Assembly (NCBI GenBank): GCA_010093705.1
Contig: MU006089.1
Span: forward strand, 291,570 to 355,569
DNA length: 64,000 nucleotides
Source: Patellaria atrata CBS 101060
Taxonomy: Eukaryota
Direction of reading: 5' to 3'
The notes below the pieces were generated by a model. It saw only the letters and a list, made by a program, of their open reading frames with translations, was not told where the DNA came from and ran no database searches. Shown piece after piece: positions 1 to 64,000 of this stretch (positions are counted from its first letter, which is position 1; every line of letters starts with the position of its first letter). The position numbers and the translations under genes are program-made.

Positions 1-1
1 C

Positions 2-1954
2 ATATACGAAGCGCTCGTCAGCCGTGCTATCGAACACAAGCTCTCCGACCTCTTAACCCCCTCCGTTCTCCTTCCACTCCGCGCAAAAGCAGAACCCGCC
101 GAAGTTACCCCGACGTTATTTAAGATTCTGAGGATCCAAGACAGAGGATGGTCGAAAGAAGACTGGCAAGCATGGATAGATAATCTGGGTGTGGTGGAGT
201 GGAAAGATCTGATTGAGACCTTAGACCAGGGAGAGATCAAAGAATGGATTACGGGACCTGCGGATGATGAAGTGGATGAGGAAGGGATGGCGGAAGAGCA
301 AGGTTGTTTGCTAGATTCCTTTGAAATTGGAAATCTTTTGCTCCAGAACTTGCGGAACGTCAACCAAGCGTTATTACATTGCCGGGCTATCTTTGAGTCC
401 GAGCAAGATACAAAGGACATTTCTCGGGAGGAAATTGGCCAGGTTACCAGTGATATCGTAAAAGGACTCGACCTACTTGACGTTGCAGCTGCGTTCACTC
501 GAGAAACGAGCAAGGCCCAAACGGAGGAGTCGGTATTTGAACATAAGTATCCTGATCCTGCGACAGAATCATCAGATCAACATGAGAAGAAGAGTTCGAA
601 GAAGCGTAAACTGGATTCTAATACTAGCTCAAAACAATTACCTCCTCCCGATACAGATAGTTCAAGCAATCGAAATAGTATCGGAAGCAGACCGCAAGAA
701 CTGTCGAAAAAGCTTAAAGAATCCTTGATTTCTACTAGAGTACGCAGCTATAGCCACAAACATAACTTCCTCGCCCAGCCTACCGTTCCTGTAAACGACG
801 AGGACTATGAACTATACCTGAAGGATGTGTATAGGTTCGCGCGGCAAAGCGGCCTCAAGCGCAAACGCGCAATAGCATGCGTGATTGAAGCTGTTGAAGT
901 GCTACCTGAAACGTTGAGATGTCATCAACAGCTTTTGTTTGCGTCTCCATCAACTGAATTGTTGGATGGGAATTTGGAAGAACCTCCAACTGAAGATCAA
1001 GAAATGCCACTTATAGTCTCTGACGCGGAGACAGAGATCAAAACCCGAGCGCCAATAGTTCGTGAAGGGCAATTATTGACGCCGGTGGCAAGTTTTTCGA
1101 GGCAATATCCGGTAGAATTACCACATCCAAAACTGGAAGCCCCAGCTCGAAAGAATGATAACCAAACTGAGAGCGCTAGTAATGGGAGAAAAAAGAAGTT
1201 CAAGAAGGCCAAAGACATGCAAACTACACCTCAATCGAGTTCGTTGCAAAACTCATCGAAACCAGCTACTCTTGATGAATTTGACAGCTCTGATAGACGG
1301 AGTAAATCACTCCGCAAGCGAGAGAGAAAACGTGACCGCAAAGCAAACCAGAACCACTCATTCACTAACAGCTTACTCTCTGACAACAAGCGATTCCCTC
1401 AAGGCACGGTGACACCTTCGCAACATTTTGTTTCCACTAGTCCCGCTACAGAGGTAACCTCAATACTACAAGCACGATCGCCATCCCTAGAATTGGGTAC
1501 ATCTTTCTCTCACATTGGGCCGTCCATAAAATCATTTGAAAAGAGGTCTTCTTTTATGAACCAGAGACTGAACCTTCCTGGAAGGAGAATTATTCCTGAG
1601 AGTCCGGAAATTGGAGATAGCATTACTGTGTATTCTAGATCAAAGCGAGAGCGTGTCGATAGGGAAAATAAATCTAACTCGCAAAAGCACCTATTCGACT
1701 CGATCGCACCACAGACAATGCCTGGATCTACGGGTAAAGGAAATGAAGTCGAGAACTTCCTTACCCCCAATGGAGAAGCAATCCCCTACGGACTTCCAAC
1801 TTCCGCACGAAGACGTGTCTCATTTGATATGATATCTCCAATGGAGCAGCATTTTCCAAGCCCAATGATTCGCCCAGCGAAGCCGGCGATGAGGATTGGC
1901 CCGAATGCGAACAATGGAGAGAAGAGGGACCCTCTAGGGGAGAAAAACATTTAA
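2..1954 (+). CDS. Lys/Ser-rich, largely low-complexity protein, 5'-truncated by the window edge; probably the N-terminal part of the adjacent glycosylase locus
   Basis: Frame 2 is open from base 2 (IYEALVSRAIEHK...) to TAA at 1954. It contains NLS-like basic clusters (KKSSKKRK, RKKKFKK, RKRERKRDRK) and one helical segment (YLKDVYRFARQSGL). No start codon can be assigned inside the window. Confidence 0.7.
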   Translation: MYEALVSRAIEHKLSDLLTPSVLLPLRAKAEPAEVTPTLFKILRIQDRGWSKEDWQAWIDNLGVVEWKDLIETLDQGEIKEWITGPADDEVDEEGMAEEQGCLLDSFEIGNLLLQNLRNVNQALLHCRAIFESEQDTKDISREEIGQVTSDIVKGLDLLDVAAAFTRETSKAQTEESVFEHKYPDPATESSDQHEKKSSKKRKLDSNTSSKQLPPPDTDSSSNRNSIGSRPQELSKKLKESLISTRVRSYSHKHNFLAQPTVPVNDEDYELYLKDVYRFARQSGLKRKRAIACVIEAVEVLPETLRCHQQLLFASPSTELLDGNLEEPPTEDQEMPLIVSDAETEIKTRAPIVREGQLLTPVASFSRQYPVELPHPKLEAPARKNDNQTESASNGRKKKFKKAKDMQTTPQSSSLQNSSKPATLDEFDSSDRRSKSLRKRERKRDRKANQNHSFTNSLLSDNKRFPQGTVTPSQHFVSTSPATEVTSILQARSPSLELGTSFSHIGPSIKSFEKRSSFMNQRLNLPGRRIIPESPEIGDSITVYSRSKRERVDRENKSNSQKHLFDSIAPQTMPGSTGKGNEVENFLTPNGEAIPYGLPTSARRRVSFDMISPMEQHFPSPMIRPAKPAMRIGPNANNGEKRDPLGEKNI

Positions 1955-3243
1955 CACACTCTACTAATGATCATGAATCGGGAGCTGCGGCGGACTCGCA
2001 GTTGAAGATTCATGGAGCAGCGGTGGATACGAACAATCATAGACAGATACAGACCGCAGGATCTTCAAACTCCGGATCAGAAATGGATGCTCCTGGCGAT
2101 GACACTAGAGATCGCTATAGTCCAGTTGACTGGCACACAATTAATAGCTTTACCCAGTTTGAGAGGGGCATAGCTAGAAACATTGGACAATTACAGCATT
2201 CCTCTTCTCCCGCGCTGGAAACCAAAATTTTGGACCCTAATGGAAGTTCACAGCGGAGCGAGAATTACACAAGCGCCAAATCGGAACCATTTGGTACACC
2301 TCCGCTAAGAAACGGCGAGGAACACATACGATCTAATATCTCGGAAACCGAAGATCACTCCTTCTCCGGTCTATCAGAACTATTAGACTCATATCAAGAT
2401 TCTCCAAAAAAAAACAAATCCACACCTACGACTCCACGAAAACAAACGGGCAAATACTCACATCACTTCCCGCAGCTGACAGAAAAGAAAAACATACGAC
2501 CGCCACCAGGGACAATTTCCTGCTTACCATTTCCTCCACTCGAAGCTTCTTCATTTGGACTTATACAAGAAAAACTAGCGGCCGATCCCTTCATTCTACT
2601 AGTAGCAGTTGTATTCCTCAATAAAACAAAGGGAACGGCAGCAATACCTAAATTCTGGCAGTTAATCGAACGTTACCCTACTCCAGAAGCGCTTGCTGAA
2701 GCCGACAGCTGTGAGCTTACGGACATAATACAACAATTGGGCCTCCAGAACGAGCGGGCGAAAACACTTATCAATCTGGCCAATGTATGGGTTGCAGATC
2801 CCCCCTCGAAGGGAAGGAGACATAGAAAACTCAATTACCCTGAGCCTAGAGAGGGGTGCAATATTCTTCCAAGAGAAATACTCAAAGACGACGACGAGCG
2901 CTTCGGAGCGTGGGAGATTGCCCATCTACCTGGCTGCGGTGCATATGCCCTGGACAGTTGGCGCATCTTTTGCCGTGATAAACTCCGGGGCCTTGCTCTA
3001 GACTGGAATGGAACAGGTGCCGGCAGTCCATTTCAACCAGAGTGGATGAGAGTGGTCCCCAAGGATAAGGAGCTCAGGGCTTTTCTTCGATGGATGTGGT
3101 TGAAGCATGGATGGACGTGGGATCCAAAGACTGGCCGCAAAGAGAGAACTACGTTCGAGCTCCAGCAACAGGCCAAGGCTGGAGATATTGTGTGGGATTT
3201 ACAGAAGAGTCAACAGGTCGGTGTTACCAAGGAGTCGGATTGA
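1828..3243 (+). CDS. MBD4-like HhH-GPD DNA glycosylase domain (G/T mismatch glycosylase family)
   Basis: FGLIQEKLAADPFILLVAVVFLNKTKG...YPTPEALAEA...LGLQNERA...HLPGCGAYALDSWRIF matches the MBD4 catalytic HhH fold. Frame 1 is open from 1828; the first in-frame ATG is at 2083. Confidence 0.85.
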   Translation, partial: YDISNGAAFSKPNDSPSEAGDEDWPECEQWREEGPSRGEKHLTHSTNDHESGAAADSQLKIHGAAVDTNNHRQIQTAGSSNSGSEMDAPGDDTRDRYSPVDWHTINSFTQFERGIARNIGQLQHSSSPALETKILDPNGSSQRSENYTSAKSEPFGTPPLRNGEEHIRSNISETEDHSFSGLSELLDSYQDSPKKNKSTPTTPRKQTGKYSHHFPQLTEKKNIRPPPGTISCLPFPPLEASSFGLIQEKLAADPFILLVAVVFLNKTKGTAAIPKFWQLIERYPTPEALAEADSCELTDIIQQLGLQNERAKTLINLANVWVADPPSKGRRHRKLNYPEPREGCNILPREILKDDDERFGAWEIAHLPGCGAYALDSWRIFCRDKLRGLALDWNGTGAGSPFQPEWMRVVPKDKELRAFLRWMWLKHGWTWDPKTGRKERTTFELQQQAKAGDIVWDLQKSQQVGVTKESD

Positions 3244-4141
3244 GTAAGTTTTTCTTATTGGAGGTGGATATGTTATCCCTTGACTTGTCAGGGCTTCCTC
3301 AGTCTGCTATACAATACACTCAGCCATAGGACAGGCTATTCAGCAAAACACAAAAAACGAGGTCATTAAAAGAACTAAAGTTTGCCACAATTCCTTTAGA
3401 TGTAGAGCAAGCGTACGGAGTGCCTACAATGAGAAAGGAGAGATGATAGATGTTTACATGAGCATGGAGGTGGTCAATTTCATTTAGCGTGCAGGTCGTT
3501 GTTTGCTGGCAATGTAGCGCAACTAGGGACCGCTGTTATGCATCAGCTGGCCTAAAAACATCTATGGTCGTCTTTCCTACATAGATACCTAGATCTCTCA
3601 TTCCTCTAGCATTTCTAATGTTTTCTTTGCGGAGTTTTACTGTCTTGGTGGACGGCAGTGGGGACATTATGTGTCAAAAACTCTTATACCCCCAACTGGA
3701 TCTCAATTCCAACTTTGTATACAGCTTGAAATAGAATCCCAAAGTATCTAAAATATCGAGTTGAAGCATGAGTGATGCCGGTTCGCCAAGCCAACAGCAC
3801 GTCTTTGCAGACCACGTCACGGGCCCGGCCACCTCCAACTTTCGAACCTTCCATCTCACGATAATCGGCCGTTCTAACATATCAAATCCTCCAACATAGA
3901 GACAATCAGCCATTCACGGTCTTCCGTATCCTTATATAGACTCGCACCAGTCGGGCAGCAACAGGGAAACCGAGGCGTGGCGTGGATTTTGAATGTGCCC
4001 GCTATCCAATCACAACGTCCGTTGCGCTCTGTAACCGCCAGACGCTGTGCTCTTCAGTTACGTTACCGGGTTCCTAAGCCCGAATCGCTCACCAACATAG
4101 AGTCACCGATATTTCTGCTGTCTATATGATCGCTAGATATC

Positions 4142-6883
4142 ATGTCATCAAGAGATTCAGATCCCCCCAGGCGTCGGAGGAAAGAATACGACGCAAAACC
4201 CAAGGACAAGGACAGGGACAAGGAGCGCCATCGAAGTCATAAATCTTCACGCCGCAAATCTGAAAAAGACCCTGAGCGTGAATCCAGCACGCGCGACCGT
4301 TCTCCGCCTACCCGCACTCGGTCGCATACACACTCGCATAAGAAGATGGCAGTATCGATTCCCGAGATGGAACGGCGGGCTTCCACCGCGTCGCCTGGCG
4401 CTTCTAGGACGAGTCTTCCGTATCCTAGCTTCTCGAAAGCACATAGTAAGGAGGCTGTCCGGAGTAAAGAAGAGTTTCCGACTCAGCCTAAAGTATCAAT
4501 GTACACTCCAGATCCAACAGATCTCGGCCAGGGAGACGAAACAAGTGAGGATATACCAAAAACGGGAACGCAGCAGACCGCAGGCGGAGGAGAAGCACCA
4601 CCTAGTCCACCGCTCACCGCAGTAGAGCCGGAGCTAAGAAGAACGAGCAGTGGTAACAGCATGAGGAGAGTGACAGTGGAAGTGGGCTCGGACGTGGAGG
4701 CCAGAAGAAAAATGTCTAAAGAGGGGTTGAGAGCGTCGTCGAGACCCAGGTCGTCAGCTTCAAAGTCAAGTTTGGGACAGACGGTGCAGATTATAGACGA
4801 TGGGTCTCAACTATCAGGTATTACGGAATCCTCGAAACCGAGCACTGTGCGGGAAGTGTCACCGATGGTTGTAATACTAGGAGATGGCTCTGGACTAGGT
4901 GCCCATGGAAGGAGGAGTAATCGGACGCCATCCGGGATAGGCTCGCAACGGAACTCCATAGTTACCCAGTCGACTACAGACTCTGACGCGACATCCATCG
5001 CTCCTGAGCGAAAAGCACAACCCAGACCCCCCGCGCTAATCAACCACAATGAGTCTTCCCCTCTATCTATCATGGAATCGTCTCCACGGACACCGACACC
5101 TCGAGACGTTACCTTTCCCCCTGTCGACCCAGACCAGAAAGATCCACCGATGGTTCAGATCTTCACAGACGATGACTTCCGAGCTCAATCCGTAGGAGCA
5201 ATGCATGCCCCCCCACCCCCTCCACCTCCTCCACCGCCTCCACCGCCCCCAACGATGAATACTGCAGATTTACCTCGTGTTGACTATCTACTTCACAACG
5301 GCGGGTTATCACAGCCACTCCCTAAGAACATGCTATCAGCAGTAACCCCGTCCGCCCCAGTCACCACTTACCATCAATATCAATCTCCTCGTATTGGCGA
5401 TCAAAACCCCCGTCTAAACGTCCAACAATTTTTCGCTCCAATCATAAATGTACTAGACGGTTACTCTCAGGTTCTCTCCAAAAATGGATCGATAGCAGTA
5501 GCGACGGGATATCGCTCTGTAGCGCGGCGTCTATTAGACCGGCTTGAGGCTGTATTTGCTCGCAATATCTCATCAGAAACGTGCGACTGCATAATGTGTA
5601 GATCAAATCCAAACCGCCCTCTATCTGAGGAAGAGGATACTGGTCTAAGTTGGGGTGAAATATTAGAATATGTCTCGGGCCGGCGAGAACTACCAATGTG
5701 GCCTCCATTTTCGATTGCACCAAATTCGGATGGTACAGAGGGACTCGGAATTATAGGCATGGAAGCTCCCATGCAAAAGATGGACATCGACGTCCCAGAA
5801 GAGTATCGAGCCCATTACGTCCGGCAGAACAAAAAAACCAAAAATACAGTGCAGAAATGGTTGGCAAGTCAACCAGATATGCCTTCAAGCCCTCCTCAGG
5901 ATGTTGATGATAACACCCTCACATTTGCAATCTTAACTCACCTTGAACCGGAGAAGAGACCTATTTTCAATGCACTGCTACGGGGCATGTCCACTTTACC
6001 AGCCTCACGTGCTCCAACGCCGATGGAGAACCCAAGATCTGAGTTATTGCAAAAGACATCTCTAGCATTGCAACGACTATACCGTCTCACAGACCCTCCG
6101 CGGGATGCTGAATGCACGTTATACTTATTGAACAATCCAGAATTGCATGGCATATTAGTAACCATTGCAGCGGTAAGTGCTGGAGAATGGGATCTTCTAA
6201 TATCTGGGAGATTCGATGGGTTCTTGTGGAGCGGGGCAGAAGACCCCTATCCGCGTCCCTTTGATCCGGGCACAATTTCTAGAGGACCATCCAGAGGACC
6301 GGTAGCAACACCGCTTTCCAGGACAACGACTCCATTCAGCATGGGCATCCCCTCCCGAGGTGCGACGCCATTCCGAGTCGGAACTCCTCATAACCCCATG
6401 TTCATGCCTTCACGATCTCAAACACCGGCAATAGGTGCAGGGTTTGGTGCACCCGTGCAGATGGACGAGGAAACCGAAATCGCCGTCCTTGCGGAAGTTG
6501 AACGAGAAATATACCTCGGGATGGAAGCGCTCGAAGACGCTTTTGAGGCTTTACATAGCAAAGCAGAAGGGGTCCGACGCGCGCTACGTGAGAGGAGCAC
6601 CGGCCTAGCCATGGCCGCGCAGGCCCGTCGAGGCTCCGGAGCCGAAGACATCGGGGTTAGGCTTGGCACACCGGCTTCCGGCATTGGGGGCTGGGGGGGA
6701 ATGGGGTGGGAAAGTGAGACAGACGATGGGGTTGATGATAGGAGCGAGATCGCACCAGATGATTCGGCGAGCAATATAAGTTATAATAGAAGGAGGGGTC
6801 CGAAGAGGAGGCATGCGAGGGCGACGCCAGCCCCGGTGGAGGAGGAGGATGAGAGTGGAACGGAAGAGGTGATGGTAAGGTAG
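4142..6883 (+). CDS. 913-aa intronless protein of unknown function
   Basis: Long ATG-initiated ORF with a basic Arg/Ser N-terminus, a poly-Pro tract, a globular middle region with CDCIMC, and a C-terminal coiled-coil-like segment (AEVEREIYLGMEALEDAFEALH). Confidence 0.85.
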   Translation: MSSRDSDPPRRRRKEYDAKPKDKDRDKERHRSHKSSRRKSEKDPERESSTRDRSPPTRTRSHTHSHKKMAVSIPEMERRASTASPGASRTSLPYPSFSKAHSKEAVRSKEEFPTQPKVSMYTPDPTDLGQGDETSEDIPKTGTQQTAGGGEAPPSPPLTAVEPELRRTSSGNSMRRVTVEVGSDVEARRKMSKEGLRASSRPRSSASKSSLGQTVQIIDDGSQLSGITESSKPSTVREVSPMVVILGDGSGLGAHGRRSNRTPSGIGSQRNSIVTQSTTDSDATSIAPERKAQPRPPALINHNESSPLSIMESSPRTPTPRDVTFPPVDPDQKDPPMVQIFTDDDFRAQSVGAMHAPPPPPPPPPPPPPPTMNTADLPRVDYLLHNGGLSQPLPKNMLSAVTPSAPVTTYHQYQSPRIGDQNPRLNVQQFFAPIINVLDGYSQVLSKNGSIAVATGYRSVARRLLDRLEAVFARNISSETCDCIMCRSNPNRPLSEEEDTGLSWGEILEYVSGRRELPMWPPFSIAPNSDGTEGLGIIGMEAPMQKMDIDVPEEYRAHYVRQNKKTKNTVQKWLASQPDMPSSPPQDVDDNTLTFAILTHLEPEKRPIFNALLRGMSTLPASRAPTPMENPRSELLQKTSLALQRLYRLTDPPRDAECTLYLLNNPELHGILVTIAAVSAGEWDLLISGRFDGFLWSGAEDPYPRPFDPGTISRGPSRGPVATPLSRTTTPFSMGIPSRGATPFRVGTPHNPMFMPSRSQTPAIGAGFGAPVQMDEETEIAVLAEVEREIYLGMEALEDAFEALHSKAEGVRRALRERSTGLAMAAQARRGSGAEDIGVRLGTPASGIGGWGGMGWESETDDGVDDRSEIAPDDSASNISYNRRRGPKRRHARATPAPVEEEDESGTEEVMVR
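5207..5251 (+). repeat. CCN trinucleotide tract encoding poly-proline
   Basis: gcccccccaccccctccacctcctccaccgcctccaccgccccca encodes A followed by about 14 Pro. Confidence 0.85.
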
Positions 6884-7835
6884 ACGTTCAGGAGTCTACA
6901 TTGCCATAGGTAGTGGATGGTTTTTCCACGTTCAGAGCAGGTCCTTTGAGCTTTTAAGTTCGGGTATCTAATAGGGTAGTATAGGGATTGGGTTGTTTCT
7001 TCGTTGTACGTTTCCTACTCTTTTCCTTTCTTTCACTGAGTAGTTAGCCTTATCTGGACTTTTCTTTAACGGGCTTCCAGGGCGGGCATGTGGCGTCATA
7101 GGTGATGCGTTGCATATGGGCATCTTTGAATTCTAGGAAGTTATTGCTGTATACCAAATCTTCGATACCTATGGTTTTGGGTTAAGGCGAGTGAGTAAAT
7201 GATTATACCTGCTATGCTAGTTACAGTAACCATTGGTCCTGACGTGGCCGAAGCATTTGTTTACCATATTCCGTATTGTCCCTTGCATGATATGAATTTA
7301 CCTTTCGACCAATCTCCATGAGCGCGTGAACGAGAACACCAACGACGCGAAACGAAAGCGACAAAGCAACGTCAACGCGGTAACGAATCGATCGCTTTGT
7401 TTTGTTTTTGTTTTTTTTCTTTTCCATTTTATGGTTGCGGCCTGCTTTGCATTGCCACGTTGCAGTATCGTACAGTCCATAAGTGCAAAGTATAGTTGCA
7501 AACAAGTCTCGGGCATACTTTAGTATTGGATGAAACTATCTTGTTGAGCTCCTATGACATTGATAGAAGTCGTCGAATGTTTTATTTGTTTGGTTGATGG
7601 AGATTTATAGTCTGGAAGTGACACCTCCCACTTCCCCTCTCAAGGACCCCACGATTGTTATTACTGACTTACTGTATTATTCCTACGCAACCGGTGGAAT
7701 CTAGAGGCGATTCCAGACAAGGTTATCCATGCAATATATAAGCCCGGCGCATAAACAATCCGTGCGCGGATGATTGCACTGCTGAACTTGTCGTCAAGAC
7801 TTCTTTTCCCATCATATTTGGCTGTAGGGTCGTTT

Positions 7836-7853
7836 GTGTACTGTACAGTACAC
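7836..7853. promoter_or_regulatory. Perfect 18-bp palindrome built from TACTGTA/TACAGTA
   Basis: GTGTACTGTACAGTACAC equals its own reverse complement. It lies upstream of the kinase gene; the function is inferred, not shown. Confidence 0.5.
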
Positions 7854-7987
7854 CCGGAATACCTCCACCGTACTGTACCTTCCCCCGGTCGAGCATCGTG
7901 AAATTGATTCGCAGCCGCAGTGAGTATCTCTGAGAGCATTGGAGTATCAGGGATTGGTGTGAGAGCTGGAAACCAACTGTTCACGAG

Positions 7988-8068
7988 GTAAGTGTACGCA
8001 GGATGCGTGGGAGTCGCTGTGTTTGGGAATGTGGGTTCGTGGAGCTCGTGCTAATAATGTCTCTACAG
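7988..8068 (+). other. Candidate 5'-UTR intron of the Ste20-like kinase gene
   Basis: GAG|GTAAGT donor, GCTAAT branch point and CTACAG acceptor; 81 nt long, about 180 nt upstream of the ATG. Confidence 0.55.
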
Positions 8069-8251
8069 CTTCACCCAATTGTTTCACGACTATACGAATC
8101 TCACGTTTGCTGACGTCAATCCACGTCGGAACTCATTATCTTTTTCCTCCTCTCCCGAGCTTGAAAACTTGTCGACACATTCCCCTCCGCTCCAAGTGTG
8201 AAATTAAAAAACCGTGGCGCTTACTCGAAAGACTGAGAAGTCCTAATCACA

Positions 8252-10643
8252 ATGGTGGGCTCCATGGAAGAAAGTATGAATGGGATGGTCGATCCAGAGA
8301 AATTGTACACAAAGCAGAATTGCATTGGTAAGATACAAGGCTGCATGCTGCTGGAATTCAACTGACTGAATCAGGTGGTGGTAGCTTTGGCAAAGTATAC
8401 AAAGGGTGAGACCGTCTCACTCCACAAGTGTTTAAAACAGAAGACTGATTGGGGCTGAACAGAGTCGACAAGAGAACGGGCCAGTCCGTCGCCATCAAGA
8501 TTATTGACGTCGAGAACGCCGAGGACGAAGTCGACGATATCATACAAGAAATCTCCATTCTCTCGGAGCTCAACTCGCCTTATGTTACTAAGTACTATGG
8601 GTCTTACCTCAAGGGCTCAGACCTCTGGATCATTATGGAATTCTGTTCCGGCGGTAGCTGCGCCGATTTGATGAAGCCAGGACTTATACCAGAGGATTAT
8701 ATCACGATCATTATAAGGGAATTGTTGATGGGCTTAGAATATCTCCACAGTGACAAGAAGTTACACAGAGATATCAAAGGTGGGTGACTAAAATCTGATA
8801 TGGCTGTGTGTATGCTAATCAATCAGCTGCGAATGTCCTCATGGGTGCGAATGGTCAAGTCAAGCTTGCGGATTTCGGTGTCTCCGGTCAACTCTCTGCG
8901 ACGATGACAAAGAAGAATACATTCGTGGGAACTCCATTTTGGATGGCGCCTGAAGTTATCAAGCAGTCTGGGTACGATCATAGAGCAGATATATGGTCTC
9001 TAGGTATCACCGCACTTGAACTGGCACTAGGCGAGCCCCCTTACTCAGACATCCACCCTATGAAGGTGTTATTCTTGATTCCGAAGAACCCACCTCCAAC
9101 TCTAGAGGGGAATTTCAGTAAAGCTTTCAAAGATTTCGTGGAACTATGCTTGAGAAAAGAGCCACGGGAGAGACCTTCAGCAAAAGAACTACTCAAGCAC
9201 CCATTCGTGCGGAAAGCTAAGAAGACAACATATTTGACAGAGCTAATAGAGCGGAATGAGCGATATCAAGCGCGCCATGGTAACAAGAGCTCTGAAGATG
9301 AGGAGAGCGACTCTAATGACGAACCGGAGTCGAGAGACTCCGAGAACGAAGATCTCTGGGACTTCGGCACTATCAGGCCAGCTGCAGGTAGAGCACATGG
9401 GTTGAGAGCAATGAACGATGCAGGAGCGAATTCAAGAAATCGGAAACCCTCGCCCTTGGATCTGGGAATACTACCACCCTCACCACGAAAAGTGGATCCA
9501 TTGTGTATCGGCGTTGAAAATGCTAACATGCAACCGAGGGACACTATCAAAGCGCCTATCTCACCAATCCCACCTCTATCTCCAACAAAGACTCCTGTCA
9601 CTTCTTTTACACCCCAATCTCCGGCAGCTGCCGCAAAGATCCCATTACCTCCATCGCCAGAGAAAATAAGAGGGCCTACTTTCCCGCGCCGAGAAGCGAC
9701 CTCGAAGTCAATACCACCATCATCATCTACGCCGCAACTTGCACGACCTTCCCCTCAAGAGGAGGATGCATTCTTACAGCAGTCCATCGCCGCAGATATG
9801 GCCCAGCTCGGACTAGGGTCTACCCGTGAACAGTCACCATTAAAACCGGCTGATCTAGCCACAGATATGGCCCAGCTCCGACTGGACTCTACCCCTGGAC
9901 TGTCAACTCAAAAACCCGTTAATCTAGCTCCGGCATTCGACTTTCCGACACCACCAGCAAAACCTATATTCAATCCACAAGTTAAAGCACTTACGTCCGA
10001 CCGACCACAAAAGCCACAACCAGATAGACAGCTCTCGCATATCTCTAACATCTCACTACAACAGCAACCTCTTCCCTCTTTTGGCCCGCCGACACAGCAA
10101 TATACACAATCTAAACCGCACCCACTAGCTTCTCATCCTGTATCAAGTCCTCCAATTGATGTAGTCGTTACCAAGAGAACAGCTCCTGATCTTTCTCCCT
10201 CAAAATCGGCTTCCATTCCTCATCATCCCCCCTCAAACCATCCTCTCCCCCAGTATTCTCATCGGCAACCACAACTTCAATCCTCCCAACCCCAACCAGC
10301 GCAAAACCAGGCCCAGGAACAAGAAATCACTGCTCTATCCAGCGTTGTCCTCCCAGCACTCGAATCGGCGCTGCATCGACGCACCTATAATCTAAACCTG
10401 CTGCAACAACAGCAGAATAGGTTACAACAGAACTCCCAGTCCGGCCAGCAAAAGAAAGATATGTATCAGGTCATGGCTGCACACGAGCAAATCAAGAAAC
10501 TAGTGAACAAGGCTGCTAGACTGTTTGCTGAAGTAGATGCTTGGGATACGGCCCAACCGGTTGGTATGGGTGGGGAGGTGGTGGGCTTCCTGGAAGGGTT
10601 CTTAGAGGAGGTGTTGGTGAGGGTTGAAGCGGAGGATGAGTAG
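8252..10643 (+). CDS. Ste20-family (GCK-III, MST3/STK24/25-like) Ser/Thr protein kinase; 4 exons
   Basis: Exons 8252-8327, 8375-8405, 8463-8779 and 8827-10643 give [27 protein letters not shown] and [12 protein letters not shown], followed by a Pro/Gln-rich tail. Confidence 0.93.
9786..9932 (+). repeat. ~69-bp imperfect tandem duplication within the kinase tail
   Basis: [23 protein letters not shown] / [23 protein letters not shown] / LAP; both copies contain cagatatggcccagctc. Confidence 0.8.
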
Positions 10644-11381
10644 GCGAGTTTAGGGGTGAAGGTTGCGCTTTGGTGTGGCTTCGGTTGTAGAGGTATCTTT
10701 GGTTCAAGATGATGCTTGCAAGGCGTACTCGGTCCTGTCCTACTTTTGTGTTTTAGGGGGCATGGTTACGCATAGAGAGCGGATAAGGTAACGCTGTAAT
10801 GTGGTATACGTGACCATGAATTCATTTTAATGGATATGCTCTTGAATAATTATCACATCCTTCAAGATCATATGGTTTAGTCTTACTACCTTTGTATCAT
10901 TATTGAGTGCTATTATCATCGTGAAATACCTTATGAGTGGATATAGAAGTCATTTCGACCAATCGGAGCAGCCTCGGCTTCGCAACCGCATCATTACTTA
11001 CATATGCGATTAGGTAGGGTACACCAAACTTGTAATACTCTCAAAACGTCGGTTTTCGAGAAATTTATAAAGGTGGGTCTCTATTTATTGAATAATTCAT
11101 ATCTTACTGATCTCTCTGTTGTTCAATGCGATTCGATTTATGACTATGAGCATAGTGGGAGCTTCTACCGTACATTATCTTACTCTTTAGGAAGATGTCT
11201 CTATTTCCATTTTTCTTTGATCCAATTCCATACACGCTAAATTATCTCTATTGACTATTGAATTTGTTCCGGGACAAAATCTCTTGTTTCTACGAAGCCG
11301 TGCTTATCATAAGCCCGCCTGACTCCATTCACTTTGTCCTCTCTAACACCTTACTAGACTCTTCGCCTCGAAGTCATCGCC

Positions 11382-14300
11382 ATGGTTCAATTAGTGAAGT
11401 TGGCGACATGCCAGCTCAATCAATGGGTTCTGGACTTTGAAGGCAATGCCGCACGCATCATCGAATCCATCAAGCATGCTAAAGAGCAGGGTGCTACTTT
11501 CAGACTCGGCCCAGAGCTTGAGATTACTGGATATGGATGTCTGGATCACTTTTTGGAGAACGACACTTATGGTGAGTATCTCTGTTAGTATGGAGATTAT
11601 AACTGACCTTGACCCGTTGCACATAGATCATTCATGGGATATGGTAGGGACATAACATTCTAATCATGTGATGTTATGCTGGGAATGGATGGCTAATGTA
11701 GGGTTATTGAAGATTGAACGGATCATTACGCATCCAAACTGCCAGGATGTAAGTCCTTCCTGATGTTTTATACGACTCAGATAGTAACCAAATAGAATAG
11801 ATACTAATCGACCTGGGTATGCGTACTCCTATTCTGAAATGTTACTGTTGTACTTAACACCATCCTCTTTTAAGGGGCACCAATCATGCATAAGGGTCTC
11901 AGACTGAACTGTAGAGTTATCGTTCACAACAGCAAGATTGTCCTGGTCAGACCAAAACTATCACTTGCCAATGATGGTAACTTTAGAGAGGTTAGAATCT
12001 TCGAATGATATTTGGCACAGCTGTTCTGAAGACTGGGTTTAGATGCGGTATTTTACGCCTTGGCCGAAAGGAGTGCTCGAGGATGTGAGTAAGGTGTTCT
12101 TCACTACAATTTTGAGATACTTACAGACATTTGTAGTTTTATCTTCCAGACGTTATCCGAGAGTCTACAGGTCAAGTCAAATGTGAGATTGGGGAGTGTG
12201 TGCTCAGACTTCAAGATACCGTCCTAGCCCCTGAAACATGCGAAGGTTGGTTTACAACAGTCAACTCTTTAAGGGCGGTTACTAATCAGCATTTAGAATT
12301 ATTTACACCGAATGGTCCATCGATCGCTCAGGGGTTAGATGGTGTAGAAATTTTTACGAACGCGAGCGGTAGCCATCATAGTGTAAGTCTATAGATGGGG
12401 AAATTCCAAGTTGAGAATAGATTTCTAAATAACTCAGTTAAGGAAGCTAGATCAGAGGTTACAACTTATCCTTGAGGCTACGGTAAGTTATATCATACTC
12501 CATCTGCAATTTTCTTGCGTGTCTAGACCTTGAATAGAGAAAATCAGGAGGAGTATATATGTACAGCAATCAGTGCGGCGGAGGTAATCAATCCCTGAGG
12601 TAGAATGGTGACTCAATACTAAAGGTTCCATGTAGATGGTGACCGACTCTACTATGACGGTTGCGCGATGATCGTGATAAACGGCAAGATAAAGGCTCAG
12701 GGAAGTCAGTTCTCCCTAAAAGATGTCGAAGTTCTTACAGCTACTGTAGACCTCGTAAGTGATAACACCCCCCTTTGAATGCTGAAAAATAGATATTGAT
12801 TAATACAGGATGAAGTGAGGTAAACTACCCTTGTATCCTTCTAGCACCATATCCCTAACTGTTGAATAACAGGTCATACCGATTTGCTCCGAGTAGAGCG
12901 TAAGTCACCCAGATTATGTATTACCCTTGGACACTACTTATAATCTCAGCCTACAAGCAGTAGAGCAACTTCGCAATGGAAACAGCCTAAAGAGAATTGA
13001 ACTACTCGAGTATCGGTTGTCTCGCAAGAGTGCCGTTATTGATTTCAGCTTGAAACCTTCACCGACCCTCGAACCGCGGTACCACACACCTTCCGAAGAA
13101 ATTGGCATGTGTGGTGGTGCTTTCCTGTGGGATTATCTACGGTATTCTATTGGTTTTCATGCCCCGATAGTTATCACTTTACTAACTAATATCGTAGACG
13201 GAGCCGCCAAGCTGGCTACTTTATTCCCCTATCTGGTGGTAAGTTGACATCCTCATTATTCATCCCCTTTGTTAAGTGAAATGTTAGGTATCGATTCCTG
13301 CGCGACATCCGTCATGGTTTTCAAGTAAGTGCAGACCCATGTTCATAAGTTGAATATGTTGAGACTGACAGAATCTTGCAGTATGTGTAGAATGGTGCTC
13401 CAAGCTATTGATGAGGGCGATAAACAGGTCATAGCAGACGCTCGTCGTATTTCTGGAGAAGCTGAGGACTCAGATTGGCTACCGAAATCACCTCAGGAGC
13501 TATCCAACAAGATATTCCATACTTGCTTTATGGGCAGTGTGAATAGCTCGAAAGAGACTCGGTTTGTTCCCGTAGTATTATAGTCTGAGACAATATTAAC
13601 GTACGGTATAGTTCTCGAGCTAAAGAACTAGCTGCGAATATTGGAGCGTAAGCAGTTTTTATTAGGGCTGCAGATCTATAACTAATATCACTTAGCTATC
13701 ATATAGACTTAAATATCGACAGTGTAGTTACTGCTTTAACGACTATGTTCTCCGCGGTCACAAACTTCGTACCCAGGTTTAAGGTGAGTATTACTTCCTA
13801 GGCAAAACTCTAAAGACAATACACTCACATATTCTAAGCTACATGGTGGAACCGCGACGGAAAATTTAGCGTAAGTACAACAGTCTTTCACGTACACACA
13901 AATGGCTGATAGTGGTTAGACTCCAAAATATTCAAGCAAGACTACGAATGGTTATAGCTTACATGTAAGAGACTTCCCTTTTACGTACATCAATCCCCTA
14001 ATAAAAGCCGACAGGTTCGCGCAACTTCTACCGTCTGTAAGACAACGACCTGGAGGTGGCGGTCTACTAGTACTGGGAAGCGCGAGTGGGTGCCCCTTCT
14101 AGAATTCTCTATGCCATTTACTGACTTTAAAAAGATGTTGACGAATGTTTGCGTGGATGTAAGGAGAGCGGGACTCAACCTATTTATATATATCTGACTA
14201 ATTTGTTCATCATAAGACTTAACAAAGTACGATTGTTCTTCAGCAGATATCAACCCCATAGGTAGGAACACTTTACAAGTTCAAAAACTTCCTCAATTAA

Positions 14301-15091
14301 TCATGTAAAGGTGGCATCTCGAAGACCGATCTGAAAGGATTCATCGCGGTAGGTTAAAATGGCAGCAGAGTTCACCACTACAGCGCTGAATTACAGCAGT
14401 ATGCGCAAGAACACTACGACCTCCCTATTCTAGAAGGGTTTCTATCCGCTGTCCCAACAGCAGAGGTACGAAACCACTGTCCCACCCCAAACGAATTGCA
14501 TCTACTTACAAATATAATAGCTCGAGCCTATTTCGGAAACATATGTCCAGTCCGACGAAGCAGATATGGGCATGACTTACGACGAGCTCAGTCAATTTGG
14601 CACCCTCCGCAAGGTCCACCGACTTTCGGGATACGGGATGTGGCAGGCGCTGCTGCATCTCTGGGGAGATCGACTTTCTCCCAGACAGGTCTATGAGAAG
14701 ACGAGGTGGTTCTTTTGGTGTTGGGCCGCTAATAGGCATAAGATGACCGTCATGACGCCTGCGTTGCATATGGTGAGTCTATATTAGCGCAATTCCATGT
14801 CACTGTTTGTGTGATTGAGGGAAGTAAGAAAGAAAGGGAAAGGGGAAGCAGGTGTTGTTGAGCTTATAAGGTTAACGGAGTGATAGGAACAATACTCCCC
14901 GGATGATAATCGTTATGATTGTAAGTTTAACCCTTTCCTTTTGTAGGGAGTTTGTGATTAGATCCAGCAAAGTTAACGAATTGCTAGTACGTCCCTTCGT
15001 CTATCCCGTGTTCTCGTGGCCGTGGAAGAAGGTCGAGGACGCTTTGAAGGTATTTGAGAGCGAGGAAGCCAAGGCAAAAAAGACGGAGTGA
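11382..15091 (+). CDS. QNS1: Glutamine-dependent NAD+ synthetase; 29 exons, 28 introns
   Basis: The spliced product has the nitrilase-fold triad (GPELE, RPK, ETCEELF), [55 protein letters not shown] and DEADMGMTY. All introns are GT-AG. Confidence 0.95.
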
Positions 15092-15465
15092 GCAGGCTGG
15101 TAGTTCCTTCCGAAATAGGGATACATCCCGCAAGGAAGGTAACCGTTGGGCAACTATGAATGGCTTGTACTTACAGTACTATACGAGAATCAAGGAAAGT
15201 TATCAGACAGCTCATTAAATGAACCCACTCATACCCGACTGTATTATGCTAGTTCCTAGGTTGTTTATTACAACAAGGCCCTCCACTTCCCACATAGAAC
15301 TTAAATTAAAAGTAAACGAACGCATCCTAAGCTTCCCCTGTGTATACCACCCCCAAACATTAACACCCTACCATAACACCCGACATCAAAAACCCACCTG
15401 GCCTTCTGCGCCTAGAACCACCCTATCCCCATGCCCGAAATCCAGATCCGACAATACCTCCAGAA

Positions 15466-15567
15466 TCAACCTCGAACCGGATAAGGCGGCGCACCACCTG
15501 CGCCCGACGGCGAAAACACACTCCCCCTATTCCCCGCTCCCGCCCCCTGTCCTGCCCCCGTCGCCGG

Positions 15568-15603
<36 letters not shown>

Positions 15604-16424
15604 AGCATACTTCTCTCCCTCCGCAAGCGCCGTCTCCGTCCGCGCAAACGTCGACGTGGGAGCCGGATCCGGAGCCGGAGCCGGGTGAGCAAACGCCGGA
15701 TTGGGTCCCACGGGTACCGTGGCCGCCGCTTCCGTATCCCGCGCGTGCGCGGGAGCGGAACCGACAAGATGGCGACAATGACGTCCCGACAGTGCCACCA
15801 TCCCGAAAAGGAACAACGGAACCTCGAGGCCAGCGAAAACCGCAGCCGCGACGCCAGCGCGCCGGGCCGGTTTGCTGCCGCCGTAGAGATGGCGCGTATA
15901 TGCTTCTTTGCCGTAGAAGCGGTAGACGCGGTGGTAGGCGGACAGGAGGGTGGCGGCGACGAGCCAGAGGAGGAGGGCGAGGGTGTCGGTGGCGAGGGCG
16001 AGGCGGGTCGAGTGGTGTTTTGAGAGGGTGGCGTAGGAAAAGGGGGTTGAGAGGGGGAGGAGCGGGAGGAGGGTTAGGGTTGCGATTACGGCTGTTGTTA
16101 TGAGGGCGGGGCGGATCTGTTTGGCGGGGGGTTTGTTAGCTGGGATAAATTGGGGGGATTTGAGGGTTGATGGGGTTGGGAGATGGGTTTGTTTCGGACG
16201 GGATTATTGCAGGGGGGAAAGGGGAAATGGGTCTGAGGAGTTCATGGGAGACGTACGGGACCGCCATCGTTGACGCTGAGACCGTAAGCGACGAGCCCGA
16301 GGACGAGAATTGCGAGGAGAGCTTGGAGTATACGGAGGGGGAGAAACCACGATGGGACGGGTGCTGCGCCTCCACGGAGCCCTAGGGAAGAGAGGGGGGA
16401 ATGATGAGCACGTTCAGGAGGCAT
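15466..16424 (-). CDS. MARVEL-like 4-TM membrane protein with Pro/Ala-rich tail; 2 exons
   Basis: ATG at 16424; LRILQALLAILVLGLVAY; intron 16256-16117 (GTACGT...GCTAAC...ACAG); then DTLALLLWLVAATLL and AAAVFAGLEVPLF, ending at 15466. Confidence 0.75.
15568..15606. repeat. (GGAGCA)n hexamer microsatellite encoding Pro-Ala repeats on the minus strand
   Basis: gagagcaggagcaggagcaggagcaggagcaggaggagc. Confidence 0.85.
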
Positions 16425-17430
16425 TTTTTGCAGGTTCTTTCCCCGAATTGTGCAAGTAAAAAGATTCCCAGTGCCGTTTGAAAGAGCGAAGTTATCGAGG
16501 AAATCCTTCAGATGGAGCGAAAGCTTGAAGCTGAGACAAACATCGTTTTTGAGTGTAGGAATTCGCGATATCCGTTTCATGACGACAGGAGGGAACAAAG
16601 GTCACTATTACGGTTGCGTCGTAATGGTAAGGTATGAACGCGGTGATAAGGAATGAAGGCTCAACATAGGAATGTTGTGCGACCATAATGTTACCAAATG
16701 GGATCGAAGCGACACTGAGCGATTTCACCATTTCTGTAGTACACGAGTAAAATTGAAGAGCGACTATCGGAGGTATCAAGCTATGAGCTATGAGGAAACC
16801 AAGCGGATGACACCAAACCTTCATCAAGACAGACAGAACTAGTGTCCACTGTACAGTTCTTTAATACCAGCCCCAGACGCAACCCATTCCGAAAGAAAAC
16901 TCAGATGAGGGTAATATACAAATTACAATAGAGTTATTTATCAGAAAGAAAACAAAAGTAGCGGAAGACTCATGCCAACTGTGATAATATCCAGCCTCTC
17001 TTAGGGAGGACATGTGAAAACTTTTCCTGAAAGCAACTTGTTTTCGAAAAGAATTCGAGCGATGACGATATAACCAGAAAAAGATTCGCTCGTATGATGT
17101 GCAAACTATAAAACACTCTGGTAGGAAGAACACCTTTGCAACCCCTTACCATGGACCGGTCGTGAAAAAGAAAAACGCCGGTCTTTCCGCAATCCCCGCC
17201 GCCCATACCAGTTCTTGAACCGTTCAACCTGACCTACCCCAACACCTCTTTGTTTGCTCATTGGGTTTTTTCAGAAGTCGCTATCGTGTACGGGACTACT
17301 GCCGAGACAAATGTGATGACGCCGGCCAACTCCTCGTTATGTGGGTACTTTCGCAAAGCCAGTTCGATGACGCTGATAAGGAATTCAACAAGTATTACAA
17401 AATAAACTTCAGAATCGGTCGCGTATTTCC

Positions 17431-19434
17431 TTATCGACCTTGTTGTTGCGGTTGCTGTTGTTCTTTGAGGCTTGCAACTTCGTTTTGAAGTCTGTTGACT
17501 TCGTCTTGCGTTCTTGCCAAACGCGCTTCTATATCACGAACGTACGCCCATAGATCGGACTCTGCTCTTGCTCCTAAAACTTCGCGCATGCTGCCACCGC
17601 TACTCGGCGCGTGACTATGGCTGGATAAACTCCCAGGATTCGATGCATTCGTTGGACCACTCTGGCCTGGTTGTTGATGCAAGATGTTGGGGTGATGTTG
17701 AATGCCACTCATGTTTGCTTGCGGTGGCGGATTGGACATTGATTTAGGAATGGATATTCTAGGATCCGATGGGCTTAGGCCCGGGAGAGATGGTAGATGG
17801 GGAACGTTAGATGTGTTGACGGAAGGTGGTGGAAGGCCCATAGGAGATGAACCTCTGCCTGCACCGCGACTGTACTGAGATGGGTGAAGTTGATGTTGCA
17901 TATTGGGCGAGCGGGCGCCGGGTACCGATCCCGACTCCGGAACTCCAAGCCGATTATCGGTTTGGCCGGGAGACAGCGGCTTCGGACTTTCCGTCATCCC
18001 ACCTTGTGCATAGACACCTGCGCTCTGACCGGCGCTAAAATGTACAGAAGCCATGCTTGATCCTGGTTGTAGATTGGGGCTCAACGTGCTGGACTGATCC
18101 CTCGACGAAGCCGCACTTGTGCTAGGCGGATACATAGGTCGAAGGTTATTGCCCAACATTCTATTCCCCGCAACAGGAGGATAAGTACTTCCATGTTGAT
18201 TGTAGCTTGTCGAGGTGGAGCCCTGCCTCTGTGGATGCTTATGCGCCGGTTCACTTACTCTTCGACCGGAATTGGTGTTATCGTCCTCCATATTTTCATC
18301 ATCGTCATTTTCTTGTCCATGGTACATTAGTCCCTCCATGCCTTCCTCTTTTCCCTCTCCACCTTCTTCATCCACACCTCCAAAACTAGCCCTTCTACCC
18401 GCACAACCGCCTTGCCCTTTGTTATGTCGAGCCAAAGCATCTCCTCGAGCAAATCGTCGTCCACACTTAGGGCACGTGTGGGGTCTTTCCCCAGTATGAA
18501 GCTTGGTATGCCGCTTCAAGTCATGAAGTCTTCGAAATCTTGCTTGACATGTAGGGCATTCAAATGGTTTCTCCTGGCTGTGGGTCAAAAGATGACTTTT
18601 CAGATTATGATGCCTTGTGAAATCCGTCGAACAATAAGGACATTTGTGTCTTCTCGTCGTCGGAGACCGGGGAGTACTTTGAGGATAACCTGGCATGGGT
18701 AGGCTCATTCCTCTTGAGGGACCAGCATCCTGCTCTGGTGGAACGGGACCGGGAAATGTAAATGCTCTATTCGATGGCTGATCCTCGGGAGGATTGGAGG
18801 ATGGGCCTGCAGCGGGTTGCTGTCCGTTATTTTCTCCTAATATGTTATGAAGACTCTGTGGGCCAGCAATAGCTGTTTCGCTTGCCGTTACCGTCGGTGC
18901 AGTGGTGGTATCAACAGAACCAAAACTCGACATGCTCACTGGACTTGTTTGCATATTATCGACAGAGATGTTATCCGGTATCGATATTGCCTTGGATACT
19001 CTTGCGAGCGGTTCACTCATCTTCGTAATAGCATTTGGCGCATCGTTGGTTTTGCTCATGCCTGGATTCCCAAGCAGAGCGTTCAAAGCATTGGCGGCTG
19101 GGTTCGGACTTGTCTGACGGGAACCTTCATGCGCGCGTTGGTCGCGAAGCTTCCGTTGATCCGCCATTGCAGCCGCTCCGGTCAACGGCTGGGGAGAGTA
19201 TCGCGGCGACAAGCCGCGCTCCTGTGTCTTCGCCGATATGGGTTGAACGGCCGGATCGAATGGTTCTTGGGGGAATGAGATCTGTGGCTGTTTTGGTAAA
19301 CCTTGGTCTGTAGGCGCAGGCGCACCAGGTGGCTGAGAGGTTGAAGATATAGATATTGGTGTATTCGGGGTCGCGTTAGATGGTAGGAAACTTCCAGTAT
19401 GTGTGGGAGTTACAGCTCGAGTAGATGTAGCCAT
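17431..19434 (-). CDS. C2H2 zinc-finger transcription factor (3 fingers) with C-terminal coiled coil
   Basis: CPYC..HLLTH, CPTC..HTKLH with a TGERP linker, and CPKC..HNKGQGGC; 667-aa ORF without coding introns. Confidence 0.93.
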   Translation of the reverse strand: MATSTRAVTPTHTGSFLPSNATPNTPISISSTSQPPGAPAPTDQGLPKQPQISFPQEPFDPAVQPISAKTQERGLSPRYSPQPLTGAAAMADQRKLRDQRAHEGSRQTSPNPAANALNALLGNPGMSKTNDAPNAITKMSEPLARVSKAISIPDNISVDNMQTSPVSMSSFGSVDTTTAPTVTASETAIAGPQSLHNILGENNGQQPAAGPSSNPPEDQPSNRAFTFPGPVPPEQDAGPSRGMSLPMPGYPQSTPRSPTTRRHKCPYCSTDFTRHHNLKSHLLTHSQEKPFECPTCQARFRRLHDLKRHTKLHTGERPHTCPKCGRRFARGDALARHNKGQGGCAGRRASFGGVDEEGGEGKEEGMEGLMYHGQENDDDENMEDDNTNSGRRVSEPAHKHPQRQGSTSTSYNQHGSTYPPVAGNRMLGNNLRPMYPPSTSAASSRDQSSTLSPNLQPGSSMASVHFSAGQSAGVYAQGGMTESPKPLSPGQTDNRLGVPESGSVPGARSPNMQHQLHPSQYSRGAGRGSSPMGLPPPSVNTSNVPHLPSLPGLSPSDPRISIPKSMSNPPPQANMSGIQHHPNILHQQPGQSGPTNASNPGSLSSHSHAPSSGGSMREVLGARAESDLWAYVRDIEARLARTQDEVNRLQNEVASLKEQQQPQQQGR

Positions 19435-19497
19435 GAGATGGAATTTGATGGCGAGTGCTAAGTAACAAGTCTCTATGGGACTTAGAAAGACCGATTA

Positions 19498-19613
19498 CTA
19501 TTACAACGCGACAGGTGTTAGCTTATCCACGCATTTCGAGATACACACATCAGATGGTAAGGGCGGATGATGTATCTCCATGAGAAGTGGATGGGGACAT
19601 GACGCCCACATAC
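19498..19613 (-). other. 5'-UTR intron of the C2H2 gene
   Basis: Minus strand reads CAGG|GTATGT ... GCTAAC ... AATAG; the acceptor is 63 nt upstream of the ATG. Confidence 0.7.
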
Positions 19614-20052
19614 CCTGAGTATCTAGCCCCATCAAACCGTATAAAGGCCCGCGAATTAGATTTTTCAACTCATTCAATACACGATTAAAGGCCAAAACAT
19701 GTTTAAGGCATATCCGAGCACGCAGCGATGTCCGGTAAGGCAGGTTGAAGAGTAATGCAGGTACACGGTGTGCGCGTAGCGAGCTTGAGAAAGCTGTTTG
19801 GTTGTTGTTCGATTGTAGCTGCGGACGGGACGGAAGGTTCGTGGCAACCAGGTCACCACGATTGGCTCGAAGGATATAGGCGACAATAGAACAGAATGAA
19901 GGGGAACGTCGAATGGTGAGGTGTGAGTGTTGAGGGTTGAGATAACGGTGAAAGCGAGAACAGCTTTTGCGCGGGTCAGTTTTGGGGAACAAGCTTTTGG
20001 GACGGATAGCGGTGGTGGTTTGCAAGGGAGGGAATAGTTTGTGGTTTGTGTG

Positions 20053-20084
20053 TGGATGGTGGATGGTGGATGGTGGATGGTGGA
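20053..20084. repeat. (GGATGGT)n heptamer tandem repeat, about 4 copies
   Basis: tggatggtggatggtggatggtggatggtgga. Confidence 0.75.
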
Positions 20085-22617
20085 GGAGTAAGCACCTCAG
20101 GATGATGGGGATTGAAGAGGCTGGAGAAAGTTCAGCTCGGCAAAGAACGAGCCTCTTTTTACAATATTAATCTCAGGTGTTTGAATCTCACAGGACACAG
20201 GGTGACATGGATAGAGTGATAGACGTAGCGAACGGGTTGCGACGAACCCGATGACGAAGGGGGACTGGAGTGGCTGGACGAAGTTTACCTTTAGGTTGTG
20301 TTGGGGCTGAGGTGATCTCTGGTGTAAAAGCGAAAAGTACAACCACGTAGGTACTGTACGAGTACTACTGTACCGACAGCGCAGTAATATGGATTAAATG
20401 GTTCCCACTACGAGTAACCCGTAAGGTACCGCCTTTAGCTGCAAAAATTGTCAAGCGATTGTATTCGCAGATGATGTTGTTTTAGGGGATACGGGTAGAT
20501 CGAAGGTTCGGTTCTTTCTCTTACGGGCGCTCTGATGGATGGTAGGTACGACCGAGTGACCTTGACCTTATTGCTGGCCTTGCTGGGATTTTTCGCTGTG
20601 GCTTAAGGTAAGTGAAGGCGAACAGACGAAGTCTGTCAGCTTGATTAGTTCTTTTCGCTCCTTTTTAATCATTACCTTTAAGACTCTTGAGGAGAAGCAT
20701 GCGAGGACAAAAAATGACTAAGGTACAGTAATTTAATTGTATCTTATTTTACCATCAATGACACTCGGCTGAGGTGGGAACTGGCCCCCCGCGGACCTCT
20801 ACCTCCTACAATAGGAATTTTTCCTACCTGAACGCTTCCTTGTTTTTTCTAATGATTGTTACATACCAATTATAACGCCTGTGCGAGATTGACATTTCTC
20901 TTTAGCTTGGCCACTCTCTGTTACAAGTACGATAATAATGGTACACAATAACACGACGTAGATGAGCGGGCCTGAACAGGGTGGGTAGTAGGAGATTTTG
21001 CCATACCTAATCGTGGCGCAGCATCATGTGTACTTCACAGATTGGATAGATGGGTTTAAGTCTTTTTTTGCTCCGACGAGAACCGAAACGATTCAAAACA
21101 AACGAACGATACAGTCCCGTCATCCAGCTTCGCGAGGCCGCCCGTCCACCGGTCCCACACGAGCCACCGATACCAACCATGACCCCGTCTCGTCGTCTCG
21201 CACGCATCATAATTTAATCCAAAAACGGTCTTGGTATGGAGTCATTGTGGGCGAAAAGAGAAAACGCATCATAAATTTGTCAGAGCGCCACTTGAACGCA
21301 CGGTTCGCTACGACTGCTTTCGTCCTCTTGGATCCAAAGGTGGTTGTGCTACTTCATGCCGCTTAACGGCAACCAAAGCAACTCTGGCAAGTTACTGCCA
21401 ATAACAATGCGGTTAAAGATACGTCCTCCTTTCTGTCCTCGCCTGCTCGCTTGCTGCCGGTGCTACTAGGGCTCCGATCCAAGCCAAACATCCGATGATT
21501 CGCCCTGGTAGGCTGGAGAGCAAAACGTAGCGCAGCGCAATAATCTCCCAGTCTGCCAATTGGTTTGAATTTCGAAGCCAGGCATTGGCGAGTAATCCAC
21601 TCGACGTCTTGCCTCTAGCCATCTAATAATCATTGATTGTTCGGTCATGCGCTGAAGAAGGAGCAACGTGCTTTTGTCCCAGCTTTACCCAGCTACCGTA
21701 TTTCGGAGCGCCCTCACAACCGTTGCCTGGGAGAGTGGGAGTCCTTAACGCTACGTGTACGGTTCGCCCCAGGTCCAAATTAGGGATCGTCGATGCTGGT
21801 ACTGCTAAGAGTTAGGATCAGCATGGAGTTCCTAAACGGCATTAGCGATGAAGTGGCTGGGAGACACAAAGCCACCTCTCAGCTGGTGAGGTGGAGCACT
21901 AGTCCACTACCGCCTCCCATTGGTGAAAACTCGCCATAGACAGATTCCTAAAGTGATTCTAAACTCTTGCTATGTGTAAAGGATAGGAGCTGTCGTGAGC
22001 TGGTAATCCTTCTGTCCTTAGATATAGATTAGATTCCAGTCTTCTAATAATCGTTGCAAAACAGCCGGAAGTCTGTTTATTCTTGAGTCAGATATGTTCA
22101 GAGCCGCTTTAACCCTAGTGATTCATCTGTGATTAGTTCTATGCGATCAGGCCTGTCAATATCGACCAGACCATATGAATGTCACATTGCCATTTCCAAG
22201 CTGTTCGCCCGTTCTTCCGCGTCCTCTTTGGGACATTATTGGTTGGATCTAATCCATTTCTTGACTTTCCTCACTCGTGTTCGGTTCGGTAAGGTATAGT
22301 TTCTGAACAGGACAAGGGCTACTATCGTCTTGATCCAAGGTCTTGAGCCTAGGTAGGTGAAGGGTACTGATGCTATATCTCCCTCTTATATCTGGCCTAA
22401 GAGTGCATGACTGGACGTAAATCAATAAACACATCGATGGTCATTTGACGAGGTTTGACTATTTCTTATGGTGGACATCTAAAGAGAGGTTTCAAATGAT
22501 AACTCAAACATCGAACACCTTTGCTCGACAGTGAAGAGAGTAAACATAATCCATTCCCGAGTAATACTGATTCTTGTCCTCAAGGATCGATGATCACGAC
22601 ATGTAGGTGCAGAGGAG

Positions 22618-24491
22618 CTATGTTCCCAAGTCCTTCTTTATTGATCCGTGTAGTTCCTCACCTACAGATATTGATAGAGCAGTCAATGCTTCTTGTATAT
22701 TACAGTGGTCATCGTTAGTATGCAATGCTAGGGCAAGAAAGGGAAGACGGCGAAGAGTGCGACCACTCAAGCCCTGAACATTAAGCCAGCTTCCTACAAT
22801 ATGGATACTAGAGATTTTTACTCACCTCACATCTTTCGCAAATGGTCCATAACTTTCTTGGAACAGAATCCGGTCGATTCCAATACTGGACATTCATCTC
22901 CGTATGCGTAGGGATAGACGGTGTGTCCACCAGCTCCCAGCCGGAAACAGGTAGGAGAGAGACTTCGTCGTTGGACGTCTCGCCTGTTTCGTTCTCAACA
23001 CTTTCCCCATTGGTTACAAGGCCACAGCGGATTAGTTCGTTCAGACATGATCGCAATATGTCATACGTAGCTCTGCGACACGGGTTGGGGACGTGTTGTT
23101 TGACATCAACTCTATCCAGAAATGCCGGATCCTTTGCGGTGTTAGTAAGAGTGAATATCCAATGCAGGGCGGTGTCGAACAATAGTCGATATGAGGTTGC
23201 TCGTGCAAAACACCATCACATTCGAATATCCGCGTAGCCTGTCGAGCGCAGTGAGAAGTTGATTTGTTGCCTGTAAAGATTGATTAACTCGGGTTTCAAT
23301 AAATTTGAGGTCCACTTACTCTCATAGCATCGCCGCATTCACTTCCGTGTGCAGCTTTGTCTCGAGATACTGTCAATGTCTCCACCTCATCAATAATGAC
23401 GCACACTAGAGTAGCATCATCATCTGCAATGGTTTGTACATTCTCAAACAGTCGCTCAACGAGCTTACTACTTTCACCAAACCATTTGCTCAGCAGTAAA
23501 TGCGAATTTAGTTCGACCAATCTGCTGCGTGTGAAGTACTTTCCTAATCGAATGGCGAGCTTTTGAGCAAGTGCACGACTATGAGTTGTATAATTAGCTA
23601 GAATTTGTACAATACGGTAAACTCGATCCATGATCAAGTCCAATTAAGTAATAATTGAATTATCGTATTGATATTGCAAGCTGGCACAAGGTTTATATAC
23701 CATAATGTCGTTTTTCCCGTTCCAGGAGGACCGTGAAGGAGAAGTAAGCGATTCCAGTTTACAATGTTCTGCTTTAGATCCGGGTTCTTCATTAAAGTCA
23801 CTGATCTAATTAGCAACAGAGCATAGAAAATTCGTTGTACGGGTTACGACTTACTCATCCTTGTGATGTACCTCAAAAGGCGAGCGGGAATCGGCTCATC
23901 ATAGATTAACCTAGAAAATATTAGAGAACTTCTTCAGGTAATAGTAACTATAGACCTACGTTTCCCAAAGGTCGACGAGTGCTTTGCTCGGAAGACGAGT
24001 GATTCGCGCTCGAACATTGGTTTCCTCCTCTTCTTCCCTGTTGGATGACTTCATAGGAGATGAGCCCTCCTCATCGCTGTCATGAATCTCGTACGATTGA
24101 ACGTCCAGATTCACATCTTGCAATTTGTGAAATGATGTCTGCCCATCGACACCGGAGAAGTCAACCACATTAATAGATTCAATGAGATTACCGCTTTGCA
24201 ATGTTTCTCCCTTTGGATAAGTATAAAGAAATAGTAAATTGGAGATGCCTTACCGAAGCCAAGTACTTTCTCATTAATCTTTAAATGTATAAAGCTCTTG
24301 AGCAACCAATCAGAAACTTCATTGCTTACCTACATCAAGATATATCAGCAATTTGAAGTGAGGATAAAGCGTCAAGTTGCAGAAGCTTGTCCTACAAGAT
24401 CTGTCCTGATGAAAGTACCAGGTGAACTTTTCAGGCGGACCTCAACATGTAAAGAAGGTCTAAGTTTCATTGCAGTTGTAATAAAAGACAT
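22618..24491 (-). CDS. PCH2: Pachytene checkpoint AAA+ ATPase (Pch2/TRIP13), multi-exon
   Basis: [42 protein letters not shown], Walker B IIDEVETL, NQLLTALD, DPAFLDRVD and GLSGRTLRRLP; stop TAG at 22618-22620. Confidence 0.93.
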
Positions 24492-24782
24492 ATCAAATAG
24501 TTACATTTACGGTAGATCATTTGATGATAGAAATCGGGGATTTGAATGACAAGCAAGGGGAGCCAGCTGCGGGTTGAAGTTCAAAAGCCGCCTTACTTGA
24601 AAAGAGTTAGTCCACTTGCATCACCATGCATGACTTTAGCTCTAACTTAGACAAGCTTTGCGTCCCGAGCCCGATCAATATCAACGCTGATCACCGTATC
24701 CTACGTCCATTTATCTATTTGAAGAATACTACGCCAAACAACACTTGCACATGCGGGAAACATATCAACAAGCACGTAGATA

Positions 24783-27608
24783 ATGGAGTTCGACGTTCAG
24801 CCGCTGGGTGGCCTACCCGGTGACCCACGTACCGAATCGAACCCTCGAGATACAGCAATTCAGCTTGGGATTTCCCTTGCGTTCGGTCTGGGAGCTTTTC
24901 TCACGTTCTGTGTAAGTACAGTCACTCTTCTATTCGCCTTATTTGCTCCTCTCTCCCTAAGTTTTTTCTAATTGACGACTCAGTTTCTGCGACCAAGATG
25001 GGCCGGACTATACGCAGCCCGTAAGAAGCATAAGGGTGAGGCGACTGAGCTTCCGGACTTACCAGACACTCTGTTTGGATGGATACCCGTTCTATGGAAA
25101 ATAACAGACCAGCAAGTGCTAGCTTCCGCAGGTCTTGACGCTTATGTGGTATGTGGTAGTTTGCGCTCCCTTTATGGTAACTATGAGTGCTAATGATGTG
25201 GTATACAGTTTCTTGCCTTTTTCAAGTTCGCCATCAAGTTCCTAGTCATCACCTCCTTCTTCGCTCTTGTCGTTATAAAACCAGTTCACGATCAGTATCC
25301 GGATGAAGATCCTAAACATAAACCGAACAGGACGGAAATAGCCAATAGCCCTTACCCTCTACGACCTAGATACGCCTTTGCGGAAAACCTACATGCAATG
25401 GGTCTTCCGGAGTATGAAAGCGATTATCTTTGGATGTACCTTGTTTTTGCGTACGTGTTTACGGGACTCATAATGTATCTCATAATCTCCGAAACAAGGA
25501 AAATAATCGAAATTCGTCAAGAGTACCTAGGGACGCAAACCACCCTAACAGACCGAACAATTCGTTTGTCGGGTATCCCGCCTGAACTTAGATCTGAGGA
25601 TAAAATAAAACAGTTTGTCGAAGAACTCGAAATAGGAAGGGTGGAGAGTGTGGCCTTGTGCCGGAATTGGAAGGAATTAGATGATCTTGTGTATCTAAGA
25701 ATGAGTACTTTGAGAAGATTAGAGGAGGCATGGACGGTGCATCTCGGTCATCGTCGTATTGAGCGTAGCCTTGAGACCCTCCCTATATCTCAGCCTTCTC
25801 CACCAGGCCCATATGTAGATGTTCAAGGAGATGGAGAAAGTACTCATCTTATGTCGGAGTATCGCAATGGATCCGCTGGTGGAACCCCTTACACGCGAGA
25901 ACGACCGAAAACCCGTGTTTGGTACGGGCGTTTCAAACTCCGATACCACGTTGTAGACGCGATTGACTACTTTGAAGAGAAACTGCGTCAATATGATGAG
26001 CAAATTACGGCTTTGAGAAAAAAGACATTCGAACCTACACCATTGGCTTTCGTTACTATGGATAGTGTAGCTAGTTGTGTAAGCGTTCACGACCCTATGA
26101 TTTGTTTTCCTTTTACATTTGTTAATCATTTCCAAGCAAATGGCAATTCAAGCTGTCCTTGACCCGTCTCCGTTGCAGCTATTAGCCAATACAAGTCCTT
26201 CGCCTTCCGACGTTGTCTGGCAGAACACCTACATTCCAAGATCTAAGAGAATGCTTCGAGCTTGGTCTATTACCCTACTTATCACGGTCCTTACTGTTGT
26301 ATGGACAGCGCTACTGATTCCCATTGCTGGTACATTAACGGACAAATCAATTAAAAAGGTTTGGCCAGAGCTTGGTAATTTGCTTGAAGGACACCCTGTT
26401 GCAAAGTCATTAGTTCAAACTCAACTTCCGACACTCCTGGTATCCCTACTCAATGTTCTTGTGCCATACTTATACGACTGTAAGAGACTGTCCAACACTT
26501 TCAATAAGGCTTCCCTAACTTCATCATAGGGCTTTCGAACCTTCAAGGGATGATTTCTCAGGGAGATGTCGAACTCTCCGTTATTTCCAAAAACTTCTTC
26601 TTCATATTCTTCAACTTCTTTATTGTTTTTACCGCCCTTGGAACAGCGACTACTTTCTACGATTTCTTCTCAAAGTTTGGAGACTCTATCAAGGATGCTT
26701 TTTCTATCGCACATACGCTGGCGCAATCCTTGCAACAGCTAACAATATTCTATGTGAATTTCATCATCCTCCAGAGCTTTGGATTATTTCCATTCAGGCT
26801 CTTGGAATTCGGTAGTGTCGTCCAGTATCCAATAGCTTTGATTGGTGCGAAGACACCTAGAGGTAAGGTTTCTTCATTCAATAGCACATACTTAGTACTA
26901 AGCTTCCTGATAGACTACGCTGAACTTGTACAGCCTCCTATATTCAGCTATGGGTTTTATTTACCCCAGACTATGTTAATCTTCATCATTTGTACAGTAT
27001 ACAGTGTTATGCGATCTTCGTACAAAGTTCTTCTTTCCGGTTTGGCCTACTTTATTCTTGGCCATTGGGTGCACAAATATCAACTTCTTTACGCTATGGA
27101 CCATCGTCAGCATTCAACTGGGCGGGGTTGGATGATGATTTGCGATCGCATCATTGTTGGAACTGTCCTGTTCCAGCTCACCACAGCGGGCCAACTTGCG
27201 CTTAAACTTGCCATAAAACGTTCAATACTCATTGTTCCTTTGATTGGCGCAACACTGTGGTTCAGCTATGTTTATAGCCGGACGTATAGGCCTCTAATGA
27301 AGTTTATTGCGCTGAAAAGTATACGACGTGCAGAGCATGGAGACGTTACGCTGGTCACATCCCACGAAGAACAAGATGCAAATGACGATTCTCTGCGCAG
27401 ATACGAAAGCAACACGCATAGTCGTCAAACCCTGGATGAGACTCGCGAAAGTGGTCTTCGATTTGTGAATCCGAGCTTGATTTGCCCGTAAGTAGTGACT
27501 TAACTAAACGCTGAATGTCTGCTAATCTTTAAAAGACTGGAAAACGTCTGGATAGTAGATCATAATGTTCGGGGTGAGCGCATAGACCCTTCTTCTAGAG
27601 CTCACTGA
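24783..27608 (+). CDS. CSC1/OSCA/TMEM63 (DUF221, RSN1-like) calcium-permeable stress-gated channel, multi-exon
   Basis: FLRPRWAGLYAAR, AGLDAYVFL, TDRTIRLSGIP, AFVTMDSVASCQMA, PSDVVWQN, FYVNFIILQ and YQLLYAMDH; last exon ends TGA at 27608. Confidence 0.92.
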
Positions 27609-28121
27609 TTTGGAAACGTAACTTCCTTAATACATAATTTTACTATTATCCTGATTGGGATACCCTTTCCTTTTTGCATAGCGTCCGGTGATGTGCATCC
27701 AATTTCTCCATATGTATTGTTCTTTCCACATGTAAATATAACTCACCAATGTATATCTTCCTTCGACTCTCAAACCCACTGATTCCTGTACTTTTATCTT
27801 CAAGTCCCTACATATTGCTACTTTATTGCAGGTTTTACGTCCGTTGCAGCGCGACGGATACTTAACTCATCATCCTTTACTTCCACGTTTGACCTCATTC
27901 TTTCAAACCCCCGAAAGCCAATTCAAAGAGTTGGAGGAGAACCTCCCAGAGGAGGCTGAAAAGACACGTCGTCGCAGATCTTCCTCTCAGGGGGCGTAGC
28001 TGGACTTTATTCAACCCCGGCTTCTCCGACTCTGACAGTAACGATACCGCCCGTTCCGTCATTTTGTTCACGATCTGCTGTATCACAGTGTCAAAACTCG
28101 TCAGCAGAGCACTTACCTTCA

Positions 28122-31100
28122 ATGTCCATTGCACCCAAAGAAGACACAGCAACATGGATCGACGAGGATCAGAGGATCGAAAATAGATTTAGCCGATATG
28201 TGATTACTTCCAACATTGGAGGGAAAGCGGAGTCCGGGGTCACACACTACACTCGATCACCGGCTGTCCAAGCACTATCCAAGCTCGACTCACGTTCACG
28301 GCGCCGTTTCGCTGTACGATACCGTCGTGGTAAGTCAAAAGCTTATATATTACATCGCAGACGTCTGGTGAAACAATTCAATGTGCCCCGGTACCGTACA
28401 AAAACACGAAGGCCTTTCCGGACTGCCGTCGACTACTTGCTTAGATTACGTCGAAAGAGTACATCTCGATGGACTTTTCGTAGCGGAGCACGCAGATCAA
28501 ACAAGTTATGCCCAGTTACGACCCAGAACCCTCCCTTTAATGATTCCATCGATGTCGGTTCTTCCAACTATGGGGGAATGAGCGTTTACGGAAAGGTTCA
28601 ACTTTCATCCAAAAGTTTTGAGCTTGTTTCCCCTGGCACATTCATCTTTTCCAGTCCTGATCTTAGAACCTCGGACCACTCAGGGACAATTAGTCCCTCA
28701 GGATCTCAATTTTCCATGGAACCTTTCGTCATGCTCCAAAACAACGGAAGCTTGTATAGCTTCAGAACTGGCTCATTGGCTCTATACCGACGCCCGACGA
28801 GGACATCCTCGTATGAAAGTGGAGGCATTTCCGGCGTTTATGATGATGCGATTCTGGAGCCTCGTTCGAACAACAACCTAGAACTGACAATGTCGGAAGT
28901 TCTACTGAGTGTGAGTAACTCGTCAGAGACCACCCGTCAAAACCGACAAGGAATTGAATCCGTACTACCACATGGTTCTAGTCTTCTGAATTCGTTACCT
29001 TCAGCTGTTTTTGGCGGTATATTAAAGTACCTCGATATTGCCGCCTATAGAGCCCTTCGTCTGACTTCCCGAGACCTCCTTTCCATAATCCCGTTAGATA
29101 CACTGCCAAAAAGACCAAGAAAGCGCACTTATCCTGTAGAGATTCTACAGAACATATACAACTTTCTTACGCCGGTTGATTTCAATGCTTGCAGAAGGAC
29201 ATGCCGTTTATGGATGCTTGCCAGTCTCAATCGAAATCTTCTTGTTACAATGTTAAAGCGTGGAGGCTGGTGGAGTACTCTGCAGTCCGAATTGCTAGAA
29301 AGGGAAGCTAGAGTGAAAGAGAAGTCTAGCTTTCAAGAGAGTGATGAATGGATTATGAGCAAACGCATATCTCGAGAGTGTGCGCTATCCCATGGATGGT
29401 CTGGAAATGGTCTTCGTAGGATAGCTGGATCAAAAGACGAAGTACCTTTTACGGCACGCACACGAGTGGATTTCACGAATATTGCCTACAGATCAAATGG
29501 GCAGGAATGCAGACACAACAAATCGCTGCTATTCTTCGTTAGTATTTGCGATCGTTTCCTGCTGGTGGTAGAAGGAAGCATGATATATGTTTATCGGCTT
29601 GAAGGAGTTAATATACGATCGCTTACAAGGGTGCTCTGTCCTAGAAGAGTACTAGCTGTCAGTATGGATGCATCATCGAATAAATACAGCATTGCTGCAC
29701 TTCTTGAGGGTAGAATGGGCATGGTTTGCGATCTCCAATTTCCGCCGTCCGCGAACAAGGTATTACTGCCTTCCTCGCCTGCCCATGCAGGTAGAAATCA
29801 CGCTGAAGATCAAAAATTGTCAAGAGGAAGATGTCAGGCCCGGTGGAGATCATTCGAGTTCGAAGCACCACAAAACACCTTCCCAGTATTCAATACCATC
29901 AATGTGCACAACAACCACCAGACTGTAACACTCCACAATACCAGCTCAGAAATCCATCAAGGGCGAAACATCATTAATCAAGACTGGACGGTCAGGTTGC
30001 GGGGCACACACTGCCAGCCTGGTAACTCTCGTACAAGGAAACCAACAGTCACCGACATCACACGGTCTATCCCGCTTAATGTCGGCCCTCGTAGACTCTA
30101 TAGACACCTCTGTTCGGAAGACGATCCCCCGCGGAGCGTGGCTATCTGTCCCCAAAGACGGTGTGTTGCCTTCGGCTGCTCATCTGGGATAGAACTCTTG
30201 TGGGTAGACGCTCTTACCGGTCATGATCTCAACAGGTGGTTCCCCCTTACAGCGCCCAGTGACTTTCTTTACTTCCTTCCGCCTCGTAGTGGGCTTGACT
30301 CGTCTAAGAAACTCCGTCTGATATCTAGTGCATCGCATCCGAGTGAGAGGAAAGCACTCTGTCGACGGTTCTATGCAGATCGGCCTGCTCCATGTCTCTA
30401 CTGGGGCCTTTATGGACTTGAGAGCACGCCGTCTTTTAGAGCGGGGGCGACAGTTGGTTTTGATCACTATCGGGCACTACCTCTGAGTGACGGATATCAT
30501 GTTCTTTTCACGGATCCCGCGTCTTCCATGTTGTGCTTGGGAACCGATGCCCCTCTTGGAGGGCCGACTAAACTACTACGAAAGATCATGTTTATTCCAC
30601 CCGATGATGCGAAGATCCCGAGACTCTACTCTGTTTGCATGGATCTGAGATGGGGCGTCAGAATTGCGGCTGTCTACGAGAAACGAATAGTGCTGTTTAC
30701 TGTACCTCCAGATGTCTTTGCGCTGTCGACTTATGAGCATAGGTTAGAACGGGACCCGTTCCCCGACAGACTCGACTCCACACTGAGTATGCACTGGCTA
30801 GACTGGCTTGAGACTGCGGAATCTCGAGCACATAGTAGGGTACTCACCCCTTTCAACATCTGGCCGATCCATATCCAGGGCATCGAGATCGGTACTCTCG
30901 ACAATCTCGTCGATGTCTCAATTACCATGTCTCCCGAAATTGCGATCTGGGCGTTTAGCTCTGACGGTTGTGGTACATGCTGGCAATTTGGAAATAGCGA
31001 GGACTCGTCGTCCGCGATAGAGAAGATCGTCACCATAGATGGGCAGATCGTGGATGCTTACGAACTCGATGCTGACGACGATGTAATCATGTCCGACGCA

Positions 31101-31289
31101 TACGACGAACCTGAGCGCTCTGTGAGCTTTGATGGTACAGACTCTCAAGTGACGAGGGTGCCGGGAGTCTTTCATGTGGACCATGATGCGGATATTGAGA
31201 TGCACGATATACCTGAGGATGCTTGGTACGATGAAGTTGGAGATTTGTATACGATGGAGACGTTTAATGAGAAGAAATCGGGGTGGTGA
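28122..31289 (+). CDS. F-box domain protein with beta-propeller-like C-terminal region; true start uncertain and may be downstream
   Basis: F-box-like YPVEILQNIYNFLTPVDFNACRRTCRLW and beta-rich repeats (PRRVLAVSMDASS, PPRSVAICPQRRCVAFGC) in a 1055-codon ORF. Confidence 0.85.
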   Translation: MSIAPKEDTATWIDEDQRIENRFSRYVITSNIGGKAESGVTHYTRSPAVQALSKLDSRSRRRFAVRYRRGKSKAYILHRRRLVKQFNVPRYRTKTRRPFRTAVDYLLRLRRKSTSRWTFRSGARRSNKLCPVTTQNPPFNDSIDVGSSNYGGMSVYGKVQLSSKSFELVSPGTFIFSSPDLRTSDHSGTISPSGSQFSMEPFVMLQNNGSLYSFRTGSLALYRRPTRTSSYESGGISGVYDDAILEPRSNNNLELTMSEVLLSVSNSSETTRQNRQGIESVLPHGSSLLNSLPSAVFGGILKYLDIAAYRALRLTSRDLLSIIPLDTLPKRPRKRTYPVEILQNIYNFLTPVDFNACRRTCRLWMLASLNRNLLVTMLKRGGWWSTLQSELLEREARVKEKSSFQESDEWIMSKRISRECALSHGWSGNGLRRIAGSKDEVPFTARTRVDFTNIAYRSNGQECRHNKSLLFFVSICDRFLLVVEGSMIYVYRLEGVNIRSLTRVLCPRRVLAVSMDASSNKYSIAALLEGRMGMVCDLQFPPSANKVLLPSSPAHAGRNHAEDQKLSRGRCQARWRSFEFEAPQNTFPVFNTINVHNNHQTVTLHNTSSEIHQGRNIINQDWTVRLRGTHCQPGNSRTRKPTVTDITRSIPLNVGPRRLYRHLCSEDDPPRSVAICPQRRCVAFGCSSGIELLWVDALTGHDLNRWFPLTAPSDFLYFLPPRSGLDSSKKLRLISSASHPSERKALCRRFYADRPAPCLYWGLYGLESTPSFRAGATVGFDHYRALPLSDGYHVLFTDPASSMLCLGTDAPLGGPTKLLRKIMFIPPDDAKIPRLYSVCMDLRWGVRIAAVYEKRIVLFTVPPDVFALSTYEHRLERDPFPDRLDSTLSMHWLDWLETAESRAHSRVLTPFNIWPIHIQGIEIGTLDNLVDVSITMSPEIAIWAFSSDGCGTCWQFGNSEDSSSAIEKIVTIDGQIVDAYELDADDDVIMSDAYDEPERSVSFDGTDSQVTRVPGVFHVDHDADIEMHDIPEDAWYDEVGDLYTMETFNEKKSGW

Positions 31290-32244
31290 GTGTGGTGAGT
31301 AGAAGTCCGCTATGTGGTGAGCACCCGCTGTAGGCTGTAACTTTCTCCTATACCCTACTTCTTCCTATCTACAGTACCTACCCTATAATACGAATCATGC
31401 TTTTCCACGCAAGGTCTTTGCTTGTGAGATTCAAAGTACCACTGCTCTGATAGCCTATCACCCTTCGGTTAATTCTCTTTCGCGGCATATGTTGAACTTA
31501 CTCCTCAGCTCCTGCTAAGCATAATTGTTTTCAATTGAAGAATTATAGCACAGTGATCTTGATATACCTTGTCTATTTCCCAGAATCTAAGACCCACCTC
31601 TTCTCATATAGCATTCTTTAATAATGTTTTAGTTTAAATGAATCTGTACCACCTCAAGAGCGCGTCACAGTGTAAACATAAACCCAAAAGACGATGGTAT
31701 GAGCATAACCGCCTGAGCCACCGTAAAACATACGGCCACGACATTCATGCGCAAGAAATCAAAAACGAAACCTACATTATGCCGTCATGGTTCTCCCTGC
31801 CTCGAAAAGGGAACGTTAAAAACAATCCCGGCCCATCACCGATCCCGAAGATGCAACATGCAAAACACCAACGGTCTTAAAGTTCCAAAATTAACAACAG
31901 ACGTCAACCTAAGTTGCTAATTATCGTCGGACCTTTCCCTTAGTCCCTTGAACTGGGGAGTTTATCGAGGCAAATATCCCGTTTGGGATTTATATGCTGG
32001 ATGTACTGTAAGTACCTGGGTACAGTACCTTAGTTACACTGCTTTGTTGCCTCCAACTGACAAGCATACCATCACCTTACTTCTAAGAAGCAAGACAGAG
32101 GTTAAAAACAGCACTTTTATGGAAGCATGTACGCCCATTACCAATCCTTTCTTTCCCAGAATACTCATCCGCCCATGATCACGGCTCTCGAGTATATCCC
32201 GATTCCCACATATCTCCCAACTTTCTCTCTCCCGGTCGTATCAG

Positions 32245-32270
32245 CCCCACGCCCCACGCCCCACGCCCCC
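32245..32270 (-). repeat. (GGGGCGT)n repeat, potential four-tier G-quadruplex
   Basis: Minus strand reads GGGGG CGT GGGG CGT GGGG CGT GGGG. Confidence 0.7.
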
Positions 32271-32334
32271 CAACATCAACCCTCAACCCCCGAATTCGTT
32301 TCTAAATCTACAGTATGCGCGAAGAGCATCATGA

Positions 32335-32549
32335 AGCTACGAGGAAGTCCCGTTAGATAGGTCTCGGCACAGCCCAATCGACCTACCGAGTGTTTCCAGT
32401 TCGCTCCCTTCCGTAGCCGCCCGATCGGGCGCTTAGGGATTGGGCCTGATGGGGTGACCAGAGACCCACGAACTCCTGGGTTCGGCGGTTACACGAGCTG
32501 AGAAAGAGCAGAGAAGAAAATTGTCGGTCAGTTAGAGGACTTTTCAGCT
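32335..32549 (-). ncRNA. Candidate structured RNA element of unknown family
   Basis: Nested complementary segments and three apical hairpins (see findings). G-U pairs and GNRA loops favour the minus strand. Confidence 0.55.
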
Positions 32550-32996
32550 GTCTCAATCGGTTCGAGTGGTCAGCTTAGAGTTAGATCAGGCTTTTCGATT
32601 GATGATGCTATCTAGAGTAGCTACTGATGGCTTTTGGTCAAAACGACCTGCTGGGACTGGTCCAGAGGAAGTGGTGAGAAAGGTAAAATATGAACAGTAG
32701 AATGAAAAATGCGTGATGATGTCGATAATCGCTTCCCTGTGCACCCTCTTCGTTTCCTGTGTGCATGCTTGCGTGTTCCGTCGCTCCTTCCTTCTTTTAA
32801 TGAATACCGCGCTATGATCGATAACCAAGATCCAACGTAAAAGTGAGATGTGAACCAAGGAAATACATAAAAACAATGCTAGTAAGGGTATATTAGGCCG
32901 CCTGCTGAAAAAGACATTAAAGCATGAAACATCAAAAGCAAAAGCATAACGCAGCACATGAATAATGATGCCACCGTCGTCATGATAGGGAAGGTA

Positions 32997-35501
32997 CTAG
33001 ACGTCTTGCCCATTAATAACGACATCAAAGCCTTCACCCTTGGCCCTCAACGCCTTCGCAAGCATGAGCTCTCTCATCCAATCGATGCGCTCATCCCTCG
33101 TCTTCACGGCGAAGTGGTGCGTCTTGCCAGTAGCAGCCGACTTCCTCAGCATCTTATGCTCGCCCTCATGCGACGGGTGAACAGCCGGGACGAGCTGGAA
33201 CGCAAACGCGGCGTCCTGCGCGCCCTCCTGCTTCTTGCTACCGGAGCTGATCCCCAGGGCCTTGAACTTGGCGCTCAGCTTGTTGCTTGCAAGAGTGGAG
33301 CACGCGACGGCATAGTCGTCCACGTCGATGGTGTTCAAAGCCTGGCTGGAGGGAAGCTCGTTCTGGTGCATGGCTAGTTGGGTGCCTGTGAGCCGGAAAT
33401 GCTGGTCGTGCCACTCGTGTCGTAGCAGCTTCGTCTTACGCTTCTTCATCCATCCGGTATGGGCTGCACCGGGGTACTGGAACCCACGCGGAGCGCTGCC
33501 GCCGGCTTTCTTGAGCTGTGCGACACTATCCGCCGAAGTCGATGGCCGCGACTCACCATCAATGGTAGAGGACGAGCTATGAGAGTCGGAAGGGGAGAAG
33601 ACCTCGTTTTCGTTGAGCTGCGGGAGGGCGAAGGAGGGACGGCGCCAGTCATTTGTGCGTGAGGCACTGCGCGCGATCGGGTCGCGGTATTGCATGTTTG
33701 GCGGGACAGATTGGCTGGCGTCGCGGGCGATTGGACCGGGGAGGATGGCAGTGACGGGAACGTCCATTTCGGAGCAGGGAGTGCCGAAGCGGTACACCTG
33801 GCTTGGGGATGCAGTGGCGCTTCGGCAGGGTGTCACACCAGTATCGAGACCACGCGCTGACTGGATTCCGTAGGGGTTTGCGGAGGCGGATCGGGGGATG
33901 TTGAGCTTCGGTAGACTCTTAAGGTTCGAGTGAGGAGCTTGGGTCGTTGGAGGTTGTAATGGAGGAAATAGCTCCATGGGTGGGGTTGGGGGAGAATCGA
34001 TGGGCTCTTGAATCGGCAGAGGCATGCTAGGAGGATCCATATGCTGTAGGCTAAGGAACTGCTTGACGTTCTCCTGGGGATCACGCTGTTCGAGGTTGCG
34101 GAGCATATCTTCCTGCAAGATGAATTCAGGAAGTTGGCCGGGACCTAGGACATCCGAGGAGGCGACTACTGAAGGGATGGCTGTGGAAACGGGTCGGTAG
34201 ACATTCTCAACGCACTTCTCGGCCGTTGCGGCGTTTCCTGGATTTCCAGCGACGAAGATATGACCGCCCTTTTCAGGGGAGATCGGGAAACCATTCTCCA
34301 TTCCGTGCTCCTCATGCAGCTTCTGAAGCTGTCGTTTTTGCTTCCGCCACTTAGCGCAACGTTCACCTTTCGCGCATTTGTGTGGTTTCGGGAGGAGCTG
34401 CTCGATGGCTACGATGGAGACCGACTCAGCAGGCGTGATGGGATCATTGCGGGCGTTTCGCGGCTTTCGGCCACGTCCACGTCGATTTCCTCCTCCTGGG
34501 GTCATGGCGTCAAACCCGTCATCGTCACACTCATCCCCACCGTAGCGTGCTCTTGATGCGGATCGGTCGCGGTCGCGGGCACGGCTGTTAGCTCGACTAT
34601 TTGATCGAGTGTTCCGTGTGCAGGGCCGACTGATGTCCTGGAAGGGGGTGTATATCGGGCTCGTCCTACCCTCATTCCCTCTCAAGGCGTCGATTTCATT
34701 CCACAGTTGATGTCTCTTCCCAAATGACTGAATGTCTAGCTCCTTCAAATCCTCAAACTGCAAATCTAAAAGAACCTCCCCATTAATCTCATGCAACTCG
34801 AACTTGTATACGATTGACTCCTCGAAACCAGCCTGTGCCATCCAAGCTGCTACTTGCTGCGCACTCCAGTTCCTAACCTCCAAGCTATCAAGTTGGGCGA
34901 CAGCAGCTGATAGAGCGGTAAGCGGTCGACGACCGGTAACTGTATCAATCGATTGAAATCCAGTGTCTGTTCTTAACGGTGTATCTTTGGGAAGTAATGG
35001 GGACATTTGCAACGCGTAATCGAAATTGAAGTCGGATGATGCCTGGGAAGCTCTAAACAGATGCGGTCCTCTCGGTCCTTCCACCGCTTTCATCTCCGGC
35101 ATATACGAATCCCACTCATTCTTCCTATTCGAGTGAGGTGTGGAAACCTCGTCATATGTCGATATTGTCGTTTGACTTTTCCGACTCTCTCGCTGGATAA
35201 ATGAGCTCTTCATTCTTCCAACAAGCATATCTGGATCACTCACTGAGCTTAGAGTAAAGACGGGGGTATCCTCTTCGAATTCACTGTGATCTGACGACGA
35301 ATCTTCGAAGTCGGTATCGAAAATTTCAGTCGCTTCTGATAATGGCCTTGAGGTACTCGTTCGTGCAGCAAGAAAGGGTTGAAGCTTTCTCTGGAACATC
35401 TCCACGCCGGGCTCCAGCGGCGTAATTGGAGTCATGGCCTGCTGTAAATGCATGTTAGAGGCCAATTGATGGTATAGGAAGGGGTACCGCAAGCATACCA
35501 T
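32997..35501 (-). CDS. SAM- and PH-domain polarity protein (Boi1/Boi2-like, no SH3 seen); 3 exons
   Basis: SAM domain (WSAQQVAAWM...HEINGEVLLDL...ELDIQSFGKRHQL) and PH domain (HTGWMKKRKT...FAVKTRDERIDWMRELM). Introns at 35498-35442 and 35243-35193. Confidence 0.88.
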   Translation of the reverse strand: MVCLRYPFLYHQLASNMHLQQAMTPITPLEPGVEMFQRKLQPFLAARTSTSRPLSEATEIFDTDFEDSSSDHSEFEEDTPVFTLSSVSDPDMLVGRMKSSFIQRESRKSQTTISTYDEVSTPHSNRKNEWDSYMPEMKAVEGPRGPHLFRASQASSDFNFDYALQMSPLLPKDTPLRTDTGFQSIDTVTGRRPLTALSAAVAQLDSLEVRNWSAQQVAAWMAQAGFEESIVYKFELHEINGEVLLDLQFEDLKELDIQSFGKRHQLWNEIDALRGNEGRTSPIYTPFQDISRPCTRNTRSNSRANSRARDRDRSASRARYGGDECDDDGFDAMTPGGGNRRGRGRKPRNARNDPITPAESVSIVAIEQLLPKPHKCAKGERCAKWRKQKRQLQKLHEEHGMENGFPISPEKGGHIFVAGNPGNAATAEKCVENVYRPVSTAIPSVVASSDVLGPGQLPEFILQEDMLRNLEQRDPQENVKQFLSLQHMDPPSMPLPIQEPIDSPPTPPMELFPPLQPPTTQAPHSNLKSLPKLNIPRSASANPYGIQSARGLDTGVTPCRSATASPSQVYRFGTPCSEMDVPVTAILPGPIARDASQSVPPNMQYRDPIARSASRTNDWRRPSFALPQLNENEVFSPSDSHSSSSTIDGESRPSTSADSVAQLKKAGGSAPRGFQYPGAAHTGWMKKRKTKLLRHEWHDQHFRLTGTQLAMHQNELPSSQALNTIDVDDYAVACSTLASNKLSAKFKALGISSGSKKQEGAQDAAFAFQLVPAVHPSHEGEHKMLRKSAATGKTHHFAVKTRDERIDWMRELMLAKALRAKGEGFDVVINGQDV

Positions 35502-38500
35502 GATGAAGTCTTGGGGTGAAAGGTAATGCTGGAGTTACGATACAGATTATATTCTACTAAATGACTTTTGATCTACCGTTGCCGGTGTGTAAGACTCTAT
35601 CAAAGGAAATGCGAGCACGACATGTACGGAAACGGAGAAAAGACGTTCAAAAGCCCTTCGGGTGGAGGACGGCACAGTGGCTTTTTGTATATACTTACGG
35701 TGCATTATTGAGGAGAAGTATGCCCCCGGTCATGTCAGTGTGCTTTGGGCCGCAGAGGACTATCCAGATTGTGATGCGGCCGGCAGAATAGGGTGACAGG
35801 TCATGGCGGGATCAACAGAGGTTGGCTGGAGGAGTACGAACCTTACAGTAGGATCCATGTAGTTCTACTGTACTATCGATGCATAGATTGAATCCCTCTA
35901 GACCAAGAATTCCATCCCGCCAATCCGCTCATCGGAGGGTTGTAAGCACATGCAAAGATATGCATAAGCCAGAGTTAAGTCCAGCGCTTACACAGGGCCG
36001 CTCGCTTGGGGCACAGTACGCTTACACTCTCTGATTTGCTGACTCCACGAGAGACCTAAAAAAGTAGCTGGTGTAATAATGTCCACTCGTTGTCATGAAG
36101 TTCCAACAATAGTATTCTTTTTTGAATCTCTCTCCGATAGGAGCTCAAGAAAAGTCCTAGTTCTAAATCTAGGATCTTCCCGAGTCAGTCCCGAAATGGA
36201 TATCGGCCCATTATCATTTCGCTTCGGCACGATGGCGCGGGACGAGACCGTCAACCAGCTATCAAGTCTTAAGTTTTGAACGATCAGGTTGCATACCGGT
36301 ACAGCTTTGCTGCTGATCATCGTCACCCGTTTCCTGCCACCAAAAACGTTCATCATGCCCTTAATTCTTTAGTTTCTAGTTGCACAAAATGTGCTCCGCA
36401 TTGTAGTACTCCGTATTACCAGATATCCGTCAGGAACAAGTGTACAAAACAAAATTCAACATCACCAAGATTATCGTGGGGTGGGGTTGAAGATAACCGC
36501 TTACACCTATCATCTCTTCAATCACATCCAAGGGGATCTTCTTGATAATCGACCTGGTTACTCGTAGAATTACCCTTACCGCCTCTGCCGTCAATCAGTC
36601 GCTTTTAAGCTATTCCCCGAGCTTCAGTCGATCATCGAGATATCGCTGACCCCGGTAATTATCAATCGTGTTCGTGCTGACCTGAGGCGTTGTGACGAGC
36701 TTGAAATGTGTATATCGACGAAAGTTTAAAAAAGAGTTTTCCAACTCATCAACAATTCCTGATAGATTCGTAATGGGGGCGGTGGAGGGACAAAATTCTC
36801 ATTCGTCATTGAGAATTGGAGTCTCCGCATTGTGGAACCTGATGAAGATGCGAACCTGACCTTATGGCTTTTTGCCATCGGGACGCCGACCATCTCAATG
36901 GCCTCAATGAACAAATTCGCTGCTACTGACTGTTGCAGCTTGAGAAGCCCAACCGGCAACGTGCATGATGCACGCGACATCGAGTTATCGCGACTTCATG
37001 ACACAAAGGTCTCGAATTCGGCCGCATCGACATTGTACTTCGTAAACTTCCCCACTCACGCTTTCTGCTGGTACTACAAAACGAACAGGTACCACGGCCA
37101 TGACAATGGTTGCAGACACGTTTGAATCAGTGCTCATGCAGCGATGCGAACATGCAATTGATAAATTGAGTCAATGTTGCCAGTTCATCGGCACCTGACC
37201 GCTTCTTCAGAATTACAACTCAACAACGTCAACCTGGAACCTTACGGATTCAGGACTCGCGGAGGAGAAATCCTGAGAAGTGAATTCATATATCCGAAAG
37301 ACTAAGGAGAGACACGAGAATGTTCACCACATTTAACTCACATGACTGAAAACTAATGCGGGCGGAGCTGGTACAAGCAACAACTTTTGTGTATCCATAC
37401 ACCTTCTTCATGGCAGATGATGGGGGATTCAGTCATATCATTGGATATTTTGAGCAAACTGCTTGCTCGACTAATCTATTCGTCCCGTCTGGTAAGAACA
37501 ACTAGTGCATTATTCTAGTACCTTAGGAGGTGTGAAATCGCTGAGGGATTGGTTCACAAGACTTGTTTCGATATCGAGTCCAGTCCAGCTATTATTTGCA
37601 TCAAGACTCCGGTTCAACAAGCTCTTTCTATCTGGATCAATTACAGGAATTGCCTTTCGGATTGCGCGTGTCCAATACCTGAATGCCGAGGATGACTATT
37701 CAGCGGAGCGGTGGTAGTCATGTCCGTCATGAGCTGGACACCGCCGCATAGATTCGCAATCTGGAGGCTCAAGTTGCGGCGAGGCCTAAGAATGACCCAG
37801 ATTCCAGGTCATGATAGGCCTTGTTAACAGGATTTTTCTTCGCCTCCAGAAATCCTCCGCTCCCATCACTTGACTTTGTAACATGAGCGGCGGAAAGTAT
37901 CGGCTACAACGTCAACCAAGCAAGTCATCATGTCTCAAAGGGGGCCGAGTCAGAAGGCCGAAGTAGAAGGGACTTGCGCTCGTCGGTTGAAGACTCGAGG
38001 AAATAGAATATATCGAATTTGCAAGTCGGTAACCAATCGGACAACGCAGCCAGCGAGTATTCCTGTTTCCGTTGGAGTGAGTGGTTTTTTCCTGCCAAAT
38101 ACAAATATATTTTCTCAAGATCAGAAAGGATACTAATTATGGTGGAATATGTTGTCCGCCGTTGACAGCAGGATTAGCATGATAATTAATGGCTATCACG
38201 ACATCACGTTATTCCCGCCGGGAGGTCTTTGCTTGTACGGGGGCCTCTTGATAAGCACGATCAGTTAACGGAATATTAAATAATAATGATCCAAAATGAG
38301 AAGCGGGAGAGGGAAGATGCAGGAAGGCAAGCGAAATGAGCAATAATACACTACATAGGGGCTAGCGTGGCCAGATGGAAAGAAGAATAATTAATCTTCT
38401 TTTCTTAGAAACAAATTTTGTTAATTAGGCAAGAATTCGCAGACTTAATCGTGTTAAGAATTTCATGGGCAAATCTCGCAAAAGGAGATTCAGCACGGTT

Positions 38501-40013
38501 CACAAACACGACAGGACTCGGTGTGAGAACCTACAACCTTGAAAACGAAACCCCACACTCTTTTCTGCTGTGCTTCCTCACAAGTGCTCGATAAGCCTTA
38601 CGATTGGATAAAGCGGCACGCTCCCGAAATGCATAGCACCAAACTAAAAGGAGAAAGATAGCGAAGCTTGTCATGCACTACAACCGACTCTTCATCACAC
38701 TTTCCAGCCACTCACCTTCTCGACAGTCGACATCCACTCCCATCATCGAGCCTGCATCACGCTCTCTTTCCGTCTCGCCTCTGATTTCCAGATCCCTTCC
38801 AAAGTCGAGCAACCTCTGAAATCCTTTTGCTGCTTTAGAGCTGGTCTTTCTTCTGCCAAGGAGCCATTTTCTCCTTCCCAATTGGAAGAAGTGAGCACGT
38901 TCAAGATGTGGTGCTCCCATGACCATTTGCAAAATTCTCCGCAGGACAATCATGAGCCGACTGTAACGTTCCCGAGACATGAAGTGCTAGTCAAGATGGT
39001 AACAATTATACAGCAATTTTATGTAGCATACGTCCTGTTGCTGCGCTGTTGAAGTTACCTAGCACCCAAAAGAAATCGGAGCAGCATGAGTGAAGCTCAA
39101 CATTCAATTCCAAGAGCTTGGCAATGGGATCAATGCAACCGGGAATGATCGTCATCTCTTCATCTCGAAATGCGGACCGTCCGGCCAGTTATCAGCAAGC
39201 CACGCTGCAAGTGATGGTGATGAAGTGATGGGTTTGAGGAGAGTGATGATGCCCATTTCGCTTCCCATCCGGTTAACTACTTCTTGGCCAAAAGAGCTAG
39301 AACTGGGATGGGGGAGCAAAGACCAGGCCGGCGAAAAATAACAGTCGATGGGATATTGACGGTAAATTGCCCATTCGGATTTTATTAGCAAAGATAAGAG
39401 TTTAGGAGGAGCTAACCGTTATGGGTAGATTATGGCTGAATTGCGTGCAAAGGATGTATCGATTTCGAGCAAAATGGTAGAAGTTTATAAGTTTATGAGG
39501 GGTACAGAGCGCATTGACCAGAGAGAGGTACTCGTGGGCGGCTCGCAAAAATAGCCTCCAGTGAGGCCTGCCACCAAATCTTCTAGGCAGTCCGTCGAGC
39601 GAAGGAGTAGACGAATCATAACTGCATACGACCCCGGCTTGCAGACTGAATGATCAAGGGCCTTTCCGTCTTCTGCAGAACCCCATTTCGTGACCACAGA
39701 CCACTACAGACCAGCCGGCCATATCCAGAAATAGATCTTGCATTTTGCTACCTTTTCTTCAACTTCAGGAACATATAAGTCACAATCTCCTCCCTCCTTA
39801 ACTCGCCAAACAACACAGGCAGTCCGAGTAATTTGCTACCATTCCCCCCTCCAAACGAATTTGCTACCTTTGCTGGTCAGAGCTTCGCATATTCTTCCTT
39901 TAATTCTAGCATATCCCGGTCCAGCCACAACTGTCCCTTACAGATTTCCAGTCCCGGCCTTGGCTTTGGCCCGTCCTATTGTTTATCAGCCACGTTCTTT
40001 TCAGTATATATCA

Positions 40014-42052
40014 ATGTCGTCTTCCGTTCCTACAACTTCAATCAAACCAGCTGCAACTATGGTTGGCACCAACACTTCGCTGAGCTCGAAGCCGGCTCCA
40101 CAAAAGATGCACAGGAGATCGCGATCTGGTATGTATGCACCGACCTTTGAGAGCTTGGACCCTAAACTGACCCGAGCTATACAGGCTGCTTCACATGCCG
40201 ATTGCGAAGGAAGAAGTGCGATGAGGGAAAGCCCGGGTGCAGAGCTTGCAAGCATCTTGGTCTCAAGTGCGAATACAAGAGACCAATGTGGTGGAGTAAC
40301 AATGAGCAGAGGAGACAGCAAAAGGAGATCATTAAGAACATCATCAAGCGAACGAAGCTTTCGGAGAAGCAAGCCCAAGCAGTAACAATGAGGACAACTT
40401 CGCCTCCCAGCTTGTGCCATTCACTTCCGACTTCAGATACCTTCTCCGACTCTGCAGCCCGAACAAGAGCAGTCTCAGTCGAGTCCCAATTCTCACTGGA
40501 CTGCGGCTTCAATCATGTGTCGACTCCTGATTACTTCTCCTCGATGGCTATGCCACCACCGCAATTCGCTCCATCTTATGCTTCTTACCCAGCTTTCTCG
40601 CCATATGAGGTCGACATCAAGACCGAGCGCCAGATGTTCATCAACGACATCCCGACGCGACGCGATTCCTCGATCTCCACCTTCAGCACTTACCAGCCTC
40701 CACCGCACTCCGGTCAAACCGTCACTGCCGAGAACTGGATCCAGCAGGACTACTTCGAGAGTCGCAGAGAGTCATATGCCGAGGAGCCATTGGACTTGAA
40801 CTTCTTCGATTTCCCTCATGGCCCCTGGACTCCCTCTCACCAGGCGATGATTCAAGTTGATGACTGCGATCAGCATCTTCTGAATCACTTCATCGACAAC
40901 GTCCTGCGCCTCATCTTCCCGATTCTCGAAGTGAACCAACATGGATCCGCACGAACTGATGTAATCCTTCCGGCTCTTGAGAATAACAAGACTTACCTGC
41001 ACTGCTGCCTCAGCATTTCCGCACAACACCTCAAGGCTACTCAAGGGCTTCAAGGAGATCAAATCGACAATGATATCATGCGCCATCGATATGCGACAAT
41101 CTCCGAGCTTTGCGAGGCTCTCAACCGCGATACCGACCACGTGCAGATCCTCGAAGCAACTCTTGGAATGATCTTCTTCCAATGCTCAGTTGGACGTCCG
41201 GATGATTCGCTTCCGGATATTCCATGGCATCAGCATTTCCAGGCCGCAACTAGCCTAGTCAACAAACTCGAGCTTCCTCAGAACCTCGTGGCACTCAATG
41301 GCAACAGCCACGCACAGCCTCCATTCAATATGACCTTGACAGCCTGGATCGACATCCTCGGAGCAACTATGCTTGGGCGGGCCCCAGCTTTTGCTGACAC
41401 CTATCGCGAGAAGAATATGGCGAACGCGGCAACTGGTCTTGCCGAGTTGATGGGATGCGACGATCGCATCATGTATCTCATTTCCGAAATCGCCTGCCTC
41501 GAAGCACTCAAGAATGATGGCATGGACGATGTTACCCTCTGCACTCACATCAAGCTTTTGGGCGACCAGATCAGCTTGACTGAGCCAGCACCAGGAACAG
41601 TCGGCGTTGCCTACTCTGGCACTGGGGCTATCCGTCCCAAGCAACTCAGCAAAAACATGACAGCGGTTTTCCGCATCGCCGCACGTATCTACCTTTGCAG
41701 CTTGGTTCCTGACTTCGATCGCCACCAACCTAGCATCGTCAACCTCGTGGCTATGCTCACTGAGCAAATGAACTGGATTCCAAATGCATCCGACGGCTTC
41801 GACCGCTCTCTAGTCTGGCCACTCCTCATCGGTGGTGCAGTTTCACTTCCAGACTCCACTTTCCGCAAGATGTTCTCCGACCGCTCTGCACTCTTGGGCG
41901 AGGCTTCTGAATTCGGTTCCTTCGGTCGCATCAAGGAGCTCCTCAAAGATGTGTGGCAACTCAACGACGACGCTTCCACTCGAGGAGAACGACAGAGCGT
42001 CCACTGGCGGGACGCGATGCGCTCAAAGGGGTGGGATTTCTTGTTGATCTAG
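40014..42052 (+). CDS. pro1: Zn(II)2Cys6 developmental transcription factor of the Pro1/NosA/ADV-1 family
   Basis: HRRSRSG|CFTCRLRRKKCDEGKPGCRACKHLGLKCEYKRPMWW, intron 40129-40183, a fungal TF domain and the terminal VHWRDAMRSKGWDFLLI. Confidence 0.92.
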
Positions 42053-43381
42053 AAACCTACTTTTGAGCTTCCCTCGACGGGAAAAAAGCATCCTGGTCTG
42101 TCTTCTGCTCAGTTACAAACAACATTCATTACACAAACATTCACTACGACAATTACAAGCCAAAGCATAGCGCGGGATTGGAAGACCTTCTTTTCTCTGC
42201 ACATATTTTTCAACAGCATTATACCCTTTTGTAATCTTCCAGTATCTCTAGACGCATTCATGATCACCGGGTTTTGTGATCGGGGGTTTCCCGAAACGAG
42301 CAAAGGCGTTTGGGAAGGGATATCAGCATATGGGGACGAAATCATAACGGTCTTTTTCTCACGGCCGCACACTTACAATTTCCTTTATTTGTTCAGTGGG
42401 AAGAGAAGGAAGAAGACATTGTTTGGGATGAGTTTAGCCACTTCGTTTGCTTGGACTAGTGCAGCTCCAAAGCCTCTCTACCTATTGTATAATAATCCGC
42501 TTGAGGAAGAAGCATTAGGCTTCACTCCAAAAGAATGAACATTAGTACAAAAATCACTCCTCTGTTCCTAATCGGTGCAATGTGCTTTGAACTGTGACTA
42601 CCTACCTTGACATGCGATTTGGTCAGTGAACCCGAAGAGATCCGAAAGGTGCCCTGAACACTTGGGACGGAGGGTACCCAAGAGCTGCAGAGAGAGAGAG
42701 AGGGGGGCGGGGGGGAGGGGAAGCCCCTAACTACCCAGGGGATAGGGCTACCTACAGGTATACGGGTAACCTAAAAGGATAACTTTGTAAGCGTACAGCT
42801 TTAGGTGGGTTGATGGTGCACCTTGTGTTTCCGAGAGGGGCAAGAACTGAGGTGGTTTTTGGTGTGGTTTGCACTTTCCCCTCGACCCATGCAGCAGCAG
42901 CTCCCGGCAAGCGTGGGCCAGACAATCTAAATATAGTAGCGTAGATTAAACGGTTGCACCTCAGAGGGAAGAGAACGAACCTGATGTGCGTCTCGTCAAA
43001 AAAAAAAGCTGCAGCGCAGAAAACTCTTGGTAGCCTTGGGGTATTCGTCTCATACGCAAAGAGATGTCTCGGGTGGGGACTCGCTCCATTCTTCGTAATT
43101 TGTGCCAAAGTACTGCTGGGCCCCAATTCTTGCTTTGACAGGACAATAAGGGAACGTTGCTTACTTGCTACCGTCCCTCTGGTCACACACCTTTTTTGGC
43201 TTCCGAATACACCGCTGCGACGTTACTGACATTTTTTATTGATTTGGCTCTTTTTCTTGTTTAATCCTAAAGGCTTTGCCCCTTCTGTTGGTACAGTACC
43301 CCAGTGGAGGATTTGTGGTGTGGAGAGGTCTTGCATAGTAACCCTCTTTTCACTCTCTCCTACCGACTCTCTCTTTTAAAG

Positions 43382-44536
43382 ATGGCGCAGCACCCCGCCA
43401 CTTCTCCCTCTGAACGCTTCGATCCCGTCGACACTTCGACACCATTGCACACGGCCAAAGATGAGGTCGAGTCTCCCAGCGTATCCAATGCCACGGCCCT
43501 AGCACGCTTCGAGTTTGAGCCAGGCCGCAGCAAAGATGGCACTAAGGTACTCATGGTCGAGTGGGAAGAGGACCATACGACGCGCAATGTGCGTGGCGAT
43601 TGGCACATAACGTGGGAAGGCAAAAGCACCGTTCTTCGAGCTGAGGACCAGACGAACAACGACATCAATCGACTGTACTTTCTGTTGCCCCCTGGAGTTG
43701 CCGTGCCTTCGATTGTCACATTAACGCATGAGGCGAAGGATAATTCTCGACAACCTGTGGTTTGGCGAACGAACCCCTTACCTGCAATCTTCCCTCCAGA
43801 ACTGGGAGCATCTGCGAGAGTAGCAGGTAAGAAAGGCGTGCTGCATACGATATGGGCCAAGAAGCGGTTGCAGGTGCTCCAGAAAGAGATTGATGCCGAG
43901 TCCAAGATCAACGCCGAAGGTGTAGGACTCCAGATGGCAATGCAAGAAAAAGAATGGATTGAGCAAAATTTTGGCGTTGCTCCTAAACCATTGGCGAAGC
44001 TCACCATACCCGGTGTCGGAGACAGCCCAGCGCCACTCAGTCCATCGAGTCCAAAATCCCCAGGTGGAGGCCGACTGCTGGAGAAACTGAAAGGCTTGAA
44101 ACTGGGAACGAGCTCCAACGAACTGGGGTCTAGTAAGAAAGATACGAATGACGAATCCCCTATATACAATCCGCTATCACCTGAGACCTCGGATGTTGCC
44201 GTTTCCTCCTTTTCCGCCTTTAAAGGGGAGAGACCCGCAGTCCCTCCGCAGCAACCACAAGCAAACGGTGTTCGAAGAGTAGCAGCTCAAGCACCTCCAG
44301 CAGCTATTCTCGCTCAGCAACAGCAACATGGAGGTATGGCATCACTGAATGCATTTGCCGAGGCTCCCTTCGCGTCTTTCGAATCGAGAGCGCCGCCCAG
44401 TCAGGTGGAAGAGGATAAAGAAGACGATTTGTTCGCTCTGCCGATGAGTCCACGGAGTCCAGAGATGGGGAAGAGTCCATTCTCCTTTGCGAAGAGCGAT
44501 ACGGCGAAATACATCAAGGAGGGCCAGATATCATAA
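43382..44536 (+). CDS. Fungal protein of unknown function (~385 aa)
   Basis: Intronless ORF with a globular-looking core (GTKVLMVEWE, PLPAIFPPEL, GKKGVLHTIWAKKRL) and an SP-rich tail; first ATG at 43382. Confidence 0.82.
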   Translation: MAQHPATSPSERFDPVDTSTPLHTAKDEVESPSVSNATALARFEFEPGRSKDGTKVLMVEWEEDHTTRNVRGDWHITWEGKSTVLRAEDQTNNDINRLYFLLPPGVAVPSIVTLTHEAKDNSRQPVVWRTNPLPAIFPPELGASARVAGKKGVLHTIWAKKRLQVLQKEIDAESKINAEGVGLQMAMQEKEWIEQNFGVAPKPLAKLTIPGVGDSPAPLSPSSPKSPGGGRLLEKLKGLKLGTSSNELGSSKKDTNDESPIYNPLSPETSDVAVSSFSAFKGERPAVPPQQPQANGVRRVAAQAPPAAILAQQQQHGGMASLNAFAEAPFASFESRAPPSQVEEDKEDDLFALPMSPRSPEMGKSPFSFAKSDTAKYIKEGQIS

Positions 44537-45353
44537 TGTCTTTCGAGGTTGATATCTCGTTCAAATCAGGGGATACACCTTGGTTCCTTTACGCGTGCTG
44601 TACGTTTGTCAGTGTACAGTACAGTACAGTCGTACTACCAAGTTTCTTTCGATGATGGCATCTCATCGGTTTGTACAGAGGTACGTCTGTTGTCGGAAAA
44701 CACGCCGGAGCGTAAGCGTACAGTAAACCAGGAGAATTATGACCAATTAAAGAGATACCGAACCCTTTATTTTGCTATGTTAGTTGGCGTTTAGCTCGGA
44801 GGTCTGTTCTTTAGACCAAAATTGTATGCTCATTAGCCTAACCTGATAATGATGCTGTACTTTGGAGTTTTTGTTGTCCTTAGTTTCCAATATATTGCCT
44901 TGGGAGTTTGTTTACCTTGCGGTTGGGTAATGTAGACGGAATTGTAGGCGTGATAGAACTAGGTCAAATTGTCACTCATCAAAAAAAAAAATCTATGTTC
45001 AAATCCTTTTGATACTCACGTCTAATCAACAACTTACCAACTGGAGGTTGATTAGCGAGGTTGCAATCCTCTTGCGGGTTGCGGCTCTGCTTCGGGTGCA
45101 GTATGTTGATCTGGTGGCTGCACGTCAGACCCCGGCAACGCCAAGCTCGGAACGAATGACGGGGAATCATGACTTCTATTTCAGAAGCTTCAGCTCGACA
45201 AACTACACCTCAATCTTACAACCCACTCCTATGCGCCGTCATCGACATTATCTCCATCTGCGCATACAAGTTATCTCTTTTCCTGGTGAGGGTAGTAAGT
45301 AATTCTACAGAAACTGAGCAATCCACTTGATTTCGCTCGAGTGTCGCGCGACA

Positions 45354-47796
45354 ATGGCAGAATTCACCTTCGACGCGGAAGAAGACTTTGCTGAGGTAAA
45401 ACAACTGAACGAAAAAGTTGTAAGTATTGTCGAGTGCTCAGTGCATCTTACTCATCGATGTTGTACTAATCAGTTTATTAGCTTTCTGATCCGGATGATT
45501 TTGAGTCCTGGGAGAAGCTTGTAACAGCCGCACAAGGTCTCGAGGGAGGCCTCAACCGAAACTCGAGCGAACAAGCTATCACGTTTACGCGTATCGTCTA
45601 CGATAGTTTTCTCCAAAAGTTCCCATTGTTCTTCGGATACTGGAAGAAATATGCAGACCTTGAGTTTTCAATCGCTGGCACAGAGGCCGCCGAGATGGTG
45701 TGTACAGTCTCGCTGGGCGTACTCCTGCCCATTCAGCTGACGTATTGATAGATATACGAGCGTGGCGTCGCAAGTATCTCAAGCTCTGTTGATCTTTGGA
45801 CGAATTACTGCACCTTTAAGGTGGAGACCAGTCATGACTCGGATGTCATTCGAGAGTAAGTATCAATGGCAAAACTTTCCTTCCCCCATAACAGTCCATC
45901 GAACGTCAGCGCCGGTGCTAAGTCCCGGCAAGCGTCCTCCGGCTATCCACAGAGCACGCTCAAGCGAATTTTGCCATGGGTGAGAAAGTCTACACCAAGC
46001 ATCCCGCTGATTTACTTCTTACTCTCAATGTTCAGATTGTTTCCTTGTTTTCGCTCCGCTCATTACATCTAACTCGTGGGACGTTTAATTTTTCCCGAAA
46101 TTGCTGAAAATATGCATGGAAACTCTACTGCAAGAGACACGAGATCTGATCGATTCTACCTACACTGTTTGCTGCCCCTCCTCGTCCCCCCTAGCTCTCC
46201 CATAAATTTTTATGTGGCTAACCGTTCGGTTTAGACTTTTTGAGAGAGGTGCAAACTTTGTTGGTCTCGATTTTCTTTCCCATCCGTTTTGGGACAAGTA
46301 TCTAGAATTTGAAGAGCGTCTTGAAGCCCCGGATCGCATCTTTGCGATCCTCGATCGCATCATCTCGATTCCGATGCATCAGTACGCGCGCTACTTTGAG
46401 CGATATCGACAATTAGCTGCTCAACGTCCTGTTGCAGAGCTTATCCGCTCCGAGAATTTGGCACCGTTACGTGCAGAACTAGAACTTGAGTTAAACCAGA
46501 AACGCAAATCGGACGTTGAGACTGAGCGTGAGCTACGCGCAAGGATTGACGTCCTTCATCTCGAGGTCTTCCATAGAACTCAGACTGAAACGACAAAGAG
46601 GTGGACCTATGAGCAGGAGATCAAGAGGCCATATTTCCACGTTACCGAGCTGGACGATGCACAACTCGCTAATTGGCGCAAATACCTCGATTTTGAGGAA
46701 GCAGAGGGTGACTTCTCTCGGATAACTTTCCTGTACGAGCGTTGCCTGGTTACTTGTGCGTACTATGATGGATTCTGGATGCGGTATGCCAGATGGATGC
46801 ATCTACAACCGGGCAGGAATGAGGAGGTACGCCACATATATCAGCGTGCTTGCTCTTTCTTTGTGCCGATCGCAAAACCTGCAGTGCGCCTCCACTATGC
46901 GTGGTTTGAGGAAGCCTGTGGACGCATTGATGTGGCTCAAGCGATTTTCGAGTCAATCCTGATCAAGCAACCAAACTATGTCGAAACAATCATTGAGATT
47001 GCTCATCTCAGACGCCGTCATACGGGACTGGACTCGGCTTTTGCGATCCTTCAAGAGTACATTGACGCCAAAGATTCCGACTCTAGAACCAAAGCTGCGC
47101 TGGTTGCGGAATGTGCTGAGATGTTATGGAAGAACAAGGGCTCACCTGAAGAAGCACGAGCTCTATTTGAGAGGCATCAGCCTTACTACTCTGGAGTTAG
47201 CTATTTCTGGAACACGTACTTCAGGTTTGAGTTGGGGCAACCAACCAGTGAAGCGACAGAACGGACGCAATTTGTGCGCATCAAAAAGCTTCTCGCTGAT
47301 GTACGCAAAAGCGAATTACCGGCCCACAATATCAAGCAGCTTGCGCATGTATACATGGAATATCTACAGAAGCGTGGAGGTCCCGGGGCTGCGAAGGAGT
47401 ACATGCAGCTCGATCGTGAAGTAAACGGGTGAGTTCATCCCTTTTTCATCTCGCGTTGTGAACAAGCTTTTTAGAATGCGATATGACACCTTGATGGTTG
47501 GTACGCAACAGCACTGACGTATCGCCTTCCCGGTCTGCAGTCCTATAAGTGTGCAGAACCTGGGCAAGATTACAGGTACTGAATCTGGAGACTTGACAAA
47601 TGGTCATCCAGGCATTCATGTTGAGGACGATCTTGCTCATGGCAATGAAAATTCCTACAGCAAATTCGTTCAACTCCAGTCTGAGCAGACGACCATGGTC
47701 AACGGACAAGTAAGAGAGACCGACCAACTTGTCCAAAAGGCTTTCAAGTCGACTGATGATGCTCTAGCCGAAAATCGCGTAAACGGTGAACGGTGA
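45354..47796 (+). CDS. PRP39: U1 snRNP HAT-repeat protein Prp39, multi-exon
   Basis: KFPLFFGYWKKYADLE, LFERGANFVGLDFLSHPFWDKYLEFEER, IKRPYFHV and NWRKYLDFEE. Long intron at 45856-46234; last exon 47541-47796. Confidence 0.93.
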
Positions 47797-48387
47797 ACTG
47801 AAAAGTTTCATAGTAGCCTAATTATCTTTCAGATACGTGTCACCTGAGATTACCTTTCGAGATCTCCCTAGGCTCATCGGGGAGCTATCAATACAATTCT
47901 AGGAGCATTCCTCAACGGCGAATAGGATGGATCTTAATTGAAGAGTACAGGCGCAATGTAATCGCGGGTCTCCTTTGGTTCAGTCTGTGGGTTCTTAGTT
48001 CTCTGTACGTAACTGAAGTCAGTTGAATGAATAGAAGAAATGACGATGGTGATGTTACCTCAAAAGTGCAAGATTGGGAAATTCGATGTGACAATTTGAC
48101 CGAAGGTACATGAAATGTCAGAAGGGAAGTGTGCAGGTATACTATAAAGCTTAGTATGACTTAAGAGGCGGACAAGGGAGCTTATCCATGACCTTCCCCA
48201 AACGGGTTGTGAGCTCTCACATCCCTTGTTAACCAACATTCACCACTTAGCACAACCAGGATTCAGTCATCATGCTTCCTTCGCCTTCGCCCTCTTTTAC
48301 TTCTCTACCTCCCGCAATACCCTCTCTCTCTTCCCCCCCCCTTTCCCCCCTCTATCTCACTTCCTCAATTTCCCCTTTTCACCCACA

Positions 48388-50214
48388 ATGCCTCCCCTAA
48401 ATTCCACTCTCACCGCGTTGCTAGCTTTCGCCGGTCAACTCGCATTCGCAATCCCAACGGCCCATCGCATACCCAAACTCGGCGCCGTAGCTTCCGAGAC
48501 CTCGGAATGCAGTCGAGTAGGCATCGACCTGCTCAAAGCCGGAGGAAATGCGGCAGATGCTATGGTCGGGACGGTCTTTTGTGTTGGAGTTATCGGCATG
48601 TACCATAGTGGGGTGGGCGGCGGAGGGTTCATGCTCGTTAGAGGCAGCAATGGCAGTTATGAGTATATTGACTTCAGGGAGGCGGCACCAGCAGCAGCTT
48701 TTGAGGATATGTATACGAATGCTACGGAGAAGAGTCTGCTTGGGGGTTTGGCTAGGTGAGTGTCTTGTCACTTGCACGGTTACATTAACTATAACCTCAT
48801 AGTTAGTAGGTATATAAGCTGACAAGTTGCATAGTGGTGTACCCGGAGAATTGAGGGGACTCGAGTATTTACATAAGACCTACGGGGTCTTACCGTGGGC
48901 TAAAGTCATGGCGCCAGCTATCAAGTACGCCCGTTGCGGGTTCAAAGTCTCAGCGGATCTTGTGAGGAATATGAAATCTGTTTCGGCGGACTCTAACTTC
49001 CTGACCGAGGATCCAACATGGGCAATTGACTTTGCGCCAAATGGGCGTTTACTGCAGTTGAATGAAACCATCACCAGGAAGCGATATGCGGATACGTTGG
49101 AGTCTATTGCCCAGCAAGGTGCAGATGCTTTCTATACCGGCGCAATTGCAAATGCTACAATTCAAGCTCTGAGGAAGCAGAATGGGACCATGACGCTCGA
49201 GGACCTGAAGAACTACACTGTAGCTATTAGGAAGCCGGCAGAGATTGACTATAGAGGCTACAAGGTTCGGAGCGTTAGTGCTCCTGCTTCCGGTGCCGTG
49301 GCTCTAAGCATACTCAAGACGCTAGAAGGGTATGAAGGAGTGGGAGATCCAGCCCAGTTCAATCTAACAACCCACCGACTCGACGAAGCCATGAGATTCG
49401 CTTACGGCGCAGTAAGTTTCCCATAACCTCATAATATAAACATAACTCCGACTCATAAACCATTTAGCGTGCCAACCTCGGCGATCCCTCATTCCTCCCA
49501 AACCTCACTACCTACCAGACCGCAATGCTCTCATCCTTGCATGCCGCCGAAGTCCGGTCCTTGATCTCCGACGATTACTCCCACCCCAACGTATCCTACT
49601 ACTCCCCCGAAGGACTCGAATCGCTCGACACGCCCGGCACCAGTCACATATCCGTCGCCGATTCCACCGGGATGGCCGTCTCCCTCACCACGACCGTAAA
49701 CCTGCTTTTCGGCTCCAAACTGATGGTCCCGGAGACCGGCGTCATCATGAACAACGAGATGAACGACTTCAGCATCCCCGGCAGCAGCAACGCCTTCGGC
49801 TACGTCCCGAGCCCAGCCAACTACGTCCGCCCCGGCAAGCGGCCTCTCTCCTCCATCTCTGCGAGTATCGTCGAGACCCCGGACGGGGAATTCTACTTCG
49901 CGATCGGCGCCGCCGGCGGGAGCCGCATCATCACCGCCACCACGCAGAACATCGTCAACGTCTTGGATCGCGGCTTCGACACGCACGATGCGCTCGCGCA
50001 ACCGAGACTGCACGATCAGCTGACGCCCAACTTGGCCAGTCTGGAGTACAGCTTTGACAACGGCACCGCGGAGTTTTTGCGAGAGAGGGGCCATAACGTC
50101 ACGTACGTGGCCGAGGGTATGAGTGCCGCGCAGGGGGTTAGGAGGCTGGGGAATGGGACTTTCGAGGCGGCGGGGGAGCCGAGGCAGGGGAATAGTGGGG
50201 GCTTTGCTGTGTAG
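48388..50214 (+). CDS. Gamma-glutamyltranspeptidase with N-terminal signal/anchor; 3 exons
   Basis: GGNAADA, SGVGGGGFMLVR, IDFRE, GVPGELRGL, nucleophile G-TSHISV, NNEMNDFS, PGKRPLSS and GAAGGSRII. Confidence 0.95.
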
Positions 50215-50979
50215 GAGAGGAAAGGCGGGATGGGGGTTGATCATGGTTATGATGATAATGATATGGAAGGAGTGATGTGTAATCTTAGCGACTTAGCGAC
50301 TTGAAGTGCTTATGGATGATGATATGAAGTGGTCATGAAACAACTTGAGGTTGGTATCAAGGCCGGGGAACTGGGGATGGCGGGAATTGTACATATACGA
50401 AATATAACCCCATTACATGATCACCTATTTTCGTCCAAAGCACAACTTAATATTTGCCGAAGAATCAGACAGGACACTTATGGAAGTATGCGCGCGATTG
50501 AAAGCAGACGAACGACAGATGTCTTCGTACCGCGCAGCTTTGAAGCAAGGGAGACATATAATGAATGAAGAAGTAGGTTAGAAGGAATAGCTCTTGTAGC
50601 GAAGAAGCGTCTCGCCCAGAAAGAAAGGAAGGAAGATTTGAGAAGAACAGACTTTTATATACTCTCGAAGGACGTCAACGTAGTTTTGAACTTTTGCTAC
50701 CATACTTCTATCTTCTTACAGAAAAATACAAAATAAACAAACACGAACAAATGCAACCCAGGCCAAGTCCACCGTCTATCCAAGCTCCGAACCTGAAGAC
50801 CCTCTTTCACCTCCCGTATCACAGAACCTCCCCATTATGCTTAAATTACCTATACACGCGCCGCCAAACGCCATATCCCAATGCAGCTCTTGCAAAGATC
50901 CGCCCTCGCAACCACGAAATGCAATCCATACCCCCTTTCCGTTTCCTTCTTCCCCCTGGTAGTTGTGACAACATATCCT

Positions 50980-53870
50980 TTACAATCCCACCCCCCTAAC
51001 AACCAACCACAACACAACAGGCACGACAACATTATCATTCCCACCCGTCAGCACCGCCTCGCAAAAGCTCGCCGCAACCGCAGATGCTCCCGCCTTCCCC
51101 ACCACCACCGGCCATCCCTGTTGTCCTAGTCCAGCATTATCCCACCTACCAAGCTTGAGCCATAATTTCGCCGCCACTAGTCCAACCGTGACGGCAATTG
51201 CAAACGCAGCGGAGCCCTCTAGACTCTTCCCACCGGTCCACGGCCACTTCCTGCGTCCATATCGCCGTCCGATAAGGCTCGCGGCCGCATCGCCCATACC
51301 GACACACACGACGCCAGCGATCATGCCGATATCCCTCTCTTTGACCTCCCATCCCTGCCACGGATCGTCGCCTTCGAGTGTGGAAGCAGCAAGGGAGAGC
51401 CAGAGCGGAATCGCGCATCCGATTAGTAGAAACATGTGGCTGATAACCACCGGACCCCTTAGATCTCGGCCATCAACGTACGGCGTCAGAAATGCAGCTA
51501 AAGGTTTCGATAGCGGGGGTAATTGTGACGCGCGGAGCAGATCCAGCAGCAAAAACGCAACGAGGGCGAGAGCGAGCGCCAAGGACGCGAAAGCTGGGTC
51601 GACGAAGGTCGTCGGCAAGAACATGGCAACCATCATGCCGTGAAAGACCTTGCGACGGGTGTCTACTTCGAAGTTTTTTGGTATGCGAAGGACGGTTGTG
51701 AGGCCTGCGATGAGGATGATGAGATGGTAGGCGATGAGGACGAGGCGAATATTAGCGGCGCCGAGGAGAGAGCGGAGAGACGGAATGGTGAGAATGCGGA
51801 GAGACTGAAGAGAGAAAATGAAGGGGAAGTTCTGTAGAGGTGGAAGAGGGATCCAGTCATCCAGGTTCATGTCAACGATTCGGAAGCGGACGGGCCGGAG
51901 GTTACCGAAGAGGTAGCCGATGGCCCAGCCGAAGGGATCGGCGCCGAAGACAGCGTATTTCGAGATGATGAGGCGTAAAGGGCCGAGAACTATTGCGATC
52001 ATAACTAGATAAATGTATATAGCGTATATCCATTTCTTCTTGTTCGCTTGTTCAGGTGTTAAGGAGAGGAAGTACTGCTGCGCTCCGGACTTGGAAGTGT
52101 TTCGACGTCTCAATCGTCTTTGTGGGGATAGACTCTTCTTTAGAACGGCGGGAAGCGTGTTCCGCCTCCTTATGGAGCTTGGGCTCGGGGCGTTGTTGGG
52201 TAAGATAAATGGTTCTTGGATTTGCTCGGTGGCTGAGTTAGTCTCCCTCTCAAAAGCCCCCTTCAAGGCGCTCTTGATATCGCTAACTTGTATCTGGAGA
52301 CTACTATTCTGTTTGTGGGTATGGTAAGGACTACTCTCATCCGCGGAGCTCTCAGGTAATGAATGCTGAGCAGATGAAGGAGGCGACCAGCCAGTAGCCA
52401 CACTAAAGTCCCTCTTCAAACTCGATGTGAGTAATCTTATAAAAGACTCCCTGTTCTTTACTATATTCCCAGCTCTTTTCAGTTTCCACTTCGGAACTCG
52501 CGCCAATGCCACGCCATATCGTAGCACCGACCCACCAAAAGCGAATAGACAAAGCGCCCCAACCCAAATTAGTGTACTAAGTATTATCATTTGCGGAGAT
52601 TCGGCGAATAATAGAAGATTGACAAGGGAGATGGATAGCAGCTGAAGTTCTGCTGGAAGTAAACTTGTGGCGGTTAAATATCTTAATGGGGGTAAAAGCG
52701 CTTGGTGAAGTGCATATAATGAAACGATTATTTCTGGATCTAAACCCCCAGGTGGTAATTTTAACATATATGGTTTTGGTGCGAGAATTTTGGAAGGTAT
52801 TTCAGTATTTTGGGACATAATCAAGGGGAGAACGGATATGAGCCAATGAACACAGTCATACCCATACCCTGCGCTCCTATAAGGGATCAACTGTGATGGT
52901 ATTGTTGAAAGGCTGAGAACCAGGTTCGGGAGTAGAATTCTCTCATTCTTGGGAGTAATAGATAAGGCTACGAGGATTGGGAGAATTGTAGGATATATCA
53001 AGGGGGCTGGGTCGAATATCGAAGGAAGTGTCACTCGCTGCCGAGGATCTACGTATGACGAAGGACTTCGGGCTCGAGCATAAAGATACAGACGGGGTGG
53101 ATATAATGCCACGAGCGAGGTCAGAGTCAAAGCATGGCTTAGAAGTTCTGCTAGAGGTCCTATTAGCAGCCTGTAAGATATGACTTCGATATGGCATTAC
53201 CTCTGTGCCAATTGAACGCAGATTGAGGGACAGTATCCCGACTGAAGACTATACACCCAATTGTAGCAAGAAGGCCTAATTCAGACACTCGCCTGAGGAC
53301 CTCTGTACGTCGTCTTTTGATGAATCTCGCCCGAGCTGCTTTCGTGTCCTCTTCATGCGATGAATTCTTAAGTCGCAATTTAAAGTAGTCTTGTGATGGC
53401 CGCCTAGCATCCTCCAGATATGATGGTGTTAGAAGAGGACTTGTTCCACCATCTTGGCGGATATCTCGCCCGTCTCGTAAGCCTTTGCGAGCCTTAATAG
53501 GTGGTGCAGGAAGAGCTCTGACGTATCCATATTCGTCATCCGCCTCAGTACCACTCTCGCTTGGGGAATTCGAACTTCTCTTCCTTATCCTTTCTAAATC
53601 TACTTTAGAGGAGTTGATGCCCGAGTCTGAACGCGTTGGCGAATCTATGGAGAGCGAAGAACTGGATGACGTTGTGGGCCGGGAGTAAGTAGGAGATGCT
53701 CGAGGACGAGGACCAGGACCATTTTGCCCACTCACACCATGACGGAGGTATGGATGAGGTGACCGTGAAAGAAACCTTACTGAATCATACTCGGACCTCT
53801 CGTCTTGTGCTGAGCTGGATTGTCGAGCATCGGGAGAGTCGGGATCCAGAAGATCAGTGGTGCCGCTCAT
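50980..53870 (-). CDS. SEC59: Dolichol kinase; 2 exons
   Basis: VDTRRKVFHG, DGRDLRGPVVISHMFLLIGCAIPLWL, GMGDAAASLIGRRYG, KSLEGS and NDNVVVP; intron at about 53200-53151. Confidence 0.92.
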
Positions 53871-54632
53871 TGCTTTCGTGAGAAAGGAAGAGGGAATGGG
53901 TAAGATGAAGTCATGGCGGTGCCGGTGATTAATTCATTACGCTTCTCGAATGCAGGTTTACGCGTTCCTGGGAGAATGAGGGAACACTTTGGTCGGTGGG
54001 TGAGAACTACGAAAAGTAGGGGTTGAGGCATCCCTAGGTGTTCTTTCACATGCTGCATAGGTTCGGGACAAGGTAATTACAGAAATGTTGGGAATCAGCC
54101 CTGCCATCCACATACTGTGAATACTTTTCAAATTTTCCTTATTTGTTTTTGTACTGAATATCTTCGAGATGTTATTCGCTCCAAAATTCTTATGATACGC
54201 ATGTTGATGAGGTAAACATGTCACGGAAAATAATTCAGAGGCTCATTACCAGTAATTATCTATGACCTCCACTATCGTTGGCCCATACCACACTAGGCGG
54301 TCAACAAGGGCTGAAAGTTACTTCAATATATCAAGAAAAGCACGAGGAGCGGTAATCTGTTGTCCTAAAGGTTAGTCACACGGAAGCTTTGGGCGATAAT
54401 TCTGTATTCAATTCTGGAATTTGAAAAGCCAATTCATAATACACTACACTGCTGCTGGATCGAGAGCACCATCCCACTCTATCGCACATAGGAAAGACCA
54501 GACGCTTCGACTGTTTTCAATGATGCTATACAAATGATTCTGGAAACGTGGTCTTCAAATCGCTTCCAGTTTTCGGACTAGGGGTAGATCGTAGGGAGTA
54601 GCTATTTACAAGCACTTTAAGGTGTTGGCTTT

Positions 54633-55940
54633 CTACGCTTTCTCCCCAACCTTGCTTTCGACTCTCTTCGGTGCCTGGGACGGATATGGAGGGTTATAAA
54701 TAAGCTTCCGGGTCTTGATCGTTGACCATTTGTATCTTCAAGGTATTAATGTCAGTGTCTTGCAGTTTTTCGGATCTGAAATACGTACTTCTTGACCCAG
54801 ATGCTCACTCCGAACAGCAACCCTCCAAGAGCCAGAACTTTCCAGCCCATCTTTTTCCTCTCATCCGATTCCGGCTCAGCTGCCCAATGCAGAAATTCCA
54901 CGACATCCTTGGCCATCTGTGAGGTTGTGGCGGGAGTCTCATCCTCGTATTCGACGAGACCATCATAGAGTACACGAGCCATGGCAATACCAGTGCCGGG
55001 GAAATATGGGTTGAAGTTCAAGCCCTCTTGTACAGTTGCTCCTGCTGGAGGTTCCTCAGGGTAACCAGTCAACAAGCTGAAAATGTAGTCACAACCTCCG
55101 TGCCTAGCTTTCACCATCAAGCTGAGATCGGGAGGGAGAGCTCCGTTATTTGCGGCGCGAGCGGCTTCATCGTTTTTGTAGGGGCTTGGTATGTAATCTG
55201 AAAGCTTTCCAGGTCTCTTCTCGATCTCTCCCTCGTCATTGGGGTCGGTATCGTACTCGTTCTGTTCTGCCAATGCTTTCGCTTCATCCACCGTCATGAT
55301 TGTGCCGACTAAAGTTCGGTAGGGAATTCTTTGAAGTGAGTGGCAGGCTGCGCAGACTTCTTGGTAAACTTGGAAGCCTCGACGAAGACTGATAATGTCA
55401 ATTTATGGTTGAAGGCAAATAGACGATCGTGCTTACGCTTGATGATCGAATGTCTTCGACCATTTTGTGTGCACCCAAGGATATTTTGTAGCGTGTAAAC
55501 TACAAGCAGGTGTATTGTTAGTATCCGTATGCTTGAGCTTCTCCACCCCAAATAACGTTTGTCCGGGATTGACAGCGCATCCAGGAGGCGTCTAAATAAT
55601 CTTACCCTTCCTCAGTTGGTGTCATAGCATGCATAGGTTGCCCATATAGATGATAGTACCACGCAATTGTGCCAATGGCGAAGACTGTTGCGGCGGAGCC
55701 AGCAGCGGTGCTCTTCCATGTCGCTGCGTCTTCCGCGCTGGAAGTTGAGGTTGATGTGGCGCGCTGAACATCGGATCAGTTAGCAATGTTTCTTTTGAGA
55801 TCAATTCGAGATAAGACTTGATATGGCTGGATGCATAAATCTAGTAGAGGGGGTATCCGTACAGTCGTAGTTCTACTCGTTGCATTTCGTGCGGTAGCTC
55901 CGACCGAGCGAACCGATCGAAGGCTCGACCTCGCCAACAT
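54633..55940 (-). CDS. CYT1: Cytochrome c1, mitochondrial (complex III), multi-exon
   Basis: Presequence MLARSSLRS, LRRGFQVYQEVCAACHS heme motif, ANNGALPPDLS, FNPYFPGTGIAM and a C-terminal TM helix; stop at 54633. Confidence 0.96.
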
Positions 55941-56663
55941 GGTGATTCGAAGCTGAATCAGGAGCCGACGAGATAAGAGAAGGGATGACGACTCAATTGG
56001 CGGTTTGTAGGAAGTTGAAGAGTTCCGGTGTTGAGGAAGCGTAGTCCTGCTCCCGGTTAACCTGATCGTCTTTCTTTTGCACTAATAATCATCCAACCCC
56101 TGATTGGTTGAATGTTTTGTAGGACGGATACATTAGCTATTGTTAGCTACAATTATTGTATTGAATATTATATACTATTGATAAAATAAGTTGGATATCA
56201 CTTCTAAAATTAATCCAAAGCAATCCAATTTCTCAGTTATATCGATTTGTAATAAGATACTAGCTTTCACGACTTACAAGCTCCGTAAATGGAATGGGGA
56301 TTGCGTATCACAAGCTCTAGCACAGAACAACACCATAACGATTCAAAGATGAGATAATTGTTGATCTCTTTCAAACGGAAATCTATTAAAATAGATTATT
56401 ATATGCTCGGATCATTGCTTAACAGCACTTGATAACGTCAATTTACCGGACGCACAAGCTGGATATAGACCTAGCTATTGGCAGCCGGTTCGCACATCGA
56501 TACGCGGTAATAACAGCCCGCACTCAATCGATTCTCGTTCAGAAGTAACCGGCGGCTTATTTAGAGTAATATGTCTCCTTAGTGGAGATAATCCCGCCGC
56601 TATCGCTTATGTAATAGGCACTAGCGTATATCTAAAAGACTGTGAATAAGGTTTACCACCTAC

Positions 56664-57797
56664 CTATCGGTCTATTGTTTGGGTATCTTTGTTCACTAAT
56701 TCTCTTGTAGCATGCACTTCGGCTGGATCAAAGCCTTCCCATCCTGCCTCTCCTGCAGTGCTTCGTCTCACAATTTCAGCCAGCTTCCGCGTCGCTGCCT
56801 CATTGAGCTTTTCGACGGTCTTCACTGATGGAGGTGCGAGGTCACCATTTTGAGGGTCTGATAGAGCAGATTTTGAAACTGTCTGTAGTTCTGAAAGAAG
56901 ACGTTTCGTGGACTGTATAAGTGGATTAGAAATATGAACGGAAGTGATGAGTGGGAGAGACCAACAACTTTAAGGCCATAATAACCTCTTAGATAGTCAT
57001 CACAAAGCTCTATGCTGCGGCAGAAACGGCGCATAGATTCAACGAGCCCTTTCAAGGAATTACTATCACTCGGCGAGGATATGTAGAGGATTTCCCCTAA
57101 ACGAGCGTGGACCTTGACAATGATTAGTCGATACTATTGAATGAGAATTGAAAGTCTCTACATACACTCCACGCATTGGGGGTTATTAAGAGCACTTCTT
57201 CCAGGCAGTATATGGCTTGAGAGTACAAGCTTTGGGCGAAATACAGTTCAGAAAGCTCAGCCCAAGCTTCCACATCCGTAGGTGATACATCTAATAAATC
57301 CACCAGCGTTGTGATCGCATTCGTCGGCCTTGACATTGACTTTAGGAGAGCTGCGCGCCGTTTGCGAACCAACTGGGAGGTATTAGAATGTTATCTATCC
57401 AAACATGCATAGTCCAATATACCATTAGTGTCGAATCCTCTTCTAATATCTTATCATATCTTTCCAGCGATTTCTCTAATGCCTTATTGTCTTCAGCGAA
57501 TGCTTCCTGATACATCCCCCTGAGAACTAGAATCTTCTCATTCGTCTCTCCAAAGCGCTCCGTCAGCCGGTCAAGACAAACACGAGCAGACTTGTCATCG
57601 CCGGTCCGTAAGCAGGATAATAACAAGTTCTCTATGGTAGTCCATATTTCGGGGGTCTCCGAGGATGTGAGAAGGGATAGCGGGTATGGTAGAGAACTTG
57701 ACACAGAGATTTTGAGGACCTGGGGTGCTTGCTGTGACAATCGCAAGGAATCGGCAGGCGAGATCTGCGGCGGAGGATAGAGCAATTCGGCCGACAT
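56664..57797 (-). CDS. EMC2: TPR protein, ER membrane protein complex subunit 2, multi-exon
   Basis: ENLLLSCLRTGDDKSA..CLDRLTERFG, SPTDVEAWAELSELY, AIYCLEEVLLITPNAW and FCRSIELCDDYLRGYYGL. Confidence 0.88.
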
Positions 57798-58181
57798 GGT
57801 GAGGAAACAGTATGGTAGATTTATAGAACGAATTCAGAGTGAACTTTCACTAATCTCTGGCGCCTTATTAAACTGAGCTTCAAGAACTGTGCTGTATGTA
57901 GTCTGGCCGGCGAAATGTCGGCATAGTTCTAGAGTTCCGCATGTCATCAACTCTCCACCAGCTCGTATACTTCCCGTGTTTCTCCCAATACTCTGAACAC
58001 GAAGCGAAGATATACCGTACAGAGAATTCTACTATGGAAACTAGGGTTTGACTCCAAACCGGTCATGCCCTCCGCTCCATAAAAATGGCTCTCTGCTTCA
58101 AACTGCAGCACCGACCTGCCCTACTACTCCCCGTCTTAGCATATCAGAGGTGAATGTGGCGCCGGGTCGCTTATAACGAGA

Positions 58182-61100
58182 ATGTATGAGTATCTATAAT
58201 CAAGCCGGCATCCATTGCTGATAACATTTAGGTTCGAAAAATCATTATACGACCTCATCCGGGGGATGAGGAATCACAGGGGGAAGGAGCGTGAATATAT
58301 CCAAGAGAGTATTCGAGAATGTCGTAAGGAGATCAAGAGCCAGGATATGGGTCAGTGGTTCATACTAAGATTGGATGTGTGGACACATGCTGAAGGACGG
58401 CAGATCTCAAGGCTACGGCGCTTCTAAAGCTGACCTATCTGGAAATGTTCGGCCACGATATGTCATGGGCCTCATTCAATGTCCTGGAAGTTATGTCCTC
58501 GCAGAAGTACCCTCAAAAGAAAGTTGGATACCTCGCCGCCATACAAAGCTTCCGTCCAGATACTGAGGTTCTGATGTTGGCGGAAAACCTACTGAAGAAA
58601 GTGGGTGCTTGTTATATAGTTCAGATGAAGGTTCTTGCTGATAATGATAAAGGACTTGACGTCTCCAACCCCTATCATAATAGCTCTTCCTCTAACTGCG
58701 ATCCCACACGTAATCAACTCTTCGATGGCTAATTCTCTCCTATCGGATCTACTCCCTAGGCTTACACACTCGCAACCTGCTATCCGCAAGAAGACCATTG
58801 TGACTTTATATAGACTAGCATTGGTGTATCCGGAGACTCTCCGCCCTGCGTGGCCTAAAATCAAGGAACGTCTCTTGGACGATGACGAAGACTCAAGTGT
58901 CACAGCAGCAATAGTCAATGTTGTCTGTGAGCTCAGTTGGCGTCGCCCGCAAGACTTCCTTCCGCTTGCTCCAAGATTATTTGACCTGCTCGTCCAACGA
59001 GAAAACAACTGGATGGCTATAAAAATCATAAAGCTCGTGAGTGTCCAGCTTCATGGTCACGGAATGAGTCCTAATATTGCAGTTTGCTACTTTAACCCCT
59101 TTAGAGCCTCGTCTCATTAAGAAACTTCTTCCACCGCTAACGACAATCATTAAAACGACTCCAGCAATGTCATTGCTATACGAATGTATCAACGGCATAA
59201 TACAAGGTGGTATCCTTGAGGGAGCTGGAGGGACCACTGAAGGTGAAGAGATCGCTCGCCTTTGCGTTGGGAAGCTCCGAAGTATGCTCGTGGTTGAGGG
59301 CGATCCCAACCGTAAGTTCAATCGCCTCGATTTCAAGCAGTGGACTATTAACTAACAATCAATAGTGAAATATGTCGCACTTCTTGCGTTCGACAAGATA
59401 GTAAAATCACACTCGCATCTTGTTGCATTGCATCAGGACGTCATACTGGATTGTATTGATGATGCAGATATTTCCATACGAATGCGGGCTCTTGATCTAG
59501 TGGTTGGTATGGTCAACAGCGATAACCTAACCACAATTGTCGGGAAACTGATGCGACAGCTTCGACATGCCCCCATAGCTTCTGCTGTTGATAATCCGGC
59601 AAATGACCGCTCCACGGCTAACGGGGTAGAGCCTTTAGCCGATTCGGAGGACGAGGATCCCGAAGAACCACTCGGTCCCGCGGAGACGAAATATGATCAA
59701 ACTCCACCGTTACCCGAAGATTATAGGATCGGCGTTATTCGAAGAATACTGGAGATGTGCTCATGGGAGACATATGTAAACATTACCGACTTCGAATGGT
59801 ATATCGACGTTCTTGTTCAGCTTGTGAGGGTATGTCCGGCCCTGAAAGCTACAGGTAAGGTTGGAGAAGATCACATCTACTCAGGTGGCCCATTATCAAG
59901 CCAGAGTGACATATCACATGAGATAGGTGATGAACTCCGCAATGTCGCTGTAAGAGTTAAGAGTGTGCGTGCGGAGGCTATAAACGCGGCCCAGAACCTG
60001 ATCCTTCTCGATCGTCGGGAGCAGATGTTTCCAGCCGCTGGTAATGGCGGCCAAGGTGTTCTTGAATATTCTGCTTGGCTCGTTGGGGAGTTTTCATCCT
60101 ACCTCAACAATCCGCATGGTGTTCTGACGTCCCTAGTTCATCCATCAACAGCGCAGTTACCATCAAACGTGCTCACAATCTATGTTCAAGCAGTGCCCAA
60201 GGTTTTTGTGTCACTTACCGGCGGTCAACAATACTCGTGGACTCGAGAACGGAAAACCTCGGTTTCTCTTCTATTAGCTAGGATAGTGCATTTTTTAGAA
60301 CCGTTAGCAGTCCACCCGAGCCTAGAGGTTCAGGAGCGAGCAGTAGAGTTTCTAGACCTGATGAAACTGGTCTCCGAGGCAGTATCTGGACAGGAACCGG
60401 CTACTACTGAGGATGACTATGCTGATCCACCTCTATTACTAACACAAGCGATACCTTCTCTTTTTACAGGGCAAGAACTGAACCCTGTGGCAATAGGCGC
60501 TCAGCGGAAGGTCCCTCTACCCGACGATCTAGACTTCGATGCTCCCATCAACGAAAACTTGCATTCCCTTCTGCAGCAAGCCGAGCATGATATTCCGGCA
60601 GGTGCAGATGAAGATGATATGTACTACTTTTATAACCAACCACCATCAGCATATGTCCAGCCACAAACTGCTGCAGATCGATTGGGTAGTGCTCCAATCG
60701 AAGTGACATCTTATCAGCAGGCCGACGAAGGATATCTAGATCCAGACATTCTAGCAAAACGGAAAGCCGAAAAAAGAGAGAGAAACAGGGATGATCCATT
60801 TTATATCGGTACTGATCACAGATCAGGCACTTCAACTCCAATACATAATATAATTAAGAATACCAATGAGGAACTGGATGTAGATTCTATACCGATCATG
60901 AATCTTGATCTAGAGGGGAGTGATCGGGCCTTAGAAACAAGAGCGAGAACAGATACAGCTAAGCGGAAACCACGCAGACACTTTGAGATTATGACAGACG
61001 AGAATATCGGGTCAGATGATCCAATATCTTCGAGAGATTCGTCGCGATCCGATCTCGTAAGGCCATCCCAAGCAAAGGGAAAGAGGTCGGTTCTGGTAGT

Positions 61101-61494
61101 TGACTCAAGTGGTCTGGGATCACTATCTCTAGAAGATGATAGAAATTCCGGAAAGCTCGACGTAGAACTGCGGGAAGCGGAAGCAAAAGCGCTAAAAGAA
61201 GTGGAGCGTCTAAGACTGGAGATGCAGCGTGCTTCCGAAAGAATATTAGCTAAAGATGTCCCAGAGGAGGGGATTTTGGTCAAGCGGAAAAAGAAGAAGA
61301 AACCTAGGGAGGTGGAGGTTTCAGAGTCGGTAGAGCCAGGGGAAGTACCAGTAGTAAAGAAGAAGAAAAAGAAGCCTAAGGAGAGTGAAGGAAGTACCGC
61401 TGCTGACGGGGAAACTGAAGTCAAACCAAAGAAGAAAAATAAGAAGGTGAGAGAAGTTGGCTTAGAGGAGGGGGAAGCAGTTGGAGGCTCTTGA
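58182..61494 (+). CDS. APL5: AP-3 adaptor complex subunit delta, multi-exon
   Basis: MFEKSLYDLIRGMR, FNVLEVMSS, NNWMAIKIIKLF, DPNLKYVALLA, DISIRMRALDLV and LEVQERA. The start codon is split AT|G by the first intron. Confidence 0.95.
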
Positions 61495-61828
61495 TATCCC
61501 AATCTGGCTCGTATGGGCGGATTTTGGATCTTTTGATCTGTGTATAGCGGCATATACCATCAATGTATGAAGTACGAATCGTCAACATTCGCACTGAGCA
61601 AGAAATTGAATCCCATTTGTTATTCGTAGATCTCCTTCAGATCCGCTCCCTCGCATGTGATTCTAAAGGCAACCCTTTTTACCATGCTATGCCCAAACGC
61701 CCAACACGCGGTGAAAGAGTACAGCGCTAAAGGTCTTGTATACAATGCAATGTGTTCTCATCTTCCTCGTCCTTGTCAACTGCCCCCTTTTATGACTCGA
61801 CCCTTTCGTCTAGTATTGTCCTAATGAC

Positions 61829-62173
61829 TTAAAAGAACAGCCGTATCAGCTCGAAGATGAGGCCTCCACACAGAACGAACGCAAGTACCACTAGAACATT
61901 CGTTAGTCTCTATACAATGGCTGATACTTGTAGGACAGGAGCTCGTTCGTTTTACATACCTATCCATCCCTTCGAGATCGGGCTTTTCTGTACAGCTGTA
62001 CTCTTCTTCACCGCTGTGACGGGCTTGCCTCGCTTTGCGCTCTCGGATTTGGCGAATCGCTCGTTCGCGGCGCGCTGTTGAGGAGTTTGAGCCTGTGGGA
62101 GAGAGTTATTAGTTGTGAATCTCAGTTTGGGATCGGGACTGGGGCACTGATGATCTCTAGGGGGGCGAACCAT
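61829..62173 (-). CDS. Stress-associated ER protein SERP1/RAMP4 (Ysy6-like), small tail-anchored; 3 exons
   Basis: M|AQTPQQRAANERFAK...KSPISKGWI|VVLAFVLCGGLIFELIRLFF*. Confidence 0.88.
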
Positions 62174-62496
62174 TGTTGTATGATTGAAGATTGTTTCGTG
62201 GGGTAAGATGTAAGAGATTGAAGGTCTAGATATGTCGATATCCCAAGAGCTTTTGAAAAATCTGGTAATTCTAGGTCGGTACGCAGTAAATCACGTTGCG
62301 ATTAATTTATATCGAGTGTTCGAGTTGCGGGAGACGTGGAGGTTTACGATCTTCGTGACAGCTTTCCCCGGTTGCCGAGGAAGCTTGAACTTTTAACGAC
62401 AGACGATCTGGGAGACCACGTTGTCTATTTCACCTCAAGTGCACTAAGACTACTTGAGAATCTCCTATAGAGGTTTTTTGAGCTTCTCCTTTGAAG

Positions 62497-62960
62497 ATGA
62501 CTCCTATCCGCCCCGCTGTTCGACTCATCGCATCGCGTCCGTCGTTGCGGCCCCGAAGCTTTTACAGATGGAAGGGGAGCTATCAGCCTCCGACCCCAAT
62601 CCCCCAACAAGGCATTAAGAGTGGAAATACTGCTGGAAATGGAGAGGGAGGGAATCTTCATGTATGTCATAGTTTTAATTAAGGGTATTGTTGTATTTAT
62701 AATTGACTGACTATCTATAGCGCAACTTTTACAAGACCTTCGGTCGACCCCTGATGAAGGTCGTCGCGCTCGCATTTCTGACCTCACAAACAGTATGGTT
62801 AGGGTGGCTTTGGCTTGAGGGCATGGAGACGCGGAGGGAGAAGACTGGTGCGTATCTTGTGCTTCATGTCCATTGGAATGGGGTTGATCGTCAGGTAGGG
62901 GAGATCGAGACGCTTCAGGAGAAGCTGAAAGAGTTGACTGAGAAGAAGACGGAGTCCTGA
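62497..62960 (+). CDS. Small single-TM mitochondrial protein, Ina17-like; 3 exons
   Basis: Arg-rich presequence, FYKTFGRPLMKVVALAFLTSQTVWLGWLWLE and a C-terminal coiled coil. Introns start GTATGT (62662) and GTGCGT (62848). The family assignment is from memory of the motif. Confidence 0.6.
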
Positions 62961-62989
62961 AGGTTCTATAAGGATTTTCATATACAAGA

Positions 62990-64000
62990 AGCGCCACGGC
63001 AACCACTTGCCCAGCTCCAGACGGAGGTGAGATGCATAGATACTCAATGGTTGGCTATATGCCAATTAGAGTACTGTCGAAACGGTGATGAATGGTTCAG
63101 CATGTTCAGTCATCCTGCTTCGGTAGTTGCCGATACCATCGAAAGTTCGGGATCCCGTAGTTCTACACAACGAGCGTGGAGGATAAACCTACCTGGTTGC
63201 CCGTCAAACGCCCGGATACTAGTCCCCGGTGCTCTTTTATACGGTGCGTAAGGGCGAAAATGTTCCCTCCTGAGGGTACGGACATATATTAATAGACGCG
63301 TCGGATTTGAATGAAGTTGATTCCTAAGACTGGAAACGATCATCCAACGGGGCAGACCGAGCAAGTCCTCATCAGTGAGGAGTATATATTATATCCCGTA
63401 CTAAGGACCTCATTGCTTCCCGTGGCTAGTAACATGCTGCGAATAACTATAGTCATCCAAAAAAAAAAAAACCATTAAATGTTTACTTTTACCAGTGATA
63501 AGGCCATCAGCCCGGTGATATGCCCCTTTTACGCAGAATGGTAGCTCCCCTTACGCGGTCAGGAACAACGATCCACTGGTTACTGGTATCTTTTGATACA
63601 AGATGAACCCCATATACTCCGCTTAAACCCTACCGCTGAAGAATGATACAGTAATATAGAACAAGGTTTTCCTTTCTCGTACCTAGTCCACAAACCGCCT
63701 TGGTGGATATGCCTACAATGATCGGAGATACCTTCACACATCGTTTGTACAATCAACGAGTCAAACAAGAGCGATATGTATTCTCTCCACTCTCTACTTT
63801 TTTCGTCTGTGTTTGATATGTGACCCAGCTCAATGCCGGATCCCCATTTTTCCATTATTCTTTTCAGCTCAGATCATGGCAACGGAAAAGGTGATAAGGT
63901 ACCTTACTAGAAGTATTACTGTACCGGAAGGTGCCCTCTCCCAGCTTTACGACTTCCTAAGCAGTAAAGTGACACTCTTCCGTTTGAATTGATCTCGCGT
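62990..64000 (-). pseudogene. Probable decayed SRPK/CMGC-like protein kinase relic
   Basis: Fragments in different frames, in kinase order: RDQFK, VVKLGEGTF/GTVILL (1-nt frameshift), ELGHISNTD...YISLLFDSL and YSQPL...LRLELG. Multiple stop codons. Confidence 0.4.

Follow-up and report, generated by a model that had tools for sequence, protein, structure and literature searches.

A probable programmed -1 ribosomal frameshift linking an MBD4-type DNA glycosylase to an upstream reading frame in Pezizomycotina

Two overlapping reading frames of Patellaria atrata, ORF1 and the glycosylase-encoding ORF2, probably constitute a single Pezizomycotina gene whose second half is expressed when ribosomes shift frame by -1 in a programmed manner (-1 PRF), and comparison with relatives makes an ancient origin the best reading of this frameshift. 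The word programmed rests here on comparative evidence: at the level of sequence, the -1 split, an in-phase tetranucleotide and a downstream structure with covariation and synonymous-site constraint are all conserved. In the P. atrata locus itself canonical introns are absent and the reads carry no indel.

The proposed course of expression is as follows: ORF1 would be translated and most ribosomes would stop at its TAA codon, giving a 667-aa protein with a conserved motif and basic clusters. A fraction of ribosomes would slip by -1 while decoding the Phe codon UUU (1853-1855), with U1852 preceding it, and would go on in frame 1 to yield a 1097-aa fusion (635 + 462 residues) with the MBD4-type glycosylase domain at its C-terminus. 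The slip would be promoted by an RNA structure 3-6 nt downstream (1862-1894), in which a short helix at the base is followed by an internal loop of K-turn-like appearance and then a stem. The slippage itself, its efficiency, the A-site or P-site position of the slipping tRNA and the roles of the two products are what we infer from these comparisons.

The two reading frames and the domains they encode

Both ORFs lie at the start of the window, i.e. the whole 64-kb stretch of P. atrata DNA that was analysed (Table 1). The initial annotation had placed the end of ORF1 at 1954 and an open frame 1 from 1828 onwards, with an overlap of 127 nt, and re-derivation from the ORF list returned the same values; its 85 open codons ahead of the first frame-1 ATG likewise lead to the ATG at 2083, and the stretch it had singled out, CAT-TTT-CCA-AGC-CCA-ATG-ATT, is found at 1850-1870 in the ORF1 frame. 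The window has the overlapping ORFs, with the downstream one in the -1 frame, by which -1 PRF is recognized. The length of the overlap is unremarkable (42 stop-free codons, with a chance of about 0.13 at 3 stops per 64 codons); judging from the sequences, what goes beyond chance is that relatives conserve the -1 arrangement as well as the junction sequence.

Table 1. Features of the glycosylase locus, in coordinates of the window
Feature	Position	Strand	Details
ORF1, zero frame (frame 2)	2..1954	+	650 codons within the window, 5' open, end ...GEKNI*
Conserved ~47-aa N-terminal motif of ORF1	737..871	+	HMM match, residues 246-290, E 7e-12
ORF2, -1 frame (frame 1)	1828..3243	+	471 codons stop to stop
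Proposed shift site G_CAU_UUU	1849..1855	+	core U_UUU 1852-1855; Phe codon 1853-1855 in ORF1 frame
Match to group-A covariance model	1849..1921	+	29.9 bits, E 2e-5, full model length
Spacer, shift codon to invariant CC	1856..1861	+	6 nt
Stimulator candidate	1862..1894	+	family hairpin model; window pairs read from its sequence
ORF1 stop TAA	1952..1954	+	32 codons past the shift codon (0-8 codons in relatives)
First in-frame ATG of ORF2	2083..2085	+	rival reading: where an independent 386-aa glycosylase could begin
MBD4-type HhH-GPD glycosylase domain	2455..3108	+	PF00730, 34 bits vs cut-off 26.2
Asp codon aligned with MBD4 active-site region	2953-2955	+	alignment to MBD4 chains

In its full call ORF1 encodes 667 aa, starting 17 codons upstream of the window, and one protein call from the window's own contig (P0327) covers ORF1 only. 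It has basic NLS-like clusters, and a basic cluster in the ORF1 frame recurs at most 60 codons upstream of the shift site in 19 of 26 sequences. A domain search found no known domain in ORF1, a Pfam search of 14 ORF1s from relatives gave no domain in any, and the sole match of a profile search with 19 ORF1s was the window's own 667-aa call. The conserved motif of about 47 aa was detected with an HMM built from other proteins only. Since the same motif sits N-terminal of the glycosylase domain in homologues (60 of the 326 fungal glycosylase homologues fetched), ORF1 and ORF2 can be taken as one gene.

The domain of ORF2 aligns over its full length with the HhH-GPD domain of human and mouse MBD4 (7kz0, 4dk9, 1ngn and others), with E-values of 6.6e-21 to 8.6e-19 across 15 distinct MBD4 sequences. 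The alignment includes the ...G.G.Y..DS.RIFC segment, in which LDSWRIFC of ORF2 corresponds to NDSYRIFC of MBD4, and we take the aligned Asp to be the catalytic residue of an MBD4-type glycosylase. Unlike in MBD4, the N-terminal part is unrelated and encoded in another reading frame, and no family of methyl-CpG-binding domains was detected in the ORF1 of the window or in the 14 ORF1s of relatives; hence, the protein is MBD4-like in its catalytic domain only. To our knowledge, MBD4 is not expressed by recoding.

Conservation of the -1 split in related fungi

Among 80 related fungal loci compared, the upstream motif was seen in 27, all metagenomic, and in every one of these the motif ORF and the domain ORF are distinct and overlapping, with the domain in the -1 frame; none has motif and domain in the same ORF. 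The conservation of the -1 overlap predicted by the initial annotation is thus borne out wherever both halves are seen. An upstream ORF of at least 250 codons stands in the -1 relation in 42 of the 80 loci and in the +1 control frame in none. The loci with the -1 relation fall into 20 clusters when grouped at 80% domain identity and into 11 at 70%; their nearest relatives with a name are members of the Eurotiales (Aspergillus, Penicillium, Thermoascus), the lichen-forming Lecanoromycetes and the Leotiomycetes. Consistent with a change of coding frame at the junction, the highest mismatch values between relatives fall on third positions of ORF1 upstream of the site (0.43 vs 0.33) and on those of ORF2 downstream of it (0.38 vs 0.31), in a set of pairs that is small, divergent and partly non-independent. 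A -1 split with no recognisable junction element is seen in L004, L041 and L048, and long uninterrupted domain ORFs occur in other relatives (L001/L002, L055, L057/L075, L079).

That the split is mere damage is extremely improbable, whether through a lineage-specific 1-nt deletion (in a pseudogene or a gene that recently came apart) or through an indel introduced in sequencing or assembly. Such damage is a common cause of split genes, the poorly conserved linker could tolerate a frameshift, and the overlap length is at chance level; however, the same split is present at the homologous nucleotide in 41 related loci of two sequence classes, each with one of two conserved junction elements, and the glycosylase domain is intact. 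An indel in the sequence had been suggested initially, but contigs re-assembled from the reads of two runs (depth 324 and 463) match 1-5214 and 95-3915 of the window with 0 differences and 0 gaps; both runs (X1 and X2) derive from one sample, which may be the window's own source, and this re-assembly is therefore not independent of the published assembly.

Introns are the usual cause of frame changes in fungal genes, and the window holds 222 GT/GC-AG pairs able to fuse the two frames, among them the weak intron 1734-1849 (GTAAAG...CAG) raised in the initial annotation; introns are indeed drawn at this place in the public models of related genes. Nevertheless, a joining of the frames by splicing, be it through a weak or unconventional intron or through a structure-guided, non-spliceosomal excision of 3n+2 nt, appears very unlikely. 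The likely introns elsewhere in the window follow the pattern GTRNGT...CTRAY...YAG, whereas no GTRNGT donor is present at 1500-1954, and the window yields no canonical bridging intron (GTRNGT donor, CTRAY branch point, YAG acceptor, length 3n+2). The overlap (1828-1954) lacks even a GT dinucleotide, all donors listed there being GC, in keeping with the earlier remark that it holds no strong intron. The 1734-1849 proposal fares poorly: its donor is non-canonical, and the span takes in coding sequence of ORF1, which is open throughout. A strict canonical frame-fixing intron is found in only 1 of 26 distinct loci, and relaxing the donor still leaves 17 of the 26 without one. In closely related Aspergillus and Penicillium species the gene models are at odds over the junction, entering the -1 frame at six different points. 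Moreover, introns of independent lineages would not be expected all to be of 3n+2 length, yet the -1 relation holds throughout the 27 loci and 20 clusters. The fetched loci all look genomic, with no poly(A) ends. Splicing of the HAC1/IRE1 type uses paired hairpins with 7-nt loops as its consensus, and none were seen by eye.

Shift site and candidate stimulator

Each of the two junction elements consists of U_UUY or A_AAR in the phase of ORF1, followed 3-6 nt on by a conserved hairpin or pseudoknot, and one of these tetranucleotides is present in phase in all 34 loci examined. In L019 the frames could be switched only within a stretch of 19 nt, and in L008, L014 and L025 within one of 25 nt; all four stretches hold U_UUY or A_AAR in the phase of ORF1. 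True heptamers are found in some relatives, namely G_GGU_UUU (L019, L020, L058, L060, L065) and G_GGA_AAA (L008, L014), whereas most, with sites such as G_UCA_AAA or G_GAU_UUU, permit re-pairing of one tRNA only. The CAU_UUU of the window recurs in L038 and L040. The heptamer of the window, G_CAU_UUU, is not of the X_XXY_YYZ form in the zero frame of the overlap, and therefore a single tRNA can re-pair, namely tRNA-Phe on the UUU at 1852-1854. The -1 slip of this tRNA on T_TTT, as first suggested in the initial annotation, gains support from the conserved overlap and junction nucleotides. The annotation had further predicted conservation of TTTTC-N-CCAATGAT, and the 13 distinct sequences of the group-A element all have UUUY followed by a 6-nt spacer, then CC-RAU-GA, a hairpin and finally GA-GG.

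In group A, 91-92% of the cells of the hairpin are paired, double changes occur at 5 of 8 pairs, and the covariation score is 0.44-0.45 against 0.23-0.25 for shuffles, with 0 of 500 shuffles reaching the observed value. Folded one sequence at a time, several group-A elements do not exceed shuffles in stability. The stem and pseudoknot of group B are 89% paired, as opposed to 29-43% when the partners are slid; there is little covariation because the arms are nearly invariant, and 43 of 500 shuffles attain the observed pairing. Site, frame relation and structure are conserved together and synonymous variation is suppressed: at columns of invariant amino acids the third codon position is also invariant in 2/2 cases within the group-A element and 4/4 within that of group B, against 0/73 and 0/75, respectively, in the rest of ORF2; the element overlaps a conserved -1-frame peptide, and this nucleotide conservation is therefore partly at the protein level.

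A covariance model of group A, built from 12 sequences with the window left out, has a single match in the 64 kb on both strands, and it coincides with the T_TTT initially noted; this match marks the shift site as ancestral rather than new, a further point against damage. Family covariation, the model match, the kept stem and the basal CC/GG together point to an RNA structure a few nt 3' of the shift site in the window. The predicted basal pairs are C1862-G1894 and C1863-G1893, followed by a 3-nt bulge (1864-1866), tandem G.A/A.G (1867-1868 with 1891-1892), U1869.U1890, and a 5-bp stem (1870-1874 with 1885-1889) closing a loop at 1875-1884. Within group A no other stimulator diverges as much as this one: compared with relatives the loop has lost one codon (3 nt) in length, and the UGAC/GUCA pairing between the loop and downstream sequence is absent. 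The segment 1856-1925 folds with no unusual stability (z -1.18, with 20 of 200 shuffles equally good), and Rfam has no family at the junction of the window or at a group-B junction.

The pattern CC-RAU-GA-N...N-GA-GG, found in all 13 group-A sequences, resembles a K-turn, in which a C helix leads into a 3-nt bulge and tandem G.A/A.G, with additional non-Watson-Crick pairs ahead of an NC helix (PMC4316175, in its available part). The putative C helix has 3-5 bp in most group-A sequences, with varied pair types, and the same bases encode Asp-Asp and Asp-Glu in the -1 frame. It is conceivable, if quite unlikely, that the group-A stimulator is a genuine K-turn recruiting an L7Ae-family or other RNA-binding protein, so that frameshifting would be tuned in trans, and that Leotiomycete-like relatives swapped the K-turn hairpin for a self-sufficient pseudoknot.

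The conserved junction could instead serve two separate products made with no frameshifting, ORF1 alone and a glycosylase from its own start (the ATG at 2083 in the window; AUG, GUG or UUG in the hairpin loop of relatives), through an internal promoter, leaky scanning or termination-reinitiation. We regard this as unlikely. In its favour, the annotations of many fungi include glycosylases of 270-500 aa that stand alone, the conserved loop of several relatives contains an in-frame AUG at which single-ORF gene callers begin, and in five distinct sequences (L020, L028, L033, L050, L059) the ORF1 stop comes right after the UUU or AAA codon. Yet independent initiation needs neither a fixed -1 frame, nor an overlap, nor an in-phase U_UUY or A_AAR, and the conserved ORF2 junction peptide starts from the shift site, which is upstream of every AUG. 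In the window the loop has GAA in place of a start codon, while frame 1 is open well ahead of its first ATG, and the spacing between the ORF1 stop and the AUG that comes next in ORF2 differs from locus to locus.

A second candidate signal in the window, G_AAA_AAC at 1942-1948 with a strong hairpin at 1960-2027 (-31.3 kcal/mol, z -2.9), was dropped because relatives conserve another site about 90 nt upstream; of 9126 in-phase codons 82 carry a relaxed heptamer, and a fold as stable as this hairpin is reached by 3.4% of ORF windows. Sliding-window codon usage gave scores too weak to locate the frame switch, and phmmer comparison of the ORF2 linker (residues 13-190) with long homologues gave low-similarity, uninformative alignments. 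The 'long' metagenomic proteins (jgi/ena/lgn) considered as fused, uninterrupted genes were set aside, those matching fetched loci being single-ORF calls of ORF2 only. Three lgn/jgi proteins, P0007, P0176 and P0073, known here as protein calls alone, carry both motif and domain.

Parallels with known frameshifting systems and significance

The closest parallel is YIP3 (PaYIP3), whose -1 shift, going by the available parts of the reports, takes place on U_UUU_UCC and is conserved among members of the Pezizomycotina (Malagnac et al., 2013, PMC3777964; Atkins et al., 2016, PMC5009743). This frameshift has experimental backing in a cDNA colinear with the gene, a GFP fusion and a level of about 1% in a yeast reporter (PMC3777964). 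As far as these sources describe it, YIP3 is, like the glycosylase locus, a cellular non-retroelement gene of filamentous ascomycetes with ORF2 in the -1 frame, a shift site with a non-canonical U-run and a stem-loop or pseudoknot close downstream with compensatory changes, conserved across classes; in both a short and a long product arise, those of the glycosylase locus being predicted from sequence alone. The two differ in that YIP3 is a Rab-GDI displacement factor rather than a DNA glycosylase, and that its conserved part is ORF1, with an ORF2 lacking any known domain, whereas the glycosylase locus has its catalytic domain in ORF2. Moreover, the glycosylase family appears to employ two interchangeable shift sites (U_UUY, A_AAR) and two stimulators in different classes.

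Viral -1 PRF, with X_XXY_YYZ and an H-type pseudoknot 5-9 nt downstream, has the same succession of shift codon, spacer (3-6 nt here) and hairpin or pseudoknot, and some relatives have true heptamers as well. It differs in that the window and most relatives would re-pair one tRNA only, and in that the gene is cellular, with no visible retroelement or viral ancestry (no Pfam domain in 14 ORF1s). The 2A-dependent -1 PRF of cardioviruses takes place on a shift site of the form G_GNU_UUU with a plain stem-loop as stimulator and no strong pseudoknot. The glycosylase locus is similar in shift-site form and plain stem-loop, and a trans-acting binder is conceivable; the binder is known in cardioviruses and none is known here, where the K-turn-like motif is a sequence-pattern match only. 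The dependence of cardiovirus frameshifting on the 2A protein is the subject of PMC5472766 and PMC6735917.

The literature covered, in part, gave no description of this glycosylase case. The Podospora genome paper, in its available part, mentions 14 genes possibly needing frameshift or read-through (PMC2441463); the table that lists them (Additional data file 2) may bear on novelty. Conserved -1 frameshifting in non-retroelement cellular genes is very rare in eukaryotes, and YIP3 is the one well-documented fungal case that we found. The glycosylase locus would be a second, independent one, in a DNA-repair enzyme, and mechanisms could be compared between two natural variants of its shift site and stimulator. 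A systematic misannotation would be explained as well: public models break the gene in two, let ORF2 begin at an internal AUG or make up introns that are inconsistent with each other. Were the K-turn reading true, frameshifting could be tuned, e.g. by growth state or DNA-damage state, and the element would act as a -1 frameshift switch that responds to a protein, in a DNA-repair gene of cellular origin and with conservation across filamentous ascomycete classes. If the frameshift is real, the glycosylase is predicted to be a minor C-terminal extension of an abundant non-catalytic protein, and a potentially mutagenic enzyme would be held at a fixed low ratio to a targeting or regulatory module.

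Two overlapping frames of a glycosylase gene

At the 5' end of the window an upstream ORF (ORF1) overlaps by 127 nt with a glycosylase ORF in the −1 frame relative to it (ORF2). The initial annotation's ORF coordinates, overlap length and T_TTT string in the overlap all proved accurate on re-reading the sequence, the string being part of CAT-TTT-CCA-AGC-CCA-ATG-ATT at 1850-1870 in the ORF1 frame. By itself, an overlap of 42 codons is within chance expectation (~0.13).

ORF2 contains the HhH-GPD domain (PF00730, 34 bits against the Pfam cut-off of 26.2) and matches the solved MBD4 glycosylase domain with a best E-value of 6.6e-21, in an alignment spanning the conserved-Asp segment. Its 1665 homologues at E<=1e-3 (cluster representatives) come, where named, nearly all from Pezizomycotina; identity to the best of them, from lichen-associated and rock fungi, is no more than 57-67%. 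ORF1 contains no Pfam domain. Iterative HMM searching of the fetched homologues delineated a motif of ~47 aa in 60 of 326 proteins, where it lies on the N-terminal side of the glycosylase domain. The motif corresponds to no Pfam family. Since it precedes the MBD4-like domain in homologues and sits in ORF1 of the window, ORF1 and ORF2 are two halves of one ancestral gene. An ORF1-only protein call from the window's own contig (P0327; 667 aa) consists of 17 residues followed by the window's ORF1.

Features of the split locus in the window and element-less −1 splits with a long upstream ORF in related loci
Feature	Sequence	Position	Strand	Remarks
ORF1	window	2..1954	+	frame 2, 650 codons, open at the window's 5' end
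ORF2	window	1828..3243	+	frame 1, 471 codons stop to stop
~47-aa motif in ORF1	window	737-871	+	residues 246-290; final HMM built from the fetched homologues only, E 7e-12
Conserved Asp codon of ORF2	window	2953-2955	+	alignment to MBD4
Element-less −1 split	L004	2827-2872
Element-less −1 split	L041	1466-1535
Element-less −1 split	L048	1666-1852

That the split reflects damage or error is extremely improbable. Two DNA runs from one sample gave independently built contigs over 1-5214 (depth 324) and 95-3915 (depth 463), with no differing letters and no gaps relative to the window, which speaks against the indel considered in the initial annotation; as these runs may be the assembly's own source, what they rule out is a slip during assembly rather than a mutation of that isolate. 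Both sets of contigs break off at a poly-C tract (5185-5263; loose ends CCCCC...) encoding a proline run in the ORF at 4130-6883, a low-complexity region where the assembly is least certain.

Phyletic distribution of the −1 arrangement

Related metagenomic fungal loci were fetched at the DNA level, starting from 13 metagenomic homologues aligned to the glycosylase domain: 337 pattern matches yielded 165 encoding a relative, from which 80 loci were kept. The motif was found upstream in 27 of these and, in all 27, motif and domain lie in different stop-to-stop ORFs, which overlap by 19-130 nt (stop codon counted), with the domain ORF in the −1 frame. Thus, the conservation of the −1 overlap in relatives, proposed as a test in the initial annotation, extends to every motif-bearing locus. 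The motif was not found in the other 53 loci, many of which are truncated contigs. Upstream ORFs of 250 codons or more stand in the −1 relation in 42 of the 80 loci, versus none of the 80 in the +1 control frame (maximum 216 codons). Grouped by domain identity, the sequences involved make 20 clusters at the 80% level and 11 at 70%, with the nearest named relatives being Eurotiales, Acarospora- and Trapelia-like lichen fungi, Helotiales and Pseudogymnoascus.

Not all members of the family show the split arrangement: in several relatives (L001/L002, L055, L057/L075 and L079) the glycosylase domain ends a very long ORF that runs unbroken for 822-1106 codons ahead of the domain. Neither the N-terminal motif nor a junction element was detected in these six loci, which may represent a different gene architecture or subfamily. 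A further three (L004, L041 and L048) show the −1 split with no recognizable element of either class described below; the L004 junction resembles a degenerate group-B junction.

Junction elements and RNA-level constraint

Two classes of junction sequence can be told apart. In group A, made up of the window and 26 loci with 12 distinct sequences, a UUU or UUC codon in the ORF1 frame is preceded by U, with CC-RAU-GA 6 nt after this shift codon, then a hairpin and then GA-GG (13/13). The ORF1 stop follows 0-8 codons past the shift codon (32 in the window). The window version reads CAG-CAU-UUU-CCA at 1847-1858, CAU-UUU being identical in L038 and L040; as the initial annotation had stated, its heptamer departs from the canonical X_XXY_YYZ. 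Group B (15 loci; 13 distinct sequences) has an AAA codon (once AAC) preceded by A, a spacer of 4-5 nt and a stem of up to 12 bp that has the ORF1 stop in its upper part and a CCAGG loop complementary to a downstream CCUGG, giving an H-type pseudoknot. Conservation of the nucleotides from the T_TTT site onward, likewise suggested earlier as a test, is borne out in group A. A U_UUY/A_AAR-type tetranucleotide lies in ORF1 phase inside the overlap in all 34 loci examined, including those where the smallest possible frame-change window is 19 nt (L019) or 25 nt (L008, L014, L025). Upstream of the site, a span of 60 codons holds 1-9 stops in the −1 frame, and in 19 of 26 sequences its ORF1 frame encodes a basic cluster resembling an NLS.

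The eight pairs of the group-A hairpin are formed in 91% of cells, five having changed on both sides, and the covariation score is 0.437 against 0.246 in shuffled alignments (0/500 reach it). Omitting the window and adding the basal helix and loop-downstream pairs, 84% of cells are paired (26-40% with partners slid by 1-2 columns) and the score is 0.452 versus 0.231 (0/500). For group B the corresponding pairing is 89% versus 29-43% slid; its covariation is low because the arms are almost invariant. At invariant amino acids within 22 codons of the site, third codon positions are invariant in 2/2 (A) and 4/4 (B) columns, compared with 0/73 and 0/75 in the rest of ORF2. Read in the −1 frame, the conserved junction nucleotides also encode an acidic peptide that is itself conserved. 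Between related pairs, themselves divergent and in part non-independent, mismatches concentrate at third positions of ORF1 over the 240 nt before the site (0.432 vs 0.32-0.34) and at those of ORF2 over the 240 nt after it (0.383 vs 0.29-0.32).

A covariance model built from the 12 non-window group-A sequences has one match on both strands of the 64-kb window, at 1849-1921 (29.9 bits, E 2e-5, full length), placing the window in the group-A family by sequence and structure. Over 960 kb of fetched loci it recovers all 26 group-A loci. The only other match, weak and probably due to chance (22 bits, E 0.03; L008 5097-5180, also in the near-identical L009 and L010), sits inside ORF2 of a group-B locus. 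No Rfam family matched the window or group-B junctions. The candidate stimulator of the window is the most divergent in group A, with a loop one codon shorter, no UGAC/GUCA loop-downstream pairing and ordinary fold stability (z -1.18).

The conserved group-A loop NUGACN (alignment A3, columns 39-44; L016, L028, L038, L058, L060, L065 and other loci) reads AUG, GUG or UUG in the ORF2 frame, and GAA in the window; single-ORF callers start ORF2 proteins (MTA...) at its AUG. It may be coincidental, may act as a pseudoknot partner (UGAC pairing with GUCA downstream) or may serve as an alternative start. Separately, a near-canonical G_AAA_AAC in ORF1 phase occupies 1942-1948 and ends 3 nt short of the ORF1 stop; after it comes a long, imperfectly paired hairpin (1960-2027; -31.3 kcal/mol, z -2.9; 0/200 shuffles as stable) whose arms overlap a degenerate direct repeat; this pair (1942-2027) lies away from the position conserved in relatives.

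Splicing, separate initiation and a predicted frameshift

Joining of the frames by unconventional splicing appears very unlikely. The 21 likely introns elsewhere in the window, flanked by ORFs, were picked by the pattern GTRNGT...CTRAY...YAG, and none of the 222 GT/GC-AG pairs able to fuse the frames in the window has a GTRNGT donor. The best donor among these pairs is the GTAAAG at 1734, and the weak intron (1734-1849) suggested in the initial annotation is disfavored by this non-canonical donor. No GT dinucleotide occurs within 1828-1954, where all listed donors are GC. Among 26 distinct loci, only one has a strict canonical 3n+2 frame-joining intron and 17 have none even under a relaxed donor; moreover, introns of independent lineages would yield all three frame relations. 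Public fused models from close species of Aspergillus and Penicillium switch to the −1 frame at six different junction-peptide positions, and single-ORF callers begin ORF2 at an internal AUG; such inconsistency is the pattern expected when software must bridge an intronless frameshift. Splicing as a general solution is thus excluded, as far as sequence can tell. Several public Aspergillus models (P0085, P0195, P0201, P0206, P0184; 1357-1621 aa) additionally take in the gene that follows the glycosylase gene, seen as a third tblastn segment in another frame against L033 (11358-13841); these are probably annotation run-ons. That ORF2, whose frame has its first ATG at 2083, is initiated separately is unlikely, if less so than splicing.

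Recoding, the interpretation favored in the initial annotation, finds strong comparative support, and the locus is probably expressed by programmed −1 frameshifting. In the full-text literature searched outside subscription journals, no account of a fungal glycosylase gene that uses frameshifting turned up. The closest precedent is YIP3 of Pezizomycotina, also a −1 frameshift, for which ~1% frameshifting in a yeast reporter and detection of the fusion protein are described (PMC3777964; review PMC5009743); the Podospora genome paper mentions 14 candidate frameshift or read-through genes, placed in its supplement (PMC2441463). The spacer is 6 nt if the structure starts at the invariant CC and 3 nt with an extended basal helix, and 3-6 nt would fit a shift codon in the A site, going by the canonical geometry. 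Ribosomes translating ORF1 are predicted to reach the RNA structure with UUU (1853-1855) in the decoding center, whereupon tRNA-Phe would re-pair on 1852-1854 and translation would go on in frame 1. Two products are predicted, the ORF1 protein of 667 aa and a fusion protein of 1097 aa (635 + 462).
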